Assembly (NCBI GenBank): GCA_000092065.1
Contig: CP000590.1
Origin: Ostreococcus lucimarinus
Lineage: Eukaryota
Length of the DNA: 64,000 bases
Reading direction: 5' to 3' (one strand)
The notes beneath the pieces are model-generated. The model made no database searches, was not told the origin of the DNA, and was given only the letters and a program-made list of their open reading frames with translations. Made by a program: the position numbers and the translations under genes. Below are positions 1-64,000 of this stretch, piece by piece. How positions within the stretch are numbered: position 1 is the first letter of the stretch; every line of letters begins with the position of its first letter.

Positions 1-1021
1 GACCTTTCGGTAGCGGCGGTGGATCTCGCGGCAGCGGTGACGGAACCGGCGGTCGAACGCCGATCGCGCCGATCTGTTTCGGCGCGTTCGCCATGCGCGG
101 CGTTGGGATCTTTCGAAGCGTCAAACCACTGGGCCGCGGCGCCGGCGCTTGCTTGCGAGGCGACGCGGGGAGTGGTATTTTCTTCGACTCCGCGCCACCG
201 GCGGTCACCTTGATCGACGTCATCGTTTCGGACGACTTCTCCGTCGGTTGCTGCTGTTTGTTCGTCTTCAGAGCCTCAACCTCTTGCTCTCGCTGTTTTT
301 CTAGCTCGGCCGCCGCCGCCGCCTCGGCGACGCGAGCCTCCTCCTCTTCTCGCTTCTTCATGGCTAATCTCTCCTCCTCGGCCGCGACTCGCTCCGCCTC
401 GCGCTTGGCGCGCTCCGCCTCGACCAACTGCGCGATCTCGGCGCGCTCTAGCTCCTCTCGTTTCGCTAAAAGCTCTTGCTCTTCGCGAAGCCGACGTTTA
501 CGCTCCTTCGCCGCCTCCTTCGCTCGAGCGATCTCTTCTAAACTCCGCGGCGTCCCTCTCGGCGATCGCGATTCGGGCGTTCGCGGCGATCCATCACCGC
601 TTCGCCCGCCATCGCTCGCGCCGTCGATTCTCTCTCCCTCGCCCCTCGCGCGCTTCCCCTCGCCGTTCGTCGCCCCTCGCTCCGCCGTCATCGCCGCCAC
701 CGCGCACGCCGCGCTCGCGCACGCCAGCGCCTTCGCCGTCGCCCACAGCGCGTCTACAAAATCACCGCTTCCGACGCCGCCGTCCCCTCGCAGCACGTTC
801 GCCAGCAGGCTTCCGCCGACGTACGGTTCGTCGCGCGCGTCGCCCCTCGCCCTCGCGCGCGCGTCCGATCCCTCCATCCGCGTCGCCGCCCCCGCGCACG
901 CCCCCGCGCACGCGCCCAGCGCGATCGCGAGCGCCCACGCGATCGCGCGCCGTCCGAACGTCGCGCGTCGCGCCTCGCGCGCGCGCGTCGCGTCCGCGCG
1001 CGCGATTCGCACCGACCGCAT
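1..1021 (-). CDS. Partial CDS running off the left edge. It has a signal/TM-like N-terminus, an E/K/R-rich coiled-coil middle and a Pro-rich C-terminal part.
   Basis: Hand translation of the minus strand. ATG at 1021..1019 gives MRSVRIARADATRAREARRATFGRRAIAWALAIALGACAGACAGAA..., then ...EEIARAKEAAKERKRRLREEQELLAKREELERAEIAQLVEAERAKRE..., then ...PLPASPRKQAPAPRP... There is no stop before position 1. It is not in the ORF track because the frame never terminates in the window. The composition is protein-like, unlike the S/A/R-rich plus ORF 93..1772. Confidence 0.3.
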   Translation of the reverse strand, partial: MRSVRIARADATRAREARRATFGRRAIAWALAIALGACAGACAGAATRMEGSDARARARGDARDEPYVGGSLLANVLRGDGGVGSGDFVDALWATAKALACASAACAVAAMTAERGATNGEGKRARGEGERIDGASDGGRSGDGSPRTPESRSPRGTPRSLEEIARAKEAAKERKRRLREEQELLAKREELERAEIAQLVEAERAKREAERVAAEEERLAMKKREEEEARVAEAAAAAELEKQREQEVEALKTNKQQQPTEKSSETMTSIKVTAGGAESKKIPLPASPRKQAPAPRPSGLTLRKIPTPRMANAPKQIGAIGVRPPVPSPLPRDPPPLPKG

Positions 1022-1236
1022 CGCGCGAATCGCCGCCGCGCCGCCGCGCCGCGCCGTCGCGACGCTGGTTCGCGCCGCCGCGCGAGTCTCGCGGCGCGTC
1101 GTCTCCCGCGCCCGGTCCGCGCGTCGCGCGCGCGTCGCGACGCGCGTCGCCGCGCGCGTCGATCTGTCGTCGTCGTCGTCTCGTCGATCTTCGCGCGTCC
1201 GCACACGCGCGCGCGCGTCGTCGCGCGCCTCGACGC

Positions 1237-1629
1237 ATGACGCTCGCGAATCGGACGCTCGACGCCGCGCGCCGCGCGCGCGCCGCCGCGTCGCGCGCCG
1301 CGAGCGCGACGTACGACGCGATCGCGCCCGAGGTGATCGCGCGGTACGAGAAAACCATGGCGGCGAACGCCGAGTACGTCGTGCGAGACCCGGCGCGGGC
1401 GAAGCGACTGGGACGCGAGTTCGTGTACACGAACCTGGCGCGGCTGCCGCGGGCGATCGAGGCGGCGACGGCGGAGGCGGCGGCGGCGAGGGCGACGGCG
1501 GCGCGAGCGCGAGCGGGCGAGGCGGACGTGGCGACGATCGGGACGGCGGTGGTGTTCGCGGCGGAGGTGTACGCGTGGTTTTGCGTGGGGGAGATCGTGG
1601 GACGGGGAGGGAAGCTGACGGGGTACTAG
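1237..1629 (+). CDS. Mitochondrial ATP synthase subunit g (ATP5L/ATP20 family)
   Basis: 130-aa ORF with ATG at 1237. The C-terminus EVYAWFCVGEIVGRGGKLTGY matches the subunit-g signature (animal EVWMWFYVGEIIGKRGIIGY). The upstream part KTMAANAEYVVRDPARAKRLGREFVYTNLARLP fits the subunit-g N-terminal region. Confidence 0.55.
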   Translation: MTLANRTLDAARRARAAASRAASATYDAIAPEVIARYEKTMAANAEYVVRDPARAKRLGREFVYTNLARLPRAIEAATAEAAAARATAARARAGEADVATIGTAVVFAAEVYAWFCVGEIVGRGGKLTGY

Positions 1630-1704
1630 ACGAGGGAGAGACGCGGGAGGCGCGCGCGCGACGCGACGAGACGAACGCGCGAGGGTCGTTTGAAAATAAA
1701 AATC

Positions 1705-2865
1705 CTACTCGAATCCTCTGGGCGCGCGACCGGGCGGAACGTACGCCGTGGGATCGAAACCTAACGCGGTGAAATCGTCGAGGTCGCGCGCGCCGGCGCG
1801 GGCGCGATCGGCGCGACCGTCGGTCATTTTCGGCGGGACGGGCTCGCCGCGTTTGGGAAGCGCTTCGATCGCCTCGCGCGCCTCGTCCTCGGTGAAGAAC
1901 AGGTTCATCTGGCGAAGTAATTGTCGACCGTCGCAATCGCCCACGCCGAGGTACTCGCCCACCAATCGTCTGCGCTGCACGACGCCGCCGAAGTCGGCCC
2001 AGACGTCGGCGTCGGCGTCGGCGTCGGCGACGAGCCCCCACTCGGCGAGCGCCTCGCGCGTGAACACCGCGCGATCTCGGTCGGCGCGGCGAGCGTCGGC
2101 GATCGCGCGCGCGATGTCCTCGCCCTCGCCGTGCTCGACGCCCACGTTCCCTCGCGCGTGCCACTTTCCGTCCTCTTTCGCCGAGCTCACGCGCGTGCCC
2201 ATAAACGCGTGCGCGGCGTCGGGAAAACGTCGCAAAAACGCATTCCTCAGCTGCCGCCCCGCGGTGTCGCAATCGAACAACACGACGATCGGTGCGTCAT
2301 ACTTTACGCTTAATTCCTCGATCTCATCCATTCTCTCGCGCTTCACCTCCATCTCGCCGTTCGGTCGCCTGCGAAACGCGCCTCGATGTCGCACCGCGAC
2401 GACTTTCGCTCGTTCGCTCGTAAATCCCGCCTTGTTTCGCACCGCTCGAACGTCCGCGCCGCCCTCGACGACGACGACGTATTCACACGCGTGTTTTCTC
2501 GCCTCCCTCGCGCGCTTTCGCGCGACGTACGCGTCGCGTTCTTTCCGCCGCGTCTCGCGCCGCGCGTCCCGCGGCGCGTCGTCGTCGTCGTACGCGCGAA
2601 CGAACGTCGACGCCGCGATGGACGTCGACGTCGACGTCGCCGAGTCATCGGTCGCGCGGCGTTCGTTCGCGTCGTCGTCGGCGCGCTTCGCGTCGTCGTC
2701 GGCGCGTCGTCGCGGTCGCCGTCGCGGAAGGAAAGCGCCGAGCGCGTCGTCGTTCGCGGCGGCTGGTCGCGCCGCGCGCCGACGCGCGCGCGAGACGCGC
2801 GACGCGCGACGCGCGAGCGCCGCCGACGGCGCGCGCGGCGCGATGGACGGCGCGCGGAGGGGCAT
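1705..2865 (-). CDS. Toprim-domain protein with a transit-peptide-like N-terminus
   Basis: 386-aa ORF with ATG at 2865. It contains YVVVVEGGADVRAV (conserved Glu) and IVVLFDCDTAGRQLRNAF (DxD), the two Toprim motifs. The N-terminus is R/A-rich. Confidence 0.45.
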   Translation of the reverse strand: MPLRAPSIAPRAPSAALARRASRVSRARRRAARPAAANDDALGAFLPRRRPRRRADDDAKRADDDANERRATDDSATSTSTSIAASTFVRAYDDDDAPRDARRETRRKERDAYVARKRAREARKHACEYVVVVEGGADVRAVRNKAGFTSERAKVVAVRHRGAFRRRPNGEMEVKRERMDEIEELSVKYDAPIVVLFDCDTAGRQLRNAFLRRFPDAAHAFMGTRVSSAKEDGKWHARGNVGVEHGEGEDIARAIADARRADRDRAVFTREALAEWGLVADADADADVWADFGGVVQRRRLVGEYLGVGDCDGRQLLRQMNLFFTEDEAREAIEALPKRGEPVPPKMTDGRADRARAGARDLDDFTALGFDPTAYVPPGRAPRGFE

Positions 2866-2952
2866 GGGGCGCGGCCGAATGCGGACGACGACGGCGGTCG
2901 AGCCGCCGTAACAGAACGGGCGAGCGAGGAGACTACGATTTCTTAAGTGTGA

Positions 2953-5103
2953 TTATTCCTTGGTCGATCTGCGGGCGCCCATGGCTAAGCACAAGTTACG
3001 CCTTGAAAACTTGACGCGGAACACCGGGGTGTTCTTGGTCGGGAACGTCTCGAGCGGGACGCGGCGGATGACTTCGCGTCTGGCCGCGGCGGCGTCGGCG
3101 GCGGCTTTCGCGGCGGCGGCCGCAGCCGCGGCGGCGGCGAGCGTCGCGGCGTCCGCGTCCGCGGGGACTTCTTTTAGCTTTTCTACCTCGTCGGCGGGGA
3201 CGGTTGCGTCCCAGACGCGCACGGTGTCGTCCGCACCACCGGAGACGAGTAAATTGCCGCCGCCGGCAAAGTCCATGGAATACACCGGACCAACGTGACC
3301 TTTGTACGAGATCACGCACGAGGCGCGCCTGAGATCCCACATGCAAATGCGACCGTCATCCGAGGCGCTGGCGATGGTTCGACCGTCGGGCGCGAATACT
3401 ATGGCGCGCACACCAGCGGCGTGACCGGCGAAAACGCGAACGCATTCGCCATCGAACATGTCCCACAGACGCACGGTGCGATCGGCGGAGCCGGTGGCGA
3501 CGTAATTACAGTTCGGATGCCACGCCACGCAATCGACGTTCGAAAGATGACCCACGAACATACGACGCGGGAAAGGCGCGTCCATCGCGTACACGCGCGC
3601 CACGCGGTCGTGACACGCGGTGGCGAAGTAGTGCCCGAAGGGACTCCACTGCACGTCCCAAATCGGATGCAGGTGACCTTCGTACGCGCACAGACATATC
3701 TTCAGCTCCATGCTCCACACGCGCACGTGGCAGTCTCGCGACACCGATAACAAAAACTTTCCACACGGGCTAAACGCGACTTGTTGCACGGGCGCGCTGT
3801 GGCCGACGAACTCAGTCATCGGAATCGATCGCGGCGTCTTTGCGTCGCGATCAACCGGAATCTCTTTGTCCTTGTCGTCTTCATCTTCTTCTTCTAAATG
3901 CCAAACGCGCACGACAGAGTCCGAAAAGCCACCAGCCACGTGCTTGACGTCGCCCGTGGCGTCGGCGCAGATTAACAATCCGTGCGCGTGCGTGAATGTG
4001 AAGAACGCCACCGTGGGTAGGACATCCTTCGAAAGCCTTATTCGCCACCGCAAATCCTCCAAAGCCTCTTCGAATGCGTCGTAATCGAGCTGTGGCACCG
4101 GTACCTTGCCTTTGATCACGTTCGGCGGATCTTCGAGCATGGCCACCGGATACTCGGCTTCCGTTTTCTTCTCGGGCGCGTCCTCCATCTCCTCATCCCC
4201 ACCCGCGGCGTCTCGTTCTTCAGCGGCGGCGGCTTCTTCCTTCTTCTGCTTCTTCGACTTCTTCGCCTCTTCGCGCGCCTTCGCCGCCGCTTCTTTTTCC
4301 TTTTCCTTTGATTCCTTTCTAAACTGCTTCACCCTCTCGATTTCCAAGCACGAGTCCACTAATCCCCATCGGCCCTTGATGCTGTTAAATTTGCGTTGCG
4401 CCTCAGGCGCGCGTCCGGTGATGACCACAGAACCCTCTTTCTCGTCCTCGTACGGACTCGGTTCGCCCTTCAACACTTCCACGCACAGGTGCGCGTTCAA
4501 CACCGCCAACATCGAGATGAGATTTTGCGCGTGTAAAAACTTGACCAGCAACTCAAACGAATACTGCGTCATTTTCAGGCTCACCTTGTTATCCAAAAAC
4601 TTCCTCGCGACCGGGTCCGTGAGCACGTGCTCGGGATCGCTCAGCGCGCTCAACGCCGCCAAATCCTCCCCGTACAGCCGCATGTGGTCCGCGTGGTGCG
4701 TCGCGTAAAACTCTCGCGCGTCCTCCGCGTATCCCTTCTTCACCAAATCCAGCAACACGTGCGCGAACATCGGGAACAGCACCCTACACAGTTCACTCTT
4801 GTACATATCCAACGAATTTTGCGCCCACTCTCGCAGCGTCGCGTATCCGCTCGCCGCGCCTCGCGGATCCGTCTCCGTCTCCGCGTGGTACAGCAAGTGA
4901 TCGCTGATCGCCGCGTCCGCGCCCATCGCGCTCGCGACGCTCATCCCGCTCGCCGCGTCCGCCTCCGCCAATCGCTTCGCCAGTCCGCTCTCCGTGCGCA
5001 GGACGCCCGCGGCGTTCCTGTACCCTCGGCGCTGCAGGTAGCGCAGCACGACCCGATCGAGCGCGTCGTTTTCGCTCGGCGTCTCTTCGCTCGGGTGCGA
5101 CAT
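2953..5103 (-). CDS. TAF5: Transcription initiation factor TFIID subunit 5 (TAF5)
   Basis: 716 aa with ATG at 5103. An N-terminal LisH motif (ALDRVVLRYLQRRGYRNAAGVL) is followed by a TAF5 NTD2-like region (DMYKSELCRVLFPMFAHVLLDLVKKGYAEDAREFY). An acidic/K-rich linker follows, then about 6 WD40 repeats (GHSAPV..VSRDCHVRVWS..GHLHPIWDVQW..GHLSNVDCVAWHP..TGSADRTVRLWD..) and an Ala-rich tail. Confidence 0.8.
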   Translation of the reverse strand: MSHPSEETPSENDALDRVVLRYLQRRGYRNAAGVLRTESGLAKRLAEADAASGMSVASAMGADAAISDHLLYHAETETDPRGAASGYATLREWAQNSLDMYKSELCRVLFPMFAHVLLDLVKKGYAEDAREFYATHHADHMRLYGEDLAALSALSDPEHVLTDPVARKFLDNKVSLKMTQYSFELLVKFLHAQNLISMLAVLNAHLCVEVLKGEPSPYEDEKEGSVVITGRAPEAQRKFNSIKGRWGLVDSCLEIERVKQFRKESKEKEKEAAAKAREEAKKSKKQKKEEAAAAEERDAAGGDEEMEDAPEKKTEAEYPVAMLEDPPNVIKGKVPVPQLDYDAFEEALEDLRWRIRLSKDVLPTVAFFTFTHAHGLLICADATGDVKHVAGGFSDSVVRVWHLEEEDEDDKDKEIPVDRDAKTPRSIPMTEFVGHSAPVQQVAFSPCGKFLLSVSRDCHVRVWSMELKICLCAYEGHLHPIWDVQWSPFGHYFATACHDRVARVYAMDAPFPRRMFVGHLSNVDCVAWHPNCNYVATGSADRTVRLWDMFDGECVRVFAGHAAGVRAIVFAPDGRTIASASDDGRICMWDLRRASCVISYKGHVGPVYSMDFAGGGNLLVSGGADDTVRVWDATVPADEVEKLKEVPADADAATLAAAAAAAAAAKAAADAAAARREVIRRVPLETFPTKNTPVFRVKFSRRNLCLAMGARRSTKE

Positions 5104-5273
5104 CGAGCGCGCGCGCGCGTCGCGCGACGCGCGCGCGTTCCGCGCCGCGACGACGCGCGGTCGAACGCGCGCGTTCTGCGCCGCGCGCGGCGACGAGTGC
5201 GGCGATCGGGCGTCGACGATCGAATTCGACCGCGGGCGACGAGAATCGCGACACTCGACGGCGCGCCGCGACG

Positions 5274-6128
5274 ATGGAGATCGTCGCCAACGCCCTGGTG
5301 TACGTCGGGGGGTATGTGTTCTTGGTGTTCATGGCGGTGTGCCTCGCCACCGGTGCGTGCGACGCGCGAACGCGCCGACGACGCGACGCGATGATCCGAT
5401 TCGTTGGGTGACGATGGCGCGGCGACGGGGGGCGCGGTGGCGCGCGCGCGAGGCGTGGATCGCGGCGATGAGACGCGAGGCGCGGTGAGGCGCGCGCGAG
5501 CGCGAGGACTGACGGACGACGCGGCGAACGCGCGACGCGCGCAGGGTTGTACTACCTCGCGGAGATGGTCGAAGAGTACACGCGGTTGACGAAGAAGGTG
5601 CTCGATTGGTCGATCAAGGCGTCGTACGGGTTTCACGCGCTGCTGTTCATCGTCGATCGCATGCCGTTCTTCGCGTGCGCGGTGAGTTGTTTGGCGCAGT
5701 TCGCGTACTCGCGGATGTTGAAGCGGTTTCCGTTCATAGACTTTACGAGCGGAGAGTTTTTGGGTTCGCTCGCGGCGATGGGCGCGACGCACTGGGTGTG
5801 GGTGCGACACTTTCACAGCACTTATCACAGCACCGAGTACGTGCTCGGCTTTTTCTTCATGATCGTCTGGTTCGTGCCGTTTGGGTTCTTCATTAGCATC
5901 GCCGCGAACGAGAGCGTTTTGCCGGGCGGAGCCACAGTGCCGGGGGCGCCGAGTAGCGGCAACCTCGGTGGATACGACCCCAATAGAGGTGGCGGCAAAA
6001 AGACGAGGAACGCGTTGTTGATGCTGTTAGATACGCTCAAGTTGTACTGGACGCGACTCAGCGAACGCTTCATGCCCAAAGGCGGCATCCCGGGAACGTA
6101 TCGCGATACCCATCAGAAGGGATGGTAA
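5274..6128 (+). CDS. TEX261-family membrane protein; two exons (5274..5352 and 5545..6128)
   Basis: Exon 1 (ATG at 5274) encodes MEIVANALVYVGGYVFLVFMAVCLAT + G (phase 1). Donor G|GTGCGTGCG is at 5353, the branch box GGACTGACGG is near 5508, and the acceptor CGCGCAG|GG is at 5544. Exon 2 continues LYYLAEMVEEYTRLTKKVLDWSIKASYGFHALLFIVDRMPFF... The junction ATGLYYLAEMVEEYT matches human TEX261 AAGLYYLAELIEEYT. The ORF track shows only exon 2, starting from a TTG. Confidence 0.6.
5353..5544 (+). other. Spliceosomal intron (192 bp) of the TEX261-like gene
   Basis: GTGCGTG donor, CTGAC branch about 30 nt upstream of the AG, and a CGCGCAG acceptor. It restores a TEX261-conserved junction. Confidence 0.6.
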
Positions 6129-6256
6129 GATCAGCGAGACGCGCGCGCGCGTGATTTGAACGACCAACGACATTGCAATCGAATTTATTCTATCATCGCT
6201 CGGCGCCAGAAATGAGGGACTAAGGTTTTTGTTACACGATGCGCCGTACACGCACG

Positions 6257-7159
6257 CTACGCCGTCACTTGCGAACTCAGCTTGGCGTTGAGCGAACGCA
6301 ACACGCTCAAAGAGCTCCCTTGAATGAAGTGCTGCTTCACCGCGTTATTCGCCATCACCACCGGATCGATACTCGTCGAGCGCTCAGGCATGAAACCGCC
6401 GGTACGCTGCATGGCTTCGGCTTGCGCCAACAACGGTTGCAACTGCTTCGCCGTGTGCACGATTGCCCCCGCCGCGTTCAGTCCCTCCTTCACTCGCGCG
6501 TTTTCCTTACCAACCGCCGCCGTGATGGCTTGAATTCTACCAACAACTTCAACGTGCGATTCTAACTCCTTGTCCAACGCCTTACACTCCTTTTCACTCG
6601 TCGTCTTCAACGCCCTCGCTCGAGAGATTCGCGCTCGCAGCGAGCGCAACTCCCCGTCCAACGCGCTTTCCTCCTCTTCACTCACGCTCGGCAGCGCGTC
6701 AATCTCTTCCACGCGCGACTCATACTCAATCACTTCGCTCGGAATCGCGAAGCACGCCGCTTTGGCGTGCGAACAGAACCGATTAAAGTTGTCGCCAATC
6801 TTCAACTGCAGCTTCGCGTACAGCGCGTCCAAACCGTGCTTAAACGCCGCCTTCGTGCGCTCATCCGGGTCCGTCTCCTCGTTCAAGCACGACTCGAGCG
6901 CGTCGAACCCTTCGGCGGCGTAATGTTCCACCTATTCGCGTCGTCACGTCGCGTCGTCAGTCCTCATTCGCGCGTCGCGTCGCGCATTTCGCGTCGCGAG
7001 GGGAACCACGACGAATTTGAAATTTTCAAACCGTCGCGCGCGTCGCGTCGCGCGTTCGAGCGCTCGCGGGCGACGCACCGCGTTCGTGATGTCATCGCAC
7101 ACGTCTTTCGAGCGTTCGCGCTGTTCGCGCGCGCGCGCGCACGGAATCGGGTCGGGCAT
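6257..7159 (-). CDS. Coiled-coil protein, possibly Mis12/Mtw1-family kinetochore protein; two exons (7159..7079 and 6931..6257)
   Basis: The track ORF 6257..6931 starts at a GTG immediately after a TAG. Upstream on the minus strand is a GGACTGACGACG branch box (about 6955-6963). A GTGCGTC donor at 7078 follows an in-frame exon with ATG at 7159 (MPDPIPCARAREQRERSKDVCDDITNA, 27 codons, phase 0). The spliced product continues VEHYAAEGFDALESCL...LDALYAKLQLKIGDNFNRFCSHAKAACFAIPSEV, which resembles the Mis12 N-terminal box (..F.KFE.Y..RNIF.IP..). Coiled coil follows. Confidence 0.4.
6932..7078 (-). other. Spliceosomal intron (147 bp)
   Basis: Minus-strand donor GTGCGTC (7078..7072), branch GGACTGACG, acceptor AATAG| at 6932. 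The 5' exon supplies the only ATG. Confidence 0.45.
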
Positions 7160-7223
7160 GCGCGCGCGATTATGCGGCAACAGCCGGGCGTTTGGCACCA
7201 ACACGACTAGACTACGGCTATCG

Positions 7224-8687
7224 CTACGGGTATAGCGCGTCGCGGGCGTCCGCGTCCAACGTCAACTCGCGATCGCCGAGGTTGACGTACCAATAAATAG
7301 CGCCAGAAACGTACACGAAGGCGATGACGGCGAAGACTAAGGACCAGGAATCGGAGGCGTCGAGGATGGCGCCGCTGACGGGCACGGCGAGCGCGCCGGC
7401 GAGCGTGGCGGCGGTGTTGCCGGTGGCGAAGACCATGCCGGCGTGTCGAGGCGCGATGTCTAGATGCGAGACGCTCACGCCCGCGAGTGTCAGGGCGGAG
7501 AGCGCGAGACCGAGGTCTACGGCGACGGCGGCGAGCGTGGCGTTGCCTTCGGCGAGCGGCGACGCGGCGACGAGGAGGCACAGCGCGGGGCCGAGCGTGC
7601 CGGCGCACTGCGCCGCGCGTCTCACCGTTTTCACCCGCACGTTTTTGTTGTGAATGAGGTCGTCTGCGATGATACCGACGCCGAATCCGAGGACGCCTTG
7701 AAGAATGTACGGCGCGAACGTGAAGGCTGGGAGGTCGGCCAAATCGACGCCTTGCGCCTCGTTAAAGTACGTCGGCAGCCAACTCAGAAGGCCGTACATG
7801 CCCCAGCTCTGCGTGAATTGCGCGACGCAAATCGCGCGCACTTCCTTGCGACGTATCAGCTCCGTCCAAATCGCGAACGACGCCGGCGGCTTCGTCGCCG
7901 TGGCGCTCGATTCCGCGATGAATCGTCTCGTCTCCGCGTCTTCGATTTCATCGTCTACGCCGCGCGGCTCGCGATGGTCCGGAAGTGCGAACCAAAACGG
8001 TGCCCACAACAGCGCGATCGCGCCAAAGCTATAAAACGCACTCGGCCATCCGAACTCGCTCACTAATCCCGGCGTCACCGCGAACGCGAACGCCGCGCCC
8101 GCGTAGGAAGCCGCAGTCACCGCCGCCACCGCCGTCGACCGCTTCTCCCTCGGCACCTCTCTCGCGATGAGCGCGTGACACGCCGGAAACGCCAAACCCT
8201 CACCCATGCCCAAAATCACCCGCATCGCGATCAACGGCGCGATCCCCGCGCGCGCCGCCGCCGGCGTCAGCGCCGTCGCCGCCGACCACGCCGCGACGCC
8301 CCAACCCAGCGTCGTCTTCCCGCCCGCTCGATCCGCCCACCGTCCTCCCACGATCTGCGTCGCCCCGTATCCGTAAAAAAACGCGCTCAGCACCAACCCT
8401 TCCTCGAATTTATCCCACCCGAACCCATCCTTCATCGCGACGATCGCGGTCGAAATGTTTGAGCGGTCCGCGTAGCACGTCGCCACCGCGAACGCGCACG
8501 CCGCCGTCGTCCCGAGCCAGGCTCGTCCCGCGTCCGCCTCGCGCCGATCGCGCGCCGGCGCGTCGCCGCCGCCGTCGCCGTCGTCGTCGTCGTCGCGCGC
8601 GAGCGTCGCGAGCTCGATCTCGCGCGTCGCGCGCGCGTCGTCGTCGTCGCGCGCGCGCGAGAGTTCGTTACGTCCTCCCGTCGCCAT
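7224..8687 (-). CDS. Major facilitator superfamily anion/phosphate transporter (SLC17/PHT4-ANTR-like)
   Basis: The real start is probably the ATG at 8687 (MATGGRNELSRARDDDD...). About 12 TM segments follow, with MFS motifs (GGRWADRAGGK, ILGMGEGLAFPA, SWLPTYF). The 313 codons upstream of it in the track ORF are S/R low-complexity and overlap the divergent GT2 gene. Confidence 0.65.
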   Translation of the reverse strand: MATGGRNELSRARDDDDARATREIELATLARDDDDDGDGGGDAPARDRREADAGRAWLGTTAACAFAVATCYADRSNISTAIVAMKDGFGWDKFEEGLVLSAFFYGYGATQIVGGRWADRAGGKTTLGWGVAAWSAATALTPAAARAGIAPLIAMRVILGMGEGLAFPACHALIAREVPREKRSTAVAAVTAASYAGAAFAFAVTPGLVSEFGWPSAFYSFGAIALLWAPFWFALPDHREPRGVDDEIEDAETRRFIAESSATATKPPASFAIWTELIRRKEVRAICVAQFTQSWGMYGLLSWLPTYFNEAQGVDLADLPAFTFAPYILQGVLGFGVGIIADDLIHNKNVRVKTVRRAAQCAGTLGPALCLLVAASPLAEGNATLAAVAVDLGLALSALTLAGVSVSHLDIAPRHAGMVFATGNTAATLAGALAVPVSGAILDASDSWSLVFAVIAFVYVSGAIYWYVNLGDRELTLDADARDALYP

Positions 8688-8835
8688 CGTCGTCGTCCCG
8701 CGCGTCGCGCGCGTCGCGCGCGTCGCGTCCGCGCGCGCCGCGCGATTCGTCGTCGACGCTCGCGCCGCGCGCGTCGACGCGCGCGCGAGCCCGCCGACGC
8801 GAGACGCCGCTCGAGCGCGCATTCGCCGCCGCGCA

Positions 8836-10215
8836 ATGCCGCGCGACGACGACGACGCGCGCGCGGCGCCGCGCGCGAAGCGCTCGAGGACGCGCGCGGG
8901 CGCGGGCGCGACGCCGGAGATCAGCGTGCTGATGCCCGCGCGCAACGCCATGCCCTGGCTCGCGGCGTGCGTGGAGAGCGTGCTGACGCAGCGCGACGTC
9001 GCGCTCGAGCTCGTCGTCGGCGACGACGGCAGCGACGACGGCACGCGCGAGTGGCTGCTGACGCTCGAGCGCGCGCTCGAAGCGCGAGACTCGAACGCGT
9101 CGAGCGACGCGGGGACGCGCGCGAGCGATGGGTTCGCGGAGGACGCGCTGACGGGGGACGCGACGCGGGCGCGGAGGCGAGGCGCGGAGGACGTCGCGAG
9201 AGCGGCGTCGAGGACGTGCGAGATGCGCGTGCTGTTGCTCGATCGCGACCGGGAGGGGAAGAGTCCGAGTGGACAAGGGTTGGCGCTGAACGCGTGCTTC
9301 GAGGCGTCGCGAGGAGCGTTGGTGGGGGAGATGGAGTCGGATGATTTGCGGCCGCCGGACGCGTTTCGATCGCTCGCCGACGCGCTCGAGGCGAACGCGG
9401 AGTGGGACGCGGCGACGTCGCGCATCGAGCTGTGTGGGACGGAGCGCGAGGGGATGAAAAGGTTCGAACGGTGGCAAAATGGCTTGCTCGAACCGCGCGA
9501 GCTGGCGCGAGGTCGATTTATTGAGATTCCCGCGCTTCGCGCGTCGGCGCTCTTTCGGCGAGCCAAGCTCGAAGAGTTGCGCGCCAAGACGCCCGAGGGG
9601 GCGTTGTACAGAGACTTGTGGCGCACGGACGACGGCGCGGTGTCGGATTTCGCGACGTGCGCCAGAGGAACGCCGGCGCCGGACGCGCGTCCGCATCGAT
9701 GGTGGCCGGTGGATTCCGACTTTTGGCACCGCTGGTTTCACCACGGTTTCACCGTCGGCAAGGTGCCGCGCGCGCTGTATTACTGGCGACAGTACGACGC
9801 TCAATCCACGCGCACACACTCGCGGTGCTCGCTCGAGCAGCTTCGTCGATGCAAGGCGTACTTCCTCGTCGCCGCCGCGCTCGAGGGCCAGTTTTCCGCG
9901 ACGCCGTTGCGCGAAATTCGCGTGTACAGCGTCGGCGAAACCCTTCGCGCGTGGAGCGAAGCCGTGCGTCGAGAGATCGACTGCCAGTGCCCCCGACGCC
10001 GTCCGAGCGACATTCCGCGCCTCATCGTCGCCCCTCGCGCGCACAAACCCGCCGCACTGTGTGCGTCCGGGTTTCTCGCGCGCGACGTCGACTCGGACGA
10101 CGATTCCGTCCTTCGCGTCTTCGCCTTTGGTTCCGAGCGACCTCGCGAGCGCGTCGCCGCCGCCGTCGCCGCGCTCGCGCGTCCGGACCGTTTTCCCCAC
10201 GTCTTCGTCGCCTAG
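8836..10215 (+). CDS. Family-2 glycosyltransferase (GT-A fold)
   Basis: ATG at 8836. ISVLMPARNAMPWLAACVESVLTQRDVALELVVGDDGSDDGT is the GT2 N-terminal nucleotide-binding signature, and EMESDD is DxD-like. It is divergent from the MFS gene with about 150 bp between the two ATGs. Confidence 0.6.
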   Translation: MPRDDDDARAAPRAKRSRTRAGAGATPEISVLMPARNAMPWLAACVESVLTQRDVALELVVGDDGSDDGTREWLLTLERALEARDSNASSDAGTRASDGFAEDALTGDATRARRRGAEDVARAASRTCEMRVLLLDRDREGKSPSGQGLALNACFEASRGALVGEMESDDLRPPDAFRSLADALEANAEWDAATSRIELCGTEREGMKRFERWQNGLLEPRELARGRFIEIPALRASALFRRAKLEELRAKTPEGALYRDLWRTDDGAVSDFATCARGTPAPDARPHRWWPVDSDFWHRWFHHGFTVGKVPRALYYWRQYDAQSTRTHSRCSLEQLRRCKAYFLVAAALEGQFSATPLREIRVYSVGETLRAWSEAVRREIDCQCPRRRPSDIPRLIVAPRAHKPAALCASGFLARDVDSDDDSVLRVFAFGSERPRERVAAAVAALARPDRFPHVFVA

Positions 10216-10536
10216 CCCTTCCCGTCGTCGTCGACTTTGTATCGCATCCCACGATTCCGCCCTCGCGCCGCGCTTCGGTCCCATCGCGCGCGTCGTCGAC
10301 GACGCCGCGTTCGCCGGTCAACCGTCGTCGTCGCCGCCGTCGCGCGTCGCGGTTCGCGCTGCATTGCTCTGCAATCCACCGAGCGACGCGCGTCCGTCGT
10401 CACAATCGAGCGCGCGTCAGAATTCGACCGCGGATCGCGCGAACGAAAGAAAACACCCTCGCGCGCGCGCCTCGCGCCTCGCGCGACCCGAACGCGCGCG
10501 CGCGACGCGACGCGCGACGCATTCGTCGCGGCGCGA

Positions 10537-13500
10537 ATGTCGTCGCTGCGCTGGACGCCCGAGAGTTTACGCGCGACGATTCGCGATGCGGACGCGCTGA
10601 GCGCGCACTGGACGCGCGCGAGCGCGAGCGGACACGGGACGATTCGAGGCGAGCACGCGGTGGCGTTCTTACGACCGAGCGGGTTGAGCGACGGCGCGTT
10701 GAGCAAGATCTGGAAGGCGGCGACGCGAGGCACGGGACGGCTGGCGTCGGCGAAGGAGCTGGGAGAGTGCTTGGAACTCGTGGCGCGGGAGATGGAGGCG
10801 CCGAACGCGGCGTTTGTGACGCCAGGGGCGGGAGGGGAGGGAAAGAGCGTGGGAGGCGGGATCGTGGAATCGCCGAGGACGCCGGCGAGCGCGAGCGCGA
10901 CGACGGTGAAGGCGGCGCCCATGACGGATGCGGAGCGAAGGAAGTACTTTGGACACTTTCGAACGCTCGATGTGGAGGGAAAGGGCGCGGTGAGCGTGGA
11001 TGGAGCGGTGAAGTTTTTATCTAAGGCGGCGCTGCCGATGCTTTCGGTGCAGTTGTGCGTGGCGAGGGCCTCGCGCGGGGCGTCGACGGTGGATCGAGAG
11101 GCGTTCGCGGCGGCTATGCACGATGTGTACGCGCTCATTCGCGCGCAAGGTAACACACCGGTGACGCCGATGATGACACCAAGCGCGAGCGTGGCGCCGA
11201 GCGCACCCGTACCGTCGGTATCGGACGCGAGCGTTTCCAAACTGGAGGACAACTTTTTTGCGAGCGCGGGCGCGCCGACGCTCGGCGCGAGTGCGCTCGA
11301 GGCGACGAGTGCCATGTCGCTGGATTCGCTTAATGATAGCGGCGAAATCGAACGACTAGAACGCGAGTCTCAGGCGCGAGCGGAGAAGGCAAAACGCGAA
11401 GTACAAGCCGCCGATGCGAAGCGGGCAGCCGCCGAGGCTCGCATCGCTCGCGCGCAACGAGCCATCGACGCAGCGGACGAGGACGTCAACGCTGCGCGCG
11501 CCGCCGTCGAGGCCGCGGAAGCTGAGGCAGAGCGAATGAAGCGCGACGCAACAGCGCGCCTCGACAATGCGCGGCAGCAGCACGCGGAGCTCGTTCAAAA
11601 GGAGAGCCGGGTGAAGGCAGACGCGCAACAGCTCATCGCGGCGAAAAAGGCGCAGTACCAGTCAACCTTGGCGGAGTACGAGCGCTTGAGGGCCCAAGTT
11701 GCCAACGCTTCTGCTGTTGCGGCTTTACCAGTGAAAGCGATGCAAGACAAGCTGTCGAAGATTGAAGCCGAAACGCGCTCGCTTAAAACGCAAACTGATA
11801 AAGCCGCCGCTGACGCTTCGCAAGCGCTCATGAAGCGAGCGGTCGAAGTCGCCAAGGCGGAGCGCGCGAAAGCCGCAGCGATGCGAGAAATGCAAGCCGT
11901 GGATGCCAAGCTCGAAATGGAGACTAGTCGAAGTCAGAAGCAGTTGGAAGCGCTACAAGCAGAAACCGAAGCGCTCATCGCGAAACGTGAAGCCAAAACG
12001 GCGTCGCATCCCGCGGTGATGGAAGATCTCAGCGCGAAGATTCAAAAGTGCAGAGAAGACGCGGTGAAGGAAAAAGAAAAAACGGAAAGTACGATCGCTG
12101 CGTGCGACAAGGAGCGTTCTGATCTCGAAGCGAAGGTTTCGCTCGCGAAAGCTGAACTTGAAGCCGCGAAATCTGTCATGGACAGCGATTTGGCCACTCA
12201 CAAGCTCAAGCTCGAAGAGAAGAGGACGTCGCACGAAGAGGTTTCCGAGGCCGTTAGACAGGCCCTGGAGAAGCGCCGCGCGTTGGCGGAGAATCAAGCC
12301 ATGGAAATGTCCGTCCTCGACGACAAAATAATCGAAGCTGAATCTGCGCTCAAGGCAGAAGAAGCGGCTTTCGACGCACAGGAGCAGTCGCACCAAAAAG
12401 AGATGTCTACGAAGGAGGGCGTGCTCGCGAACCTCAACTCAAAGATTGACGCGATGCGAGCGCAGATGGAGGACAAGTATCTCATGTCTCAGCAAGCTCT
12501 CAGTCAAATCGAGGCGCGCATCGATGCCGCGGAGTTGAAATTCGAAGAGCAGCAACAAGAGATGGAGCTTGGAATGGCGCGGTTGGGGCAAGAAAGCGAC
12601 GAGTTGACAGAGAAGCTGCGCGTGGCAAAGGAAAAAGACGAACAAAACGCCAAGGACAAGGTTCAAAACCAAGTGCTCGTTGCGTCCAAGCGCGCGGAAG
12701 TGGAAGAGCTCAAACAAGAAATTTCTACCGAGTCGTCGCGAATCGAACGCGAGGTGTCTGAAGCGCAGACCGAGTTCGCGACTGCGAACGCGGCGCTGGA
12801 TGCGGAACGATCGGCGTTGAGCAACGCTCTGCAAAAGTTGCGAGAGACACTTCCCAAATCCGCCGCGGTGCTCGCGCAGATTGAAGCACTTCGTTCTTCC
12901 AAGGAAACCACAGAGTTGTACCGCATGGAAGCCGAAGACACCGCGGAAAAAGCGATGACGTCTTACGAGGAAGTATTGCGACGACTCGAGAATATCGCGA
13001 TGCAAGAGGCGGAGAACGCAGCCGATGCCGGCGAACCCCTATTCGCCGACGCACAAGCCGCGCTCGCAAGCGCAGGTGCTGTGACTTTTGATTCAAACAG
13101 TTTCCAACCCGCGGAAGGTCCTGGGCACGAACGACTTCCCTCTTTCGTCGATTTCGAAGTTTCCCCGGTGATGGAAACGAAAACGCCGACGCTTGACGCA
13201 GACTTTGGTGAGCCGTTTGGTGCGTCGGATGCGTTCGGAGAGCCCGACGACATCTTCGCGGCTGGCGGCGGCGACGTCTTCGCTGCGCCGCCCGCGACGG
13301 ACGTTTTCGCGACTTCCAATGCGACTGATTTCGATGACGTGTCGTTCACCATGGCACCAACGTCGGAAAGCCAGTTTAGATCTTTCTCTCTGGATGAACC
13401 GGAACCCGAGGTGCCTCCAGCGGACGACTTTGCGGCTGCCGAAGAGCCGATCGAATCCTTCGGCGCGTTTGAAGAATTTCAGCCCGAAGCAACCGGTGCA

Positions 13501-14976
13501 GATAGTCCATTTGAGCCGTCTGCTAAGAGTGAACCCGAGGTGCCTCCAGCGGACGACTTTACGGCTGCCGAAGAGCCGATCGAATCCTTCGGCGCGTTTG
13601 AAGAATTTCAGCCCGAAGCAACCGGTGCAGATAGTCCATTTGAGCCGTCTGCTAAGAGTTTAGAGTTTACCGGTGCAGACACTTTCGAGCCCATGAGCGA
13701 TGAAGCGCGTTCTCCGTCGGAAGATCCATTCGCCGTGAGCTCGCCGACGGAGGAGAGCGCGCCGGCGTTTACAACTTTCGATAACCAAGCGTTCACCTCA
13801 AACGATGACCAACAATGGCAGGACGATTTCGCCTCCTCGCCACCGCGGGAAGAATCATCTTGGAACCCGGACGAATCTACAGATGATGCGTTCGCGACTG
13901 CTCAGAAACCGAGCGCGACGTTTGATAGCGGCTTTGAAGCGAACGAATCCGTGTTTGCGACGCCGAGCGCTCTGGCGTTTCAAGGTGGGAATGAAGGTGG
14001 ATTCTCTTCCTTGGACGAAAGTTCGGCGGCACCACCGACGCCTGCGGAAGACTACACGGATGCGCGAGACGAAATGGAAGAGGAACCCCACGAATTGTAC
14101 CCGATTCCTCCCGAAGACTTGTCTCGCAGCAACGCCGCTTGGGAAAAGCTTCGAGGCGACGCCAACGCGCCGGGCGTGACGGGCGAACAAATCGTCTCTC
14201 TCGCGACGAAGACGGGCTTAGATAATTCCGACTTGGCCGTTATATGGAACATTTCGTGCACCCCCGGCGCGAGCGAGTTGAGCATGCACGATTTTGCGCT
14301 TTTCATGCACTTTTTGAAGCATCGTGTCAACGGCGGCGAGCTCCCGTACGAAGTCGACGCCGAGCGTCGAGCGTACTTTTTGGGCGCTCCAGAGATGATC
14401 GAACAACCACCGTCACCACCGACAATTTATGCAGAGACGGTTGAAGATTCGGATCAAATGCCCGCGCCGTCGACGTATCAAACATCATTCAACGAAGCGT
14501 CGACGTCAAACGCCGCTTCGGCGCCGCAAAACGCCTCGGGCGACCGTCTGAGAATTTTCATCGAGTCCGTCGCCAACGTCAAGGAGGCGAGTAAAATGTC
14601 CTCCGCGCACTTCGGCGTCACGCTCGTCGACGGCGAAGGCACGCCCATCGAACCGTCGCAGAACACTCCCATCGGCGTCCAAGTCGGTCCCGACGACGTC
14701 ATGCGCGTCCAAGGCGGCGTCACGTTGAACTCCCTCCCCGCCGAGTGGCCCGAAGGTTCCGCCGTCGTCCTCGAGCTTCGTCACTACAAGCAAAAGGAAA
14801 AGAAAATGTCCACCCGGTGTTGGTCGTTCATGGAGAAAGAATCCATCCGTCTCGGTTTATTCGGTCTTCCCCTCGCCGCCAAGCCCGCGGACACGAAGCG
14901 GCGCAAGGTGAAACTGTACAACAAAGGCAACCCGGATTTGAAAATTCGTTTCTCCTTCGTCGGTCGGGACGAGTGA
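10537..14976 (+). CDS. Eps15/intersectin-like endocytic scaffold with 3 EH domains, a long coiled coil, an acidic DxF/DPF-motif region and a C-terminal C2-like domain
   Basis: ATG at 10537 (MSSLRWTPE...). EH1 (AFLRPSGLSDGALSKIWKAATRG.G.L...ELGECLELV), EH2 (ERRKYFGHFRTLDVEGKGAVSVDGAVKFLSKAALPMLSVQL) and EH3 (VTGEQIVSLATKTGLDNSDLAVIWNISCTPGASELSMHDFALFMHFL). About 600 aa of coiled coil lie between them. The acidic region has FGEPF, DDIF, DPF and FGAFEEF motifs, and the C-terminal end is a beta-rich C2-like segment. Confidence 0.7.
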   Translation: MSSLRWTPESLRATIRDADALSAHWTRASASGHGTIRGEHAVAFLRPSGLSDGALSKIWKAATRGTGRLASAKELGECLELVAREMEAPNAAFVTPGAGGEGKSVGGGIVESPRTPASASATTVKAAPMTDAERRKYFGHFRTLDVEGKGAVSVDGAVKFLSKAALPMLSVQLCVARASRGASTVDREAFAAAMHDVYALIRAQGNTPVTPMMTPSASVAPSAPVPSVSDASVSKLEDNFFASAGAPTLGASALEATSAMSLDSLNDSGEIERLERESQARAEKAKREVQAADAKRAAAEARIARAQRAIDAADEDVNAARAAVEAAEAEAERMKRDATARLDNARQQHAELVQKESRVKADAQQLIAAKKAQYQSTLAEYERLRAQVANASAVAALPVKAMQDKLSKIEAETRSLKTQTDKAAADASQALMKRAVEVAKAERAKAAAMREMQAVDAKLEMETSRSQKQLEALQAETEALIAKREAKTASHPAVMEDLSAKIQKCREDAVKEKEKTESTIAACDKERSDLEAKVSLAKAELEAAKSVMDSDLATHKLKLEEKRTSHEEVSEAVRQALEKRRALAENQAMEMSVLDDKIIEAESALKAEEAAFDAQEQSHQKEMSTKEGVLANLNSKIDAMRAQMEDKYLMSQQALSQIEARIDAAELKFEEQQQEMELGMARLGQESDELTEKLRVAKEKDEQNAKDKVQNQVLVASKRAEVEELKQEISTESSRIEREVSEAQTEFATANAALDAERSALSNALQKLRETLPKSAAVLAQIEALRSSKETTELYRMEAEDTAEKAMTSYEEVLRRLENIAMQEAENAADAGEPLFADAQAALASAGAVTFDSNSFQPAEGPGHERLPSFVDFEVSPVMETKTPTLDADFGEPFGASDAFGEPDDIFAAGGGDVFAAPPATDVFATSNATDFDDVSFTMAPTSESQFRSFSLDEPEPEVPPADDFAAAEEPIESFGAFEEFQPEATGADSPFEPSAKSEPEVPPADDFTAAEEPIESFGAFEEFQPEATGADSPFEPSAKSLEFTGADTFEPMSDEARSPSEDPFAVSSPTEESAPAFTTFDNQAFTSNDDQQWQDDFASSPPREESSWNPDESTDDAFATAQKPSATFDSGFEANESVFATPSALAFQGGNEGGFSSLDESSAAPPTPAEDYTDARDEMEEEPHELYPIPPEDLSRSNAAWEKLRGDANAPGVTGEQIVSLATKTGLDNSDLAVIWNISCTPGASELSMHDFALFMHFLKHRVNGGELPYEVDAERRAYFLGAPEMIEQPPSPPTIYAETVEDSDQMPAPSTYQTSFNEASTSNAASAPQNASGDRLRIFIESVANVKEASKMSSAHFGVTLVDGEGTPIEPSQNTPIGVQVGPDDVMRVQGGVTLNSLPAEWPEGSAVVLELRHYKQKEKKMSTRCWSFMEKESIRLGLFGLPLAAKPADTKRRKVKLYNKGNPDLKIRFSFVGRDE
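13402..13659 (+). repeat. Perfect tandem duplication, 2 x 129 bp with one mismatch, inside the Eps15-like CDS
   Basis: gaacccgaggtgcctccagcggacgactttgcggctgccgaagagccgatcgaatccttcggcgcgtttgaagaatttcagcccgaagcaaccggtgcagatagtccatttgagccgtctgctaagagt occurs at 13402..13530 and again at 13531..13659 (g>a at one site). It encodes a duplicated 43-aa EPEVPPADDF(A/T)AAEEPIESFGAFEEFQPEATGADSPFEPSAKS module. Confidence 0.9.
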
Positions 14977-14986
14977 TCGCATCTCT

Positions 14987-14991
14987 TGTAA
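14987..14991 (+). promoter_or_regulatory. Putative TGTAA polyadenylation signal
   Basis: TGTAA lies 11 nt after the TGA stop of the Eps15-like gene. TGTAA is the common poly(A) signal in green algae. Confidence 0.4.
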
Positions 14992-15153
14992 CCTCAACCT
15001 CGCATTTTCGCGTCAATCGTCGTCGTTCGCCGCTTCGCGCCGCTTCGAGTCGCTTCGCGTCTCGTCGTCCCCTCCTCCGCGCCGCGCCGTCCCTCAGAAT
15101 TCGCCTCGCCGCGTCGTCCGGTCGTCGCGCCTCGCGCGCTCGCGACGCGCGCC

Positions 15154-16617
15154 ATGCCGTGGCACGACATTCTCACCGCCGGCGTCGACACGTGGAGCGA
15201 TTACGACGACACCGACGACGAGCGCTGCGCCGTCGATTTCGCGCGCGACGTCGGCGGCTCGACAATCGACGACCGCGCGACGTCCGCGCTCGTCAACACC
15301 GCGTCGGAGGAGGATCTGAGAGCGAAGCGCGCGTGCGCGAGCGATCGCAGCAGCGGAGAGGACGCGCGCGAGGGCGCGGAGGGAGAGAAAACGACGCGAC
15401 GAGGCGAAAGGGAGGACGCGCGCGAGGGCGCGAGACGCGCGAACGATCCGACAGAGGCGACGAAGGGCCACGGTGAGGGTGATGGCGCCGAAGGCGCGAA
15501 AACGGGCGCGTCGAGAGAAGATTGGGGGACGAAATTAGGATTAGACGCGGGATGGCGAAGCGAACGGAGGGATTTGGAATGGCAGTGCTTGTGGATCGAA
15601 TTGCGCGTGCGAGAGATCGGTAGGCACATCGAACGATACGAGAGTCGGTTGGAGACGATGAAGGCGCGAGGGGAGACGAGCGGGCGAGACGCGAAGGAGG
15701 AGGAGTCGGAAGACTTCAAAAATGATGGGACGCGCGGGGATTTACCGCGCAAGAGGTTGCGCCGCGGGAAGGCGACGCCGCGCGCGCCGGTGATATTGGG
15801 ACATCCCATGTTCGCCGCTTTGGAAAACTCTGGCTCGAAAGGTGGTCGGGCGGCGAAGAAGAAGACGATGCCGGCTCCGCAGGAGCCGTCAACGACGACC
15901 ACGGCGGAGTTGAGCGGGTCCAAGGCGTTGGGGTCGGGCAAGCGAGAGAGTTCTGAAGACAACCCTAAGTCGTCCGAGGAGAAGAAGCGCAAAGTCATGG
16001 AGGCCATCGTACCGAAAGAGACGAACTCAGACAGCGACATTTCCACCACCGCTTTGTACGAGCAAATCGACGCCGCCCAAAAGCGCGTGGCTTCGCTCAA
16101 GCAACGACTGAGCCAAACCGCGCCCAAGTTGTCGCAAAAGAACTCGGAGAGCAAATTTAAGACTCCGGCGTCGAAGAGTAGAGGCGACAAGCACGCGGCG
16201 GAAAAGACTCCGGGGAGCTCTGGCAAACGTGGAACGAGCCGAAAGGCTGAAGCGTACGACATCAACAACGTCATCTCGGCGCAAGGACCGGCAAAGTATG
16301 TCGAACGCGCTATTCACGAAACCATCGCTACGCCCAAGGTTCGCGCGGCGAGCACGTACGTCTCGCCCGCGCAAATCGCGACGGACGGCGAATCATCCGA
16401 TGAGGACGTATCCGACGCGGTGTACATCGAGCGCCACGCCAAGCTCGAGGTCGACGAGCGCGCGGCGCGCACGCCGCTCGCGCGCGGAAGAAGCGCCCAA
16501 AAGCAACCGCCGACGCCGTCGGGCAAGCAAGTTTCCCTCTTCGACGTCGACGTCGACGACGCGTCGCCGAACTCCACCGCGGAAGCGGCCACGACGACCC
16601 TGACGAACTCGAAGTGA
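15154..16617 (+). CDS. PEHE-domain protein (MSL1/KANSL1-like MOF-binding scaffold)
   Basis: ATG at 15154. N-terminus LEWQCLWIELRVREIGRHIERYESRLETMKA (coiled coil). The C-terminus ...SDEDVSDAVYIERHAKLEVDERAARTPL resembles the PEHE motif (TSDE..Y..RH...E..EK.R). The middle is long S/K/E-rich low complexity. Confidence 0.4.
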   Translation: MPWHDILTAGVDTWSDYDDTDDERCAVDFARDVGGSTIDDRATSALVNTASEEDLRAKRACASDRSSGEDAREGAEGEKTTRRGEREDAREGARRANDPTEATKGHGEGDGAEGAKTGASREDWGTKLGLDAGWRSERRDLEWQCLWIELRVREIGRHIERYESRLETMKARGETSGRDAKEEESEDFKNDGTRGDLPRKRLRRGKATPRAPVILGHPMFAALENSGSKGGRAAKKKTMPAPQEPSTTTTAELSGSKALGSGKRESSEDNPKSSEEKKRKVMEAIVPKETNSDSDISTTALYEQIDAAQKRVASLKQRLSQTAPKLSQKNSESKFKTPASKSRGDKHAAEKTPGSSGKRGTSRKAEAYDINNVISAQGPAKYVERAIHETIATPKVRAASTYVSPAQIATDGESSDEDVSDAVYIERHAKLEVDERAARTPLARGRSAQKQPPTPSGKQVSLFDVDVDDASPNSTAEAATTTLTNSK

Positions 16618-16751
16618 TCGAACGCGCCGTCGTCGACGGGAGTTCGAGTTGTAGTGACCAAAACTTTTGTTGTACAACCGCCTCGCGACTGAAACGTCCC
16701 CAGACGCCGACGCGCGCCGCACGCCGCGCGCGCGCGACGTCGCCCGGTCCG

Positions 16752-17075
16752 ATGCTCCGCGCGGCCGCGGTCGCGGCGACGACCGCGCCTCGAGCCATCG
16801 CACCGCGCGCGCGACGCGGTCGAGGCGTCCCGGCGACGCGGCGAACGCGCGTCTTCGCGCGCGCCGGCGGTGACGACGACGCCGACGACGACGCCGACGA
16901 CGCGCCGACGCCCGCGGGGAAGTTGGACGGGGGGAAGTACGGCATGGGCGGCAGAATCGACGACGCGCTGGACGCGAGCACGAACGAAACGAGCTTCGTG
17001 CTCGGCGGATTTCTGTTGACGTTGTCAGCCATCGCGTTGTTCGCGTTCGGGCCGCGGCCGCCGACGGAGTATTGA
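16752..17075 (+). CDS. Small presequence-bearing single-TM protein (thylakoid/organelle membrane candidate)
   Basis: ATG at 16752: MLRAAAVAATTAPRAIAPRARRGRGVPATRRTRVFARAGG (transit-like), then an acidic linker, then ...ETSFVLGGFLLTLSAIALFAFGPRPPTEY (one TM). I did not recognise the family. Confidence 0.3.
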   Translation: MLRAAAVAATTAPRAIAPRARRGRGVPATRRTRVFARAGGDDDADDDADDAPTPAGKLDGGKYGMGGRIDDALDASTNETSFVLGGFLLTLSAIALFAFGPRPPTEY

Positions 17076-17159
17076 TTGAATGCATTAGAATCGCGCGCGT
17101 TGTAGACACAGAAGATACAGTACATTGTGACAAAGACGCGCGCGACGCGCCGCGGCTAT

Positions 17160-18872
17160 TCATCGGCGCCCGAATGGGCTGACGCTGAGTCCCATGACTT
17201 TCGCGCGGCGGCGAAGCTCTTCGTCGGAGGTTGGTTTGTACGCCCCGGGAGGAAGTTTCGGCGCGGGTCCGTGCGTGAGGCGGATGGCGACGCGCGCGCG
17301 AAGTCGTGGCGTCGGTAACATGCCTCGATGTCGCCCCGGCGAGTCAAACTCGTCGTCTGAATCTTTGTCCTCTTCTTCTTTTTCATCTTCCTCTCGTTTT
17401 TCATCTTCCTCGTTCGCGTGTTTCGCCTCGGAGAACTCCATCCAGTTTTCTACGGCTCGTTTCATCGGCGTCAAATCGTCGACCGTGGAGTAAACAAAGG
17501 GCGCCGGCGAGCACTTTTGACTTTCGCTCACGTATCTCGTCATCGCCGTCCGCGCGACGGAGACGCGGCGCTCCGCCGCGCGCGCGCGCTCTTCCAACGC
17601 TTCAACTTGCTCCTTGTCCAAGACGTCACCAATCGATCGCATTTCGAGCTTGTTCTCTAACATCGTCACCTTCGCTTGCAACTCGGTGTTTCTGGTCGTG
17701 GAATCGGCGAGCGCGGCGCTCAGACGCTGCGCCGTCGCAACACTACCGCACTTGCACGGCATTTCGCCTGATATTAAAGCCTCCGGCAAGCTCAAGCGTT
17801 GCGCGAGCGGGGCGTTTTCGGACTCACTCGCTCGCGCCTGCGCGGCAGCCAACGCAGACATGATGGACTCTTTTTCTTCCGCGGCGTGCTCGGCGTTGCG
17901 CGCCATTTGCTCCTTGAGTTTTTTCACTTCGGATTCAATCATCAAAAACTCCTCGCGCAACGCGTGAGCCGTGGCCTCTGCACCATTCGCGCGCTCGTCC
18001 GCGGTGTGGCTGCACCGCTCGAAAAATGCCGCGCGATCTTTAATCTGAGCGAGTTCGCGTTCGCGTCGTCGTTCCGACGCTTCCTTTGTCTTTGCGAGCT
18101 CGTCCTGAAGCGCGTCGAATTCTTCGGCGTGCGCTCGCGTCTCGCGTTCCATTTGCGTCTTGGCGATGTCAAGTTCGCGACGTAACGCCAGTATTTCCGC
18201 ATCCTTCGCCGTGATCTCTCGTTTGTGCACCGCAGATTCCTCGACTTCGGTCTCCGTCTGCACAACCGCGTTGACGAGCTTCGGCTTCTCCGCCCGCGTC
18301 TCGCGCAATCGCTTCGCCTCGGCTTTCGCCGCGACGAGCTCTACGTCACGCTTGTGCGCGTCGAGCCTCAACTTCGCGTTCTCCTTCTCCGTCTCCTCCA
18401 CTCGCGTCGCCCATTTCTCTTCGCTCGCTTCCTCCAACGACTTCGCCCACGCGTTCCTCGCCGTCGCCTCCGCGTGCGCCAACGCGAGCTCGGAATCCTT
18501 GACGTTTTCCAGCACCACCCGCAGCGACCTCGCCTCGAGCGATTCCTCGTAAATCTCCTCCAACGCCCTCCGCTGCGTCGCACTCAGCACCGCGTTCGCC
18601 CCGATTCGCCCCAACACCTCCTCGAACGCCTCCACCGCTTCGAACCCATCCTCGCGTTCCGTCGCCGCGCGCCCGAGCGTCTCCTCGCTCGCGCTCCTCG
18701 CGCGCGCCAGTCTCGACTTCCCGCGCCTCCGCGCCTCTCCCGGCGTCCGCGCGCCCCCTCCGTTCGCCGCGAACCTCTCCGGAGAATTTTTATCCAGCAC
18801 CGCCAGCGGCGAGCGCAGTTCCGTCGTCCCCAGCTTCGCGAGCGTCGGTCGTCGTCCCGCCGTCGTCGCCAT
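17160..18872 (-). CDS. Coiled-coil protein with an acidic EDEKREEDEKEEEDKD C-terminal region
   Basis: Long heptad-rich ORF. The first plausible ATG is near 18872 (MATTAGRRPTLAKLGTTELRSPLAVL...). Upstream codons in the track ORF are R/A/S low-complexity. Function not recognised. Confidence 0.4.
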   Translation of the reverse strand: MATTAGRRPTLAKLGTTELRSPLAVLDKNSPERFAANGGGARTPGEARRRGKSRLARARSASEETLGRAATEREDGFEAVEAFEEVLGRIGANAVLSATQRRALEEIYEESLEARSLRVVLENVKDSELALAHAEATARNAWAKSLEEASEEKWATRVEETEKENAKLRLDAHKRDVELVAAKAEAKRLRETRAEKPKLVNAVVQTETEVEESAVHKREITAKDAEILALRRELDIAKTQMERETRAHAEEFDALQDELAKTKEASERRRERELAQIKDRAAFFERCSHTADERANGAEATAHALREEFLMIESEVKKLKEQMARNAEHAAEEKESIMSALAAAQARASESENAPLAQRLSLPEALISGEMPCKCGSVATAQRLSAALADSTTRNTELQAKVTMLENKLEMRSIGDVLDKEQVEALEERARAAERRVSVARTAMTRYVSESQKCSPAPFVYSTVDDLTPMKRAVENWMEFSEAKHANEEDEKREEDEKEEEDKDSDDEFDSPGRHRGMLPTPRLRARVAIRLTHGPAPKLPPGAYKPTSDEELRRRAKVMGLSVSPFGRR

Positions 18873-19279
18873 CGTCGGCGACGCGATCGCGACCGCGACC
18901 GTCCCTCGCGCGCGCTCGCGTCCCGCGCCGTCGCGGTTCAGGTGCGCGTGCGCTTCCATCGCGCGTCGAATCGCCGCGCGTCGGTCGAGCATCGCGCGCG
19001 CGTCGTCGGCACGCGCGCGCGCGACGGTCGCGACGAACTGTGACGATTGACGTTCCCCTCCGTCGTTCCCCCGATCGCCGGGACGAGGGAACGACGGGGG
19101 AGCGCGCGACGCGCGCGACGCGAAAAAAAATCGAACCGACGGCGCGGTCGCGATCGAGCGACGCCGCGGTCGCGACGCGCGCGCGGGTCGCGCGGCGTCG
19201 CGGAGACGCGACGCGCGACGGGGCGACGTCACTCGGTGACGCCGTCGAACGACGACCGTCGCGAACGCGAGGCGACGCG

Positions 19280-20092
19280 ATGCGCGGCGCGCTCGCGGCG
19301 CGCGAATCGACGGCGCGACGACCGCGCGCGACGACCGCGCGCGCGCGCGGGAGACGCGCGCGCGCGCGCGCGGGACGACCGACGCGGGCGAATCTGGTGG
19401 ATGATTTCTTGGCGACGTTTTTGCCGCGCGAGGTGAACGAGGCGCGGCGAGAGATGGAGTACTTCGACGGGCCGGGAGGGATGCTGGCGAGGATCGTGCC
19501 GGGACGCGAGAAACCGACGGTTCGAGCGCCCGAGGTGCGAGGGGACGTGGTGTTCGATTTCGGGGAGATGTCGGCGGAGGCGTTCGCGGCGACGTTTAAC
19601 GCGCTGAACGACGTCGTCATGGGGGGGGCGAGCGACGCGGCGGCGACGCTGACGAAGGATGGATTCGCGCGGTTGGCGGGGGAGACGGAAGACGTGCGAG
19701 GTGGGTTCGCGTCGGTGAAATCGCGAGACTTTGATCGGGCGTTGGATTTGAGCGCGTACGAGGGGTTGAAGTTGACGGTTCGCGGCGACGGGAAAACGTA
19801 CAAGTGCATTTTGTACGACACGAACGACTCGTTTAACGTGGCGTTTCATCAAACGTTCGTCGCGCCGAGGGACGTCACCGAGGTGAAGCTCAAGTTTAGC
19901 GATTTCGTCCCCGTGAAGCGCGGTCGAGGCGTGGCGACGAACGACGCGGAGTACCGAAAGACGAACGGTGGGAAAATCGTCGCCATGCAGTTCATGCTGA
20001 GTAAATTCGCGTACGGCATGGAGGAGAAGAACGCCGGCTACGCCCCGGGTCCGTTCGAGTTCGAGCTCAAGCGCGTGGAGGCGTACAGGTGA
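19280..20092 (+). CDS. CIA30-domain protein (complex I intermediate-associated protein 30 / NDUFAF1-like)
   Basis: ATG at 19280 (verified in frame with the track ORF, which starts at a GTG at 19040). DVVMGGASDAAATLTKDGFARLAGETEDVRGGFASVKSRDFDRALDLSAYEGLKLTVRGDGKTYKCILYD is the CIA30 signature (DDxVMGG.S...G.F.G.....GGFAS.R...LS.Y.G..L.V.GDGR.Y). Confidence 0.6.
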   Translation: MRGALAARESTARRPRATTARARGRRARARAGRPTRANLVDDFLATFLPREVNEARREMEYFDGPGGMLARIVPGREKPTVRAPEVRGDVVFDFGEMSAEAFAATFNALNDVVMGGASDAAATLTKDGFARLAGETEDVRGGFASVKSRDFDRALDLSAYEGLKLTVRGDGKTYKCILYDTNDSFNVAFHQTFVAPRDVTEVKLKFSDFVPVKRGRGVATNDAEYRKTNGGKIVAMQFMLSKFAYGMEEKNAGYAPGPFEFELKRVEAYR

Positions 20093-20116
20093 AAGTCGAC
20101 CAGCCCGCTCGCGACG

Positions 20117-20121
20117 TGTAA
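20117..20121 (+). promoter_or_regulatory. Putative TGTAA poly(A) signal of the CIA30 gene
   Basis: TGTAA is 25 nt after the stop. The reverse-strand TGTAA of the convergent kinesin gene lies at 20145..20141, so the two 3' UTRs must overlap or abut. Confidence 0.35.
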
Positions 20122-20154
20122 ATCAACATCATTCTCAAATTACAAGGCGTTTTT

Positions 20155-22482
20155 TCATCGCTGCTGCACCGAGCATCGCGTCACCTCCGCGCGGAGGCAT
20201 TTGTGAAGCTTCGTCGCGAGCGCTTCGTCGCCACCGCACATATTTTTCAATACTAGCGGCGACATGCGGACGAACTGGCTTCCCGTGAGCGTGGTCGGTA
20301 CCTTGACAGACTGAAACGCCCCTCTCGCCGCGCTCGATAGCCACTGCGTCACTTCTTCGCGGCTCCATTTCACGGGGGCGATAAGACGCTCCGCCGCGAC
20401 CTCGGTGACTTGACCAGTCTTTGCGTCCACGCGAAGCGTCGCGGCGACGTCCTCTTTTTCTTCGGCGTATCCCTCGCTGTCTTCGTTGCCCCCGATGGCG
20501 TTGATCGTTTTCAAAGTCGCGAGAGAGTGCTCGGTGTCGATAGACGCCGGTGACATGGTGCCGATGACGGCGACGCCAGCGTCTTCGCGCACGAAGCACT
20601 CCGCCAGGACGCGAGTGAGCGGGCTGTTCCGGTACGGCACGTGCACGTTTGAGTTTCTAGCGCCCGAAAATTTCAGTCGTCGGAAGCGCACGCACTCTTT
20701 CAGCGCGTACAAGCTCGCATTAATTTCCGCCGTTTCCTTTCGCTGCTTCTCGTTGTGATGCGTATTGTCCTCTTTGCGTTCGCTTCCTGCACAATCCACC
20801 AACGTCAGACGACCCATCGATCCATCGGACAAAGTAACGGTGAGACGCATGACTGCGTGCGATCGAGACGACGACGCGTTACACTGCGTCGCACTCGTTT
20901 GTCGACGAGATTTGCCCTCGTCGATGACCTTTTTCAAGTCGCTCGCGCTCGTCACGACGGGTTCCTTCGCGCCCATGAGTTCGACTTCCATCTGCCCCGT
21001 GAGCGCGTCGCCCTGCTCTTCGAACAATTCTTTCAGTCGAATCTCCACTCGACCAGGTTGCAGCAAGTCCACGCACGCCTTACCGGCGATTTCGAAATAC
21101 GACACCTTGATGGATTTCGCCCCCGCCGCGGCGCCGTCGCCGACGAATAGCGCCTCGATGGCGTGTTTCTCAATGTTCTCCATCGTGTGCGTCTTCCCGC
21201 TTCCCGTTTGGCCGTACATGAATAAAGCGCCGACGCCACCTTTAAGCGTACCCGCCACGAGAGGCGCCGCGCTGCGATCGTACACATCGTGCTCTTGCGC
21301 GTCTTCGTCAAAGACGCCGCCCGAAAGCGTGTACGCGCAGTGCTTGACAAACATCCTCTTCAAATCGGCGTGCATCTGGCAGTTGTGCACGACAGCGGTT
21401 GATCCACTCTTCACGCTCACGACGTCGTACTCGCCGCGCTTCTTCTCGGGATCGAAAAGTGGACGCTTTCGCGCGTACACGTTAATCGCTCCGGGCGCGC
21501 TCGTCTCGGCGCCCGTCTCGGCGTCCGACGAATTCGTGAGATTCTTGTCACGCCAACGCTTCACCGACGCCGCGAAAGGGACTCGATTCATTCGCCTGCT
21601 CTCGCGCTTATCGAACATTTGACGATGCACCTTGTCTTCGCTCATGCCAGTCGGCCGCTTTTTCGCCGCCGGCGCGCCCGTCGGTCTCGTCGAGGATGGT
21701 TCGCTCACGCCGCCGACGGGGCGCGCCGCCGTGGACGGTTTACCAGGCGCGCTCACTCGCCCAACCGGTCGCGTCGTCGTCGACGTCACCTTGCGCTCGC
21801 GCGGTCGAGTCTTCTCCTTGGACGCGTCGCTCGTCGCTCGATTCGTCGCGAGCGGCGATCGCGACCGCTTCCCCTCTGGCTTTTTCGCGTTCGGCGGCGA
21901 CCACTCCGCCTTGTACGGTTTCGGCGCCGATTTCTTCGCCGGTTCCGGCGCCTTCGTCACCGCGCGCGGTTTTTCCTCTTCCTCCTCTTTCGCCGGCTTC
22001 TCCGCGGACGCCGTCTTCGTCTCCGCGGGCGGCTTCTCCGGCTTGGTCGGCGACTTTTGCGGCGTCGCCGTCGGCACCTTCTTCCGCTCCGGTTCCGGCG
22101 CGAGTTCGACGTCACCGCTCAACTCCAACGCCGTTCCATCGGGCACCACCTTCGAGTGCACCGTCGTCGTCTTCGCTCGCGCGTCCTCCTCCGCGCACGC
22201 TCGCTCCGCGCGCGCGTCCGCCTCCGCGCGTTCCCTCGCCAACTCCCGCTCCACCTCCTCGCGAATCTTCGCCGCCAGCGCCTCCGCCTCCCTCTTCGCC
22301 GCGCGTTCGTTCTCTTCGCGCTTCGCCCTGTCCGTCTTCGCTCGCAACCGCGCCTCTTCCCGCGCCTTCGCCTCGCGTCTCGCGACGCGCGCGTCCTCGT
22401 CGTCCGCGGTCGCGCGTCGCGCCTTGGCCCGCGCGATGGCTTCTTTTCGTTTCGCCGCCCACGCCGCCGCCGCGCTCGACGC
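20155..22482 (-). CDS. Kinesin-13-like motor protein with a C-terminal SAM domain (main exon; a 5' micro-exon is probably spliced on)
   Basis: The motor domain has FMYGQTGSGKTHTM (P-loop), SSRSHAV (switch I), LVDCAGSER (switch II) and the kinesin-13 LKECVRFRRL motif. The C-terminal VKWSREEVTQWLSSAARGAFQSVKVPTTLTGSQFVRMSPLVLKNM is SAM-like. The K/P/E/A-rich N-terminal domain is open to 22482, but the first in-frame ATG is at 21645 and the track start at 22347 is a TTG. See the finding for the proposed 5' exon. Confidence 0.65.
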   Translation of the reverse strand, partial: ASSAAAAWAAKRKEAIARAKARRATADDEDARVARREAKAREEARLRAKTDRAKREENERAAKREAEALAAKIREEVERELARERAEADARAERACAEEDARAKTTTVHSKVVPDGTALELSGDVELAPEPERKKVPTATPQKSPTKPEKPPAETKTASAEKPAKEEEEEKPRAVTKAPEPAKKSAPKPYKAEWSPPNAKKPEGKRSRSPLATNRATSDASKEKTRPRERKVTSTTTRPVGRVSAPGKPSTAARPVGGVSEPSSTRPTGAPAAKKRPTGMSEDKVHRQMFDKRESRRMNRVPFAASVKRWRDKNLTNSSDAETGAETSAPGAINVYARKRPLFDPEKKRGEYDVVSVKSGSTAVVHNCQMHADLKRMFVKHCAYTLSGGVFDEDAQEHDVYDRSAAPLVAGTLKGGVGALFMYGQTGSGKTHTMENIEKHAIEALFVGDGAAAGAKSIKVSYFEIAGKACVDLLQPGRVEIRLKELFEEQGDALTGQMEVELMGAKEPVVTSASDLKKVIDEGKSRRQTSATQCNASSSRSHAVMRLTVTLSDGSMGRLTLVDCAGSERKEDNTHHNEKQRKETAEINASLYALKECVRFRRLKFSGARNSNVHVPYRNSPLTRVLAECFVREDAGVAVIGTMSPASIDTEHSLATLKTINAIGGNEDSEGYAEEKEDVAATLRVDAKTGQVTEVAAERLIAPVKWSREEVTQWLSSAARGAFQSVKVPTTLTGSQFVRMSPLVLKNMCGGDEALATKLHKCLRAEVTRCSVQQR

Positions 22483-22758
22483 CTATCGTTGCCCGCGCGC
22501 GACGAACGCGCCTTCGTCAGTCCATCGTCGCGTTCGTTCGCGCGATCGTCGTCGTCGATTCGTTCGTTCGTTCGTGCGTCATCGCCAGGGGAACAAAGAC
22601 GCGCGACGGCGCGATGGTCGACGCGTCGGTCGACGCCCATCGCGACGCGCGACGCCCATCGCGCTCGAGCGCTCGCACGCGGTTACGTTCGCGTCGCGTC
22701 GACGCGCGCACCTTCGCCGCGTCCATCGCGGCGTCGTCGACTGCGGACGCCGGCGGAC

Positions 22759-22780
22759 GATCGATCGATCGATCGATCGA
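22759..22780. repeat. (GATC)5 microsatellite
   Basis: gatcgatcgatcgatcgatcgatt in the kinesin 5' region. Confidence 0.8.
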
Positions 22781-23019
22781 TTCGAACGTCGAAGAACCCG
22801 TAACCGTGCGCGTTCATCGCATGCGCGCGCGACCGCGTCGTCGAGTCGCGCTCGAGCGCGTAACGGTCGATAACCGCGACCGACACGTCCGGTTTCTATT
22901 TTTGAACCGTCGCGCGCCGTCGTCGCGAACGCGCGCGTCGCGGTCGACGACGACGCGGCGTCGCGACGACTCGAATCGTCGCGACGACGACGCGCGTGGG
23001 CGTCGCGACCGACGCGGAT

Positions 23020-23039
23020 GATTGATTGATTGATTGATT
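23020..23039. repeat. (GATT)5 microsatellite followed by a tgcatgaa x2 direct repeat
   Basis: gattgattgattgattgatt, then ...gatgcatgaatgcatgaatg. This overlaps the first annotated ATG of the esterase gene. Confidence 0.8.
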
Positions 23040-23049
23040 CAATGATGCG

Positions 23050-24060
23050 ATGCATGAATGCATGAATGCGCGGCCGTCGCGGCATCGCGCGACGCGCGCA
23101 AAAACGCGAATGCGCGCGGTCGCGACGCGCGCGCGCGACGCCGCGCGCGCGGTGACGCGTTCCAGCGCGTCGACGCGAGACGCGACGGGCGCGCGACCGA
23201 AGCGGATGGGATTCGACGCGCGCGCGTCGACGCGTGACGACGCGACGAGCGACGCGCGCGACGTCGAGCGAGTCGTGCGCAGGGTGAATCGAAGGATATC
23301 GAGCGCGGTGGGGGCGTTCGGGAGCGACGCGACGGGGCCGAGGGACGTCGAGGGGGAGGGGGGACGACGGGGCGCGACGCGCGAGGCGACGCGCGACGCG
23401 GGCGCGGCGCGGTTGTTGGTGTGGTTTCACGGGTACGGCGACGTCGACGGGGGGGCGTGGCGAGAGTTTTGTGAGGTCGTGGCGAGGGCGCGCGGGAGCG
23501 CGAGCGGGCGGACGGCGATCGCGACGCCGGACGCGATGCGGATGGACGCGGGGAACGGGCGGTTTCCGCGCGCGTGGTTCAAGCCGCGACTGCGCGTGCG
23601 AAGGAAAGACGAGCGCGAGTGGACGTGCGATGGGATCGAGGACGCGGTGGTGCGCGCGGTGACGATCGTGGACGATGCGGTGCGAAAGTACGGGATTCAG
23701 CGCAAAGACGTCGTCTTGGGCGGGTTCTCGCAGGGGGCGTGCTTGGCGTTGGCGTGCGCGAAGAGCGAGTTGAGCGACGTCGGCGGCGTGCTCGCGGTGC
23801 GCGGGTACCTGCCGAATCGCTCGAGAGAGTTCTCAGAACTGAAGCCCGACACTTTAATACTAGCGGGTGGGGCCGATCCTTTGGTGCCCGTGGAGTGGTC
23901 GTTGGAGGCGGGGCGGTTGACGGGGGGGATGGTGACGCTGCGCGAAAACATGGGGCACGAGTTGTGCGTCGAGGACGTCTATCGCGCGCGACGGTGGTTC
24001 CACGAACGCGCGGTCGCGAACGGTAATTGTATCGCGAATCACACCAGACTAGAGGCTTAG
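23050..24060 (+). CDS. Phospholipase/carboxylesterase-family alpha/beta hydrolase (acyl-protein thioesterase-like)
   Basis: LLVWFHGYGD...VVLGGFSQGACLALAC (GxSxG nucleophile elbow) ...LILAGGADPLVP...MGHELC (Asp and His of the triad region). The start is uncertain: ATG at 23050 sits inside a short repeat, and ATG at 23110 (MRAVATRARDAARAV...) would give a transit-like N-terminus. Confidence 0.55.
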   Translation: MHECMNARPSRHRATRAKTRMRAVATRARDAARAVTRSSASTRDATGARPKRMGFDARASTRDDATSDARDVERVVRRVNRRISSAVGAFGSDATGPRDVEGEGGRRGATREATRDAGAARLLVWFHGYGDVDGGAWREFCEVVARARGSASGRTAIATPDAMRMDAGNGRFPRAWFKPRLRVRRKDEREWTCDGIEDAVVRAVTIVDDAVRKYGIQRKDVVLGGFSQGACLALACAKSELSDVGGVLAVRGYLPNRSREFSELKPDTLILAGGADPLVPVEWSLEAGRLTGGMVTLRENMGHELCVEDVYRARRWFHERAVANGNCIANHTRLEA

Positions 24061-24066
24061 CGTAGT

Positions 24067-24071
24067 TGTAA
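24067..24071 (+). promoter_or_regulatory. Putative TGTAA poly(A) signal of the esterase gene
   Basis: TGTAA is 10 nt after the stop. The convergent minus-strand gene ends ...ATGTAA with the TGTAA overlapping its stop. Confidence 0.35.
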
Positions 24072-24097
24072 CGCGACGCGTTTGCGCTTCTCGGACG

Positions 24098-25117
24098 TTA
24101 CATAAATCGAGGCTTTTTCGTTTTGCTCGCGAGCTTGGCGCGAATGCTCGAGACGTCCACCTTGGGCGCGGACGACTTCTTGGGCTCCGCACCGCGCGCC
24201 GCGAACGCGGCGCGCGCGTTTTCATCGCTCATATCTAAATGAATCGTCTCGTCGTACGTCGGCATTTCGTTGAGCATGTCCTTGGACACGTAATTCTCCT
24301 CCGCCGCGCGCGTCGCCGCCGCACCGGAGCCGTAGTGCACGCCGGTGAAGGAGACGTGTCCGCCGCCTTGAATTTTCCCTTCCGCGCGTAGTTCCTCCAC
24401 TTTCCTCCGCACCGCGAGCGTCAAGTACTCCTTTCTCGTGTCTTTGTGACTCAACAAATCGAGCACGTTTTTCACCGCGCGCTGCGCCGCGGGCGCCTTC
24501 GCGTGCGCGTTCCTCGATTTATCCAAACGTAAACTCAACAGTTTGCATCGCATCGCGATTTCGTTTGTTTTCACCGCCTCGTGTCCGCTCCATTCAACCT
24601 TACCGAGCGAATCGATGGGCACCTCGCGCAACTTTAACAAACGCAAAAAATCCTTGTCCCGGTGCGCCGCGAGTATGTCTTCAATCTCCTTCGCCGTCGC
24701 CACGCCCAGGCGCGCGTTCACGTCCTCCGTCACCGCATCATCTAACGTCAGTTTCGGCGCGTAGTCCTCCACCTTGGCGCCTCCCATGCGCACCGCGCCG
24801 CCCGTGACGCGTCCCGAGCCGCCGGCGCCGTCCCCGTCCAGTCCTTGTCGCGCCCGCGAACTCGCCATCGACGCCTTCACCGCCTCCGCCAAGTCATCGC
24901 CCGACGGTGCTCGCTTCTTTTCACCCGCCAGCGCGCGTTTCAGCGCTTCGCGGAACGTCGCCGCGTCGTCGTCGCGCACGCCGACGTCTTCGAGCAGCGC
25001 GTCCAAGTCTCTCTCGTAACGCAAATCGTCGACGGTATCGACGCCTTGCTCGACGAAACGCGCGGCGTAGTGCTCGTCGAGACCGGCGTCGACGATGAAG
25101 TCGCGCACGGCGACCAT
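24098..25117 (-). CDS. Conserved hypothetical protein (N-terminal SAM-like helical module; K-rich C-terminus)
   Basis: ATG at 25117 (MVAVRDFIVDAGLDEHYAARFVEQGVDTVDDLRYERDLDALLEDVGV...). I did not recognise a family. It is real-looking in composition, with a clean TGTAA-containing stop. Confidence 0.4.
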   Translation of the reverse strand: MVAVRDFIVDAGLDEHYAARFVEQGVDTVDDLRYERDLDALLEDVGVRDDDAATFREALKRALAGEKKRAPSGDDLAEAVKASMASSRARQGLDGDGAGGSGRVTGGAVRMGGAKVEDYAPKLTLDDAVTEDVNARLGVATAKEIEDILAAHRDKDFLRLLKLREVPIDSLGKVEWSGHEAVKTNEIAMRCKLLSLRLDKSRNAHAKAPAAQRAVKNVLDLLSHKDTRKEYLTLAVRRKVEELRAEGKIQGGGHVSFTGVHYGSGAAATRAAEENYVSKDMLNEMPTYDETIHLDMSDENARAAFAARGAEPKKSSAPKVDVSSIRAKLASKTKKPRFM

Positions 25118-25197
25118 GGCGTCGGTCGGGCGCGAGCGGAGGCTGATTGTGAGGGCGGCGCGAGCGCGGGCGCGACGACGCGAGCTACAACGCAAAG

Positions 25198-26298
25198 CTA
25201 GGCCAACGCCGCTCGTAAGCGGTCGATGCGGGTGCGATAATAGTTCCCGCGCAAAGGGTCGAGTGTGGCTAAGTTTCTAAACATCGACTCCGCGCTCGCG
25301 GCGCGACCGATGTCGGCGTCGCGAACGGCTTCGGCGGCGACGCGGTCGGCGAGCAGGAGCGCGGCGTGACGCGACGGCACGCGCGACGGCGCGGGCGCCG
25401 CGGCGGTTCGCGCGGCGTCGATCGCGAGCGCGACGACGCGGTTCGCGACGTCGCGCGGTATCGCGCTCCCATCTCGCTCCGCGATCGCGCACAGACCGCG
25501 AAGATAATTCCACGCGCTCTCGTTGTCGTCGTCGACGCGCGGCGCCGTCGTCGCGAACGCCGCCTCCCGCTCCAACACCCCCACGTCTCCTCGCTCCAAG
25601 CACACCATCACGCACTGAAACCGCGCGTTCCAAGCGCTGTTATTCATCCAATCTTCCGCCAGCATCTCCTCCGTGAACGCCATCTCTTCCTCCCACGCGT
25701 CGCATCGCTCGACGAGCCACGCGCGATGCGACCACGCGTGTATGTTCTTCCCATCCAGCATCAGCGCCGCGTTCGCGTGCGCGAACGCCCCGTCTCGTAA
25801 TCCTTCAAACGCACCCGCGGCATCCGCGCGTTCGAGCACCATTCTCGCGTGATTCCACACTTGATAATTCTTTGGATTTTTCGTCGTCTGCGCCTCGGCG
25901 AACGCGAGCTCGTCGCGCAGCGTCGCCGTCCCCGCCTCCGCCTCGCGCGCGTCGACCGCGTCCTCGACGCACCGCATGCGAAACGCCCACGCGGTGTAGT
26001 GCGCGCCGCACGTCTCGAGCACGCGCGCCGCGGCTTCCGCGCCGTCCTCGGGCGTCCACTCGCGCGCCGTCGTCCCGCCGTCGTCGCCTTCGAGCGCCGC
26101 GCGCGCGCGACGCGCCATCGCGCGCTCGAGCGCGCCGACGGCGTCCTCGTACGCGTCCTCGTACGCCGGTCGCGCGACGTCGCGCGCGCCGTCGCCGTCG
26201 CCGTCGCGGCGCATCCGTCGCGCTCTGCCGCAATCCGCGACGCCGTCGCCGCGCGCGCCGCCGCGCCGCGCTCGAGCGCGCGCCGCGATGGACGACAT
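25198..26298 (-). CDS. Protein farnesyltransferase/geranylgeranyltransferase type-I alpha subunit
   Basis: ATG at 26298 (MSSIAARARA...). It carries PFTA repeats: KNPKNYQVWNHARMV, DGKNIHAWSHRAWLV, DWMNNSAWNARFQCV and ESAWNYLRGL. The track ORF extends 840 nt further upstream, but that part is low-complexity and overlaps the RING gene. Confidence 0.65.
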   Translation of the reverse strand: MSSIAARARARRGGARGDGVADCGRARRMRRDGDGDGARDVARPAYEDAYEDAVGALERAMARRARAALEGDDGGTTAREWTPEDGAEAAARVLETCGAHYTAWAFRMRCVEDAVDAREAEAGTATLRDELAFAEAQTTKNPKNYQVWNHARMVLERADAAGAFEGLRDGAFAHANAALMLDGKNIHAWSHRAWLVERCDAWEEEMAFTEEMLAEDWMNNSAWNARFQCVMVCLERGDVGVLEREAAFATTAPRVDDDNESAWNYLRGLCAIAERDGSAIPRDVANRVVALAIDAARTAAAPAPSRVPSRHAALLLADRVAAEAVRDADIGRAASAESMFRNLATLDPLRGNYYRTRIDRLRAALA

Positions 26299-26667
26299 CG
26301 AGAACGACCGCTCGCTGAGCAACTCCGGGCGCTCGACGCCCGTGCACCGCGAGCGCAAGCTCGCGGAACCGTCGACGACGGCGCAACCGCCGACGACCGA
26401 TCCGTCGCGCACGCTGCGACTGTTCGAACAGCAGAGCGTCGATCGACGACGACGGGCGCTGGGAGAGACGGTGCGCGATGCGAGCGTCGATCGCGCGCGC
26501 GCGACGGGCGAACGGGCGCGAGCGACGCGAACGAGACGGCGATTCGAGCGATTCCGGCGCAACCGTTTCTCGAGCGAAGTCTTTCCCCTCGGGACGCGCG
26601 ACGAGACGCGAGGGACGCTGGCGTCGTGGTCGAGCGCCGAGACTGACGATGCGCGTTCACGCGCGCG

Positions 26668-27216
26668 ATGAAGGATGATTCGGCGTCGTTGGCGCGGTTG
26701 TTGCAGGAGCAAGAGCGCGCGTACTTCATGATGCGCTTCGACGGGAACGCGCGAGGCGAGACGGCGTTCGCGGACGAGGACGCGGCGTTCGAGGAGGAGG
26801 AAGAGGATGAATCGTTGGCGCTCGCGAGGCAACTGCAGGAACAGGAGGAACAAGAGTATAGGAATCGGATGTTGGCCATGGCTGGGATCGATCCCGATGC
26901 GGAGGAGGATTCTGAGGCGGAGGGGATCGATACGGACGCGATGACGTACGAGGAGTTGTGCGAGCTCGGGGACGTCGTGGGGAAGGTGACGTGTGGGCTC
27001 ACCGATGCGCAAATCGCGTCGTTGCCGCAAAGGACGATCGATGCGAGCGTGGCGGGGACGAAGTGTGCGGTGTGTTGCATGGAATTCGACGCCGGTGAGG
27101 ACGCGTGCGAGTTGCCGAGGTGCGGGCACGTGTATCACGGTGAGTGCGTCGAGCCGTGGTTGAAGGAGAACAAGTCGTGTCCGACGTGCAAGACGGAGGT
27201 GTTCGAAGAGACTTAG
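26668..27216 (+). CDS. RING-H2 E3 ubiquitin ligase with two N-terminal UIM-like motifs
   Basis: ATG at 26668 (the overlapping ATGA is shared with the stop of the upstream ORF). SLARLLQEQERAY and SLALARQLQEQEEQEY are UIM-like. The C-terminal RING-H2 is CAVCCMEFDAGEDACELPRCGHVYHGECVEPWLKENKSCPTC. Confidence 0.6.
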   Translation: MKDDSASLARLLQEQERAYFMMRFDGNARGETAFADEDAAFEEEEEDESLALARQLQEQEEQEYRNRMLAMAGIDPDAEEDSEAEGIDTDAMTYEELCELGDVVGKVTCGLTDAQIASLPQRTIDASVAGTKCAVCCMEFDAGEDACELPRCGHVYHGECVEPWLKENKSCPTCKTEVFEET

Positions 27217-27350
27217 TCAAATTCTACTGTACTACCATTTTTACGCCTTAATTCCTTCCATGGACGATTTTTCGCGTAGCGCGGCGTTGCAATGAAGATC
27301 TACGCGTCTCGTTTCTCTCTGGCATCGTTTCTCTCTGGTATCGTTTCATC

Positions 27351-30300
27351 TCACGCTGTCGCGGGATTCACAACCAGCGAAGCGGTTTCTTTCGGGTCCC
27401 ACGCCATCGCGCCCTTCGCCTTCAAGCCCACGAATCCGAGAGGGATGTCACTCGGCATACCGTCCACGTCGAGCGCGGCCGCGCACTTCTTCGCGCTCGC
27501 GCCGATCAACTGCACGCGAAGCTCGTCGCCGGCGTGATCGCAGAGCGTCACGAACAACATGTCAAACTTCTTCCCAGTCTTTGGATTCTCTTTCACAGCC
27601 ACTCCGTTCGCGGGCTCGCGCTTGATGAGTTGCCCGATGACGTTTATCGACGTCCCCGGCGGCTTGCTTGCGATCGAGGCAAACGCGCACGGTTCCGCCG
27701 CCCCTGCGGGCCACGCCGCTTGGGGAATTTCCAAACGCTTCGCGGCGGGCGTCGGCGGCGCCGACAACGGTACGGTGTTCTCTTTTGAACTGTGCTGAAT
27801 GAGCCCGACGCCCGCCCAAAGATCGTTCACGTGAGAAACGAGCGCGCGTCTGGCGTGCGATTCTTTCCTCTTCATGGCCGCTTTGATGGGCGACAAGACG
27901 TGCGTCTTTACGAGCCGCGTCGCCGCGGGTGTCGAAATCGCGAAGGCTGATATAAACTTGAGCGCGGCCACAGCCGTGGCCGTCGGCGACGCTTGCTCGA
28001 CGTCAGTTTCTCGCGCATCGGCCAAAGTTTCCACCGGTGGCTTGAACGAGCGGTAAACTTCCTCCAAAGCGTGCGTCGTCGCAGACGGCGTCGCGCCCAA
28101 CACGCCTCGCAGCCGGCGACCGGCGGCGTTGCGATCCATCTCGCTGAGTGGCATGAAGCCCTTGCTTTGCTCTGCGCCACCGAGCGCGTATGCGATTTCA
28201 CCGATCGCCGCTCGCATTATCGCGATGAAGAAGACGTTTTCGGGCTCCGTAGATGCCACCACATCGCCGTCGACGCGCGCCGTGAGATCTGGATGGTGCG
28301 TCACTGCGTCGATGAGTAAGCGATAGAGCGCTGCACGAATACTCGTATCCGATGTTGAAATCGGTGGCGGTGCCGCACTTTTACCGATGGCGACCGCAGG
28401 TGGCTGAAGCGCGTCCAAAATCGACGGCATAAGCGCTCGCAGCCACGTGGCTTCAGAACTCTTCTTCGTCAAAAGCGCGAGCGCGAGCGCCCATCCCTTC
28501 GCGGCTTGCGTGCCAGCTTTGCTCGACGCCGTGTATCTCGCGCGCTCTATCGATCGTTTTGCGCACGAGGTGATGACGAACTCGCGAAGCGCGACGACCT
28601 TTTCGCTGGCAATTCCTAAACTCACGTGCAAAGAATCGGTGGCGTCGAGCGCCGCCCAAATGGCGCCGATGGCGTCGTCGGCATCCGTCGCTCGCGGTCG
28701 TTCCATCGTCTCGTGCAATATCGCGACAAGCGTCGTCAGCATTGTGACGTCGCGGGGATCAAACTTCAAGGCGACCGTCAGCATAGCGTGCGCCAATGTT
28801 TCAGCGCGAGCTTCCGATTGACGCCCACCTCTCGTCGAGCTCAACTCCACCGTCTTGCAAAGCATGGGCACGAGTTTTGGCGGCGGTGGCGCCAAGAAAG
28901 CGTCCGACAGATGAGACACCGCCGTCGTGAGAATCAAAGCACTCGCACCCATGAATGCACTTTCACTGTGCTTTCCCCGAACTTCGGCTTCGCGACACGG
29001 GAGCGCATCCCAGAAGGCGTTCGACGCGGCGACGGCTGATACTCGAACCTTGGGCGAAACCGCCGTCGTCGCCGCCTGGTGCAGCACTTCCGCCACCCAA
29101 CGCGCGCGCTTGTGTAACGATGCGTTGTCCGACTTGTCGCACCCTTCCAGCTTTTCGCTCGCAGGGAAAGCGGGGAACAAAATGGGATGTCGTTTCGCGG
29201 CTCTGGTGATTCTCGCGCGGGCTCGACTGATGCCGGTCGCGCCAGATTCCCCGGCGGCGGGATCCATCGTCGCAAGGACCCACAACTTTAGAAGTGGGGC
29301 ACCGATACCGCCGTAATAAATCGGCGTGACGTCGAGTAATCGTGAATAAAGTCGATACGCGAACGCTCGATACGGCGCGCCTGCCAACCGCCAAAAAGTT
29401 GCCGGCGTGTGCGGAGCCACGACGGCTGTCTCCGCTTGGCTCCACGTCCAAACGCCAGACCGAAGCAGCAGGGCGATGAGCCGAGCCGAGCCTTCGATAG
29501 CCGCTCGCGTGACTCCAGAACCACCAACAGTTGTCACTGGCGAGTTCGAGCGCGCCGGGAAATCTAGAGCGAGTAAATTCGAAAGCGCCGGCCATATGTG
29601 TTCGCTCGCATTCTTAGCCAAAGCCAACGTCTCGGGTGATTTTGGATCTCCCCAATCACGCGTGGCCGCGGTGACGGCGGCGGCGATCAAACGTAGCGCT
29701 TGCTTCCTCAATTTAACTTTGAACGGATAGCTCGGGTCGAGAAACGCAGCGAGCGTCGGGCAGAAGAGCTCTTCGCGGCCCGCCAAAGGTGGTCCTCGCA
29801 CAGATCGACGAAGCGCAGCCATGGATGCGTACAGCAAAACGTGCGCCGCTTCGAGTCTTTCCAGCAAAAGCAGGGCGACTTGGTCTTCTTTAGTCGTCTG
29901 ATTTTCGCCCTCGGCATCGACAGCTGCAAGTTCGTGGATCGATGCTTGAATATACGTCGGTAATTCCGGTGGCGTTTCGCCCGACTTGGCTTGTATGTAT
30001 TCGCGAATCATGCAATACTCCTGACCGAGCTCAGCCAAGAGCGTGAGCAACTGAATGAGCGACTCGCCGACGTGGACACCCTGATACGCCGCGTGATCAC
30101 TACAGCGCAGTAGCGCCCTGAGCACGACGGCGCGCGCAGTACTTTGATGCGCGCGAAACGTTTCTGGATCTGCGAGCGTCTCTCGCGCGTCGGAAATTAT
30201 TTGTAAACCTGCGGGCGTCCTCGGCGCAACGCGAGCGATGCGCACGACGAGGGCGCAAAACGCTCGCAGCTCGCTCTCGTCGACCACAATACCAGAGTCT

Positions 30301-32135
30301 GTCTCGACCATTGCGCCGCGAAGGGCTTGGTTGGAGCACACCAACGCGTCCCTGAACTGAAACTCATCTCGCGCCCCGTCTCGAAGGTCACGCAAAATTT
30401 GCGCGCACGCGCCTTCACCCTGCGCGGCGCGAGTTTCCTCGTCCTCTTCTTGCGCGGCGGCGTGTACGGCGCGGCTCTGTGCAGCCTCAACGACTTCCGG
30501 ATTGACTGTCGCAAACTGTTCCGCTTCAGTCGGTCTGGGAACTCGTCGACGACGACGACGACGCGCCGTCGGCGGCGCGACGTCGCCCTGTCGAACGACG
30601 ACTGTCTCGCCGTACTCTGTCGTGTGCGTCGCCACGCCAGGACGCGACGTCGATGGCTCGCGCGTTCTGCGTTCAATCCGATCTCCGTCGTCTTCGTGCA
30701 CGGCATCAACGACGTGACGTTGTTCCCGAGGTACGTGAACAAAGTCTGCGCCAGACGCGCCTTCGTCGTCGGAACGCCACTCTTCGTCCTCGCGGCGATC
30801 AGGAGCGGGTCCATAATCCGTCCGCGCGCGCTTCTGTTTTGGCACACGTTGCGCGACCGACCCTTCGCGCGCCGTCGACGTCGCCGCGTAGGATCGAACG
30901 TGCCCGGTGACGTGATCCGAACGCGGCGGCGCTGCGACCATCGCGACGTCGACCGGCTCGGCATCGCGCGCGACGACGTCCGGCGTGGTGGCAGTTTCGA
31001 CATCACCCTCGCTGTCGGAAGAATTCAACTCAGAACCATCTGAACTTCCATAGCCATCTAGTTGCTGCGCGCCGACGCGGGCACCGCGAGTACCGCGCGC
31101 CCTAGATCGACCGCCGCGTCGCCGCGCGTTCGAGCCGGTTTCGGCGGCTTCGGCGGCGCCGTCGGATTGATCGCCTTCGTCGTCACCATCGGCGCCTCGA
31201 TCCCCATCGGTAACGAGATCACCGAACGCCGCGCGCACACTCGCCGCGACTTTTGCGCGCAAGGCGATGGCTTGCGCCTCTTTGTTCGAGCGCGCGCCGA
31301 AGAGTCCCGGAATGGTGCCGCGACCGCTTCCGCCGCCGCCACCCGCCGCGGCGGGATCACGCTGTCTTCGCTGCCGTTCCGTGTACGCCGCGGGCAAGTC
31401 CAACATCGGCGGTGCGTCTCGCCCACTCACGATGGCGGTCGTGATCAAGTAATGCGCCACCGACGGCCACCCGTACGCCAAAGCCTCGCCCGTCAACTGT
31501 TGCGTCGGGAACAAATTCCGCTTCGCCCGCAAGCAATTCGCCCCGCTACAATTGCATATATCCCGACACACCGGACACCGCCACTCCGCATCCGCCATCG
31601 CCTCGTCCAAATTTTCCCCCACGCGCATCTCCAGGCACCACCCGCACCACGTCCCTCGCCCCCGTCCTCCCTCCGGCGCTCTCCGCCACGTTCCGCACAC
31701 GCACGTCGTCTTCGCGTCCGTCGTCTTTTGTCTACAAAAGTGGCACGTCGTGCACTCTCGACACCCCGCGTCGTGCACGTCCTTGCACCACGTCTTACTC
31801 CCGCGCGCGTCTCGTCGCCACCGTCGCTCGCACCCGTACAACCGATCGTAGTGCGACATCGTGTAGTGTTCCCTCGTCTCGCCCTGCGCCGCGCGCAGCG
31901 CCGCGAGTTCGGGTCCGATCGTCCCGACGCGCGCGCCCTCGCGCGTCGTCGTCGCCGTCGTCGCCGACGCGCTCGCGATTCGCGACGCCGCCGCGTCGCG
32001 CGTCGTCGTCGTCGTCGCCGTCGCGGTTCGTCCGTCGTCGTCGCTCGCGCTCGCGTCGCTCTCCGCGCCGGCGTCGCTCGCGTCCGAGTCCTCGAACGCG
32101 TCGCCCCATCCGAGGTCGTCCGCGACGTCGCGCAT
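27351..32135 (-). CDS. Large (1,595 aa) protein with an N-terminal CDCA7-type zf-4CXXC_R1 zinc finger and a C-terminal OB-fold-like domain
   Basis: ATG at 32135 (MRDVADDLGWGDAFEDSD...). The zinc finger is CRECTTCHFCRQKTTDAKTTCVCG...GTWCGWCLEMRVGENLDEAMADAEWRCPVCRDICNCSGANCLRAKR (a 4CXXC pattern as in CDCA7/JPO1). The middle is long and helical, ARM/HEAT-like. The C-terminal end FDMLFVTLCDHAGDELRVQLIGASAKKCAAALDVDGMPSDIPLGFVGLKAKGAMAWDPKETASLVV has an RPA/SSB-like OB pattern. The first 93 track codons translate the 43-bp minisatellite and are not coding. Confidence 0.55.
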   Translation of the reverse strand: MRDVADDLGWGDAFEDSDASDAGAESDASASDDDGRTATATTTTTRDAAASRIASASATTATTTREGARVGTIGPELAALRAAQGETREHYTMSHYDRLYGCERRWRRDARGSKTWCKDVHDAGCRECTTCHFCRQKTTDAKTTCVCGTWRRAPEGGRGRGTWCGWCLEMRVGENLDEAMADAEWRCPVCRDICNCSGANCLRAKRNLFPTQQLTGEALAYGWPSVAHYLITTAIVSGRDAPPMLDLPAAYTERQRRQRDPAAAGGGGGSGRGTIPGLFGARSNKEAQAIALRAKVAASVRAAFGDLVTDGDRGADGDDEGDQSDGAAEAAETGSNARRRGGRSRARGTRGARVGAQQLDGYGSSDGSELNSSDSEGDVETATTPDVVARDAEPVDVAMVAAPPRSDHVTGHVRSYAATSTAREGSVAQRVPKQKRARTDYGPAPDRREDEEWRSDDEGASGADFVHVPREQRHVVDAVHEDDGDRIERRTREPSTSRPGVATHTTEYGETVVVRQGDVAPPTARRRRRRRVPRPTEAEQFATVNPEVVEAAQSRAVHAAAQEEDEETRAAQGEGACAQILRDLRDGARDEFQFRDALVCSNQALRGAMVETDSGIVVDESELRAFCALVVRIARVAPRTPAGLQIISDARETLADPETFRAHQSTARAVVLRALLRCSDHAAYQGVHVGESLIQLLTLLAELGQEYCMIREYIQAKSGETPPELPTYIQASIHELAAVDAEGENQTTKEDQVALLLLERLEAAHVLLYASMAALRRSVRGPPLAGREELFCPTLAAFLDPSYPFKVKLRKQALRLIAAAVTAATRDWGDPKSPETLALAKNASEHIWPALSNLLALDFPARSNSPVTTVGGSGVTRAAIEGSARLIALLLRSGVWTWSQAETAVVAPHTPATFWRLAGAPYRAFAYRLYSRLLDVTPIYYGGIGAPLLKLWVLATMDPAAGESGATGISRARARITRAAKRHPILFPAFPASEKLEGCDKSDNASLHKRARWVAEVLHQAATTAVSPKVRVSAVAASNAFWDALPCREAEVRGKHSESAFMGASALILTTAVSHLSDAFLAPPPPKLVPMLCKTVELSSTRGGRQSEARAETLAHAMLTVALKFDPRDVTMLTTLVAILHETMERPRATDADDAIGAIWAALDATDSLHVSLGIASEKVVALREFVITSCAKRSIERARYTASSKAGTQAAKGWALALALLTKKSSEATWLRALMPSILDALQPPAVAIGKSAAPPPISTSDTSIRAALYRLLIDAVTHHPDLTARVDGDVVASTEPENVFFIAIMRAAIGEIAYALGGAEQSKGFMPLSEMDRNAAGRRLRGVLGATPSATTHALEEVYRSFKPPVETLADARETDVEQASPTATAVAALKFISAFAISTPAATRLVKTHVLSPIKAAMKRKESHARRALVSHVNDLWAGVGLIQHSSKENTVPLSAPPTPAAKRLEIPQAAWPAGAAEPCAFASIASKPPGTSINVIGQLIKREPANGVAVKENPKTGKKFDMLFVTLCDHAGDELRVQLIGASAKKCAAALDVDGMPSDIPLGFVGLKAKGAMAWDPKETASLVVNPATA

Positions 32136-32185
32136 CGCGTCGCGCAGTCGCGCGGCTGTCGCGACGGATTCGAATCGCGCGCGCG

Positions 32186-32400
32186 CCGACCGACCGCGAT
32201 TCTGACTGTTCGCGCATACGACACGCGACCGACCGACCGCGATTCTGACTGTTTGCGCATACGACACGCGACCGACCGACCGCGAGTCTGACTGTGTGCG
32301 CATACGACACGCGACCGACCGACCGCGATTCTGACTGCGTGCGCATACGACACGCGACCGACCGACCGCGATTCTAACTGTTTGCGCATACGCACGACGC
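32186..32400. repeat. 43-bp minisatellite, about 5 tandem copies
   Basis: The unit cgaccgaccgaccgcgattctgactgtttgcgcatacgacacg is repeated with a few substitutions (gattct/gagtct/gattcta; tgttt/tgtgt/tgcgt). It lies in the 366-bp divergent spacer between the zf-4CXXC gene (ATG 32135, minus) and TrpG (ATG 32501, plus). Confidence 0.85.
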
Positions 32401-32500
32401 GGACCATTATCCAAACCTCGCGCCGTCGCGCCGTCGCGACGCGCGCGCGCGCCACGCGGCGACGCCGCCGAAGGACGCGACGCGAGGACGCGCGCGGACG

Positions 32501-33265
32501 ATGGCGACGGTTCGCGCGGCGACGCCGACGACGCGCGGAGCGACGACGGCGACGCGGACGACGACGACGACGACGACGACGCGATGGACGGGACGACGAC
32601 GACGCGCGGGCGCGGCGGCGCGCGCGACGCGCGAGGACGCGGCGCGACCGGTGGTGATCATAGACAACTACGATAGCTTTACGTATAATCTGTCGCAGTA
32701 CCTCGGGGATTGCGGGTGCGCGCACGCGGTGTATAAGAACGACGAGGTGACGGTGGAGGAGGTGCGCGCGATGCGGCCGCGCGGCGTGATGGTGTCGCCG
32801 GGACCGGGACGACCGGAGGACTCGGGGATCTCGCTGGACGTCGTGCGAGAGCTTGGACCGGAATTCGGCGTGTTCGGGGTGTGCATGGGACATCAGTGCA
32901 TCGGACAGGTGTTCGGGGGGGACATCGTGCGCGCGCCGACGGGGTTGATGCACGGCAAGTCGTCGCCGGTGACGCATCGAACGGATTTGGACACGGTGCT
33001 GAGCGGACTGCCGAGCCCGTTTCAGGCGGCGCGGTATCACTCGTTGGTGATATCGCGGGATAATTTTCCCGAGGATGCGCTCGAGGTGACGGCGTGGACG
33101 GAGGACGGGACCGTCATGGCGGTGAAGCACAAGGCGTATCCTTGGATTCAGGGCGTGCAGTTTCATCCCGAGTCCATCATCACCGAGAACGGGCTGTTGA
33201 TCGTGAAGAATTGGGTGAAAATGATCAACGACAGGGCGGCGGAATCGGAGTTAGCGCGCGCGTAG
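32501..33265 (+). CDS. trpG: Glutamine amidotransferase class I: anthranilate synthase component II / PabA (TrpG), presequence-bearing
   Basis: ATG at 32501. The presequence is MATVRAATPTTRGATTATRTTTTTTTTRWTGRRRR. Then VVIIDNYDSFTYNL...GVCMGHQCIG (catalytic Cys) ...GVQFHPES (His/Glu), giving a full TrpG/PabA fold. Confidence 0.75.
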   Translation: MATVRAATPTTRGATTATRTTTTTTTTRWTGRRRRAGAAARATREDAARPVVIIDNYDSFTYNLSQYLGDCGCAHAVYKNDEVTVEEVRAMRPRGVMVSPGPGRPEDSGISLDVVRELGPEFGVFGVCMGHQCIGQVFGGDIVRAPTGLMHGKSSPVTHRTDLDTVLSGLPSPFQAARYHSLVISRDNFPEDALEVTAWTEDGTVMAVKHKAYPWIQGVQFHPESIITENGLLIVKNWVKMINDRAAESELARA

Positions 33266-33545
33266 GCGCGGGAAAGAGCGCGGGAAAGAGCGCGGGAAGC
33301 GCGGGCGGAAATCTCGCTTCGCGAGCGCCGCGCCGCCATCGATTCGTCGCGCGTTTCCTTCGCGTTCACGAGCGTAATGGTACTTAATTCAAAAACCACC
33401 GCTTTACCCGCTCGCGTCGTCGCGACGCATCGCGCGCGCGCCCCGGCGTCGTCGAATCGCGCGCGCGTCTCGTCTCGCGTCCACCCTCGGTCGGCACCGC
33501 GGGTCGGCACCGCGGGTCCCGCACTTTTCCGCGCGTCCGCCCGCC

Positions 33546-34004
33546 ATGATCACCGCTCGATCGCTCGCCGCGCTCACGCGCGCGTGCGCGCGCACCGCGC
33601 GCGCGCCGTCGGCGTCCGCGTGCGCCCGTCACGCCGTCGTCGCGCGCGCGACGCCCCGCGCGCGCGCCTTCGCCGCCGGCGCGCCGTGGGCGAACATCGA
33701 CGTCAGCGCGCTCAAGGACATGCTCGACAGCGCGAGCGACGACGACACGATGTTCGTGGACGTGCGCGAGCGCGACGAGTGGGACGCCGCGCGATTGCCG
33801 CGATTCGAGCTCAAGCCGCTGAGCGCGGCGGGGGAGTGGTTGGAGACGCTGCCGAGGGATAAAAAGTTGGTCGTCATGTGCAAGGGAGGCGTGCGAAGCG
33901 AAAAGGCGTGCGCGGCGCTGGCGCAGTGCGGATACGACGATTTGGTGAACGTCGAGGGGGGGATCATGACGTACGCGCAGGCGTACGGGCTGCCGGCGCC
34001 GTGA
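33546..34004 (+). CDS. Single-domain rhodanese-like protein (sulfurtransferase/STR family), presequence-bearing
   Basis: ATG at 33546. FVDVRERDEW...LVVMCKGGVRSEKAC has the active-site Cys in a CxxGxR loop. The N-terminal 40 aa are R/A-rich. Confidence 0.6.
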   Translation: MITARSLAALTRACARTARAPSASACARHAVVARATPRARAFAAGAPWANIDVSALKDMLDSASDDDTMFVDVRERDEWDAARLPRFELKPLSAAGEWLETLPRDKKLVVMCKGGVRSEKACAALAQCGYDDLVNVEGGIMTYAQAYGLPAP

Positions 34005-34086
34005 GCTCGAGGCGAATTTTCTCGACCGGTTTTACGAGGCCGTTTAATATACAAACAAAACCGCTAATCGCTCTGCACTACGATCG

Positions 34087-34227
34087 CTACTGCTGAGGGC
34101 TAGGTCGTTCGCGGTGATCGCTCTGCGGCCACGGGGTTCCTATGGGCGTTCGTTCGGGGGCTTTCGGAAGGAGACACTCGTGCCAAATCTCAAACGAATA
34201 CGCGTAGCGCCCATCGCGATGTTTGCC

Positions 34228-34272
<45 letters not shown>

Positions 34273-34836
34273 CTGCGTGACTTTGACGTCCAACACGTAC
34301 TCGTCGAAGAGAAGGACGTTCTGGAAATAGTCCATTGTGTAGACGTCTTCGGTGTTGAAGTAATACTCCTCATTTTCGCTCGGGTCAGAAAATATCGCGC
34401 ACCGCTCGTCAATCGTCTTCGGCGTCGCGAACCGACCGCCGAATCGGCGCGTGTCTTCGCCGATCTCCGCCGTCGGCTCCGGCGCGTCTTCTTCTGCGTG
34501 AGCCGCTAACACGCTCAGCGTCGAACCTAGCGGTGCGTAGTAGTACGGCACATCGCACAGCATGTCCACCGAAAGCCCGGGCGTGAGAAGCTTGAAGAAT
34601 TGCTCGCCCGCGAACACCAAAGTGCGCGGCGGGATGTTCTCAAACGCGCGATCGAATTCTCCGCCCGTGAGCATGTCGCTCACCTTGACTTTTTCCTTAA
34701 ACTTTCCCTGGACCAACACTTGAAACGTGCACTTTTTCACCCGATAAAACTCGCTCGACGTCTTCGTGTGCGCGTCCTCCACGCCTTTAAATCGACACAC
34801 AATCTTCCCGCGGAACAACTCCGTCTCGAATTCCAT
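34087..34836 (-). CDS. Conserved hypothetical protein (protein-like 249-aa C-terminal region; start uncertain)
   Basis: ATG at 34836 (MEFETELFRGKIVCRFKGVEDAHTKTSSEFYRVKKCTFQVLVQGKFKEKVKVSDMLTGGEFDRAFENIPPRTLVFAGEQFF...). The composition is balanced. The 1.5 kb further upstream in the track ORF is A/R/S low-complexity and antisense to the SAL1-like gene, so it is not coding. Confidence 0.4.
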
Positions 34837-35506
34837 CGCGCTCTCCGTGTTCACCGGCGCGTTGGCGTCGATCGCGCTCGGCGCCTTCACCCCTCGACCG
34901 CGTTCGCTCTTCAGCACCGGTCCGCGTTCGGACGCCCATCCGTCGAGCGCCGTCGTCTTCGTCCGCGGGCTCGCGCGCACGAAAATCGGTCGGTGCGGCC
35001 ACGTCGTCGCCGGCGGCAGCGCGCATCGTCCCCGCGTCGCCGCCGTCGTCCTCCCGAACGATTCGCGCCCGACGGCGTCGCTCGCCGTCTCGTCTCGCCG
35101 CGCGCGCGCGTCGCCGCGCGCGCTCCAAAACGCCGCCGCGTTCCCGCCGCCGCTTCGCGTCGCCGCCGCCGCTGCGACGTCGCGCCACCGCCAACCGCGC
35201 GCGCGCATCCGCCCCAGCGCGTCGCTCGGGACGAGCAGCGACCAGAACACGCCCGCGCACGGCGCGAGGCACACCGCGACGTCGACGCGAAGCGCCGACG
35301 CGAGCGCGAGCGCGAGCACGAAGAGAATCAGCGTCCCGCACGCGACGTGCGACGTCCACGCGAGCGCGACGAGCGCGTCGCCGAGCGTGCGCGTCGCGGC
35401 GCGCGCCATCGCGTCGCGAGCGTCGCGCGGCGTCGCGCGCGCGCGCGTGTGCGGGCGAGACGGTTCGGTTCGCGCGCCCATCGGTCGGTCGGGACATCGC
35501 GACGCG

Positions 35507-36597
35507 ATGCGCGCGCGCGCCGCTCGAGCGCGCGTCGGCGTCGCGCGCGCGACGCCGCGCGATCGTCGCGCGCGACCGCGACCGCGCGCGGACGCCGAGG
35601 CGCGCTCGAACGGCGCGCGCGCGGCGAATGAACTTCCAACCGTCTTGCGAGAGGTTGACGACGCGGCGCGCGCGCTCGACGCGGCGCGCGCGGCGATCGC
35701 CGTCGCGATGCGCGCGCGCGGACGGAACGCCGTCGCGGAACGCAAGCGCGATTCGACGATCGCGACGGTGGCGGACGTCGCCGCGCAGGTGGCGTGCGCG
35801 AGGGCGCTGCGCGGCGGCGAGGGCGAAGATTTCGTGGGCGAGGAGACGACGCGAGCGCTGGACGGTGACGCCGACGTCGTGACGGCGATTTTGACGGCGT
35901 GTGGGGCGGGAGTGGACGAAACGGAGGCGAGGGAACGGCTGAGGGAGACGTCGGGGGGGATCGGGCGGTACTGGGTGTGCGATCCTCTGGACGGCACGAA
36001 GGCGTTCGCGGCGAGCGACGACGCGGATAAACAATACGTGCTCGGATTGGCGCTCATGAGCGACGTCGGGACGCCGGAGATCGCGGTGATGATAGCGCCG
36101 AAGTGGCCGGGCGGAGGATTGGAGGTGGTCGCCGCGCGCGGTCGCGGGTGTTTCGCTCGCTCGCGCGACGACGAGACGAGCGCGTTTCGGCGCGTTTCGT
36201 GCGCGCAGCCGAAAGCGTTGTCGGACGCGAACGTCGTCATTTCGGCGCACGAATCGTTCGAGTCTTTGCCGCTCGGCCGGGCGGGCGTGTCGCCGGCGCG
36301 GGTGCGCCGATTGTGTTGCGGGAGTCTGTGCAAATACGTCGACGTCGTCGCTGGCTCGTCGTCGATTTTTATTCAACACGCAAAGGAGGGCGGCGACGAC
36401 GCGTGCGTCAATTCTTGGGATCACGCCGCGGGTGTTTTATGCGCCGAAGAGGCTGGTTGTGTCGTGACGGATTTACACGGACGCTCGCTCGGGTTTCTCG
36501 GTCGCGACGGCGACAGACGGCGTTTCTCGCCGGGCGGCGGCGGCGTGATTTGTGCGGCGAAAAGCGTTCACGAGAACGTCGTGCGAGCATTTCGAGA

Positions 36598-36619
<22 letters not shown>
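35507..36619 (+). CDS. 3'(2'),5'-bisphosphate nucleotidase / inositol monophosphatase family (SAL1/HAL2-like)
   Basis: ATG at 35507. DFVGEE, WVCDPLDGTKAF (compare SAL1 WVLDPIDGTKGF) and NSWDHAAGVL (SAL1 IWDHAAG). Confidence 0.65.
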
Positions 36620-36642
<23 letters not shown>

Positions 36643-36677
36643 GTGGCTGTGTACGTAGTATCAATAGCTTAGAATGG

Positions 36678-38154
36678 CTAACACACGCTAAGATACGCCT
36701 GCGCACGTCTGAGCGACTGCGTGAGGTGCGGATGCTGGTTGATTTCATAGCGAATCGCCGCGCTCAGATTGTCGCGCTTTGACTCCAACCGCGAGATTAA
36801 GTGTGCGTACCGTTCACGCTCGTCATTCGATCGCTCGACGTTTTCATCCGTGCCTTCTCCGCCTTTACCAAGTTTTTCAAATCGTTGCGCCATCTTTTGC
36901 AAACTGCTCGTGCCGAGGAGCGCGCGTTCGTACTTTTCGTTTAAACGCGTGGTGGCGTCGACGCGAAGATAATCACGTCGATCGCTCAAGTCGGACATTA
37001 TCGCCGCGATTTTACCGTGCGCGTCTTGCGTTTCCAGATACTCTTTCTCCAGTGCGTCGAGCTTTGGTTTTAGGTCCGCCGTCGCTTTCTGCGCCTCCGC
37101 TAACCGTCTTCGCACGTCGCTCCGAGCGCGCTTCGCAGTCGCCACCATTTCAGCCTCTCGAGCTTCTTCGCCGTCGGCGTCGATTTTGGATTGAATCACA
37201 TCGCCTTTTGCGACGATTATCTCTCGACGCTTGACGCAAGACTCTACCTTCGCCGCGATGTTGCTTCGAGTCGATTCGAGTTTGTGCAAAACGACGGCGA
37301 GCTTGGCGTTTTCCTGCTTGGCGCTCGCCACCTCGCTGTTTCCTTTCGTCGGATCGAGCATGATTTGGGCGTGACGTTCAAACTCAATTCGTCTTTCGAG
37401 ATCTGCGATGGCTCGGTTGATGCGATCGGCGTCCAGATGCGCAGTTCGCACGGCTTCCTCGCGATTGGAAATTTCCACGCGCAACTTCAAATTCTCTCCG
37501 CTGAGCGCGTCGATCTCACCTGCGCGCGCGTTCTCGACTTCGAGCGATCGAATCGCATTTTCGCGCGCACTGGATTCTGTTTGCGCGATTTTCTCATCGA
37601 TTGCGCAAAGCTTGCGTCGTTGACGCTCGATTGTTTTGTTCATGGATTCGCATTCTTCGGCGTAACGACGCGAATTTCTCTCATGTCGATCCCGCTTCTT
37701 CGTCAGTACGTTGTTGTCTTGCACATGCCGGTCGAACTGTTCGATCGCATCTCGACATCGTTCCTCATGGGATACAATGACTTTTTGTGCTCTGAGCCAA
37801 ATCTCACGAAGCCGCCGACAGTTTTGTTCGTTCGACTTAATCTCGTTTCGTAAATGCGCAATTTGTGCCTCGAGCGGGCCAACGTGCTCGGGCGAGACAT
37901 CCCGCAACTTTTCGAGTGTCTTGTTAAGTGCGTCCATCTTTGAAGTGTTATTTTCGATTGCCTCGACGTTACGTGCGATTTCTCTTTCGCACGCGTCGAT
38001 GGCGACACGCCTCTCCGCAACGTTCTTCTCCACGTCAGCCAATCTTTCCCGAATTGTTGACTCTTCTCCCGAGCTGCGCAACATCTCAATCTTGGTTTTT
38101 GCAACTTTGTGCTTCACCACTGTTGATTCATTTCTCGCGACACGTGCGCGCTCT

Positions 38155-38199
<45 letters not shown>

Positions 38200-39488
38200 G
38201 TCGTCATCTTTTCTGCGACGTGCAATAACGCGCGCTCTTGGAGCTCGAAAAGCGCGTGCGTGTGCACCACGTAAGATTGATCGACACGTTCGATCTCGAC
38301 GTCGATTTCGTTCGCGCGGCGCTCCTCGCCGCGCGCGATCTCGTCGTGGTTTCTTGCGCCCAGTTGTACGGCATCACTTTGAGACTTCTTGTCGTCGATA
38401 GCCGCCCTTAAGGAAACGATGAGCGCATCCGCGACTTCAATATCTTTGTCTAGTCTGCTCAGCACTTCAACGTGCGTGCTTTGCGTCGCGTACGCGTCAA
38501 CGAGGCCTTCTTTCACGCCGTCGCGTTCAGCGTCGAGAAGGCGACACGATTCCTCCAGTTCGCGTACTTCTGTTCTACTCCGCTCTAGCATCTCGTCCTC
38601 TTTACCGACTTGCTGAAGCACAAACTTCCACCTCTTGCACGACGCGTCCATACTCGTGTTGATGCTCGAAATTGCATAGTCGCACGTTTCGATTTGCGCC
38701 TGAATCGCCGCCGCGTCTCGCTCAGCGTCTTCGGCGGCTTTGACGTTTTCGAGCGCCGCCGCTCTGGCGCGCTCCACGCACTCCTTCACGTATTTGATAC
38801 GAATCTCACGATTTAACCGCTCACGCTCGGCCGTGTCAACCATATCCGAAGTGACGCTCGCAATGCGTTGAATCACGGCCGTGACGCCTTCGCGATCTCT
38901 CGCCACGGCGCCGTCCTCACGCGTGGCGAGCGCCAAATCTTCCAACTCCACTCGACGTTTCATCGCGCGTCCACGCGCTTCCTCGAGCGCGCGCGCCGCA
39001 CCCTCAGCGTCGCGCTCAAACGCTTCAGTATCACGCTCGGCCGTTTCCCGCGCTTCCCGACAGCGTCGTCGCGTCTCGTCCGTCGACACCCACTCCGCGC
39101 GCGACCTCGCGAGCTCGCCTTGCAGCGCGTACAACTCCACGCCGACGTCCTCGCGCTCGCGCTTTGCCGCGCGCAGCGCGCGGTCGGCGTCGACTGACTT
39201 TTCATTCAACTCATGTAGCCTCGCTTCGAGCTGCGCGCGAAGCGAGGTTTGCGCCGCGCGCACGCGCGCCATCGCATCCGTCTCGACATCACGCATCTCG
39301 GTCCGCGTCACGTCGGCCTCGCGCCTCCCCCGCGCGCGTCGATTCGCGTCGACGCGCGTAGATTCACGTCGACGCGACGATTCGATCGACACGCGCGGCT
39401 CGCGCGGCGCGCGTCGCGGCGCGTCGCGTTCTCTCGTGCGCGCGCTCGCGTGACGGTTGGTGTAAATACGGAACGCCTTTTTTGGCAT
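36678..39488 (-). CDS. Long coiled-coil protein (936 aa); possibly CCDC39/CCDC40-like axonemal protein
   Basis: ATG at 39488 (ATGCCAAAAAAGGCG). It is almost entirely heptad coiled coil with no enzymatic motifs. The family assignment rests only on size and composition and is weak. Confidence 0.45.
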
Positions 39489-39597
39489 TTTCGGTCAAAG
39501 ACTGAGTCAACGACGACGCGGCGAACGCGGCGACGCGCTATTTATAGTCGCGCGCGACGCTCGCCGCGCGCGCGAGGCGATCGCGCGCGAAGAGCCG

Positions 39598-40788
39598 ATG
39601 TCCGCCGTCGCCGTCTCGGCGGTGGACGCGCTGGACGACGCGCGACACGCGTCGTCGCGCGCGAATGAGCATAAAGTGCACCAGCGTTGGCGCGAAGTCA
39701 TGCGCGCGCGGCGTCGACGCGCGACGCGCGAGGAGATCGAGAGCGCGGCGAAGGCGCACGATGATGCGTTGGATGATCGCGAGCGTGCGCTCGCGAACTT
39801 GGACGCGGCGATGGACGAGAGCGAACGCACGCACAGGGTCGAGGCGGAGGCGCAGGCGAGACGGTTGGAGGAGGCGTCGACGCGCGCGGACGCGGAGACG
39901 GCGACGATCGATGCGCGCGCGACTGGACGGTTGCGCGCGCTCCGCGAGACATTTGAAAGTGAGGACGCGCGCGCGGACGAACGGTGGCGAGAAGACGTTC
40001 AAGAGGCGTTGGAGCGCGCGGAGGCGGGACGCACAGCGTTTGAGCGAGAACAAGACGCGAGGCGCGCGAGTTTTGAAGACAAACGAGAGGAGATTCGGAA
40101 TCAGCACGGCGAGGACGTGTCGACGATGAAAATTATGTATGAAAACAAAATCAAAGAGCTCGAGAGCGAGCTCGCGCGAGTGACCGCGCCGAGCGTCACG
40201 AAGGGAGAATTAGGATGCGCCGACAATCACTGGGACGCCGAAGAAGAGCTCGACCACGAACGAGCGTACGAGCTCATTCGCGCGCGTGACGACGCGGACG
40301 CGAAACGCCTGGCGAACACAAAGCGCCAGATCCAGAAACTCCAATCCAAAGTCGATCATTGGCGCGAGAAGACGCACTCGCGAACTTCTGAATGGAACGC
40401 CTCGCACGCTCGCCGCGTCGCCGAGCGAGACCAACTCCTTCGTCGATACGACGACGTGAAATCCGGCGTCACCGCCATGCGCGACGCCCGCGCATCGGCG
40501 CTGCGCAAAATGTGCGTCTCAAGCGAGCACGCCATAAAAGAGCTCACGAGAACCTTGGAGCACGCTCGCCGCGTGCTCCGCGTGGAATCGCTCAACGCCG
40601 ACCTTCGTCGCCGGCACGGCGTCGACGTCGAAGCGTCCACACATTCGCCTCGCCGTTCCTCGCGCGACGCCGCGAGCGACGCCATCGCCGACTATCATTT
40701 CTCCGACGCACCTATGGATTACGCGCAGAGCGTCCTCGAGCGGTTTTACGCCCGCAGAACGGCTCAATCTTCCCCTCGCGCGCCGTAG
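39598..40788 (+). CDS. Coiled-coil protein (396 aa), function not recognised
   Basis: ATG at 39598. It is divergent from the 936-aa coiled-coil gene with 110 bp between ATGs, and is E/R/A-rich coiled coil. Confidence 0.4.
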   Translation: MSAVAVSAVDALDDARHASSRANEHKVHQRWREVMRARRRRATREEIESAAKAHDDALDDRERALANLDAAMDESERTHRVEAEAQARRLEEASTRADAETATIDARATGRLRALRETFESEDARADERWREDVQEALERAEAGRTAFEREQDARRASFEDKREEIRNQHGEDVSTMKIMYENKIKELESELARVTAPSVTKGELGCADNHWDAEEELDHERAYELIRARDDADAKRLANTKRQIQKLQSKVDHWREKTHSRTSEWNASHARRVAERDQLLRRYDDVKSGVTAMRDARASALRKMCVSSEHAIKELTRTLEHARRVLRVESLNADLRRRHGVDVEASTHSPRRSSRDAASDAIADYHFSDAPMDYAQSVLERFYARRTAQSSPRAP

Positions 40789-40936
40789 CCAAATCCAAGC
40801 CATTTGTAGCGCGCACGACCGCCCAGCACATCAGCACACGCTCGCGCGCGCGACAACGCGAACGCACCCGCGCCGCCGCGACGCGACGCGAGGAAGCGAA
40901 ACGAAAGAACGCTTTTCGAGCGTCGGCGCGCGCGCC

Positions 40937-43285
40937 ATGTCGCGCGACGACGACGATGCGACGAAGAAATCGACCAAGACGAAGAAACCAAAGTTTGGTG
41001 GCGGCGGCGGCGCGCTGAATCAAAATGACGTCGTCACGGACGCCCGTTTCAGCGCCATGCACCGCGACCCGCGGTTCATGGCGATGCCGAAGAAGACAGG
41101 CGCGGTGCAGATCGACTCGAGGTTCGCGGGAGTGTTCGATGATCCGAATTTCGCGAGCGGAGGAGGCACGAGCGGGACGGACAAGCGCGGGAGACGCGCG
41201 GAGGATGAAAGAGGAGCGAAACTGGACGCACGCGCAAAGCAAAGGAAGGAGATGCGAGCGTATTACAAAATGGACGATGAAGATGATGATTCCGACGGCG
41301 ATGAGGGGTTGGAAGAGCGCATGGAGAAGTCGATGGATCGAATGCGCGGGGTCGGTTTGGAATCGTCAAGCGAGGAGGAGAGCGACGAAAGCGAGGACGA
41401 GGAAGGCGTCGATGAAGAGGATGAGGGGGTGCTGCCGACGATGCTCGTCGGAGAGGCGGATAAAGATATACCCACCATCGACGCAACGCGTCGGCTGGCG
41501 ATCGTGAATTGTGAATGGCAACATATTCGGGCGTGCGATTTGTACGCGGTGTTGCGATCCTTTGCGCCAAAGGGCGGGTCATTGGAGCGCGTGACGGTGT
41601 ACCCGAGCGATTTCGGGTTAGAGCGCATGGCGGTGGAGAATAAATACGGTCCTTTAAGCGCGTTTCAAAAAGATGAGTCGAAAAAGAAGTCAACGTTGAA
41701 CGCGGCGACGACGAAGAGAAAGGCGTCGGGGAACGAAAGCGACGACGCTGACGCGGCGGATAACGAACAAATGCGACAGTACGAGCGTGATAGATTGCGC
41801 TATTACTACGCTATCGCAGAATTCGATACAGTGAAGACCGCAATGGGGGTATATCACGAGTGCGATGGGATCGAGTACGAGCGATCGAGTTTTAAACTCG
41901 ATTTGCGTTACGTCCCGGACGACCAATCGTTTGAGGAACGCGAGGTTCGCGATACCGCCACGGATATTCCTCCCGATTACGAAGCTCCCGAGTTTCAAGT
42001 CAAGGCGCTGCAGCACTCGAACGTCAAGTTATCGTGGGACGATGATGACCCGACTCGGCGTAAAACGTTTCGACGTAAAATCACCGAGGACAATCTCAAG
42101 GATGAAGATTTCGCCGCCTATCTCGCGTCTGACTCCGACGACGAGGACGAATCCGAGCAATCCGAGGATGAAGAAAATGAAGCAGACGCCAAGGCAGCGA
42201 AAAAAGCGTACTTGGCTAAACTTCTCGGCGGGAGTGGTGACGCCGACGTTGATGCCGATGCCGGTGCGGAGAAGGATGACTTTTTTGTATCTGACGACGA
42301 CGACGACGACGGCGAGGACACCGCCAAGGCGTCCACGAAGGCGTTTAAAACGAAACGCGATAAACAGCGCTACGGCTCGAAAAGCAACGCAGGTGACATG
42401 GAAGTGACATTTCACGCCGGTCTCGAAGAGTTCGGTGCGCGCATTAAGAAGAAACAGAAAGACGGAAAGCTCGGCGCGCAGGAGACGGTTTACGAACGGC
42501 AAGAGCGCCTGCGCAAGGAAAAGCGCGAAGCGAAACGATTAGCGAATAAGGATAAAGGAGAAGTCAATGAAAAAGAGTCCGACGACGTTGCGGGTGGCGC
42601 CGACGGCGAGCCAGCGACGTTTGACGACCCGTTCTTCATGGACGATGGTGGTGACGTCGACTTTGACGCCGAGTACGATTCTGAAGACGGCGCCCCGAAG
42701 GCCAAGAAGAAGGCGAAAAGTAAGTTTACGGACGACGACGACGCGCCGAGCAAGACGAACTTGAAAAAGGCGAAGAAAGCTGCTAAGCGCGGTGAAGTAG
42801 ATGAACAAGCTCAAGCCGATTTGGAGCTGTTGATGATGGACGAGAAGGAAATTCTCGGCAAATCCGACGGCGTCTCCGCTCGTCGCGCTGCTATTAAGCC
42901 TGCCGACGGCGGAGAGCCGACCAAGAAGAAGTCGCGAAAAGAGCGTCTCGCCGAGAAACGCCGTCTCCGCGGCAAAGCCGCACGGCGTGCTGAGAGTGAT
43001 GACGACGACGACGGCGAAGTGAACAAGTTGGACACGGCGGACGATCGCTTTGCCGGATTGTACGAGTCGCATCACTTCAGTCTCGACCCCACGGATCCAC
43101 GTTACAAAGACGTGCAGAATAAGACGCTCATTATTAGTGAAAGAGACAAGCGGCGCCAGAAGAAAGCGGAAAAGAAATCTAGCAAGACTGTCAGCGCGCT
43201 TGAGTCGCAGGCGAAGGAAATCGGGTCGTCTGAACTGCAGAACATGATGGCGTCGCTCAAGAGGAAATCCAAAGTCAAGAAGTGA
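40937..43285 (+). CDS. ESF1: Pre-rRNA processing protein ESF1 (NUC153 domain)
   Basis: ATG at 40937. The NUC153 DPRF motifs are VVTDARFSAMHRDPRFMAMPKK and IDSRFAGVFDDPNFA. The central RRM-like part is RLAIVNCEWQHIRACDLYAVLRSFAPKGGSLERVTVYPSDFG...YYYAIAEFDTVKTAMGVYHECDGIEYE, and the tail is K/E/D-rich. Confidence 0.7.
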   Translation: MSRDDDDATKKSTKTKKPKFGGGGGALNQNDVVTDARFSAMHRDPRFMAMPKKTGAVQIDSRFAGVFDDPNFASGGGTSGTDKRGRRAEDERGAKLDARAKQRKEMRAYYKMDDEDDDSDGDEGLEERMEKSMDRMRGVGLESSSEEESDESEDEEGVDEEDEGVLPTMLVGEADKDIPTIDATRRLAIVNCEWQHIRACDLYAVLRSFAPKGGSLERVTVYPSDFGLERMAVENKYGPLSAFQKDESKKKSTLNAATTKRKASGNESDDADAADNEQMRQYERDRLRYYYAIAEFDTVKTAMGVYHECDGIEYERSSFKLDLRYVPDDQSFEEREVRDTATDIPPDYEAPEFQVKALQHSNVKLSWDDDDPTRRKTFRRKITEDNLKDEDFAAYLASDSDDEDESEQSEDEENEADAKAAKKAYLAKLLGGSGDADVDADAGAEKDDFFVSDDDDDDGEDTAKASTKAFKTKRDKQRYGSKSNAGDMEVTFHAGLEEFGARIKKKQKDGKLGAQETVYERQERLRKEKREAKRLANKDKGEVNEKESDDVAGGADGEPATFDDPFFMDDGGDVDFDAEYDSEDGAPKAKKKAKSKFTDDDDAPSKTNLKKAKKAAKRGEVDEQAQADLELLMMDEKEILGKSDGVSARRAAIKPADGGEPTKKKSRKERLAEKRRLRGKAARRAESDDDDDGEVNKLDTADDRFAGLYESHHFSLDPTDPRYKDVQNKTLIISERDKRRQKKAEKKSSKTVSALESQAKEIGSSELQNMMASLKRKSKVKK

Positions 43286-43292
43286 TTGTAGT

Positions 43293-43297
43293 GTAAA
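43293..43297 (+). promoter_or_regulatory. Putative TGTAA poly(A) signal of ESF1
   Basis: TGTAA is 8 nt after the TGA stop. Confidence 0.35.
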
Positions 43298-43316
43298 ACT
43301 AACCTAAAATCTACTG

Positions 43317-44708
43317 CTACGTCGCCACACTAGCGCCTACGACGTCCATGAGCGCGATATCAAATCCGCGCTTTAAACCCGCGAGCAAATCTTCCTTCGT
43401 TTCTAACCCCACGGACAGACGCAACAGACCACCCGGCACGTGCGGCTCCTTTTCGCCCGGCGCGCACTCGACCGAATACCTGTGTTCGATGAGCGACTCG
43501 AAACCGCCGAGCGACGTGGCGCACGTCCAATAGTCGCAACTAACGGCCATAGTTTTACAAAACTTGACGACTCGCGACAAGTTTGATCCAGTGTGTTCGG
43601 GATAAAGATGCGGAAGGAAGTCAAAGAATACGAGCGAAAGCATGCCGCCGTACACGCCGTTTGGACACATGCGATTTACGATGTCGTAATGCGCGTTCTT
43701 CGACTCCACCGTTGTATCGGTTTGAAGCCCCGGGTATAGAACGATAGCGCCGTGAGGAATTCGACTGCGCAAGTACTGTTCGAACTCGTGCGCGATCCAC
43801 ATTGCGCTTTCGCTTTGTCTGCGCACGCGCAGCTCTAGCGTACGCATGCCTCGCGAGAGCAAGTACGCGTCCATCGACCCCATCGTCGCCCCGCCGAGCT
43901 TACGCTCATGCAAGATCCGCTGCCATCGATCATCGCATTCGCGCGTCACCAAAGCTCCCGCGACGACGTCCCCGTGTCCGTTCAAATATTTGGTCGCAGA
44001 GTGCATCACGACGTCGACGCCGAACGACAACGGCTTGGTACAAATCGGCGTCAATACCGTCGAATCCACACACACGCACCCCGCATCGCACGCCCTCGCC
44101 ACGGCCACGACCTGTTCTAAATCCATCACGTCCCACGTGGGATTCGCCGGGGATTCCACCCACACCAACGCCGCTTTTCGCCCTCTCGCCGCCTCTTCCT
44201 CCAACGCGCGCTTCAACGACCGTCCCGCGTGATGCGCCGTCCCCTTCGCGTCCTCGTCTCGCCTCGCCAGCGTGTGTCCATCGACGTCACATATCACATA
44301 CGGCACATCGGGGTCGTATTCCACGACCTCCACGCCTCGCGCGGCGCACCACTCTCGAATTCGCGCGCGCACCGCGAAGTACCCGCGGCTCGGCGAGCAC
44401 GCGAACGAACTCGCGTCCGACGTCCCGCGCACCGCGCCCTCGAGCACGGCGTTCACGGCCGCCATGCCGGACGAGAACAAAGCGCAATCGCTCCCGCGCT
44501 CGAGATCGCGCAGCGTGCGCTCGCACGCGCGCACGGATGGATTATCCGGCCGAGCGTAGCACAGCGTTCGGTCGCGAAAACGCGGAAGTTCGTGCGCGTC
44601 GTCGCGCGCGTACGTCGTCGATGGGTATATGGGCTGGATGACCGAACGCGTGGGGTCGTCGGCGGCGTCGGCGGCGCCGCGGACGAGCAAGGTGCCGTGG
44701 TCGAGCAT
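43317..44708 (-). CDS. Cys/Met-metabolism PLP-dependent enzyme (cystathionine beta-lyase / gamma-synthase family)
   Basis: ATG at 44708. IYPSTTYA...SATKYLNGHGDVVAG (the PLP lysine motif) ...LGG, with full-length similarity to the CGS/CBL/CGL family. Confidence 0.7.
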   Translation of the reverse strand: MLDHGTLLVRGAADAADDPTRSVIQPIYPSTTYARDDAHELPRFRDRTLCYARPDNPSVRACERTLRDLERGSDCALFSSGMAAVNAVLEGAVRGTSDASSFACSPSRGYFAVRARIREWCAARGVEVVEYDPDVPYVICDVDGHTLARRDEDAKGTAHHAGRSLKRALEEEAARGRKAALVWVESPANPTWDVMDLEQVVAVARACDAGCVCVDSTVLTPICTKPLSFGVDVVMHSATKYLNGHGDVVAGALVTRECDDRWQRILHERKLGGATMGSMDAYLLSRGMRTLELRVRRQSESAMWIAHEFEQYLRSRIPHGAIVLYPGLQTDTTVESKNAHYDIVNRMCPNGVYGGMLSLVFFDFLPHLYPEHTGSNLSRVVKFCKTMAVSCDYWTCATSLGGFESLIEHRYSVECAPGEKEPHVPGGLLRLSVGLETKEDLLAGLKRGFDIALMDVVGASVAT

Positions 44709-44771
44709 CGCGAACGCGTCTGCGAGTGCGGCGACGGCGCGACGAAACTAAATGAATGAGCTACAACGTCG

Positions 44772-45918
44772 TCAGCGGGCGAGCGATAAGGATGCTAAAT
44801 GAACGTCTACGTCGACGCTCGCGACGTCGCGATCGATGGCGGGCGCGGCGGGTGAACTCGATTTGAATCCACGGTTCGCCGCGCGTAATGCGGCGGCGAC
44901 GTCGGGACGCGACAGATTCGGAGGCGTGAACGGCGATGTTCGGAACTGCACCGTCGGTTCCGCGGACTCGTCCACGTTTACCGTCAATCCACACGCTTTT
45001 ACGTAAGTCTCGGCGTCGCTGGCGTAGTCGAGGCGCAGGACGCGCGCCAACTCGTCGAGCTTCATCGGCGTCGAGTTCAGCGCGCAGTTGAGCGATCGCA
45101 GCGCATCGATGCGCGCGACGGCGAAGTGCCGCTCGAGGCAGCACGCGTGTTCGTACGACGCCTCGTCGACGATGGCGAAAAAACGACGCCAGTTTCCCGT
45201 CGCGAAGGCTGCTCGACACGTCATCGCGAATCTCGCGTCCTTCGTCGCCAACGTCCGTACTCCGACGCGTCTCAAGTCCCCCGCCAACTCGCTCGTCCCG
45301 TCGCGCAGGCGCACGCACAGCAGCATCGACACAAACCTTCCAACGCGTTCGACGTGCAGGTCGTCGTCGAATCCCAACTCCGCGTACGCGCTCAGCAACA
45401 TTCCAAACGTCTTTCCGAGCTGTCGCTCGCGCAGCGCCGCCGCGCCGAAATCGTCGTCGCTCGCGTCCGCCTCGCGCTCCGCCTCGCTCGTCACCGCGCG
45501 CACGATCATGCGCTCGAGCAACGCGCAGCACCTTCCGCACGCCACCGGATCGTCCGCGAACAACCCTTGCATCGCTAAATCTTGTCGCACCGCGCGCAGT
45601 CGGTCCTCGCAGAACGCGTGCGCGCTCGCGAGCGCGTTCGCCGACGCCGACGCCGACGCGCGCGTCGACGCGCGACGCGCGTCGTCGAGCGCGCGGAATA
45701 AATGGTCCACCGTGCGTTCGCACGCGTCCAGCGTTCGCACGCGCGCCGCGTCCTCCGTTCCCGCGACGACGGTGCGCGCGAACCGTTTCACCATCCTCGA
45801 CGCGTCGGCGTCGCCCGCGCCGTTCGCGCCGCCGCGCTCGAGCGCGTGCGCGTCGCCGCGCGTCGCGCGCGCGCGCGCCTCGGCGTCGGGGCACATCGCC
45901 TCGCACGCGCCGCGCATG
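44772..45918 (-). CDS. SAC3/GANP-family (PCI-like) protein
   Basis: ATG at 45918 (MRGACEAMCPDAEAR...). The middle ...FCEDRLRAVRQDLAMQGLFADD...ELGFDDDLH...TGNWRRFFAIV...HFAVARIDALRSLN resembles the SAC3/GANP helical domain. The upstream part of the track ORF is antisense to proA and spurious. Confidence 0.4.
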
Positions 45919-45989
45919 GCGACGCGCGACGCGCGCCGCCGGACACTGGCGCGCGCGTCGTCGCAACCCCAACGACACTTCCCGTCGTC

Positions 45990-47378
45990 ATGCCCGACGA
46001 TCCCGCCACGCTGGCCCGCAAAGCGCGCGATGCGAGTCGTAAACTGCAACAGCTCCCCTCGCGCGAGCGCGCCGCGCTGCTGCGCGCCGTCGCGAACGCG
46101 CTCGAACGTCGCGAGAGCGAAATCCAAGCCGCGAACGACGAAGATTTGCGACGCGCTGAATCGTCCGATGACGTCGAAGAAGCGCTGCTGCAGCGGTTGA
46201 AACTGAAACCTGGAAAGGTGAAGCAGCTGGCGGACGGCGCGCGGGCGATCGCGAACATGGAAGAGCCGATCGGGAAGCCGCTGAGCGCGATGGAGTTGGC
46301 GAAGGGTTTGACGCTGACGAAGGTGACGGCGCCGTTGGGGGTGCTTTTGATCATATTTGAAAGCCGGCCGGACGCGCTGCCGCAGATCGCGTCGTTGGCG
46401 CTGCGGACGGGGAATGGACTGCTGCTCAAGGGTGGGAAGGAAGCGGCGAGCTCGAACGCGAAACTGCGGGAGGTCATCGTGGACGAATTTGAGGCGTTCG
46501 GCGTACCGAAGGAATGCGTGTGCCTGATCGAGGGTCGAGAAGCGGTGGCAGATCTGCTGAAGCTGGATGACGTGATCGATTTGGTGATTCCGCGCGGTTC
46601 GAACTCGTTGGTGACGTACATTCAGAATAATACGAAGATTCCCGTGCTCGGGCACGCGGACGGCGTGGTGCACGTGTACGTCGACAAGGACGCGAATGTT
46701 GACATGGCGGCGAAGTGTGCGATAGATTCGAAGATTGATTATCCCGCGGCGTGTAACGCGTTGGAGACTTTGCTCATTCACGACGATCTTGTCGCGAATG
46801 GAGGCGCGGCGGAACTCATGACGGCGTTGCGCGCGGCGGGCGTCGAACTCTTTGGCGGACCGCGCGGGACAAAGGAACTCAACCTACCAGCGGCACCGGC
46901 GCTCCGACACGAATACGGTGGCATGCAATGCTCGGTGGAACTCGTGAGCTCTATGGATAACGCCATCGATTACATCCACGCCAACGGTTCGGCGCATACT
47001 GATTGCATCATCACGTCGAACCAAAAGACGGCGGATGAATTCATCGCTCGCGTCGACAGTGCGTGCGTGTTTCATAACGCCTCCACGCGCTTCAGCGATG
47101 GATTTAGATTTGGTCTCGGCGCTGAGGTTGGTATATCTACTTCGCGAATCCATGCCCGCGGGCCCGTGGGCGTCGAAGGATTGTTGACGACGCGCTGCTT
47201 GTTGCGAGGCAAGGGGCAAATTTGCAACAAGGACAAGGGCGTGGAGTTCACGCACAAGCGACTACCGCTTCCCAAGCGCGAAGGGTTGTTTAAACCCGGT
47301 GTATTGCAACAAGTTGCGTCGAGCGTGGCGCTCTTGGCGAATAGCATCGTCGTGTTCCGAGCGATGATGAAGAAATGA
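45990..47378 (+). CDS. proA: Gamma-glutamyl phosphate reductase (glutamate-5-semialdehyde dehydrogenase, ProA), stand-alone
   Basis: ATG at 45990 (MPDDPATLARKARDASRKLQQL...). It is an ALDH-superfamily ProA: PLGVLLIIFESRPDALPQIASLALRTGNGLLLKGGKEA...HADGVVHVYVD...CNALETLLIH...HTDCIITS...NASTRFSDGFRFGLGAEVGIST. I found no fused glutamate-5-kinase domain. Confidence 0.75.
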   Translation: MPDDPATLARKARDASRKLQQLPSRERAALLRAVANALERRESEIQAANDEDLRRAESSDDVEEALLQRLKLKPGKVKQLADGARAIANMEEPIGKPLSAMELAKGLTLTKVTAPLGVLLIIFESRPDALPQIASLALRTGNGLLLKGGKEAASSNAKLREVIVDEFEAFGVPKECVCLIEGREAVADLLKLDDVIDLVIPRGSNSLVTYIQNNTKIPVLGHADGVVHVYVDKDANVDMAAKCAIDSKIDYPAACNALETLLIHDDLVANGGAAELMTALRAAGVELFGGPRGTKELNLPAAPALRHEYGGMQCSVELVSSMDNAIDYIHANGSAHTDCIITSNQKTADEFIARVDSACVFHNASTRFSDGFRFGLGAEVGISTSRIHARGPVGVEGLLTTRCLLRGKGQICNKDKGVEFTHKRLPLPKREGLFKPGVLQQVASSVALLANSIVVFRAMMKK

Positions 47379-47425
47379 ATCACGCATTAGACGAGTTGAC
47401 GCCGCAATTTTTCTGAACACGACGG

Positions 47426-47430
47426 TGTAA
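47426..47430 (+). promoter_or_regulatory. Putative TGTAA poly(A) signal of proA
   Basis: TGTAA is about 45 nt after the stop, in an AT-richer 3' region. Confidence 0.35.
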
Positions 47431-47489
47431 AAGCTTTCAAAAATCATTTTGATAACAAAGTACAAACAACGTAAAGTAGCGCACCTAAG

Positions 47490-48974
47490 TTAAATCGTCT
47501 CCAATGCGGCGATACCCTCAAGATGTTTGTAGTTCTTCTTCAGGATGTCGCGCGAATCGGAGATTCTAAAATCGTATCCGTGTTTCTGGGCCCATTCCTG
47601 CATGATGGGACGAAGCTTGTGAAGCTTGTAACGCGGCATGGTGGGGAATAAGTGGTGAATGAGCTGCGTGTCCATACCACCCCACAACCAACGCTCGAGT
47701 GGATTCTTCACGTCCGCTTCGCGAGTGCTTCTAAACTGAATATCGACGAAGGAACCGTCTTCATACATGATTTCCTCGCTCTGGTGCGTAGCGGTGACGA
47801 GAGAGCCTACCAAAAACCCACCGATGAGCATGGAGCCGATGGCGACACCCAAAGGAAGCGTGCCGAACAACCACGCGTAGTGGCCGACGAGCAAAGCGAG
47901 CTCAGTCTTATCCTTGCGCGCCCACGCACTCGCGACGCTGTGTCGGCGCCAGAGCACGTACGTCATCGCGTAGAGCGGATAGCCGTAGATGTGCTGGTAC
48001 TTGCGCAACCAGCTATCCGGGCGCCCACTGGTCTCCGGCGGCGACAAGTAATACAGAGGCTCGAGTTTGATGTCGCCGTCCTTACCGTCGACGTTCGTGA
48101 ACGAGTGGTGCATGTTGTGCTTGTGCGACCACCATTCGGCGGAAAACCCATTCGTCAACGCGCCAAAGCAGCGCATCATCGAGCACCACTTCCCGCGGCC
48201 GTGAACGTAGTCGTGCGCGAGCCATCCGGCTTGTTGCATCCCTATCCCGATCGAGATCGCGGCTAAGATCGGGTGCGTCGCCGCGATGGCTTGTCCGACG
48301 ACGTAGCATCCCAAAACTTGCGCCAACACCGAGAGTTCGGAGAGCGCGTTGCGTTTAAACCAGCCCTCCGCCTCCAACTTCCCTCGCAACTCCCCGAACT
48401 CGGCGTTCGCCGTCGTCAGCCTTTGCGTTTCGTACTCTTCCGTATCATACGGTGCATCGCACTTCGGCAACGCGCGCAAGCGTTTCAACGCCTCGTCGCT
48501 CCCGTTCGGCCCGTACGAGTGCAGCGCGTAAAACACATCCGTCGCGTCTTGTCCGTTCAACAACCGCACGAACCCCGCCCCACCGGGATGCGCCAGCGCC
48601 CACCCCGTCGCATCGTACCACTGTCCATCGACCTTCAGCTTCACTTCCTCCGTCCGTCGCCGGCGCCCGCTCTGCTTCTCGTTCGCTTCCGCCGCCTGTT
48701 CCAGCACCGCCGCGCTCGCGCCGAACGGGCTCAGGAACCCCCACGGCTTCTTCGCCTTCCCATCGTCGCCCGCCGCCGTCGCCGTCGCCGTCGCGTCGTC
48801 CGCGCTCTCGTGTCCCATCGCGTCCGAGATCGCGTCGATCCGCGTCGTCGTCGTCGTCGTCCTCGCGCGCGGTCGCCGTCGAATCGTCGCCGACGTCACG
48901 GCGACATCTTGTCGCGCGCGCGCGCGTCTGCGCGTCGTGAGCGCGCGCGCGTCGCACGTCGCGACGGCGGGCAT
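47490..48974 (-). CDS. Front-end (cytochrome b5-fused) fatty acid / sphingolipid desaturase
   Basis: N-terminal cytochrome b5 domain with HPGG (WALAHPGGAGFV). Histidine boxes HDYVH, HKHNMHH and QLIHHLFP (the Q-for-H third box typical of front-end Delta6/Delta8 desaturases). ATG at 48974 gives a presequence-like MPAVATCDARALTTRRR. The alternative ATG at 48818 (MGHESADD...) would start just before the b5 domain. Confidence 0.7.
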   Translation of the reverse strand: MPAVATCDARALTTRRRARARQDVAVTSATIRRRPRARTTTTTTRIDAISDAMGHESADDATATATAAGDDGKAKKPWGFLSPFGASAAVLEQAAEANEKQSGRRRRTEEVKLKVDGQWYDATGWALAHPGGAGFVRLLNGQDATDVFYALHSYGPNGSDEALKRLRALPKCDAPYDTEEYETQRLTTANAEFGELRGKLEAEGWFKRNALSELSVLAQVLGCYVVGQAIAATHPILAAISIGIGMQQAGWLAHDYVHGRGKWCSMMRCFGALTNGFSAEWWSHKHNMHHSFTNVDGKDGDIKLEPLYYLSPPETSGRPDSWLRKYQHIYGYPLYAMTYVLWRRHSVASAWARKDKTELALLVGHYAWLFGTLPLGVAIGSMLIGGFLVGSLVTATHQSEEIMYEDGSFVDIQFRSTREADVKNPLERWLWGGMDTQLIHHLFPTMPRYKLHKLRPIMQEWAQKHGYDFRISDSRDILKKNYKHLEGIAALETI

Positions 48975-49310
48975 GCTTTCCGCGTCGCGTCGCGCGTCGC
49001 GTCGTCCGTCGCTCGGCCGCGCGCGCGCGTGTGCGGCGCGCGCGCGCGCGCCGTATCCTCCGACGCGCGAAGATAAGACGTCGATTCGTATGCGTTTAAA
49101 CATCATTAAATGCGAAAGATCGCGCCGACGTCGATTGAATTCGCAGACGATAAATACTCGATTCCAAACCCTGGATGTAACACGGAACAGACACACGACT
49201 CGACGGCGCGACGGCGCGACGGCGCAGTGCGCGCCGCGGCGCGGCGAACGACGCGCGCGCGCGGCCGAGCGCGCGTCGCGCCGCGATCGTCGACGCCGCG
49301 ATCGCCGACG

Positions 49311-49778
49311 ATGATTCGATTCGCGCTGTTATTCAGCAAACAAGCGAAGATTCGCCTGAGCAAGTACTACGTCCTGACGAACCAAAAGGAGCGGAAGAGG
49401 ATCGAGCGCGACGTCACGTCGCGAATCATACCGCGCGCGAACAAGCTGTGCAACGTCGTCGAGTACCGGGACGTGAAGCTGGTGTACAGGAAGTACGCGA
49501 GCCTGTACTTTTGTCTGGCGGTGGACCGAGGCGCGAACGAGCTCGCGACGCTGGAGATGATTCAACACTACGTCGAGATCTTGGACAAGTACTTCGGGAA
49601 CGTGTGCGAATTGGATTTAGTGTTCAACTTTCACAAGGCGCACTACGTGTTGGACGAGGTGTTCATCGCGGGGCATCTGCAGGAGACGTCGAAGAAGTTG
49701 ATCGCGCGGTTGGTGGGCGAGCACGACGCGCTCGTGGAACGCGTCAAATTGGGCGGCCCCGCGGCCGAGGACGCGTGA
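49311..49778 (+). CDS. AP4S1: AP-4 adaptor complex sigma subunit
   Basis: ATG at 49311. MIRFALLFSKQAKIRLSKYY...CNVVEYRDVKLVYRKYASLYFCLAV...EILDKYFGNVCELDLVFNFHKAHYVLDEV aligns best with AP-4 sigma ([20 protein letters not shown]...[25 protein letters not shown]...EVLDEYF...ELDIMFNLDKVHIILDEM). The track ORF starts 201 nt earlier in low complexity. Confidence 0.75.
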   Translation: MIRFALLFSKQAKIRLSKYYVLTNQKERKRIERDVTSRIIPRANKLCNVVEYRDVKLVYRKYASLYFCLAVDRGANELATLEMIQHYVEILDKYFGNVCELDLVFNFHKAHYVLDEVFIAGHLQETSKKLIARLVGEHDALVERVKLGGPAAEDA

Positions 49779-49965
49779 TTGGCGAGCGCGCAATTCGCGC
49801 GCGCGCGCGCGCGTTTTTTTTCGCGACGCTCGCGCGCGGTGTATTTTCCTAGGTTAGCGATGCGAGCAGGCCAGGGCGCGTTCGTTCGCGCGCGCTCGGC
49901 GGCTCTGGCGGTTGTAGCGTAGCAAAAGCTTCTGATCGTCATTCGCACGCGCGCGACGCGATCCG

Positions 49966-50774
<809 letters not shown>

Positions 50775-50778
50775 GACA

Positions 50779-52113
50779 CTACACAGAGAGCGTACCTTTG
50801 CTCGACGCCACGGAGCCCGCGCGTCGCGGATCAATCGCCGCGCACTGTCGCAAGCACTTACCGAAAGCCTTCGCCGCGGCTGTGGCAACTTCGGCTTCGT
50901 CCGCGCCGCGCGCGTGCTCGACCAAGTGCACCGTCATTTGCCCGTTGAACGTCAAACTCATGAACATGTGCTCGACCATCTCCACGCTGAGGTCGCCCAC
51001 TTTGTCGCTCTCGAGCTCGAGTCCGTACCCCAAGTACGGGCGATTGCTAAGATCCATGACGCACTCCACCGTGGCCTCACCCTCGGTGGACATCGCGCTC
51101 CCCATGCGATTACACCCTTTCTTAGTCCCCAGCGCCTTGTTCAGCGCTTGGCCGACGGCGATGGACACGTCTTCCGCCGTGTGGTGGTCGTCTATCCACA
51201 AGTCTCCCGTGGCGGCGATGTTCAGCGCCACCCCGGCTTCGCGTTGAATCGCGGTGAACAATCCATCGAGGGCGACGATACCGGTGCTGATCTTCGATCC
51301 CTCGACGTCATCGCGACTGGCGTCTAAATCCAGCTTCACGTCGATGGACGTCTCCTTCGTCGAGCGTTGAATCGCGCTTCGCCGCGTCTCCTCGCTCGCG
51401 GCGGCGCCCGCGTACACGTCGATCCCTTCCGCCGCGTCCATCGCCGCGCGAACCCCCCGCGCGAACGCCTTGAACGTCGATTCGACGATATGATGCGCGT
51501 TATCCCCGCGCTCTTTCACCAACCGCACGCTCACCCCCGCTTCCTCCGCTAACGCTCGCCAAAACGTCTCCGTGAGCGCCGTCGGATACGTCCCGATGCT
51601 CGCGCGTCCCGCCGTCCCCGGCTTCCCATACGGCGCCAGCGCGAACGTCTCCAGCCCTCGCTCGCCGTACAGCTCGATCCCACACGTCGCGTACGCCTCG
51701 TCCAACGGCGCCGCGAACCGCGCCTTCGCCCGCTCCCCGGCGCCTCTCCCGTCTCCCAGCGTCTCTCGCAGCGCCGCGCCCAGCGCCGCGCCCGCGCACC
51801 GAAACGCCTCCTCGTCGCTCACCCCTCCCGCGTCGCGCGCCTCCTCGCACGTCACCCCGCGTCGCGTCAGCACGCAGTGCACGCCCAACTGCGCGTGCGC
51901 GGTGAGCTGATCGATCATGTGATCCAGGAACGGCGCGCCCGTCGCGATCGTCCCGCGCGCGCCGTTCGCATCGATCACCGCGACGCCCTGGACGTCCCCG
52001 CACGCGCGCTCCGCGCGTCCGACCGCCCACGGCGACGTCGCGCGCGTTCGCGCGCGTCGTCTCCCGGCGTCGCGGCGTCGCGGCGCGCACGGCGCGAGGC
52101 GCAGCGTCGCCAT
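50779..52113 (-). CDS. HISN5: Imidazoleglycerol-phosphate dehydratase, with two tandem IGPD domains in one chain and a presequence
   Basis: ATG at 52113 (MATLRLAPCAPRRRDAGRRRARTRATSPWAV...). Copy 1 has ...GAPFLDHMIDQLTAHAQLG...GDGRGAGERAKARFAAPLDEAYATCGIELYGERG...DNAHHIVESTFKAFARGVRAA. Copy 2 has RSTKETSIDVKLDLD...GIVALDGLFTAIQ...GDLWIDDHHTAEDVSIAVGQALNKALG...MDLSNRPYLGYGLE...VEMVEHMFMSL...KAFGKCLRQCAAIDPRRAGSVASSKGTLSV. Both align along their full length with plant IGPD (GRIGEVKRVTKET...FLDHML...IDDHHTNED...DLSGRPYLGY...VEHFF...NSHHIIEATFKAF...DPRRGGTIPSSKG). Confidence 0.7.
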   Translation of the reverse strand: MATLRLAPCAPRRRDAGRRRARTRATSPWAVGRAERACGDVQGVAVIDANGARGTIATGAPFLDHMIDQLTAHAQLGVHCVLTRRGVTCEEARDAGGVSDEEAFRCAGAALGAALRETLGDGRGAGERAKARFAAPLDEAYATCGIELYGERGLETFALAPYGKPGTAGRASIGTYPTALTETFWRALAEEAGVSVRLVKERGDNAHHIVESTFKAFARGVRAAMDAAEGIDVYAGAAASEETRRSAIQRSTKETSIDVKLDLDASRDDVEGSKISTGIVALDGLFTAIQREAGVALNIAATGDLWIDDHHTAEDVSIAVGQALNKALGTKKGCNRMGSAMSTEGEATVECVMDLSNRPYLGYGLELESDKVGDLSVEMVEHMFMSLTFNGQMTVHLVEHARGADEAEVATAAAKAFGKCLRQCAAIDPRRAGSVASSKGTLSV

Positions 52114-52137
52114 TCGTCGACGCGTCGCTCTTTGCCG

Positions 52138-52806
52138 ATGCACGCGGGGACGCCCTCGGCCGAGGGCGCGCACGCGCTGCTGTGCGTCGCGCTCGCGTGC
52201 GTGATGAGCGCGCGAACGTTTCGCGACGCGCTCGCGCGCGACGCGCGCGACGCGACGCCGCGGGCGCGAGAGGCGCGCGCGTGGGTCGCGGGAGGGGTGC
52301 TGTGTGTGTTCACAGTGAGCTATTGGATTTTGGCGCGCGGAGAAGGCGCCGCGGCGAAAGCGCGGGCGCCGGGAACGGCGGCGCACGTCGCGTGGACGCT
52401 CGCGCCGTCGAACGCGATGTATGTGATCGCGATGGCGCGACGAGGGGGGATGACGCGGCGAGGGACGGCGTACATGGTGAGCGGCGCGTGCGCGAGCGCC
52501 GTCGGCGCGATTACGGGACGGCGAAGCGCGGGACGAATGGCGGCGCTGTGCGCGGGATTCGCGACGACGAGGACGGGAGAGGGAGATTGGCGCGCGTTCG
52601 GGATTGCGATGACGTGGTACGTCGCGCTGAGGTTGTGCGTGGAGGATGGGGAGGAGGTGTATTTTGTGAACTGGGCGGGGACGATTTTGTGCGAGACGGC
52701 GGCGCTCGCCATGGTCAAGTTCGGCAAGTTCGGCAAGTTCGGCGGCGCGGGGAAGCGCGCGGGCGGTCTCGCTTCGGGTGGAGTCGAGACGAAGAAGGCG
52801 CGGTAG
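52138..52806 (+). CDS. Small multi-pass membrane protein, family not recognised
   Basis: ATG at 52138 (MHAGTPSAEGAHALLCVALACVMS...). It has about 4-5 hydrophobic segments and a C-terminal FGKFGKFGG tail. It starts only 25 bp from the divergent IGPD ATG (52113). Confidence 0.4.
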   Translation: MHAGTPSAEGAHALLCVALACVMSARTFRDALARDARDATPRAREARAWVAGGVLCVFTVSYWILARGEGAAAKARAPGTAAHVAWTLAPSNAMYVIAMARRGGMTRRGTAYMVSGACASAVGAITGRRSAGRMAALCAGFATTRTGEGDWRAFGIAMTWYVALRLCVEDGEEVYFVNWAGTILCETAALAMVKFGKFGKFGGAGKRAGGLASGGVETKKAR

Positions 52807-52858
52807 TTAGCGATCGTGTTTTATTCAATGTCATTAAATGTAGCGCGTCGTGACGGCA

Positions 52859-54676
52859 TCATTGCGGTCGACTGTCGATTTCTTTGTAGAGCGCGTTGAG
52901 CAGAGCCACTCCATAGCCAGAACCTAAACCGTCTTTAAAGTTACCAGGACCAGCCATGTCGAGGTGAATCCAAGCCGTGTCATCGCGAGCGACCCAGTCT
53001 GGGTGTAAGTGATTGGCGATGAATTGACCGGCGCAGCTCGATTGCGCGTTGGCGCGGTCGGCGACGGAGTTTTTCATGTCGGCGACTTTGGAACTGAACT
53101 CACTCTTGAACATTTCCGGAGCGTAGGGCAGGGCGTGCGCCAGATCTCCGGTGATTCTGCCCAATCGCACGATGGTGTGCTCCATGTCTTCGCTATCGGT
53201 CACAAGTCCGGCGTGTTTACGCCCGGTGGCGATCATTTGCGCTCCGGTGAGCGTGGCCATGTCGACGATGATGCGCGGCTTGCACGCGGCGTTCGCGGGA
53301 TCGGAGCAATACGCGACGCCGTCCGCGAGCACGAGGCGCCCTTCGGCGTCGGTGTTGTTGATTTCCACTGTCTTTCCGCTCTTGCCGACGAGAATGTCAT
53401 CCGGGCGAATCGCGCCCGAGCCAATTGCGTTTTCGGCGATGCACAGCACGAGGTCGAGTGGCGTCTTGAAATTCGATTCGGCGTCCTCGCGAGCGATGGA
53501 CTCAAACGCGCACAGCATACCCGCGGCACCGCCCATGTCCGTCTTCATACCGCACATGCCGTCTTTAGATTTCAGCGAAAGCCCACCGGTGTCGAACGTG
53601 ATACCCTTGCCCACGAACGCGATGGACGGCGCGTCCGGGTCGACGCAACCTTTCGGCGTAAATCGCAAGTGCACGAGCGCGGGATCACGACCGTCGCGAC
53701 TCGAAGCGCTTCCGACGCCCGCCAGACATCCGTAGCCCTCCTCGACGAGTTGCGCGTAACGTTTAATCTCGACAACCTTAACGCTCGCGCCGAGCTCGCC
53801 CGCGACGACCTTCGCCTCGTCCACAAACGCGTCCGGCGACAGCTCGTTTGGCGCCATGTCGACGAGCGCCTGGCATCTGCGCACCGCCTTTGGCAACGAC
53901 CGCGTCTCCGCCCCGTTCCAAATCTCCCCTCCGCACACGACGCCCACGTACACTTCCCCGTCCACAACCGCGTCCGCCGCTCGAAACTTATTCGTATACG
54001 GCGCACTAATCCTCGCCAACGCCGCCAACGCCCCGACGCGGTGCGCCTCCTCGTCCACCGCCGCGAGCACCACCGCTCTTCTCTTCTTCCGATCCCCTAT
54101 CGCCGCTTTCGCCGCCGCCGTCATCGCGTGCGCGGCGATCGGCGAATTATGTCTCGACATCTTCGATTTCTCCGGCATCACGCACACGACGAGCTCCAAC
54201 AGTCCCTCGTCGTCCTCGCTCGCCGTCTCGAGCACCGTGCTCCGCGTCGCGTTCGCGTCGAGGCTCTCGACCAATCGCTCGAACGTCCGCGCTGCGCGCT
54301 CGTTCGTCCCGAACGCGCGCCGCGCGAACGCGCCGTTCTCGAGCAGCGCATCTTTCGCGCCGACGACGACCCATTTCGCGTCGTTCGTGCGCCGCGCGGC
54401 GTCGCAATCGTCGTTCGTTTCGATCGTTTTCAGCGTCGACGCGCCGCGCCATCGGTCGTCGTGATGCGTCGTGGACATGCGCACGCGCGCGGAGGAGGCT
54501 CGACGCGAACGAACGCGGTGTGCGCGCGCGGTGTGCGCGCGGTGAGCGATTCGGGAGGGCGCGAAGGGCGCGCGGGCGCGCATGCGCCGTGGTGTGAGGC
54601 GGCGAGGGCGGCGCGCGCGGCGGCGTCGGCAACCGCCGCGAGCGCCGAGGAGAGCGAGTCGCGTGAGTTGAGTCAT
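52859..54676 (-). CDS. Leucyl aminopeptidase (M17 family), presequence-bearing
   Basis: ATG at 54676. The M17 catalytic region is VGKGITFDTGGLSLK...MKTDMGGAAG...NTDAEGRLVLADGVAYC (the NTDAEGRL signature)...LTGAQMIA. The N-terminus is R-rich. Confidence 0.75.
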   Translation of the reverse strand: MTQLTRLALLGARGGCRRRRARRPRRLTPRRMRARAPFAPSRIAHRAHTARAHRVRSRRASSARVRMSTTHHDDRWRGASTLKTIETNDDCDAARRTNDAKWVVVGAKDALLENGAFARRAFGTNERAARTFERLVESLDANATRSTVLETASEDDEGLLELVVCVMPEKSKMSRHNSPIAAHAMTAAAKAAIGDRKKRRAVVLAAVDEEAHRVGALAALARISAPYTNKFRAADAVVDGEVYVGVVCGGEIWNGAETRSLPKAVRRCQALVDMAPNELSPDAFVDEAKVVAGELGASVKVVEIKRYAQLVEEGYGCLAGVGSASSRDGRDPALVHLRFTPKGCVDPDAPSIAFVGKGITFDTGGLSLKSKDGMCGMKTDMGGAAGMLCAFESIAREDAESNFKTPLDLVLCIAENAIGSGAIRPDDILVGKSGKTVEINNTDAEGRLVLADGVAYCSDPANAACKPRIIVDMATLTGAQMIATGRKHAGLVTDSEDMEHTIVRLGRITGDLAHALPYAPEMFKSEFSSKVADMKNSVADRANAQSSCAGQFIANHLHPDWVARDDTAWIHLDMAGPGNFKDGLGSGYGVALLNALYKEIDSRPQ

Positions 54677-54716
54677 CGGGGATGAAATGAAAGCTACGCG
54701 CCGTGCGTCGCGAGCG

Positions 54717-55559
54717 CTAAGGAGAGTAATCGTCGATCGTGGTGGTGGTGTCGTCGGTGGAATCGGCGCGCTGGGGGTCGTCGGCGACGGCGTCTCGCGC
54801 TTCTTCGGCCGGCGCTTCGGCGGCGTCGAGGAGCACGGCGCCGCACTCGCCGACGCGCGAGGGGTCCACGGGGATGCCGTTTCCGACGACGTCGTCGCGC
54901 CAGCATCCGCTAAAATACGTCTCAGATGCGCGCGCGGCGTCGAGCTCGGGCTTCAGCGCGGCGTAGAGCGCGGCGTGATCGCCGAGCACGCGGCCCTTCT
55001 TATCGACGCGGACATCGTACTTTCGGCCGTGGGAACCCAGGCGCAGCGAGACGGTTTCGAGGTTGACGCGCTCGACCGTCGCCGTAGCTGGGTATATCAC
55101 CAAGTGCTTGGACGTATCTGAATCGTACGAAACGCAGTAACCATCCGACCAGCTGGCTTCGCTCGATGGGTTGTCGTCTTCCCAAAGTACGCTGACGAAG
55201 TACCCCACCCAACGACGCCCTTTTGGCTTGACGACGACGGGTTTCGTGTTCAGCCCGCCGACGTGTTCGCCGTACAGCGTGGAAACCCGCACCCCGTGTG
55301 GTGGGTGCGCGGTGGCACGCATGGATTCAGGCAACAGTACCCAACGTCGCAAGTCGTCGAGAACCGTTTCGAGTTCATCGCTCGAAATGGTTTCGACTTT
55401 GCGCTCTCGTCGCGAATTCTCAAGCGCCTTTTTCACCTCCAGACGACTCGACTTCTTCCTCGCCGTGCTTTCCCACGCAATCCGTTCTTGTTCCGCACGC
55501 GCTCTGGCATCGCTTCTGGCTTGGACGCGCTCCAGCTCTGCCAGCTGCTGCTTCATGCG

Positions 55560-55604
<45 letters not shown>

Positions 55605-56021
55605 TGCCAACTCTTTCTTGTTCGTCGTGTTCTGCAACGTGTTCTTCAACGCGATGACTTCCAACAGAGTCACGAACGGCGTCGACCAAAGTGGATCCGC
55701 GCGCGCTCTCGGGCCTGCGTCCGCCGCCACCTTTTCAGCTCGGCAAATCCGAGCGTCCAACGCCGAGACGTAGTACGCGCGACCCTTAGCGTCGTATCCG
55801 ATCGGCTCGCCGTGCACGCCGCGCTTACACATCTGAAGCTGTTCGACTTTATTTCGCCGTCGCGCCTTGTCAAACTCATCCGAGCACTGTTCCGCGACGT
55901 TAGAAAACGAGCGAGACTCGACCAAATCCTCGCACAACCGGTACAACACTTCTAATCGCGCCAGCGCGTCGATGTCGAAAAATCCCGCCTCATCGTCCAC
56001 GCCGTCGCCCAATATCTCACG

Positions 56022-56066
<45 letters not shown>

Positions 56067-56492
56067 CGTCTCGCCGTGTCCCAACGCGCTCGGCGCCGGC
56101 GCCCACACGCGCAAGAAAAAATCTAAAATCCACGCGTGCTCGCGCGGTTCGCACAGCGCGCGTTCCCACGCCTCCCCATCCTTCCTCGGCATCCACATCG
56201 CCTCGAACGTCTCACAAAAGCTCTGCAAGGCGTAAAACTTGTGTTCGCTTCGCAGCGCCACGACGCGTTCGCGCATCTCTTTCCCCATGTTTCGCGTCGA
56301 CGCCGTCGACGACCCTCGCGCGTCGCGTCCCTTCGCCTCCTTCGCCGTCCCACGCGCGCCGTTCCTCGCGCCGCGCGCGCCGCGTCCACCGCGCGCACCG
56401 CGCCCGCGTCCCGCACCGCGTCCATCGCGCGCGCCGCGCGCGTCCGGCGTCGCGTCCGTTTTCATCTTTTTCGTCGCCGGCGCGCGCGGCAT
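54717..56492 (-). CDS. Chromatin-associated protein with DDT/WHIM-like helical region and a C-terminal beta-barrel reader-like segment
   Basis: ATG at 56492. The N-terminus is basic G/R-rich. HKFYALQSFCETFEAMW...WILDFFLRVW...LEVLYRLCEDL is a DDT-like helical pattern, and WVGYFVSVLWEDDNPSSEASWSDGYCVSYDSDTSKHLVIYPATATVERVNLETV is a Tudor/Agenet/BAH-like barrel. Weak assignment. Confidence 0.35.
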
Positions 56493-56677
56493 CGCGCTCG
56501 AAGCGATCGACGCCGCGCGCGCGTCCGATCGCGTCGTCGGCGCGGCGCGACGCCGACGACGCGTCGACGCGCGCGCGACCGCTCGCGCGGCCGACCGCGC
56601 GCCGTCGTCGCGCTGTGCGGCGCCGCGACGGCGCGCGACGTCGACGACGCGGAACGCCGCACACGCGCGCGCACGCG

Positions 56678-57247
56678 ATGCCGACGCTCGCGCGCGCGAC
56701 GCCGATGGCGCGCGCGATGACGCTCGCGCGCGCGCCGTCGTCCGCGACGCGCGCGCGCGCGACGGCGACGCGCCGCGGCGCGACGACGCGCGAGACGACG
56801 ACGATGCGGCGCGACGAGAGATCGAACGCGACGGCGACGACGCGGGAGAGCGACGACGCGCGACGCGATCGAACGCTGGCGCTCACGGCGCTCGCGGCGT
56901 GCGTCATCGCGAGCGGATGCGCGGACGGCGCGGACGCGATCGCGGCGATGGCGGGGACGATGGCGGACGGCGCGGATAACTCGGCGGCGGCGACGACGAC
57001 GCCGAACGAATTGTTCGCGCTCGCGGGCGGGGAGGTGCCGTTTTGGGCGAACATGGTCAAGTACGCGCGATTTTCGATCAGCATCATGGTCGGATTCGCG
57101 TACATGTTCGGAAGGCCGGTGGCGGCGCTGCTGAAGAAGCCGCAGACGGCGGCGGCGGTGGTCGCGGTGGGCGCGGGAGGGTACGTGTTCTTTAAGTTTA
57201 CGATCGAAACCATGCTCGGGATGAACGATCCGTCGACCATGGGCTAG
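56678..57247 (+). CDS. Ycf33/DUF751-like small thylakoid-type protein with a transit peptide
   Basis: ATG at 56678 (MPTLARATPMARAMTLARAPSSATRARATATRR...). The C-terminal EVPFWANMVKYARFSISIMVGFAYMFGRPVAALLKK matches the cyanobacterial/plastid Ycf33 core (..FW.NV.RFPRFFISS..GLI....P). Confidence 0.4.
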   Translation: MPTLARATPMARAMTLARAPSSATRARATATRRGATTRETTTMRRDERSNATATTRESDDARRDRTLALTALAACVIASGCADGADAIAAMAGTMADGADNSAAATTTPNELFALAGGEVPFWANMVKYARFSISIMVGFAYMFGRPVAALLKKPQTAAAVVAVGAGGYVFFKFTIETMLGMNDPSTMG

Positions 57248-57260
57248 GGTTGGGTTGTAA

Positions 57261-57310
<50 letters not shown>

Positions 57311-57330
57311 AGGCTGCGAGAGCGAGAAGG

Positions 57331-58995
57331 TTAAAAACGTTGCCACTCGATTTCGCCGACGGCGACGGGGGGCGCGGTGTTTTCGACGTCGTCGCTGAAA
57401 TGCGCCGCGCCGATGCGAGCGCGCCACGGCGCGAATGCGCGTTTCACGCGCCACGTATCTGCGAGTTCCATTGCGGCGTATCGTCGTCGCTGCGCGAAGA
57501 CGAAGGAGCGCCACATCGCAAAGCAATTCGCGTCCAGATACTTGTCGCTGAACGTGATCGCTTGTGAATCGCGGTAAAACGTCGCGCGCGCGTTCAGTTG
57601 TGACGCGTGTTCCTTCATTGATCTCCAATGCGCGAATACGCGTGTTTTTAGTGACCTGTTCTCTCGTTTCGCTTGACTCGTCGCCGCTCGCCAGGCGTAA
57701 AACGCGCTCGCCGCGAGCGACAGGCGATGAAATTTTGCCGCACGCGCCAGCTCGGCTCGGTGCTCTTTCGCGGCCCAGACGACCGCACACCACCGCGCAA
57801 AGGCGCCGACCGTGACACGCGCGTCGTCGTAGCTTGAAGCGAATCGCATGCGCTCGCGCTCTCGTCTCTCGTCTCGCACTCGTCGACGCCAACGCGAAAA
57901 TTTTACCGCGACGACGGCACGTTCGGCGCGACGTTCGGCGTGAATGACTCTTACACGCCACACACGCGTGACCGACCGTTTGACGTAGCGCTGGCGAGCG
58001 AGACGTGCGGCATCGATCGCGCGTCGCTCAGATTTCCACGCCCGCGCGACCGCAGACCAAGTATCCAGCGCCGTCGACTCGAGTTTGATTCGTCGCCACA
58101 CGTCCGCGCTCTCGCGCGCAACGCGCGCTCTCGCGCGCGAACGCCACGCGTTAAACGCCGCGAGCATCGCTCGACGGTTTCGTCGCGTTTGAGTCTGCCT
58201 GAAGGCTTCGAGTCGTCTCGCCGCGTCGTCTCGCGCGATTCGCGCCCACGCGCGAGCGACCGCTCGGCCCGTGGTCGCGAGCTCGCGTCGAGCGCGCTTC
58301 GCCGCGAACGCGCGCAATCGCACACGTTTGCGCGCATTCGTGCGCCACGCGCCAATCGCCGCCAGAGCCATCTTGCGCGCGCGGCGGCCGGTGGAGAAAG
58401 CGCACAACGACTCGATTTCGCGTTCTCTCGCTCGCCGATACTTTTCCTTCACCGCCTCGCGTCTCCACGCCGCGAACGCGCGCTTAATGGCGTTCATTTC
58501 GCACAACGCTCGAGCGATGAGCTCGCTCTCGTCGTCGTCGAGCGTGGCGCCTTCCGAATCCGCTCCCGTCGGCGTCGCGACTCGCGCGCCGTCGCCCACC
58601 GTCGTCTCCAAATACGCCTCGTCGTCCACCGCCACCAGCGCCTCGATCGAGCTCATCTCGCGCGTCGTCGCCGATTCGCCCGCCCCCCTCGCCTCCCCCC
58701 GCGCCGCGCCGCGCTCCAACGCCGCCGCCTTTTCCTCCCACGTCGTCTCGACGTCCAGCCCGAGCGCGAACGCCATCGCCCTCGCGCGCCCTCGCGCCGC
58801 CGCGTCCGCCCCTCGCGCCCGCCTGACCTCCTCGTCCACCGCCGCGCACACGTCCCGCAGTCTCGGCTCGCGCGCGCGTCCGCTCGCGTCGCGCGCGCGT
58901 CGCACGCCGCGCGCGACGACGCGCTCGAGCCAAACGGCCTCGCCGTTCGCGTCCGCGTCCGCGTTCGCGTCGCTCGCGCGCGCGCGCGCCGCCAT
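57331..58995 (-). CDS. Sfi1-like centrin-binding repeat protein
   Basis: ATG at 58995. It has about 15 repeats of roughly 23-33 aa, each with a conserved Trp (AFAAWRREAVKEKYRRARE..., LAAIGAWRTNARKRVRLRAF..., AAFNAWRSRARARVARE..., FSRWRRRVRDE..., AFYAWRAATSQAK..., VFAHWRSMKEH...). This is the Sfi1 AX7LLX3F/LX2W(K/R) architecture. Confidence 0.5.
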   Translation of the reverse strand: MAARARASDANADADANGEAVWLERVVARGVRRARDASGRAREPRLRDVCAAVDEEVRRARGADAAARGRARAMAFALGLDVETTWEEKAAALERGAARGEARGAGESATTREMSSIEALVAVDDEAYLETTVGDGARVATPTGADSEGATLDDDESELIARALCEMNAIKRAFAAWRREAVKEKYRRAREREIESLCAFSTGRRARKMALAAIGAWRTNARKRVRLRAFAAKRARRELATTGRAVARAWARIARDDAARRLEAFRQTQTRRNRRAMLAAFNAWRSRARARVARESADVWRRIKLESTALDTWSAVARAWKSERRAIDAARLARQRYVKRSVTRVWRVRVIHAERRAERAVVAVKFSRWRRRVRDERRERERMRFASSYDDARVTVGAFARWCAVVWAAKEHRAELARAAKFHRLSLAASAFYAWRAATSQAKRENRSLKTRVFAHWRSMKEHASQLNARATFYRDSQAITFSDKYLDANCFAMWRSFVFAQRRRYAAMELADTWRVKRAFAPWRARIGAAHFSDDVENTAPPVAVGEIEWQRF

Positions 58996-59138
58996 CTCGC
59001 GCTATCGCGTCGTCGCGTCGCGATCGCGCGTCGTCGCGCCCATCGCCGCGCGTCGCCGTCGCGCGCGCGCGTCGCGGTGCGCCGTCGCGTCGCGTCGCGC
59101 GTCCGCACTCGTCGTCTTCCGCGCTCGACGACGACGCC

Positions 59139-59885
59139 ATGGCGCCGATCGCGCGCGTCGCCGTGCTGTTCGCCATGGACGCCGAGGCGCGACCGCTGAT
59201 CGACGCCCTCGGGCTGACGCTCGACGCCGACGCGTTCGCGCGCGTCGGCGGCGACGTCCCCATGCGCGTGTACTCGGGAACGCTGAAGTCGGGCGCGCGC
59301 GTCGACGTCGTCTGCGCGGGGTCGTGCGCGAGGCACAACGTGTGCAACGTCGGCACGGTCGGCGCGGCGCTGTCGACGTACGAGACGTGCGCGACGCTGC
59401 GACCGGACGTGATCGTGAACGCGGGCACGGCGGGAGGGTTCGCGAAGCGCGGCGGCGAGGTCGGCGACGTCTACGTGGCGACGAAGTTTAAGAATCACGA
59501 TCGACGAATACCGATCCCTGGATACGATAAATACGGCGTCGGTGAGTACGATGCGTGGCCGACGCCGCGGTTGATCGAGGCGCTGGGATGCAAGACCGGG
59601 GTGGTGTGCACGGGGAACTCTCTGGACGCCACGGAGACGTGCCGAGCGCTGCTGGACGAGTTCGAGTGCAGCGTGAAGGAGATGGAGGCGGCGGCGATCG
59701 CGCACGTCGCGCACCTATTTAACGTGCCCGTGATCGCGGTGAAGACGATCACGGACATCGTGGACGGGCCGCAGGCGACGGAGGAGGAGTTTTTGCGAAA
59801 TTTATCGTCGGCGGCGGACGCGCTGCGCGACGTCGTGCCGCGCGTCGTCGAATTCCTCGACGGCAAGTCCGTGGACGAGCTGTGA
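59139..59885 (+). CDS. MTN: 5'-methylthioadenosine / S-adenosylhomocysteine nucleosidase (MTAN, PNP_UDP_1 family)
   Basis: ATG at 59139. VLFAMDAEARPL (AMEEE motif), VIVNAGTAGGF (NTGSAGG), VKEMEAAAIAHVAHLFNVPVIAVKTITD (EMEATAIAHV...ISD). It is divergent from the Sfi1-like gene, with 144 bp between ATGs. Confidence 0.75.
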   Translation: MAPIARVAVLFAMDAEARPLIDALGLTLDADAFARVGGDVPMRVYSGTLKSGARVDVVCAGSCARHNVCNVGTVGAALSTYETCATLRPDVIVNAGTAGGFAKRGGEVGDVYVATKFKNHDRRIPIPGYDKYGVGEYDAWPTPRLIEALGCKTGVVCTGNSLDATETCRALLDEFECSVKEMEAAAIAHVAHLFNVPVIAVKTITDIVDGPQATEEEFLRNLSSAADALRDVVPRVVEFLDGKSVDEL

Positions 59886-60029
59886 GGGTCGGCGTTTCCG
59901 TCGTCACGGAGTCGATTCGAGCGCGCGTCGCGAGCCGGTGTTGTTGTAGTGAGACGATAGAACCAGTCGTCCGTCCTTCGTCCGCGCGTCCCGCGCGTCC
60001 CGAGACGGTTAGGCGGCCGGCGTCAAACC

Positions 60030-60785
60030 ATGCCTCGCGACGCCTCGCCGCGCGCGTACGACGCCCTCGATGTCGCCGTGACGCTGCTGAAGAAGCGCGA
60101 GGGCATCGATAAGACGCTGAAACTCGCGCGCTACGCCGCGCTGTTCGCGCTCGGCGAAGCGAAAGCGCGCGCGAGGCCGAGCGCCGAGTCGAGCGAGTTC
60201 GTGCGCGCGACGACGGCGCTGGAGCGCTCGATCGGCGACGCGAGGCGCGCGTACAGGCTGGGAAAATTTTTGGGTAACGTTCGGGACTTTCGCGATGAGG
60301 TGCGGGAGAACGAGGGCGCGGGCAAGCGCGGCCGCGCGCGATGGCTCACGGCGGCGGCGGCGTGCGCGGCGCTCGAGGGCGCGTACTACTTCATCGAACA
60401 GGGCGTGTGGTTGAGCAAGGCGGGGGTGGCGATGCGACGACGATCGACGCTTGAACGGTTGGTGCGCTGGAGCGCGCGGGCGGAGGTTGCGTCGTACGCG
60501 TTTTCAATCGCGTGTTCGCGCGAGGACTGGCTCGAGGCGGACGCCGCGGCGAGAGCGGCGAGAGCGCGATTGAGGGACGTCGAGACGGCTAAAGCGAGCG
60601 CGCTCGAGCGTGGAGATGACGAAGACGTCGTTATTAGTTTGACGGCAGACGTGAACGAGGCGGAGAAGGCGAAGCGCAAGGCTGTGCTGGCGATTTGTCA
60701 AGACGTCGCCGACGGCGTCTTGTCGTTTGAGGACGCCGTCGACGTCGCCGGGTTCGAAATCCCGAACGAACGCCTCGTCAATTTC

Positions 60786-60830
<45 letters not shown>

Positions 60831-60866
60831 GACGCGATAGAATCGCTCGACGAGTCTTCGCGATAG
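60030..60866 (+). CDS. PEX11: Peroxisomal biogenesis factor 11 (PEX11)-like protein
   Basis: ATG at 60030. The N-terminal amphipathic REGIDKTLKLARYAALFALGE resembles the PEX11 GRDKLxRxxQYxxRF box. The C-terminal hydrophobic LVNFLGLLAAAL is typical of PEX11 tails. Confidence 0.45.
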
Positions 60867-60951
60867 CGCGCACGCAGTACGCAACATTTCTGCTCTCTTC
60901 ATTAAAACAAACAAACGCGCTCGACGGCGGTCGTGTACAAACTTATTCCAT

Positions 60952-61500
<549 letters not shown>

Positions 61501-61587
61501 GGTTCGTGAACCGAGCGCGAGGGACTCCGATCGCCGTTCCCGCCAAAACGGATTGTCAGCGCGCGATGGGCGCGCGACGACGACAGA

Positions 61588-63079
61588 ATGCGACCCTCGA
61601 CGACGGTCGCGGCGACGCTCGCGGCGCCGCGAGCGGCCGGGAGCGCGCGCGCGTCGGCGCGCGCCGACGCGCGGTCGCGCGCGAGACGCGCGCGCGCGGG
61701 AGGCTCGACGAGGAATTTCGACGCGGGGCGCGGCGATCGAGGGATGCTCGCGCGCGAACTGCGGCGACGATGGCGCGGATCGGTGTCGATCGGTGGCGCG
61801 GACGCGCGAGCGGTGATGCGAGCGGGCGCGCGCGGGACGCGAGCGAGCGCGAGGGAGGACGGGGGGGAGGCGGGCGAGGGACGCGCGTCGACGTCGTACG
61901 CGTCGTCGGCGTCGTACGACGCCGACGACGAGTTCAACGAGCGCTTGGCGAAGGGATACGCGGACGATGACGTCGAGCGATTCGCGCGGGGGTTGTCCAG
62001 ACTATCGGTCGCCGGTGGGGGGGCGCCGAGTCGAAACGGCGCGCGGACGTTCGCGTCGCAGGCGTCGCCGGCGTACGAGGAGGAGGCGCTCGCGTCGAGC
62101 GCGCCGAGGATTCGAGGTGAGATCAAGCGCGTGACGTTTCATTCGAGAGAAAATGGGTACACCGTGGCGCGCATGGAGGTTGACAGCTCGTGTGAGCTTC
62201 CTCCAGGCGCGCTCGCGACGCCGAAGCGGCGAAGGAAGGGCGCGGCGCCGACGCCGACGGTGACCGTCGTCGGCACGCTTCCGGGAGCGAGCGAAGGACA
62301 AATGCTCGAGCTTATCGGACAGTGGAAGGAAAACACAAAGTATGGTGTCGAGTTCCTCATCACCGGTGCGCCCACGGAACTGAAACCATCGAGCGAGGAC
62401 GGGATGTTGCGATACTTGAGCGGCGGCGCGTTGCCGGGCTGCGGCAAAGTCACCGCTCAGCGCCTCGTCGATCACTTTGGCGTGGACCTGATGGACGTCT
62501 TGAACTCGCCCGACGCGGCGAAAAAGTTGTGCGCGTGCGATGGGATCGGGCCGAAGACGGCGATCAAGTTGAAGACGAATTGGGACGAGTCGCGCGGCAA
62601 GCGAGACGCCGCAGTGTTTTTAGAAAAACACGGCGTGCCGTTGGCGCTCGCGCAACGCGCAGCGGCACAATACGGTCCCATGACGGAGGATTTGATTCGC
62701 GACAACCCATTCGAGGCGTTAGGGGCGGTGCGAGGGGCGACGTTCCATCGCGTCGACGCCTTGGCGTCTCGACTAGGCAAGGCGCCGAACGATCCGGCGC
62801 GTCTCGGCGCCGCCATCATCGAAGTTTTGAGCGCGGCAGCGGTGAGCAGCGGGCATGCGTACTTGCCGTGGAGCAAAATCGTCGACGGTGTACGTGCTCT
62901 GCTCGGACAATCGACGATTACGGACGAGTTGAGCATGCAAGCCGCCGCGGACGCGATGCGAACCAAGGGTGAAATTCGTGTGCAGCGCCTGCCGACAGCA
63001 AGCACGGCGGCGGGATCGATTGAGGTTTTCGAAGGCGATTGGAGCACTGCGGCGCTTTACACGAGCGCCATGCACAGTG

Positions 63080-63124
<45 letters not shown>

Positions 63125-63353
63125 CGAAGATCAAGGTTGACTCGGCACGCGTGGAGCGTTGGCTCGAAGCCGCCGCGCAAAAGGAAGGGTGGCGCACGCT
63201 GAGCGAAACGCAAAAAGACTTTGTTCGATTAGCGCTTGAATCGCCAGTTTCTATTCTCACGGGTGGCCCGGGGACTGGGAAGACGTTTGCCACGCACGTG
63301 ATCGTCCGTCTGTGGCGCGCCATGGGCAAGAGTGTGGTAATGTGCGCGCCCAC

Positions 63354-63398
<45 letters not shown>

Positions 63399-64000
63399 AG
63401 ACATCGCCAATCCGGTGACGAGCTCGACGATTCATCGATTGTTGGAGTTCAAGGCTGCGGATGCGCTCGAAGGCATGGAAGATGACGGGCCGATGCAAGC
63501 GCTTTCATACAAGGGTAGATTCTCGCGAGACGCGAAGAATCCCATCCAAGCGGACGTTGTCGTCGTGGACGAAAGCTCCATGCTCGACTTGCCGCTGGCT
63601 GCCGCGCTCCTCGCCGCCGTGCCTCCCTCAGCGCAAGTCGTATTTGTGGGTGACGCCGATCAGCTTCCGTCTGTCGGACCTGGTAGTCTATTGCGAGATT
63701 TGCTCGCCGCGCGCAACGTTCCGAGCATCGCGTTGACGGACATCTTCCGCCAAGCGGCGGCGAGCGGCATCGTTCGCGCCGCGCACGCGATCAACTCTGG
63801 AGCGTTCCTACCGTTGGACATCAGAGAGCAGCGCCACGATGTGGACATGAATGAGCTTCGCATCGTCGCTGACGCGCAAGACGTCGATTTGCCGCCGATC
63901 GATCCCGATCTCAAGCCCGACTGTCTTTGGGTGAGCTTGCCCAGCGAAACGAACGCGAGCGTAGAGGCGGTGCTTGACCACATTCTCAGCGACATCTTAC
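61588..64000 (+). CDS. recD2: RecD2-type (RecD/TraA family, SF1B) ATP-dependent DNA helicase with a long N-terminal presequence; 3' end beyond window
   Basis: Hand translation (frame absent from the track because no stop occurs before the window end). ATG at 61588 (MRPSTTVAATLRGAASGRERARVGARRRAVAARRARAGG..., about 170 aa R/A/S-rich). The RecD2 N-terminal domain is IRGEIKRVTFHSRENGYTVARMEV. The helix-hairpin-helix region is GCGKVTAQRLVDHFGVDLMDVL...GIGPKTAIKL. The helicase motifs are I SILTGGPGTGKTF, the Q-region CAPTGRAAQRL, II VVVVDESSMLD and III VFVGDADQLPSVGPG, continuing to position 64000. Confidence 0.7.

Follow-up and report, generated by a model that had tools for sequence, protein, structure and literature searches.

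We analysed a window of 64,000 nt of DNA from Ostreococcus lucimarinus CCE9901, whose minus strand carries a gene for a kinesin of the kinesin-13 type with its coding end at position 20155; the assignment to this strain agrees with exact matches of the window to XP_001419999.1, XP_001419990.1 and XP_001420177.1. The kinesin frame is open from a TAG at 22485..22483 to a TGA at 20157..20155, a run of 775 sense codons in which the first ATG lies at 21645, just as a preliminary description of this DNA had read it. Orthologues 61-73% identical in sequence align with the product of this frame over its whole length, and synteny is kept, the gene having the same neighbours in all long loci, Abhydrolase_2 in divergent and CIA30 in convergent orientation.

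The motor domain (20509..21471, minus strand; Pfam Kinesin, E 9e-60) is internal, at residues 343-663 of the 780 predicted for the full product, and includes a P-loop at 21213..21190. All 11 PDB matches to the motor below 1e-30 are kinesin-13 proteins (KIF2C, KIF2A, KLP10A, PfKinI), the best structural-database matches being MCAK/KIF2C, KIF2A and KLP10A at E-values of 1e-42 to 1e-45. With these three the Ostreococcus protein has in common the internal motor, a basic neck preceding it, and the KEC motif of helix alpha-4 (20703..20683), where ALKECVRF aligns with ALKECIRA of KIF2C. It differs from them in having no N-terminal globular domain, in carrying a C-terminal SAM domain, and in loop 2 (21372..21364), where the K-V-D finger of MCAK aligns with H-A-D in all Ostreococcus orthologues and only the Asp is retained.

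Directly after the motor lies the SAM (SAM/Pointed-like) domain (20161..20373, minus strand), located by profile comparison, AF2 modelling and Foldseek. Pfam scores stay under their gathering thresholds, both for SAM in the complete protein (17 bits, threshold 22.6) and for the isolated domain (SAM_3, 21.6 bits against 22.6; SAM_PNT, 20.0 against 24); some family members do pass (P0279 with 30.4 bits, P0284 with 38.7), and among 26 homologues 15 have a SAM_PNT match at E<=0.01. A profile of the 26 homologues finds almost exclusively SAM domains in the PDB, among them Aveugle (1.3e-4 over positions 22-99), ETV6, Ets PNT, SARM1 and liprin. The AF2 model of the region is a compact helical SAM fold with pLDDT >90 over residues 40-105, and its top 50 Foldseek matches in the PDB are all SAM domains, with probabilities of up to 0.99 and target-normalised TM scores of 0.6-0.69, at weak E-values of at least 0.17. 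A SAM domain at the C-terminus is thereby confirmed; what does not stand is the remark in the preliminary description that this position is unusual, as our survey of SAM-carrying kinesins, by profile search of protein representatives and Pfam scans, showed SAM directly following the motor in a large family. The domain is thus part of a widespread motor-then-SAM module and not an oddity of one protein.

KIF24 has its SAM domain at the N-terminus and its coiled coils at the C-terminus, and it combines, as the Ostreococcus protein does, a kinesin-13-type internal motor with a SAM domain and a coiled coil. The same three elements occur in KIN13-5 of Trypanosoma brucei, where SAM and coiled coil both contribute to multimerisation; there too SAM lies at the N-terminus, with the coiled coils at the C-terminus, whereas the order is reversed in the Ostreococcus protein, which has its helix at the N-terminus and its SAM domain after the motor (PMC10863849).

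The N-terminal extension

Upstream of the ATG at 21645 the kinesin frame continues for a further 279 codons (21646..22482, minus strand). Taken alone, the open frame is not beyond chance, the DNA here having a G+C content of 64% and, on its other strand, ORFs of 394, 413 and 441 aa over the same stretch; we rejected these plus-strand frames (21619..22803, 21632..22873 and 21696..23021) as antisense artefacts of the G+C-rich coding region. An open frame and codon bias are, as stand-alone evidence, insufficient in this genome, and conservation is required. The 279 codons have it: many indels in 8 lineages leave the frame intact, and the region shows strongly conserved blocks and the codon-position bias of coding sequence (GC3 0.84 vs GC2 0.62), at a dN/dS of ~0.5 vs ~0.05 in the motor. 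A conserved helical region (~aa 6-115), modelled by AF2 as a single helix over residues 3-109 with a pLDDT of 93, is followed by a K/P/E/A-rich linker in which VVPDGT, ELAPEPE and EWSPP.AK stand out as conserved islands. Judged by the kept frame, the dN/dS, the excess of GC3 over GC2 and the conserved blocks, the extension is coding.

These observations also bear on the scenario that the preliminary description had set against its own gene model, in which translation begins at ATG 21645 and yields 496 aa (MSEDKVHRQMFDK...), the frame upstream being a 5' UTR left open by chance in G+C-rich DNA. This ATG is indeed the first in the kinesin frame, long chance ORFs are common at the locus, and prokaryote-style gene callers applied to metagenomes give exactly the 496-aa product. 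Aligning the N-terminus with orthologues, as that description had proposed, contradicts such a start, since the Met at 21645 is replaced by R, G, L, A or a gap while the 279 codons before it remain in frame, and the O. tauri and Bathycoccus annotations take in the upstream region as well. We consider translation from 21645 very improbable.

The candidate first coding exon and its intron

The TAG that bounds the frame reads as a stop in the frame of exon 2 and has the features of a 3' splice site (22483..22485, minus strand). It is the first YAG past a branch-point box, GGACTGACG (22515..22523), whose presumed branch A at 22517 lies 32 nt before this acceptor; the box had been noted earlier and is found, as claimed, on the minus strand at 22523..22515. 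Its sequence is an exact match to the extended box GACTGACG published for O. lucimarinus (Irimia and Roy 2008, PMC2483917). The likeness that had been drawn to a Mis12-like gene in the window also holds, the Mis12-like intron ending AATAG/GTG at 6932 (a slash marks a splice boundary here and below) with the same box. Three exact copies of the 9-mer occur in the window, each followed after 27-39 nt by a YAG at the start of a coding exon, and five other introns in the window have the same signals as that of the kinesin gene.

Further upstream, ATG GAC GCG GCG AAG (MDAAK; 22712..22726, minus strand) runs directly into a candidate 5' splice site, GTGCGCG (22705..22711), the two together occupying 22726..22705. 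The intron between donor and acceptor would be a spliceosomal intron of 229 nt in phase 0 (22483..22711, minus strand). Its removal, in phase 0 on both sides, leaves a single ORF of 780 aa when translated, exon 2 (20155..22482, minus strand) contributing 775 codons and the TGA; retention brings translation to a stop after 69 codons. The context of ATG 22726 is good, with G at -3 and G at +4, and an in-frame stop (22816..22814) lies 29 codons upstream with no other start codon between.

The donor agrees at 6 of 7 bases with GTGCGTG, the consensus published for EST-confirmed introns of O. lucimarinus outside chromosome 2, a class in which 87% contain ACTGAC and 66.5% contain GACTGACG (PMC2483917). 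The kinesin intron is like this class in the donor GTGCG.G, the GACTGACG box and a branch point close to the AG, and is not essentially different from it; only the first coding exon, at 15 nt, is unusually short.

What takes the arrangement beyond chance is that relatives conserve the frame, the signals and the mini-exon. At 11 related loci the same place shows a short exon that opens with ATG, then a GTNCG donor, a box of the ACTGAC type and YAG/GC. Every related locus has an ATG-led open mini-exon, 15 or 24 nt long and ending in A-x-K/E, 215-272 nt upstream of the point where protein conservation begins (MDARK, MNAKK, MRATK, MQAKK, MGASE and MTDAQARK, in each case with GTNCG directly after it), so that both the position and the phase of the MDAAK exon and its donor at 22711, as put forward in the preliminary description, are kept wherever we looked. 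Coding lengths of exon 1 are always divisible by 3, also at 72 nt in one further locus (L020) and at 183 nt in Bathycoccus. The donor is kept as GT[G/A/C]CG in all relatives, the branch box appears as ACTGAC, ACTGAG or GATGAC at 28-43 nt before the acceptor, and the acceptor, in an unchanged position, is either CAG or TAG; outside these signals the relatives' introns (215-272 nt) diverge freely in sequence. Among the ORFs called in 10 related clusters, conservation of the protein opens exactly one codon past the acceptor, at Ala-Ser, after a Q where the acceptor is CAG or a stop where it is TAG, and the residues upstream of the conserved 'AS' are unrelated between relatives. The five residues of exon 1 are weakly conserved, with only A3 and K/E5 shared, and this may stem from Kozak and splice-site constraints, not from peptide function.

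Variation within the species follows the same lines. Among 8 O. lucimarinus-type haplotypes, that of the window included, exon 1 is invariant and the intron ranges from 227 to 242 nt, with all residues modulo 3 represented. Substitutions affect 36 of the 218 non-signal intron columns vs none of 44 in exon 1 and the signals, gaps occur in 22 of those 218, and none of 104 columns varies in exon 1, the donor, the intronic motif (see below), the branch box, the acceptor and the opening 60 nt of exon 2.

Two annotated orthologues show the structure. The gene on O. tauri chromosome 10 (XP_022839824.1 / CEF99410.1, 787 aa; 70% identity, same neighbours) is modelled as ATGGGCGCGAGCGAG/GTGCGGG, a 215-nt intron and CAG/GCGTCG, encoding MGASE/ASEAARAW..., and thus has the 15-nt first coding exon, the phase-0 acceptor before Ala-Ser and the C-terminal SAM domain in common with O. 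lucimarinus, while differing in its exon-1 peptide (MGASE vs MDAAK), acceptor (CAG vs TAG), box (ACTGAG) and donor (GTGCGGG). The O. tauri annotation was guided by RNA-seq and 89% of its introns were validated, a figure for the annotation as a whole and not for the kinesin intron specifically (PMC4378021). The annotated orthologue of Bathycoccus prasinos (P0018, 917 aa), in which a kinesin-13-type motor is again followed by the same C-terminal domain, has an intron at the same codon boundary (...ISAAEK/ASLAAKEY); it differs in its exon 1 of 61 residues, in its 153-nt intron, which runs GTATGC...CACAG without an ACTGAC box, and in the lower G+C content of the genome.

Searches for the spliced product gave no direct match. 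The 780-aa sequence had no exact match among ~15 billion proteins, a 26-mer across the junction had 0 matches in JGI metagenome contigs, a 26-mer from the start of exon 2 matched 5 contigs or loci, all of them unspliced genomic DNA, and the N-terminal 155 aa of the spliced product, used as a protein query, returned 5 clusters, none spliced and none with M-x-A-x-K-AS... fragments. As the collections searched are mostly genomic DNA assemblies, the absence of a spliced transcript or protein from them says little.

Two other ways of reading the 5' end deserve comparison with the 22711 donor. The intron could be real and its donor be GTGCGAG at 22678, as the main or a minor alternative site, giving a 16-residue exon 1 (MDAAKVRASTRRERNR); this site had been offered as an alternative, and it is correctly described as lying in phase 0 and fits the consensus as well as the one at 22711. 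It exists, however, only in CCE9901 among the 8 haplotypes, the 7 others reading GGTCGAG there. No other species has a donor in the corresponding position, and the one at 22711 is found in all of them; we rejected the 22678 site as private to the window's haplotype, and its use is extremely unlikely. Hardly credible, too, is a gene with no coding first exon, in which translation would begin at a non-AUG codon in exon 2 (such as TTG 22347, which ORF callers choose to give 730 aa) or in an exon further upstream and the mini-ORF would be an upstream ORF: although no transcript fixes the translation start, conservation opens at the acceptor, 45 codons upstream of TTG 22347, the mini-ORF never leaves the phase of the donor, its length varying only in multiples of 3 (15, 24, 72, 183 nt), and an in-frame stop lies 29 codons before ATG 22726.

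We conclude, with a probability of about 0.9, that this is the 5' end of the kinesin-13 gene of O. lucimarinus CCE9901 and that the gene has two exons, with the coding part of exon 1 at 22726..22712, the intron at 22711..22483 and exon 2 at 22482..20155; use of the junction 22712/22482 in this species is predicted from sequence features, conservation and the O. tauri and Bathycoccus annotations. Under this two-exon model transcription would begin somewhere upstream of 22726 and translation at ATG 22726, with five codons (MDAAK) before the splice. A U2-type spliceosome would take the donor GTGCGCG (22711), the GACTGACG box and a branch A at ~22517, and the first YAG downstream of the box, TAG 22485..22483, would serve as acceptor, joining exon 2 in phase 0. 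The 780-aa product would run from a short N-terminal peptide through a long and conserved helix, which probably forms a coiled coil, and a disordered K/P/E/A-rich linker to the basic neck, the kinesin-13-type motor and the C-terminal SAM domain.

Intronic motif and upstream region

Besides the splice signals, the intron contains a conserved motif, TTTGTTCCCC (22588..22597, minus strand), kept in related loci. In the form [G/T]TTCCCC it is found in 9 of the 10 related Ostreococcus loci, 92-132 nt upstream of the acceptor, and is inverted in L006; it occurs as GTTCCCCC in the 215-nt intron of the O. tauri orthologue, and is found again in the same intron of L020 and of a Bathycoccus locus (L019), so that it is retained in Ostreococcus clades, in a Micromonas-like lineage and, in similar form, in Bathycoccus; within the species it is invariant across the 8 haplotypes. 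Four of the six clear introns of the window carry [G/T]TTCCCC, vs ~0.1-0.2 expected. We tentatively suggest that [G/T]TTCCCC(Y) might serve the Mamiellales as a third functional intron signal, either in the RNA, where it would be a polypyrimidine tract lying upstream or a splicing enhancer, or, equally, as a DNA element of promoter-proximal introns. A term search of two papers on Ostreococcus introns (PMC2483917, PMC2367439) found no mention of the motif, and a literature search for TTCCCC with Ostreococcus gave nothing that looked relevant by titles and abstracts. An Rfam scan of 22300..23200 returned, at E<=1, only far-sub-threshold matches typical of G+C-rich DNA, and we rejected an RNA gene within the intron or the promoter.

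At 12 nt upstream of the ATG lies the conserved TCCGCAGTC (22739..22747, minus strand), identical in five related loci (L001, L005, L007, L010, L013) and present as variants in L003 and L012, which is possibly an initiator or transcription-start element. The GATC and GATT microsatellites reported upstream in the preliminary description are recovered by Tandem Repeats Finder as (CGAT)6.0 at 22758..22781, in the stretch that the kinesin gene shares with the divergent esterase gene, and (TGAT)5.2 at 23019..23039. The same program finds a third microsatellite, (AACG)n, inside the intron at 22531..22579.

Meaning of the gene model

A 15-nt first coding exon followed by a 229-nt intron is an expected, routine structure for this kinesin-13 gene. 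Introns near the 5' end are what intron-poor genomes retain, and the same structure, already annotated in O. tauri, is biologically expected in O. lucimarinus. The practical value of the model is a correction of annotation: automated calls on this tiny, abundant marine alga shorten the kinesin to 730 or 496 residues, both forms losing the true start and the 496-residue form also the conserved N-terminal helix. Two by-products may merit the attention of specialists, the motor-then-SAM module, common to hundreds of protein clusters, and the conserved intronic TTCCCC motif. The locus also serves as a worked example of how a strict donor and branch-box consensus, combined with cross-species comparison, recovers Ostreococcus micro-exons that are invisible to ORF finders.

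Splice signals and conservation of the predicted mini-exon

The kinesin frame on the minus strand runs from TAG 22485..22483 to TGA 20157..20155 and contains 775 sense codons without a stop. Because window G+C is ~64% and ORFs of 394, 413 and 441 aa occupy the opposite strand of the same stretch, the open frame alone carries little weight. The preliminary description had proposed an upstream mini-exon, and the features it cited are present as described: an ORF at 22726..22517 (-) starting ATG GAC GCG GCG AAG, with GTGCGCG directly after; a second donor-like GTGCGAG at 22672..22678 (-); a branch box GGACTGACG at 22523..22515 (-), after which the earliest YAG is the acceptor TAG 22485..22483 (-); and the microsatellites (CGAT)6 at 22758..22781 and (TGAT)5 at 23019..23039. 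An (AACG)n microsatellite also lies in the candidate intron at 22531..22579 (-). Separately, TCCGCAGTC occurs at 22739..22747 (-), 12 nt 5' of the start codon, and is kept in the related loci L001, L005, L007, L010 and L013, while L003 and L012 have variant forms of it; this element may be an initiator or mark the transcription start.

Of ten long ATG-led ORFs of the window compared by exact sequence, several are identical to annotated O. lucimarinus CCE9901 proteins from a 613,585-bp record (XP_001419999.1, XP_001419990.1 and XP_001420177.1). According to Irimia and Roy 2008 (PMC2483917), the 5' site of EST-confirmed O. lucimarinus introns not located on chromosome 2 is the unusual GTGCGTG, with ACTGAC in 87% of these introns and GACTGACG in 66.5%; the kinesin donor GTGCGCG and box GACTGACG agree with the consensus given there. 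The same signals, with predicted candidate donors, mark at least five other introns of the window, at about 5353..5544 (+), 7078..6932 (-), 26471..26706 (+), about 50204..50320 (+) and 61385..61250 (-), all with a GTGCG donor and with a GACTGACG box that is followed after 27-65 nt by a YAG, and mostly near the 5' end of their genes. The intron at 7078..6932 belongs to the Mis12-like gene, whose acceptor had been likened beforehand to that of the kinesin intron, and it does have the same signals. The kinesin intron is an ordinary member of the intron class known from Ostreococcus; what is unusual is how short the first coding exon is.

A protein search returned 10 clusters with 61-73% identity across the whole kinesin frame, all of them metagenome ORF calls reading straight through the intron. 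In 10/10, homology to the window starts exactly at Ala-Ser (ASEAA.DWA.KR.EA...), right after the acceptor; the codon before it is CAG (Q) or the stop TAG, and residues further upstream are unrelated among the clusters. DNA was retrieved for 8 of these loci, and synteny holds in all 8: the upstream neighbour is an Abhydrolase_2 gene in divergent orientation, the downstream one a CIA30 gene in convergent orientation. Each fetched locus has YAG followed by GC(G/A) at the acceptor point, and ACTGAC lies 28-43 nt 5' of it, replaced by ACTGAG in O. tauri and GATGAC in L006. In every locus an ATG, an open frame and a phase-0 GTNCG donor are found 215-272 nt 5' of the acceptor: MDAAK/GTGCGCG in the window, L010 and L013, MDARK/GTGCGCG in L011 and L012, MNAKK/GTACGCG in L001, MNAKK/GTGCGCG in L005, MRATK/GTCCGTG in L003, MDARK/GTGCGTC in L006, MQAKK/GTGCGCG in L008, MTDAQARK/GTGCGAG in L007 and MGASE/GTGCGGG in O. 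tauri. The conserved islands of the MAFFT alignment are the ATG..AAG/GT.CG, GTTCCCC and AG/GC blocks, the remainder being unalignable. Exon-1 coding length is a multiple of three in all loci; the intron lengths (215-272 nt) are not.

The O. tauri orthologue (XP_022839824.1 / CEF99410.1, 787 aa) begins MGASE/ASEAARAW. Its gene measures 2,579 nt and its coding sequence 2,364 nt, which leaves a single intron of 215 nt, located at the homologous position; the two-exon structure predicted for the O. lucimarinus kinesin is annotated already in O. tauri. That annotation was RNA-seq guided and manually curated, with 89% of introns RNA-seq validated across the annotation as a whole (PMC4378021). The annotated Bathycoccus prasinos protein reads ...ISAAEK/ASLAAKEY, with a 153-nt intron and a 61-codon exon 1 (L019, OZ117146.1, 1501..1900), and high-G+C relatives, probably Micromonas, read ...Q/ASNAAADWAQKRKQ at the same position; a Micromonas-like locus (L020, 1440..1720) has a 24-codon exon 1 ending AKARK/GTGCGTC. 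As Ostreococcus, Bathycoccus and the Micromonas-like relatives all have the intron at this position, in phase 0 just before the Ala-Ser that opens the conserved N-terminal helix, the intron is older than Ostreococcus and exon-1 length alone has changed. Published consensus signals, conservation in relatives and orthologue annotations together support the predicted MDAAK exon with donor 22711 and the TAG acceptor.

Alternative donor and alternative start

Among eight O. lucimarinus-type haplotypes from metagenomes, none of the 104 columns covering exon 1, the donor, TTTGTTCCCC, the branch box, the acceptor and the initial 60 nt of exon 2 varies; the remaining intron has substitutions in 36 of 218 columns and gaps in 22. 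The intron is 227-242 nt long and (AACG)n copy number differs between haplotypes; runs of N at this microsatellite in two metagenome scaffolds suggest that it disrupts assemblies. The GTGCGAG at 22678, put forward earlier as an alternative phase-0 donor, is private to the window's haplotype, the other 7/7 reading GGTCGAG, and is therefore not the conserved donor. It is a newly arisen consensus-like donor within the intron of the reference strain, and could give some alternative splicing limited to CCE9901.

Translation from ATG 21645 (-), the earliest of the kinesin frame, with the upstream sequence as 5' UTR, had been named in advance as the refuting scenario; it is contradicted by the codon alignment, where the orthologues replace this Met by R, G, R, L, A or a gap, and by coding constraint on the 279 codons 5' of it, which stay open and in frame despite many indels in eight lineages, contain strongly conserved blocks (AKREAEALAAKIR, VVPDGT, ELAPEPE and EWSPP.AK), and have a dN/dS of ~0.5 (~0.05 in the motor) and a GC3 of 0.84 against a GC2 of 0.62. 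An AlphaFold model of exon-2 residues 1-110 is a single continuous helix (pLDDT 93), in keeping with a putative coiled-coil dimerisation region.

Intronic motif and domain architecture

Between donor and branch box, the kinesin intron contains a pyrimidine motif, [G/T]TTCCCC(Y), at 22588..22597 (-), which recurs in other window introns at 7000..7009 (-), 26579..26588 (+) and about 50267..50273 (+): 4 of 6 clear introns against roughly 0.1-0.2 expected, in a small sample. GTTCCCC has 9 copies in the window, 3 of them inside the ~1 kb of sequence that is intronic. The kinesin-intron motif is found in L001, L003, L005, L007, L008, L009, L010-L013, L019 and L020, and is kept across Ostreococcus clades and the Micromonas-like locus, with the form TTTTCCCCC in Bathycoccus and an inverted form, GGGGGAAC, in L006. 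Two tandem GTTCCCC copies (GACGTTCCCCTCCGTCGTTCCCC) at 19049..19071 (+), between the CIA30 gene and the gene divergent from it at 17160..19232 (-), probably in a promoter or 5' region, mean that the motif occurs outside recognised introns too. The portions of the Ostreococcus intron literature consulted make no mention of it.

The Pfam kinesin motor covers residues 338-658 of the 775-codon frame (E 9e-60), its PDB matches below 1e-30 are all kinesin-13 (KIF2C, KIF2A, KLP10A, PfKinI), and the KEC motif is intact. The loop-2 KVD finger position reads H-A-D (21364..21372, -), as in all Ostreococcus orthologues, so that the protein may have no microtubule-depolymerising activity; in T. brucei, KIN13-5 bundles microtubules rather than depolymerising them.

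The C-terminal 70 residues, directly after the motor (20161..20373, -), form a SAM/Pointed-like domain. Pfam SAM matches near the C-terminus of the full frame are all sub-threshold, but SAM_PNT reaches E<=0.01 in 15 of 26 homologues; the PDB entries matched by a 26-homologue profile are almost all SAM domains (Aveugle, 1.3e-4), the AlphaFold model has pLDDT >90 over residues 40-105, and SAM domains make up 50/50 top Foldseek matches. The domain described beforehand thus exists, but is not peculiar to this gene: it also occurs, again C-terminally, in Bathycoccus, other Mamiellophyceae and Tetraselmis. Against 1.84 billion representatives the SAM profile retrieved 401 clusters (50% identity) at E<=0.001, and a kinesin motor immediately precedes SAM in 9/9 long members scanned. 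Two members continue past the SAM with extra domains (Sel1/RING/MYND, or another SAM_1). Motor-then-SAM/Pointed-like is a widespread module (proteins P0276-P0337). In KIF24 the SAM is N-terminal, the reverse of the O. lucimarinus order. The order is likewise reversed relative to T. brucei KIN13-5, whose SAM lies at the N-terminus and whose coiled coils lie at the C-terminus (PMC10863849).

Transcripts and gene calls

No spliced O. lucimarinus transcript was found in the collections searched: the junction 26-mer had no match among JGI metagenome contigs, contigs carrying the exon-2 start were all genomic and none spliced, no spliced N-terminal fragments occurred as separate protein clusters, and the predicted 780-aa product was absent from a 15-billion-protein collection. 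For this reason we infer use of junction 22712/22482 in O. lucimarinus from signals, conservation and orthologue annotations. Prokaryote-style callers on marine metagenomes (L015-L029) consistently split or shorten the gene, giving forms of 730 aa from TTG 22347 and 496 aa from ATG 21645, accompanied in some contigs by an antisense call of 384 aa that is spurious. As a result, this kinesin is present in public protein collections in many wrong versions but not in the correct one, and the value of the mini-exon result lies in annotation correction.

Follow-up and report, generated by a model that had tools for sequence, protein, structure and literature searches.

A large green-algal protein predicted to join a CDCA7-type zinc finger to a HEAT/ARM-like solenoid and an RPA70-like OB fold

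Recent work has shown the zinc finger of CDCA7 to be dedicated to sensing hemimethylated CpG, with a function tied to HELLS and to DNMT1/UHRF1. CG methylation is dense in mamiellophyte algae. CDCA7 binds HELLS via a conserved N-terminal helix (HLBH). Within its finger, R274 and Q275 provide selectivity for hemimethylation, R304 and S330 make backbone contacts and G294 supports zinc coordination, and the CDCA7 fingers of animals and Arabidopsis all prefer hemimethylated DNA (Wassing et al. 2024, PMC11343034). Other zf-4CXXC_R1 proteins of Viridiplantae also pair the finger with a chromatin effector or adaptor: the plant class II proteins DDR1-3 carry DDT and WHIM1 and are ISWI partners, and the class III proteins IBM1 and JMJ24 carry JmjC. 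Class II replaces the ICF-associated glycine and class III has none of the ICF residues left (Funabiki et al. 2023). Hemimethylated CpG is likewise read after replication by UHRF1, a large multidomain protein with an SRA-domain reader, which recruits DNMT1.

A search for HELLS and DNMT homologues, recommended in a preliminary description of the present locus, finds its answer in the same survey, which records a distinct CDCA7 alongside a class II protein, HELLS and DNMT5 in both Ostreococcus lucimarinus and Bathycoccus but detects neither DNMT1 nor UHRF1 (Funabiki et al. 2023). In this lineage it is DNMT5 on which CG methylation depends, and a short protein, different from the one described here, is the CDCA7 of O. 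lucimarinus, Bathycoccus and Micromonas (Funabiki et al. 2023). The lineage's further finger is already known in the sense that it has been catalogued there as 'Other zf-4CXXC_R1'.

We analysed a window of 64,000 nucleotides of O. lucimarinus contig CP000590.1, in which the minus-strand ORF 27351-32135 encodes a protein of 1,594 aa. The reading frame runs from an ATG at 32135 to a stop codon at 27351-27353. The mechanical ORF extends further upstream, to a TTG at 32414, but the ATG is taken as the start because orthologue N-termini share M..D.LGW..AF.DSD. The preliminary description had the ORF right, although its length of 1,595 aa included the stop codon. The architecture, of which we are highly confident, is a CDCA7-type finger, a disordered linker, a HEAT/ARM solenoid and a single RPA70-DBD-like OB fold. 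The features are as follows:

27351..32135, minus strand: complete single-exon coding sequence, 1,594 aa plus stop codon
31221..31928, minus strand: conserved N-terminal module (aa 70-305), predicted DNA reader, built of the segment preceding the finger, the finger itself and a basic helix after it (KEAQAIALRAKVAASVRAAFG); from conservation
31752..31787, minus strand: C-x3-H-x3-C-x2-C motif (C117, H121, C125, C128) immediately N-terminal of the finger, a putative extra zinc knuckle
31446..31760, minus strand: zf-4CXXC_R1 / HMZF zinc finger (aa 126-230; PF10497), predicted to sense hemimethylated CpG
30531..31220, minus strand: poorly conserved, probably disordered linker (aa 306-535); mean identity 36%, many in-frame indels
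31002-31046, minus strand: acidic Ser-rich motif SSDGSELNSSDSEGD in the linker, a conserved short motif
30813-30842, minus strand: NLS-like PKQKRARTDY in the linker, a conserved short motif
30543-30563, minus strand: poly-Arg RRRRRRR in the linker, a conserved short motif
27810..30530, minus strand: HEAT/ARM-type alpha-solenoid of ~900 aa (aa 536-1442); from an AF2 model and fold searches
29259..29453, minus strand: most conserved solenoid block (aa 895-959), VWTW..E....P(H/Y)....FW.....YR....L ... LLK.W.L...DP; from conservation
27696..27809, minus strand: flexible Pro/Ala-rich linker from solenoid to OB (aa 1443-1480); pLDDT <50 at model residues 912-937
27354..27695, minus strand: C-terminal RPA70-DBD-like OB fold (aa 1481-1594); from AF2 models of solenoid plus OB and of OB alone
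32182..32396, no strand: minisatellite of 43 bp x 5; TRF score 374, 94% matches

The minisatellite had been placed in the 5' region of the gene, which holds as far as the upstream side of the ATG is concerned but does not extend to the coding sequence. Read directly from the sequence, it starts 47 bp upstream of the ATG, inside the 365-bp divergent intergenic region that the gene shares with a glutamine amidotransferase (GATase) gene starting at 32501. It is unique within the window, is tied to the gene by position only and is not part of the protein. As expected in a eukaryote, no functional hint comes from the neighbouring genes, which encode a prenyltransferase alpha subunit, RING-H2, GATase, rhodanese, Duc1 and inositol monophosphatase proteins.

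Ten orthologues, at 60-94% identity, are colinear with the protein from end to end, and a marine metagenome contig bears an identical predicted protein among the same neighbours. The finger-solenoid-OB fusion is found in 11 Ostreococcus-type sequences, one of them named as O. tauri (XP_022839827.1), and also in Chloropicon (QDZ19051.1), Cymbomonas (KAK3235146.1), Auxenochlorella (A0A1D1ZXG3), the Micromonas-like P0206, and P0121. The ORF is thus one polypeptide, a large CDCA7 paralogue belonging to a family present across several classes of green algae (Chlorophyta). Among non-trivial orthologues identity is 66-89% in the finger, in the solenoid and in the OB, and 26-36% in the linkers; judged from its recurrence and from this pattern of conservation, the fusion is one gene under selection and not an artefact of gene modelling. 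Neither the solenoid nor the OB falls within a Pfam family, and no description of the combined architecture was found in the searchable literature, in line with its having been called unrecognised beforehand. A word-indexed search with a diverse profile returned only the same 11 Ostreococcus-type proteins and did not extend the taxonomic range.

The finger matches PF10497 over aa 126-230 (93.7 bits, E=8.2e-27, profile positions 4-99 of 99), at about four times the gathering cut-off of 22.7 bits, and the human and mouse CDCA7 zinc-finger structures 8tle and 8yv8 match it at E ~5e-14, far beyond chance. The earlier assignment to the CDCA7-type zf-4CXXC_R1 domain, for which the HMM threshold had been named as the check, is therefore secure on both Pfam and PDB evidence. 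R135, Q136, G165, R171 and S197 align with human CDCA7 R274, Q275, G294, R304 and S330, respectively, and are invariant in the 11 orthologues, the whole long family, human CDCA7 and Micromonas CDCA7. Since the three ICF-associated residues (R135, G165, R171) are kept, this is a class I finger by the definition of Funabiki et al. 2023. Nine of the 11 signature cysteines align exactly with those of human CDCA7. The fourth lies at a displaced position, giving C145-x-C147 (C-x-C) against C-x4-C in canonical CDCA7; the eleventh is shifted by two residues, with CSGANC in place of CSFC, which makes the last pair C-x4-C where CDCA7 has CxxC. Relative to canonical CDCA7 there is also an insertion of 9-10 residues before the CG.C motif. 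On these sequence differences, the specificity of the finger could differ from that of CDCA7.

Conservation reaches beyond the finger itself. Identity across the module of aa 70-305 is 72-89% against 26-36% in the flanking disordered parts (non-trivial Ostreococcus-type orthologues), and the module is also kept in Chloropicon, Cymbomonas, Auxenochlorella and P0121. All 11 Ostreococcus-type sequences keep its C-x3-H-x3-C-x2-C motif without change; the motif also occurs in Chloropicon, Cymbomonas, P0121 and P0103, and in approximate form in Auxenochlorella. It is family-specific in our alignments, where the CDCA7 sequences compared begin after that point, and it may bind zinc. A word-indexed homologue search with the finger module alone gave, for the most part, short fragments from metagenomes and small R1-type proteins of land plants, with no wider taxonomic range. 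In the linker that follows the module, poorly conserved as it is, the three short motifs listed above are invariant or nearly so, and the basic ones may be nuclear localisation signals.

The protein therefore shares with CDCA7/CDCA7L and plant CDCA7 the PF10497 finger with its R-Q pair, Gly, Arg and Ser, in a genome with HELLS and CG methylation, but it is 4-5 times longer, with the extra Cys/His motif and the altered cysteine spacing, and its ~900-aa solenoid and OB fold are absent from every described CDCA7. With classes II and III it shares the design of a finger linked to a chromatin effector or adaptor. Unlike them it keeps all of the ICF residues, and the solenoid and RPA-like OB have no relation to DDT/WHIM or JmjC, neither of which was detected in the protein by Pfam. 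The likeness to UHRF1 is one of function only, in that both are large multidomain proteins which read, or here are predicted to read, hemimethylated CpG after replication; there is no homology, and the algal protein is without SRA, Tudor, PHD, RING and UBL domains. What makes the comparison relevant is that neither UHRF1 nor DNMT1 is detected in Mamiellophyceae.

The scaffold of about 1,000 aa described earlier as ARM/HEAT-like is supported by an AF2 model, built on a shallow alignment of eight sequences, and by fold searches, as stacked antiparallel helical hairpins with similarity to the HEAT/ARM fold. No specific solenoid family was matched by Pfam in the 1,594-aa protein or in nine diverse members, and against the PDB a profile search gave 0 matches and Foldseek a TM of ~0.15, a likeness to the generic HEAT/ARM fold only. 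All distant relatives match the profile at the block of aa 895-959 (positions ~233-495), where W898, P908, W915, R923 and W952 are invariant in nine diverse members. This block may be a partner-binding surface.

The C-terminus is modelled as a five-stranded barrel with a helix between b3 and b4, a close structural match to the RPA DBDs, so that the RPA/SSB-like OB fold anticipated in the preliminary description is borne out by AF2. The best structural matches are the DNA-binding domains of RPA70, Teb1 and POT1, although sequence identity to RPA70 DBD-A/B, Teb1, POT1 and archaeal RPA is only 9-17%. None of the Pfam OB models REPA_OB_2, tRNA_anti-codon and SSB scores above threshold (best 16.4 bits against a cut-off of 27), sub-threshold REPA_OB_2 matches occur in six of 15 members (best E=1.4e-3), and an HMM/profile search of the PDB with the OB gave no meaningful match. 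In place of a tandem array there is a single OB, joined to a solenoid and a methyl-DNA reader. CTC1- or RMI-type scaffolds, to which the protein had been loosely likened, share with it an OB at the C-terminus of a large protein. We rejected this reading, finding a single OB with its best matches in RPA70, Teb1 and POT1, and neither the multiple OBs of CTC1 nor an OB of the kind that pairs with RMI2 in the BTR complex. Some relatives have UBA-like tails after the OB, a weak, sub-threshold signal seen in Chloropicon only; the O. lucimarinus protein has no such tail.

Whether the OB contacts ssDNA is uncertain because the stacking aromatic of RPA70 is not conserved. Hhalign of the OB against human RPA70 DBD-A, using a DBD-A sequence whose numbering agrees with F238 and F269, aligned only 13 columns. 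When this register is extended by hand, a step that outside the 13 columns rests on our own judgement, the F238 position is occupied by aliphatic L/I/C/V in 15/15 members, and the sole candidate for F269, W1579 in the b4-b5 region, the only tryptophan, is confined to Mamiellophyceae. The L12 loop, on the other hand, is conserved and basic, R-[DE]-P-x2-G-x-K-x2-[KN]-x-K, and the pI of the domain is 9-10 in most members outside Ostreococcus but 6-8.8, near neutral, within it.

Several alternatives have to be weighed against a hemimethylation-anchored adaptor. It is scarcely credible that the 4.8-kb ORF is an artefact in which two or more adjacent genes are read as one. The poor conservation of aa 306-535 would suit such a junction, as would M. 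pusilla CCMP1545, where solenoid and OB are annotated alone (XP_003064692.1, 1,116 aa), but the frame is open and indels are in-frame in 11/11 Ostreococcus-type sequences, invariant motifs lie inside the linker, and finger and OB occur in one polypeptide in independent annotations from four other green-algal lineages as well as in a 2,230-aa Micromonas-like protein. On the open frame and the recurrence of the fusion we rejected the artefact; the recurrence in O. tauri, Chloropicon, Cymbomonas, Auxenochlorella and a Micromonas-like contig also speaks for a single polypeptide and answers the orthologue search raised earlier. We consider it very unlikely, too, that the protein is the Ostreococcus orthologue of CDCA7, recruiting and activating HELLS/DDM1 at hemimethylated DNA and bearing its extra domains as lineage-specific decoration. 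The class I-like retention of the three ICF-associated residues and of the Q275 and S330 equivalents would agree with that reading, as would the presence of HELLS in Mamiellophyceae. Yet the lineage has its separate short CDCA7, and the Bathycoccus finger XP_007510267, which carries the signature of the fusion family (WCGWCLEMRMGEN ... CSGANC), stands in the 'Other zf-4CXXC_R1' column and apart from plant CDCA7 in the tree (Funabiki et al. 2023); O. lucimarinus XP_001420168 is placed in the family by that table column only, not by sequence. The cysteine spacing differs, and aa 1-69 are acidic, of low complexity and 26% conserved, with no long conserved helix, and so no HELLS-binding helix, evident. 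Separate CDCA7, finger placement and cysteine spacing together led us to reject the canonical CDCA7 reading.

The remaining alternatives accept the architecture and question what its ends do. A finger so diverged that it no longer reads hemimethylated CpG, and instead binds unmethylated or fully methylated CpG, non-B DNA or a protein, would make the family unrelated to methylation inheritance. The shifted fourth Cys, the insertion, the altered last Cys pair and the extra Cys/His motif all speak for this, and divergent zf-4CXXC_R1 classes, for example those linked to JmjC, are not directly tied to DNA methylation (Funabiki et al. 2023). We nevertheless regard it as quite unlikely, given that the five residues shown to matter in CDCA7 for hemimethylated CpG or the backbone are invariant family-wide and that those residues are missing in the classes believed to have given up the function (Funabiki et al. 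2023). On a last reading, somewhat unlikely, the OB is a protein-protein module, as in RPA70N, RPA32/RPA14, Ten1 or RMI2, and not an ssDNA binder. The protein would in that case be a scaffold and nothing more, held at hemimethylated CpG and not directly connected to ssDNA.

We prefer to read the protein as a nuclear chromatin adaptor that is coupled to replication and has hemimethylated CpG as its anchor. Taken as a whole, architecture and function together, we hold this reading tentatively, stopping just short of calling it probable. The finger would dock on hemimethylated CpG, which marks methylated DNA transiently after its replication; the solenoid, chiefly through the Trp-rich block of aa 895-959, would recruit one or more partner proteins; and the OB would contact either nucleic acid, in the form of ssDNA at forks or behind them, or a partner that binds OBs. 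In this way the complex would be concentrated where DNA has been replicated, to maintain methylation, restore chromatin or serve repair. Such a protein would link a reader of methyl-CpG state to an ssDNA module, as had been suggested, and would most likely work in parallel with the canonical CDCA7-HELLS pair, not as that pair. A narrower version, unlikely as it stands, makes the family the hemimethylation-reading adaptor of DNMT5-type maintenance in green algae without DNMT1 and UHRF1, the finger marking freshly copied CpGs, the OB keeping the protein at forks or gaps that contain ssDNA and the solenoid delivering DNMT5, a remodeller or a repair factor; the role with respect to DNMT5 is purely hypothetical. 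If it were true, a single polypeptide would tie strand-age information, in the form of hemimethylation, directly to the replisome.

A second, larger protein that combines every DNA-reading residue of the finger with a solenoid and an OB is notable because Mamiellophyceae have DNMT5 but no detectable DNMT1 or UHRF1. The hypothesis is directly testable, since O. tauri can be cultured and has an annotated orthologue. The 1,594-aa protein is a candidate for targeting methylation inheritance, chromatin restoration or post-replicative repair in these genomes and, if the preferred reading is true, it would provide the first sign that hemimethylation has a reader outside the CDCA7-HELLS and UHRF1-DNMT1 routes.

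The CDCA7-type zinc finger, ARM/HEAT-like helical scaffold and C-terminal OB fold proposed in the preliminary description are each recovered by profile and structural methods. Residues 126-230 match zf-4CXXC_R1 (PF10497) in a Pfam search with 93.7 bits and E = 8.2e-27, where the gathering cut-off is 22.7 bits, and the sole sequence relatives of the finger in the PDB are the CDCA7 zinc-finger structures 8tle and 8yv8 (E ~5e-14). In human CDCA7, hemimethylated-CpG selectivity derives from R274 and Q275, with R304 and S330 making backbone contacts and G294 supporting zinc coordination; animal and Arabidopsis CDCA7 fingers without exception prefer hemimethylated DNA (Wassing et al. 2024, PMC11343034). 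The equivalent residues of the window protein, R135, Q136, R171, S197 and G165, are invariant in 11/11 Ostreococcus-type sequences and in a wider alignment adding Chloropicon, Cymbomonas, Auxenochlorella, two further relatives, human CDCA7 and Micromonas CDCA7. As far as sequence can tell, the determinants of hemimethylated-CpG recognition are intact.

Compared with canonical CDCA7, however, the finger of the long family (the green-algal proteins sharing this architecture) has its fourth Cys displaced (C-x-C), a family-wide insertion of 9-10 residues after it and a final Cys pair of CSGANC where CDCA7 has CSFC. Directly N-terminal to the finger there is also an extra motif, conserved too in further long-family members, Chloropicon and Cymbomonas among them, which may form an additional, family-specific zinc knuckle:

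31752-31787, minus strand: C-x3-H-x3-C-x2-C motif, aa 117-128 (C117, H121, C125, C128), invariant in Ostreococcus-type sequences

Some 50-70 residues C-terminal to the finger lies a conserved basic amphipathic helix, KEAQAIALRAKVAASVRAAFG (aa 280-305, ~31221-31300), with counterparts in Chloropicon, Cymbomonas and P0121, another relative from the profile search. By analogy it could be a partner-binding helix, resembling the HELLS-binding helix of CDCA7 in role though not in position. The linker that follows (aa 306-535) is weakly conserved, at 36% identity, but three short motifs in it are invariant (SSDGSELxSSDSE, PKQKRART.Y and a stretch of poly-Arg) and point to possible phosphorylation and import into the nucleus.

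For aa 536-1594, an AlphaFold2 model based on eight orthologues (pLDDT 79.5, pTM 0.66) consists of around 45 helices, a flexible linker and a β-barrel, in that order. Foldseek matches the helical part to CAND1, transportin-3, MMS19, importins and FANCI-type solenoids in the PDB, with TM-scores of ~0.15. No Pfam model matched the solenoid in the window protein or in nine diverse members, and a PDB sequence-profile search gave no hit. Because the structural matches are generic and profile matches are absent, the solenoid is predicted to be of HEAT/ARM type, outside any named family. Its best-conserved block, VWTW..E....P[HY]....FW.....YR ... LLK.W.L..DP (aa 895-959), includes five residues invariant among diverse members.

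The last 114 residues, modelled alone from a 15-sequence family alignment, adopt the canonical b1-b2-b3-helix-b4-b5 topology (pLDDT 91.8). The nearest relatives of this OB are nucleic-acid-binding OBs. No Pfam OB model scored above threshold, the REPA_OB_2 match reaching 16.4 bits against 27 yet recurring in 6 of 15 members, and hhalign against RPA70 DBD-A aligned the b2-L23 segment alone. The F238 stacking position, placed by hand alignment, is aliphatic across the whole family; W1579 is present in Mamiellophyceae alone. The L12 loop is basic and conserved, and the domain as a whole is near neutral in Ostreococcus, with a pI of 9-10 in most other lineages. Since the sub-threshold Pfam scores, short hhalign match and aliphatic F238 site must be weighed with the basic L12 loop, nucleic-acid binding is no more than plausible. 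The window protein ends right at the OB, whereas in Chloropicon primus QDZ19051.1 (P0094) the C-terminal 60 aa continue beyond it as a short helical tail, as happens also in relatives P0099, P0098 and P0134. The Chloropicon tail resembles UBA_RAD5A (E = 8e-4) and UBA (E = 0.016), both under Pfam cut-offs.

Eleven full-length proteins of 1,578-1,705 aa came up in a word-indexed search, PF10497 being present in 11/11. The only one with a species name is O. tauri XP_022839827.1 (71% identity with a C-terminal query, 68% over full length), so that the window belongs to a different Ostreococcus species. Marine metagenome assemblies contain a protein identical to that of the window, flanked by the same genes as here. 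When 1.84 billion representatives were searched exhaustively with a profile, 63 relatives emerged, with no member outside green algae among those having an organism assignment. They include:

Chloropicon primus QDZ19051.1, 1,646 aa
Cymbomonas tetramitiformis KAK3235146.1, 2,137 aa
Auxenochlorella protothecoides A0A1D1ZXG3, 1,905 aa
Micromonas pusilla CCMP1545 XP_003064692.1 (P0220), 1,116 aa, solenoid and OB only, no zinc finger

The last of these might suggest that the 4.8-kb ORF is an artefact joining two genes. Against this, finger and OB share one polypeptide in Chloropicon, Cymbomonas, Auxenochlorella, P0121 and P0206, a 2,230-aa Micromonas-like metagenomic protein with the finger at aa 170-274, so that an artefact is very hard to credit and in M. 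pusilla the gene model has probably been truncated or split. The architecture, sought in other green algae, thus recurs there: the fusion is of ancient origin in Chlorophyta and is found in at least four of the classes. Conservation patterns indicate that finger, solenoid and OB are each under purifying selection, joined by fast-evolving linkers.

The window has a GC content of 56-71% and its genes are densely packed. Around the start of the zinc-finger gene we find:

27351..32135, minus strand: zinc-finger gene CDS, ATG at 32135, stop codon 27351-27353, 1,594 residues plus stop
32182-32396: 43-bp x 5 minisatellite, 94% matches, outside the CDS and 5' of the start codon
32501 (ATG), plus strand: class-I glutamine amidotransferase (GATase) gene, divergent neighbour

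The mechanical ORF extends 5' as far as a TTG at 32414, but we take the ATG as the start because ten orthologue N-termini align level with it, with the common motif M..D.LGW..AF.DSD; the extension is merely translated minisatellite. The repeat had been noted in the gene's 5' region, and it does lie there, upstream of the coding sequence rather than within it. It fills most of the 365-bp intergenic region shared with the GATase gene and has no second copy in the 64-kb window. A GC-rich, imperfect short-period repeat tract (32435-32648) lies upstream of it and reaches into the beginning of the GATase ORF. On the other side, a convergent RING-H2 gene (26668-27213, plus strand, 182 aa, PF13639 E = 1.3e-12) stops 135 bp short of the zinc-finger gene's 3' end, and a 16-bp x 2.7 tandem repeat between the two (27309-27352) overlaps the zinc-finger stop codon by 2 bases. 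Elsewhere, a 1,579-aa ORF (10237-14973, plus strand) carries a C-terminal EH domain and Aida_C2 (PF14186, E = 2e-46), its first ~1,300 residues lacking a Pfam match; ORFs at 36681-39488 (936 aa) and 24101-25120 (340 aa), both on the minus strand, match nothing in Pfam at E<=0.001.

Funabiki et al. (2023, PMC10538959) distinguish class I zf-4CXXC_R1 proteins, namely CDCA7, with every ICF residue conserved; class II, with the ICF glycine substituted, which takes in DDT/WHIM proteins; a JmjC-linked third class; and the rest, termed "other". For O. lucimarinus and Bathycoccus their source table records DNMT5, a DNMT6-like enzyme, HELLS, a CDCA7 and a class II protein, with DNMT1 and UHRF1 marked not detected. 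The finger of the window protein is already catalogued, since their alignment file lists under "Other zf-4CXXC_R1" a Bathycoccus finger, XP_007510267 (CHFCRQKS ... WCGWCLEMRMGEN ... CSGANC), that on sequence grounds is plainly its orthologue; XP_001420168 is the O. lucimarinus counterpart by table column only. A full-text literature search found no paper describing the solenoid-plus-OB architecture or a function for it. The combination of a CDCA7-type finger, its hemimethylation determinants intact, with this effector architecture is undescribed in the literature searched and is conserved across green algae.

Several other readings deserve consideration. The OB could be a protein-binding module, as the aliphatic F238-equivalent site, near-neutral charge in Ostreococcus and sub-threshold Pfam scores would allow, but the conserved basic L12 loop and the high pI of most other lineages make this rather unlikely. 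Altered finger specificity, to which the displaced Cys, insertion, CSGANC and extra Cys/His motif might point, is improbable in view of the five determinants invariant across the long family. That the protein is itself the canonical CDCA7 is slightly more improbable still: a separate short CDCA7 exists in the Mamiellophyte lineage, and the N-terminal helix by which CDCA7 binds HELLS has no evident equivalent here. As this lineage has both that CDCA7 and HELLS, we think that the window protein acts alongside CDCA7/HELLS, not as CDCA7.

The earlier interpretation, of a methyl-CpG-state reader linked to an OB module, thus stands as architecture, its functional side being hypothetical. The protein would be a nuclear adaptor whose finger would dock on hemimethylated CpG, the short-lived mark that replication leaves on methylated DNA, and whose solenoid would bring partner proteins there. 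The OB would engage single-stranded DNA at or behind forks, or give a further protein contact. Less probably, the protein would replace the absent UHRF1 as adaptor in DNMT5-based maintenance. For the question of how methylation can be passed on where DNMT1 and UHRF1 are lacking, the protein is a concrete candidate that lends itself to testing.

Follow-up and report, generated by a model that had tools for sequence, protein, structure and literature searches.

One open reading frame of Ostreococcus lucimarinus encodes two imidazoleglycerol-phosphate dehydratase (IGPD) domains in tandem, with the metal ligands of the canonical enzyme divided between them. Our analysis, which used a 64,000-nucleotide window of contig CP000590.1 (assembly GCA_000092065.1), confirmed this observation, first made in an initial annotation of the DNA, and supports the interpretation offered there of a built-in pseudo-heterodimer. 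We put at roughly 0.78 the probability that the gene encodes a single-chain pseudo-heterodimeric IGPD, most likely with two di-Mn sites per tandem chain, of which one is live and the other fully decayed.

The reading frame lies on the minus strand (50779-52113) and begins with MATLRLAPCAPRRRDAGRRRARTRAT. Its 445 codons include the stop, and the product is thus 444 aa long rather than 445 aa as initially given. The 1335 nt run without an interrupting stop or frameshift. The frame is open upstream as far as a GTG at 52386; its first ATG is that at 52113, which is also where the relative P0130 has its start. The protein is 100% identical to the cluster representative P0001. The reference model XP_001420174.1 covers the C domain only, omitting the N domain, and would on its own resemble a ligand-deficient IGPD. 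Residues 1-10 of the presequence have a pLDDT <50 in the AlphaFold model, which has no secondary structure before residue 32; judging from its composition, we presume that the presequence is an organelle-targeting peptide. The inter-domain linker sits where the lost C loop of the N domain would be, and its length across the tandem family is roughly 10-19 aa or more. The features of the gene are listed in Table 1.

Table 1 Features of the tandem IGPD gene, in order of translation. Positions are those of the window; At, Arabidopsis IGPD2 numbering.
Feature	Position	Strand	Description	Basis
Complete tandem IGPD CDS	50779..52113	-	444 aa + stop at 50779-50781	PF00475 in two stretches, 235 bits
Presequence	52024..52113	-	Residues 1-30, Arg/Ala-rich, presumed organelle-targeting peptide	Without IGPD alignment
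N-type IGPD domain	51427..52023	-	Residues 31-229; chain-A half-site only	Alignments, model
FLDHMIDQLTAH	51895..51930	-	H65 (At-H47, Mn1 ligand), Q69 (Q51), H73 (H55)	Alignment
AGGVSDEEAFR	51799..51831	-	Decayed first (D/N)xHHxxE motif; At-H73/H74/E77 lost	Alignment; hypervariable in N-type domains
APLDEA	51694..51711	-	D138/E139 (At-D108/E109), chain-A carboxylate of proton relay	99% conserved in N-type, lost in C-type
TETFW	51559..51573	-	T183 replaces At-H145 (Mn2 ligand)	Alignment
NAHHIVESTFK	51469..51501	-	Intact second metal motif (H207, H208, E211) + K215 (At-K177)	100% conserved, 225 N-type domains
Met225	51439..51441	-	Start codon of reference model XP_001420174.1 / A4S3Y5 (220 aa)	P0124 identical to residues 225-444
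Inter-domain linker GIDVYAGAAASEET	51385..51426	-	Residues 230-243	Coil that follows helix 206-229 and precedes strand 245-251 in model
C-type IGPD domain	50782..51384	-	Residues 244-444; chain-A′ half-site + third-chain elements	Alignment to At-IGPD2 4mu0
RSTKET	51349..51366	-	E254 (At-E21, proposed acid-base catalyst)	98% of C-type domains, absent from N-type
LDGLFT	51253..51270	-	At-H47 replaced by G284; just downstream, Q51 by A288 and H55 by E292	Alignment
DDHHTAED	51169..51192	-	Intact first metal motif (H310, H311, E314)	100% conserved, 226 C-type domains
R336 to R358	51040..51108	-	At-R99 (R336, 51106-51108) and At-R121 (R358, 51040-51042)	Invariant in C-type
VEHMF	50962..50976	-	H382 (At-H145, Mn2 ligand)	117/117 C halves
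DEAEVAT	50881..50901	-	Decayed second metal motif; At-H169/H170/E173 replaced by A407/E408/T411	Alignment
DPRRAGSVASSKGTLSV	50782..50832	-	C loop with S437/K439 (At-S199/K201)	Invariant in C-type

The initial annotation had described two full IGPD folds back to back, and the PF00475 profile indeed gave two matching stretches (235 bits; cut-off 27 bits). A phmmer search with At-IGPD2 delimited domains at residues 47-226 and 242-443, and the C domain aligned to At-IGPD2 (4mu0) with E=5.6e-45. The AF2 model of the tandem protein (pLDDT 90.5, pTM 0.90) has the full beta-alpha complement in both halves, which are ~18% identical to each other; the IGPD fold, a four-helix bundle between two four-stranded sheets, is present. 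PF00475 was the sole Pfam match. No histidinol-phosphate phosphatase (HAD) domain was found in the protein, and NF003937 aligned through its IGPD part only (positions 164-355). Among 13 NCBIfam HisB equivalog models, NF002111 (253.5 vs cut-off 231) and NF002114 (215 vs cut-off 189) scored above their cut-offs and the others below, these scores being sums over two half-degenerate domains.

Canonical IGPD is a 432-symmetric shell of 24 identical subunits, in which three chains jointly form each di-Mn site. Chain A contributes H47, H169, H170, E173, Q51, H55, D108 and K177 (PMC6029752, PMC4509728), the two-fold-related chain A′ contributes H73, H74, E77 and H145 (PMC6029752), and a third chain, C, supplies R99, R121 and the C-loop residues S199/K201 (PMC6029752). 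In the Acanthamoeba structure, Mn1 is bound by H67A′, H40A, H162A and E166A, and Mn2 by H66A′, E70A′, H138A′ and H163A (PMC6029752); since Acanthamoeba numbering equals At numbering minus 7, chain A corresponds to At-47/169/170/173 and chain A′ to 73/74/77/145. Table 2 of PMC4509728 gives identical metal assignments, and both papers match the ligand partition given in the initial annotation. Q51 and H55 are phosphate-site residues of chain A (PMC4509728, PMC6029752), and the proton-relay carboxylate is D101A in PMC6029752 and D108 in PMC4509728. The third chain supplies the phosphate-binding R92C/R114C as well as S191C/K193C (PMC6029752). The C loop is indispensable to the IGPD of P. furiosus, and the At E21Q mutant is inactive (PMC4509728).

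All the motifs reported at the outset are present: FLDHMIDQL and NAHHIVESTFK are kept in the first copy, in which TETFW is changed and the C loop lost, and DDHHTAED, VEHMF and the C loop are kept in the second, in which ALDGLF and DEAEVAT are changed. In the alignment, the N domain holds exactly the chain-A ligand set, as had been claimed, together with equivalents of Q51, H55, D108 and K177. The C domain holds exactly the chain-A′ set, together with equivalents of E21, the third-chain residues R99/R121 and S199/K201 of the C loop (DPRRAGSVASSKG). Where a canonical domain would have two (D/N)xHHxxE motifs and eight Mn ligands, either domain here holds a single motif and only four of the ligands, and the full set of eight exists only across the two domains jointly. 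Likewise, the equivalents of E21, D108, Q51, H55, K177, R99, R121 and S199/K201 each occur once per tandem chain (Q69, H73, D138 and K215 in N; E254, R336, R358, S437 and K439 in C). Those of At-H47, Q51 and H55 show no variation among N-type domains and have been lost from C-type domains. For the decayed motif of the N domain, hmmalign places At-H73/H74/E77 on G97/V98/E101, and the helix register of the AlphaFold model (helix from residue 100; 309 in the C domain) favours the E101/E102/R105 originally proposed; under neither register does the motif contain a histidine. At the A:A′ pair, the two reciprocal sites fall as had been assumed, one being complete in the tandem and the other lacking all eight ligands. 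Judged by alignment, the split is one of the whole active site, beyond the metal ligands alone.

The pattern had been called too tidy for random decay, and this was borne out family-wide. Assuming that each copy keeps 4/8 ligands, an exact complementary split along A/A′ has a chance probability of ~4e-4; since 117/117 close relatives and 226/226 complete tandems show this very split, chance is excluded. At the eight ligand positions, N halves of the 117 relatives read H....HHE and C halves.HHEH..., and in these relatives invariance is confined to N halves for Q51, H55, D108, E109 and K177, and to C halves for E21, R99, R121, S199, S200 and K201. Every one of the 226 complete tandems was classified as N-type followed by C-type, with no canonical+canonical pair and no reversed order among them. 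Among 50 positions that do not vary in canonical IGPD, 16 survive in N alone, 17 in C alone, 5 in both domains and 5 in neither (Fisher p=7e-4). The positions of the dead site are hypervariable (N-type 73/74/77/145 and C-type 47/169/173, reading RPxx, GTVS, SKT etc.), and lineage-specific invariants adjoin live-site residues, namely K162/R164, which precede motif 2 in N-type domains, and in C-type domains M100, N120 and E141/M142, the neighbours of R99, R121 and H145. For both reasons, the dead site looks decayed rather than repurposed.

The same two-domain gene was found in other algae well beyond the Mamiellophyceae, the tandem design being conserved in prasinophytes, diatoms, dinoflagellates and pelagophytes. 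A search with P0321, the most divergent tandem, returned only further diatoms among the named matches. In a tree built on Poisson distances, the N clade and the C clade each received 200/200 bootstraps, also when the role columns were removed, and pairwise N-N and C-C distances are correlated (r=0.57). Within these comparisons, the N/C split shows a single origin, with co-divergence of its halves. Among 381 sequences, we found no unfused N-type or C-type genes and no canonical+canonical tandems that could represent intermediates. Two apparent N-only proteins were set aside: a DNA-level check revealed P0239 to be a tandem gene broken by an in-frame stop and hence a faulty gene call, while the sequence of P0240, on which alone it was judged, suggests read-through of an intron. 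The C-only entries include the shortened O. lucimarinus model. Extra fused domains were also dismissed, as the upstream parts of relatives of 672-1206 aa held only nucleoporin FG or no Pfam match; these are most likely merged gene models.

In the mechanism that we propose, an ancestral IGPD gene would have undergone tandem duplication, then fusion. The N domain would have retained only the chain-A contribution, and the C domain those of chains A′ and C, plus E21; given these roles, an N:C contact across the pseudo-two-fold would rebuild one complete catalytic site. The reciprocal site would lack all eight metal ligands as well as the catalytic and phosphate-binding residues. Once one site had been inactivated in the fused dimer, residues serving only dead sites would have been free to drift. 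We infer a stoichiometry of one active site and two Mn per ~410-residue chain. Having half as many sites per unit mass would be a cost, which counts against this reading. Twelve chains would probably form a tetrahedral, pseudo-octahedral 24-domain particle of (N)3 and (C)3 trimers with 12 live and 12 dead sites, a requirement being that no three-fold axis relates the canonical chain C to chain A. One residue conflicts with published labels: the Fig. 2 legend of PMC4509728 assigns Glu21 to chain A, contrary to the survival of E21 only in the C domain. Topology may reconcile the two, as the beta1-beta2 turn, which holds E21, shares a pole with the alpha2 N-terminus, and E21 would be the pseudo-symmetry mate of chain-A D108.

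We weighed several other readings of these data. An artefact of annotation or assembly, in which two ordinary IGPD genes lying side by side, or a segment duplicated in the assembly, were read as one ORF, could be suspected from the reference model, which consists of residues 225-444 only, and from some metagenomic gene calls that hold one half only. This reading is already refuted in practice: the uninterrupted frame joins two halves neither of which is an ordinary IGPD, the fusion turns up repeatedly in independent genomes, in metagenomes and in complete transcripts (both halves are contained in MMETSP and Trinity ORFs with the flag ‘complete’, indicating a single transcript in relatives), and the N-only calls were accounted for as above. 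It is unlikely, too, that the protein is a non-catalytic or neofunctionalised paralogue, acting as a regulator or scaffold or in a different reaction, with a canonical IGPD elsewhere performing the histidine step. Such a role would fit the incomplete ligand set of either domain taken alone, the below-cut-off scores of all but two HisB equivalog models and the two IGPD ORFs reported in P. tricornutum (PMC3901274). However, every residue of one canonical site (the eight ligands, E21, D108, Q51, H55, K177, R99, R121 and the C loop) is invariant in 226 sequences from distant lineages, which is hard to explain without canonical chemistry, and among the matches listed the only O. lucimarinus protein named IGPD is the tandem locus. 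In T. pseudonana, moreover, one gene has been reported per histidine-pathway enzyme (PMC3901274), and hence a single IGPD gene. Together with the presence of the tandem form in its relatives T. oceanica and T. antarctica, this makes it likely that the tandem form is the sole IGPD enzyme; the tandem protein is probably the working IGPD of these algae.

The two further readings accept the pseudo-heterodimer and differ over its second site or its origin. A remodelled second site, in which acidic replacements (E101/E102 in N, E408 in C) bind another metal or ligand in a regulatory or structural role, would agree with the Asp/Glu at C-type position 170 in 108/117 close relatives, with the frequent D/E-E-E at 73/74/77 of mamiellophyte N domains and with the requirement of interface metal for canonical 24-mer assembly (PMC10978614). 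We nevertheless rate it as very unlikely, as the hypervariability of the dead-site positions leaves no family-wide alternative ligand set. More serious, though doubtful, is the proposal that selection for low-manganese oceans, and not neutral decay, fixed the same architecture, the tether pre-organising the di-Mn site and making assembly less dependent on free Mn. The named hosts, judged by lineage, are all algal or phytoplankton, and canonical IGPD falls apart into trimers without Mn (PMC10978614, PMC7284861); yet Mn per active site is unchanged, the protein cost per site is doubled, and marine metagenomes skew the sampling of taxa. A fuller scenario, which we offer only tentatively as a possibility, combines a 12-chain tetrahedral cage of homotypic (N)3/(C)3 trimers, imitating octahedral symmetry, in which live and dead di-Mn sites alternate and which took the place of the universal homo-24-mer, a tether across the Mn-dependent two-fold as an adaptation that keeps assembly and metallation going at oceanic Mn, and gene transfer between green, stramenopile and alveolate algae. 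If this scenario were true, it would be a natural case in which fusion reduced symmetry and labour was divided at the level of sites.

The initial annotation knew of no such architecture, and our literature search on IGPD likewise found no paper describing a two-domain split-site form or its activity; the split-site tandem thus appears undescribed in the literature found, within a family whose fold and canonical residue roles are already known. The tandem shares its Pfam family and fold with canonical IGPD (HisB/HIS3/HISN5; Arabidopsis IGPD2 4MU0, Cryptococcus 1RHY, Acanthamoeba 6FWH), has the same catalytic residue set over the whole chain, and presumably shares the di-Mn dehydration chemistry and the 24-domain shell. 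Whereas the canonical ~200-aa chain carries both (D/N)xHHxxE motifs and eight ligands and assembles into a homo-24-mer that has 24 sites, the tandem has two domains per chain, one motif per domain and one predicted site per chain. Aspartate transcarbamoylase and ornithine decarboxylase offer a parallel in mutant hybrids, in which differently crippled subunits yield one good and one doubly dead interface site. These hybrids resemble the state predicted for the tandem but are laboratory point mutants, whereas the tandem is natural, covalently fixed and ancient. A further likeness is the herpesvirus monomeric dUTPase, a duplicated and fused dUTPase fold with motifs distributed between its halves: here too, a shared-site enzyme was duplicated and fused, each copy keeping complementary motifs. 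The dUTPase, however, has an unrelated fold and chemistry and is a one-site monomer, while the tandem IGPD is presumably still a large cage. Bifunctional HisB (HisNB) of some bacteria is also a fusion with an IGPD domain, and the only one discussed in the reviews consulted (PMC7284861 among the sources). In it, a canonical IGPD domain is linked to a different enzyme, in contrast to the IGPD+IGPD tandem with complementary decay and no HPP domain.

The tandem departs from what the IGPD literature treats as universal, namely one domain, two HHxxE motifs and a homo-24-mer with 24 sites, and it would be an unusually clean natural example of a shared-site homo-oligomer turned pseudo-hetero-oligomer via duplication and fusion. 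With some two thirds of the positions invariant in canonical IGPD divided between the copies, subfunctionalisation and neutral-ratchet models become testable at residue level. The partition also maps independently which chain each conserved IGPD residue serves, and predicts that E21 acts from the chain supplying H73, H74, E77 and H145. IGPD is a validated herbicide target, and that diatoms, dinoflagellates, pelagophytes and prasinophytes have an architecture of their own could be relevant to selective algicides and to what herbicide run-off does to phytoplankton. Oomycetes may also have the tandem form, given Swiss-Prot P28624, which we take to be a Phytophthora IGPD of ~452 aa.

The reading frame of the tandem imidazoleglycerol-phosphate dehydratase (IGPD) gene was open and uninterrupted throughout, and the split into two genes considered in the initial annotation was not seen. 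Its 445 codons include the stop, giving a product of 444 rather than the originally reported 445 residues. Upstream of the first ATG (52113) the frame stays open as far as a GTG at 52386; a 96% identical relative (P0130) has the same MATLRLAP start. The Pfam IGPD family (PF00475) matched the product in two stretches (235 bits), and phmmer with Arabidopsis IGPD2 as query placed the domain limits at residues 47-226 and 242-443, in line with the two back-to-back domains first proposed. The C-terminal half aligned end to end with Arabidopsis IGPD2 (4mu0; E=5.6e-45). The linker between the domains spans 15 residues in O. lucimarinus; in the tandem family its minimum length is about 10. Residues 225-444, the last 220, are identical to a "predicted protein" of O. 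lucimarinus CCE9901 (XP_001420174.1, UniProt A4S3Y5; 220 aa), which begins at the internal Met225 and comprises the C-terminal domain only; the N-terminal domain and presequence carry no annotation in the reference gene model. The annotated Bathycoccus prasinos protein K8F1L1 (409 aa) includes both halves.

Published structures assign each catalytic residue to a subunit. In Acanthamoeba IGPD, Mn1 is bound by H67A', H40A, H162A and E166A, and Mn2 by H66A', E70A', H138A' and H163A (PMC6029752). In Arabidopsis IGPD2 numbering, used hereafter (the Acanthamoeba number is the Arabidopsis number minus 7), chain A thus gives residues 47, 169, 170 and 173, and chain A', its two-fold mate, gives 73, 74, 77 and 145, the very partition given in the initial annotation. 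The metal assignment in Table 2 of Bisson et al. is identical (PMC4509728), and in Medicago IGPD the metals are held by residues from different subunits (PMC10978614). Chain A of the Acanthamoeba enzyme also gives K170 (K177), H48 (H55) and D101 (D108), and a third chain, C, gives R92 and R114 (R99 and R121) together with S191 and K193 (S199 and K201) of the C loop (PMC6029752). According to Bisson et al., chain A supplies Q51, H55 and K177, chain C supplies R99, and both the C loop and E21 are essential (PMC4509728).

When each half was aligned separately to Arabidopsis IGPD2, the complementary ligand loss described in the initial annotation was recovered. The N domain keeps H65, H207, H208 and E211 (H47, H169, H170 and E173) and has lost H73, H74, H145 (now T183) and the C loop. 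The C domain keeps H310, H311, E314 and H382 (H73, H74, E77 and H145) and has lost H47 (G284), H169 (A407), H170 (E408) and E173 (T411). In the N domain, the decayed first motif reads G97/V98/E101 in the hmmalign register and E101/E102/R105, as first proposed, in the helix register of a structure model; a histidine is absent under either. A BLASTP comparison of the halves gave a single 25-residue match (E=0.002), pairing N-domain alpha1 (FLDHMIDQL) with C-domain alpha3 (MVEHMFMSL), a similarity that reflects the ancient intradomain repeat, not positional equivalence from the recent duplication.

The same division runs through the family. The best 120 database matches were all two-domain proteins, and in the 117 that could be split, the eight ligand positions read H....HHE in the N halves, except for five N-terminally truncated ones, and.HHEH... 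in every C half (117/117). An exhaustive HMMER scan of the N half against 1.84 billion cluster representatives gained ~100 more clusters; with all domains classified, 226/226 complete tandems were N-type (keeping chain-A residues) followed by C-type (keeping those of chain A' and the third chain), none being canonical+canonical or in reversed order. Position-by-position conservation revealed as N-only invariants H47, M48, D50, Q51, H55, P106-A110 (with D108 and E109), N167, H169, H170, E173, F176, K177, R181 and R184, and as C-only invariants R11, R17, T19-T22 (with E21), G66, D67, D71-D78 (with H73, H74 and E77), R99, R121, H145, H159 and the loop D190...S199-S200-K201-G-T-L-S. All chain-A residues of the structural papers are kept solely in the N domain, and all A' or C residues solely in the C domain. 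Fifty positions reach 85% conservation or more among 44 canonical IGPDs; of these, 16 were retained in N only, 17 in C only, 5 in both and 5 in neither, with 7 mixed, and retention in the two halves was negatively associated (Fisher p=7e-4). Family-wide, N and C domains share ~18% identity, and they share 31% and 35%, respectively, with canonical IGPDs.

One residue departs from its published placement. The Fig. 2 legend of Bisson et al. marks "Glu21A", i.e., chain A (PMC4509728), but E21 (E254 in the O. lucimarinus protein) is conserved only in C-type domains, those in the A'/C role. The IGPD fold contains an antiparallel sheet of order beta1-beta2-beta4-beta3 (PMC7284861; PMC6029752), and E254 of the structure model occupies the turn that joins strand beta1 (245-251) to strand beta2 (255-262), at the domain pole where alpha2 begins, beside H73, H74 and E77. 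Its internal pseudo-symmetry mate, D108, is explicitly chain A. This suggests that E21 acts from chain A', the giver of H73, H74, E77 and H145, a prediction that can be checked on existing coordinates.

An edge two-fold relates A to A' in the 432 particle, with two reciprocal sites per pair. With the N domain as A and the C domain as A', one complete site would form, and the reciprocal site would lack the full set of eight ligands as well as Q51, H55, D108, K177 and E21. Since R99, R121 and the C loop are kept in C-type domains only, a C-type domain must fill the third-chain role too. The tetrahedral group is the sole order-12 subgroup of the octahedral group, and its cosets colour the 24 positions such that three-fold trimers are homotypic and edge two-fold and four-fold neighbours are of the other type. 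The natural prediction is thus a 12-chain tetrahedral cage, which would contain (N)3 and (C)3 trimers with 12 live and 12 dead sites; such a cage requires that chain C of the canonical enzyme have no three-fold relation to A. The linker replaces the C loop of the N domain, whose place would have been at a dead site.

In the simplest history, one site of a fused dimer would have been inactivated, after which every residue serving dead sites only drifted. Pre-organisation of the Mn site for seawater low in Mn offers a possible, though unsupported, adaptive reading. Dead-site positions are hypervariable across the tandem family, and each domain type has acquired invariants of its own: K162, R164, R132, G124 and G88 (Q162, A164, T132, L124 and L88 in Arabidopsis IGPD2) and Q57 in N-type domains, all missing from canonical IGPDs, and M100, N120, E141, M142, G180 and C186 in C-type domains. 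Several of these adjoin live-site residues and may be compensatory. Taken together with the hypervariability, they make the second site look abandoned rather than repurposed.

Neighbour joining on 47 N-type, 47 C-type and 44 canonical domains recovered an N-type and a C-type clade, each with 200/200 bootstraps, and both persisted once the C loop and 19 role columns had been removed. N-N and C-C distances of the same proteins were correlated (r=0.57), which, with the two clades, shows that duplication, fusion and partition occurred once and that the fused gene diversified afterwards. The two-domain gene sought in other algae was found in the green algae Ostreococcus and Bathycoccus, many diatoms (Thalassiosira oceanica, T. 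antarctica, Ditylum, Odontella, Nitzschia, Pseudo-nitzschia, Cylindrotheca, Chaetoceros, Extubocellulus and Mediolabrus), the dinoflagellates Effrenium and Yihiella, and a pelagophyte. This spread over green, stramenopile and alveolate algae implies gene transfer between lineages. Both halves occur in transcriptome ORFs flagged "complete", so those species transcribe the fused gene as a single unit.

An apparent N-only protein, P0239, proved at the DNA level to be a broken gene call, with an in-frame TAA at 1686-1688 of L001, an ENA metagenome scaffold. The TAA falls in the C domain of this ~60% identical relative, between ...DLDGAAGK and SVSTGIQTLD..., and may reflect a sequencing error, a pseudogene or a polymorphism. 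Judged by its sequence, P0240 resembles intron read-through. Four relatives bear long N-terminal extensions (P0255, 1206 aa; P0269, 1023 aa, Pelagophyceae KAJ1461357.1; P0257, 810 aa; P0253, 672 aa), with nucleoporin FG repeats in one and no Pfam match in the others; they are probably merged gene models, not real fusions.

As initially supposed, a two-domain IGPD seems undescribed: full-text literature searches returned no mention, including in a study reporting HHxxE in both halves of all 535 IGPDs examined (PMC7284861), an analysis placing 12,710 sequences in a similarity network (PMC10978614) and a survey of diatom amino-acid pathways (PMC3901274). The tandem sequences are already public, annotated merely as IGPD. 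The tandem gene itself is confirmed, and its interpretation, extended here, is supported; its architecture is a new one within a well-known enzyme family, robustly conserved, ecologically widespread and, to the extent of our searches, undescribed. T. pseudonana is reported to have one gene per histidine enzyme (PMC3901274), which suggests, without proving, that the tandem form is the working IGPD there.

The window is gene-dense nuclear DNA of ~64% GC, and the genes around the tandem IGPD (43317-56492) have no functional relation to histidine synthesis. ORFs of up to 309 aa overlap the gene in other frames or on the other strand (examples in the table), as expected at 64-70% GC.

Features of the tandem IGPD gene and its surroundings
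Feature	Position	Strand
Cys/Met PLP enzyme	43317-44708	-
Aldehyde-dehydrogenase-like protein	45702-47378	+
Cytochrome-b5 fatty-acid desaturase	47490-49196	-
Tandem IGPD	50779-52113	-
XP_001420174.1 / A4S3Y5	50779-51441	-
N-type domain and presequence	51442-52113	
E254 (E21)	51352-51354	
N half, BLASTP	51418-52005	-
C half, BLASTP	50782-51417	-
Overlapping ORF	51877-52806	+
Overlapping ORF	50773-51327	+
Overlapping ORF	51500-52090	-
M17 aminopeptidase	52859-54676	-
ORF >550 aa, no Pfam match	54717-56492	-
ORF >550 aa, no Pfam match	57331-58995	-
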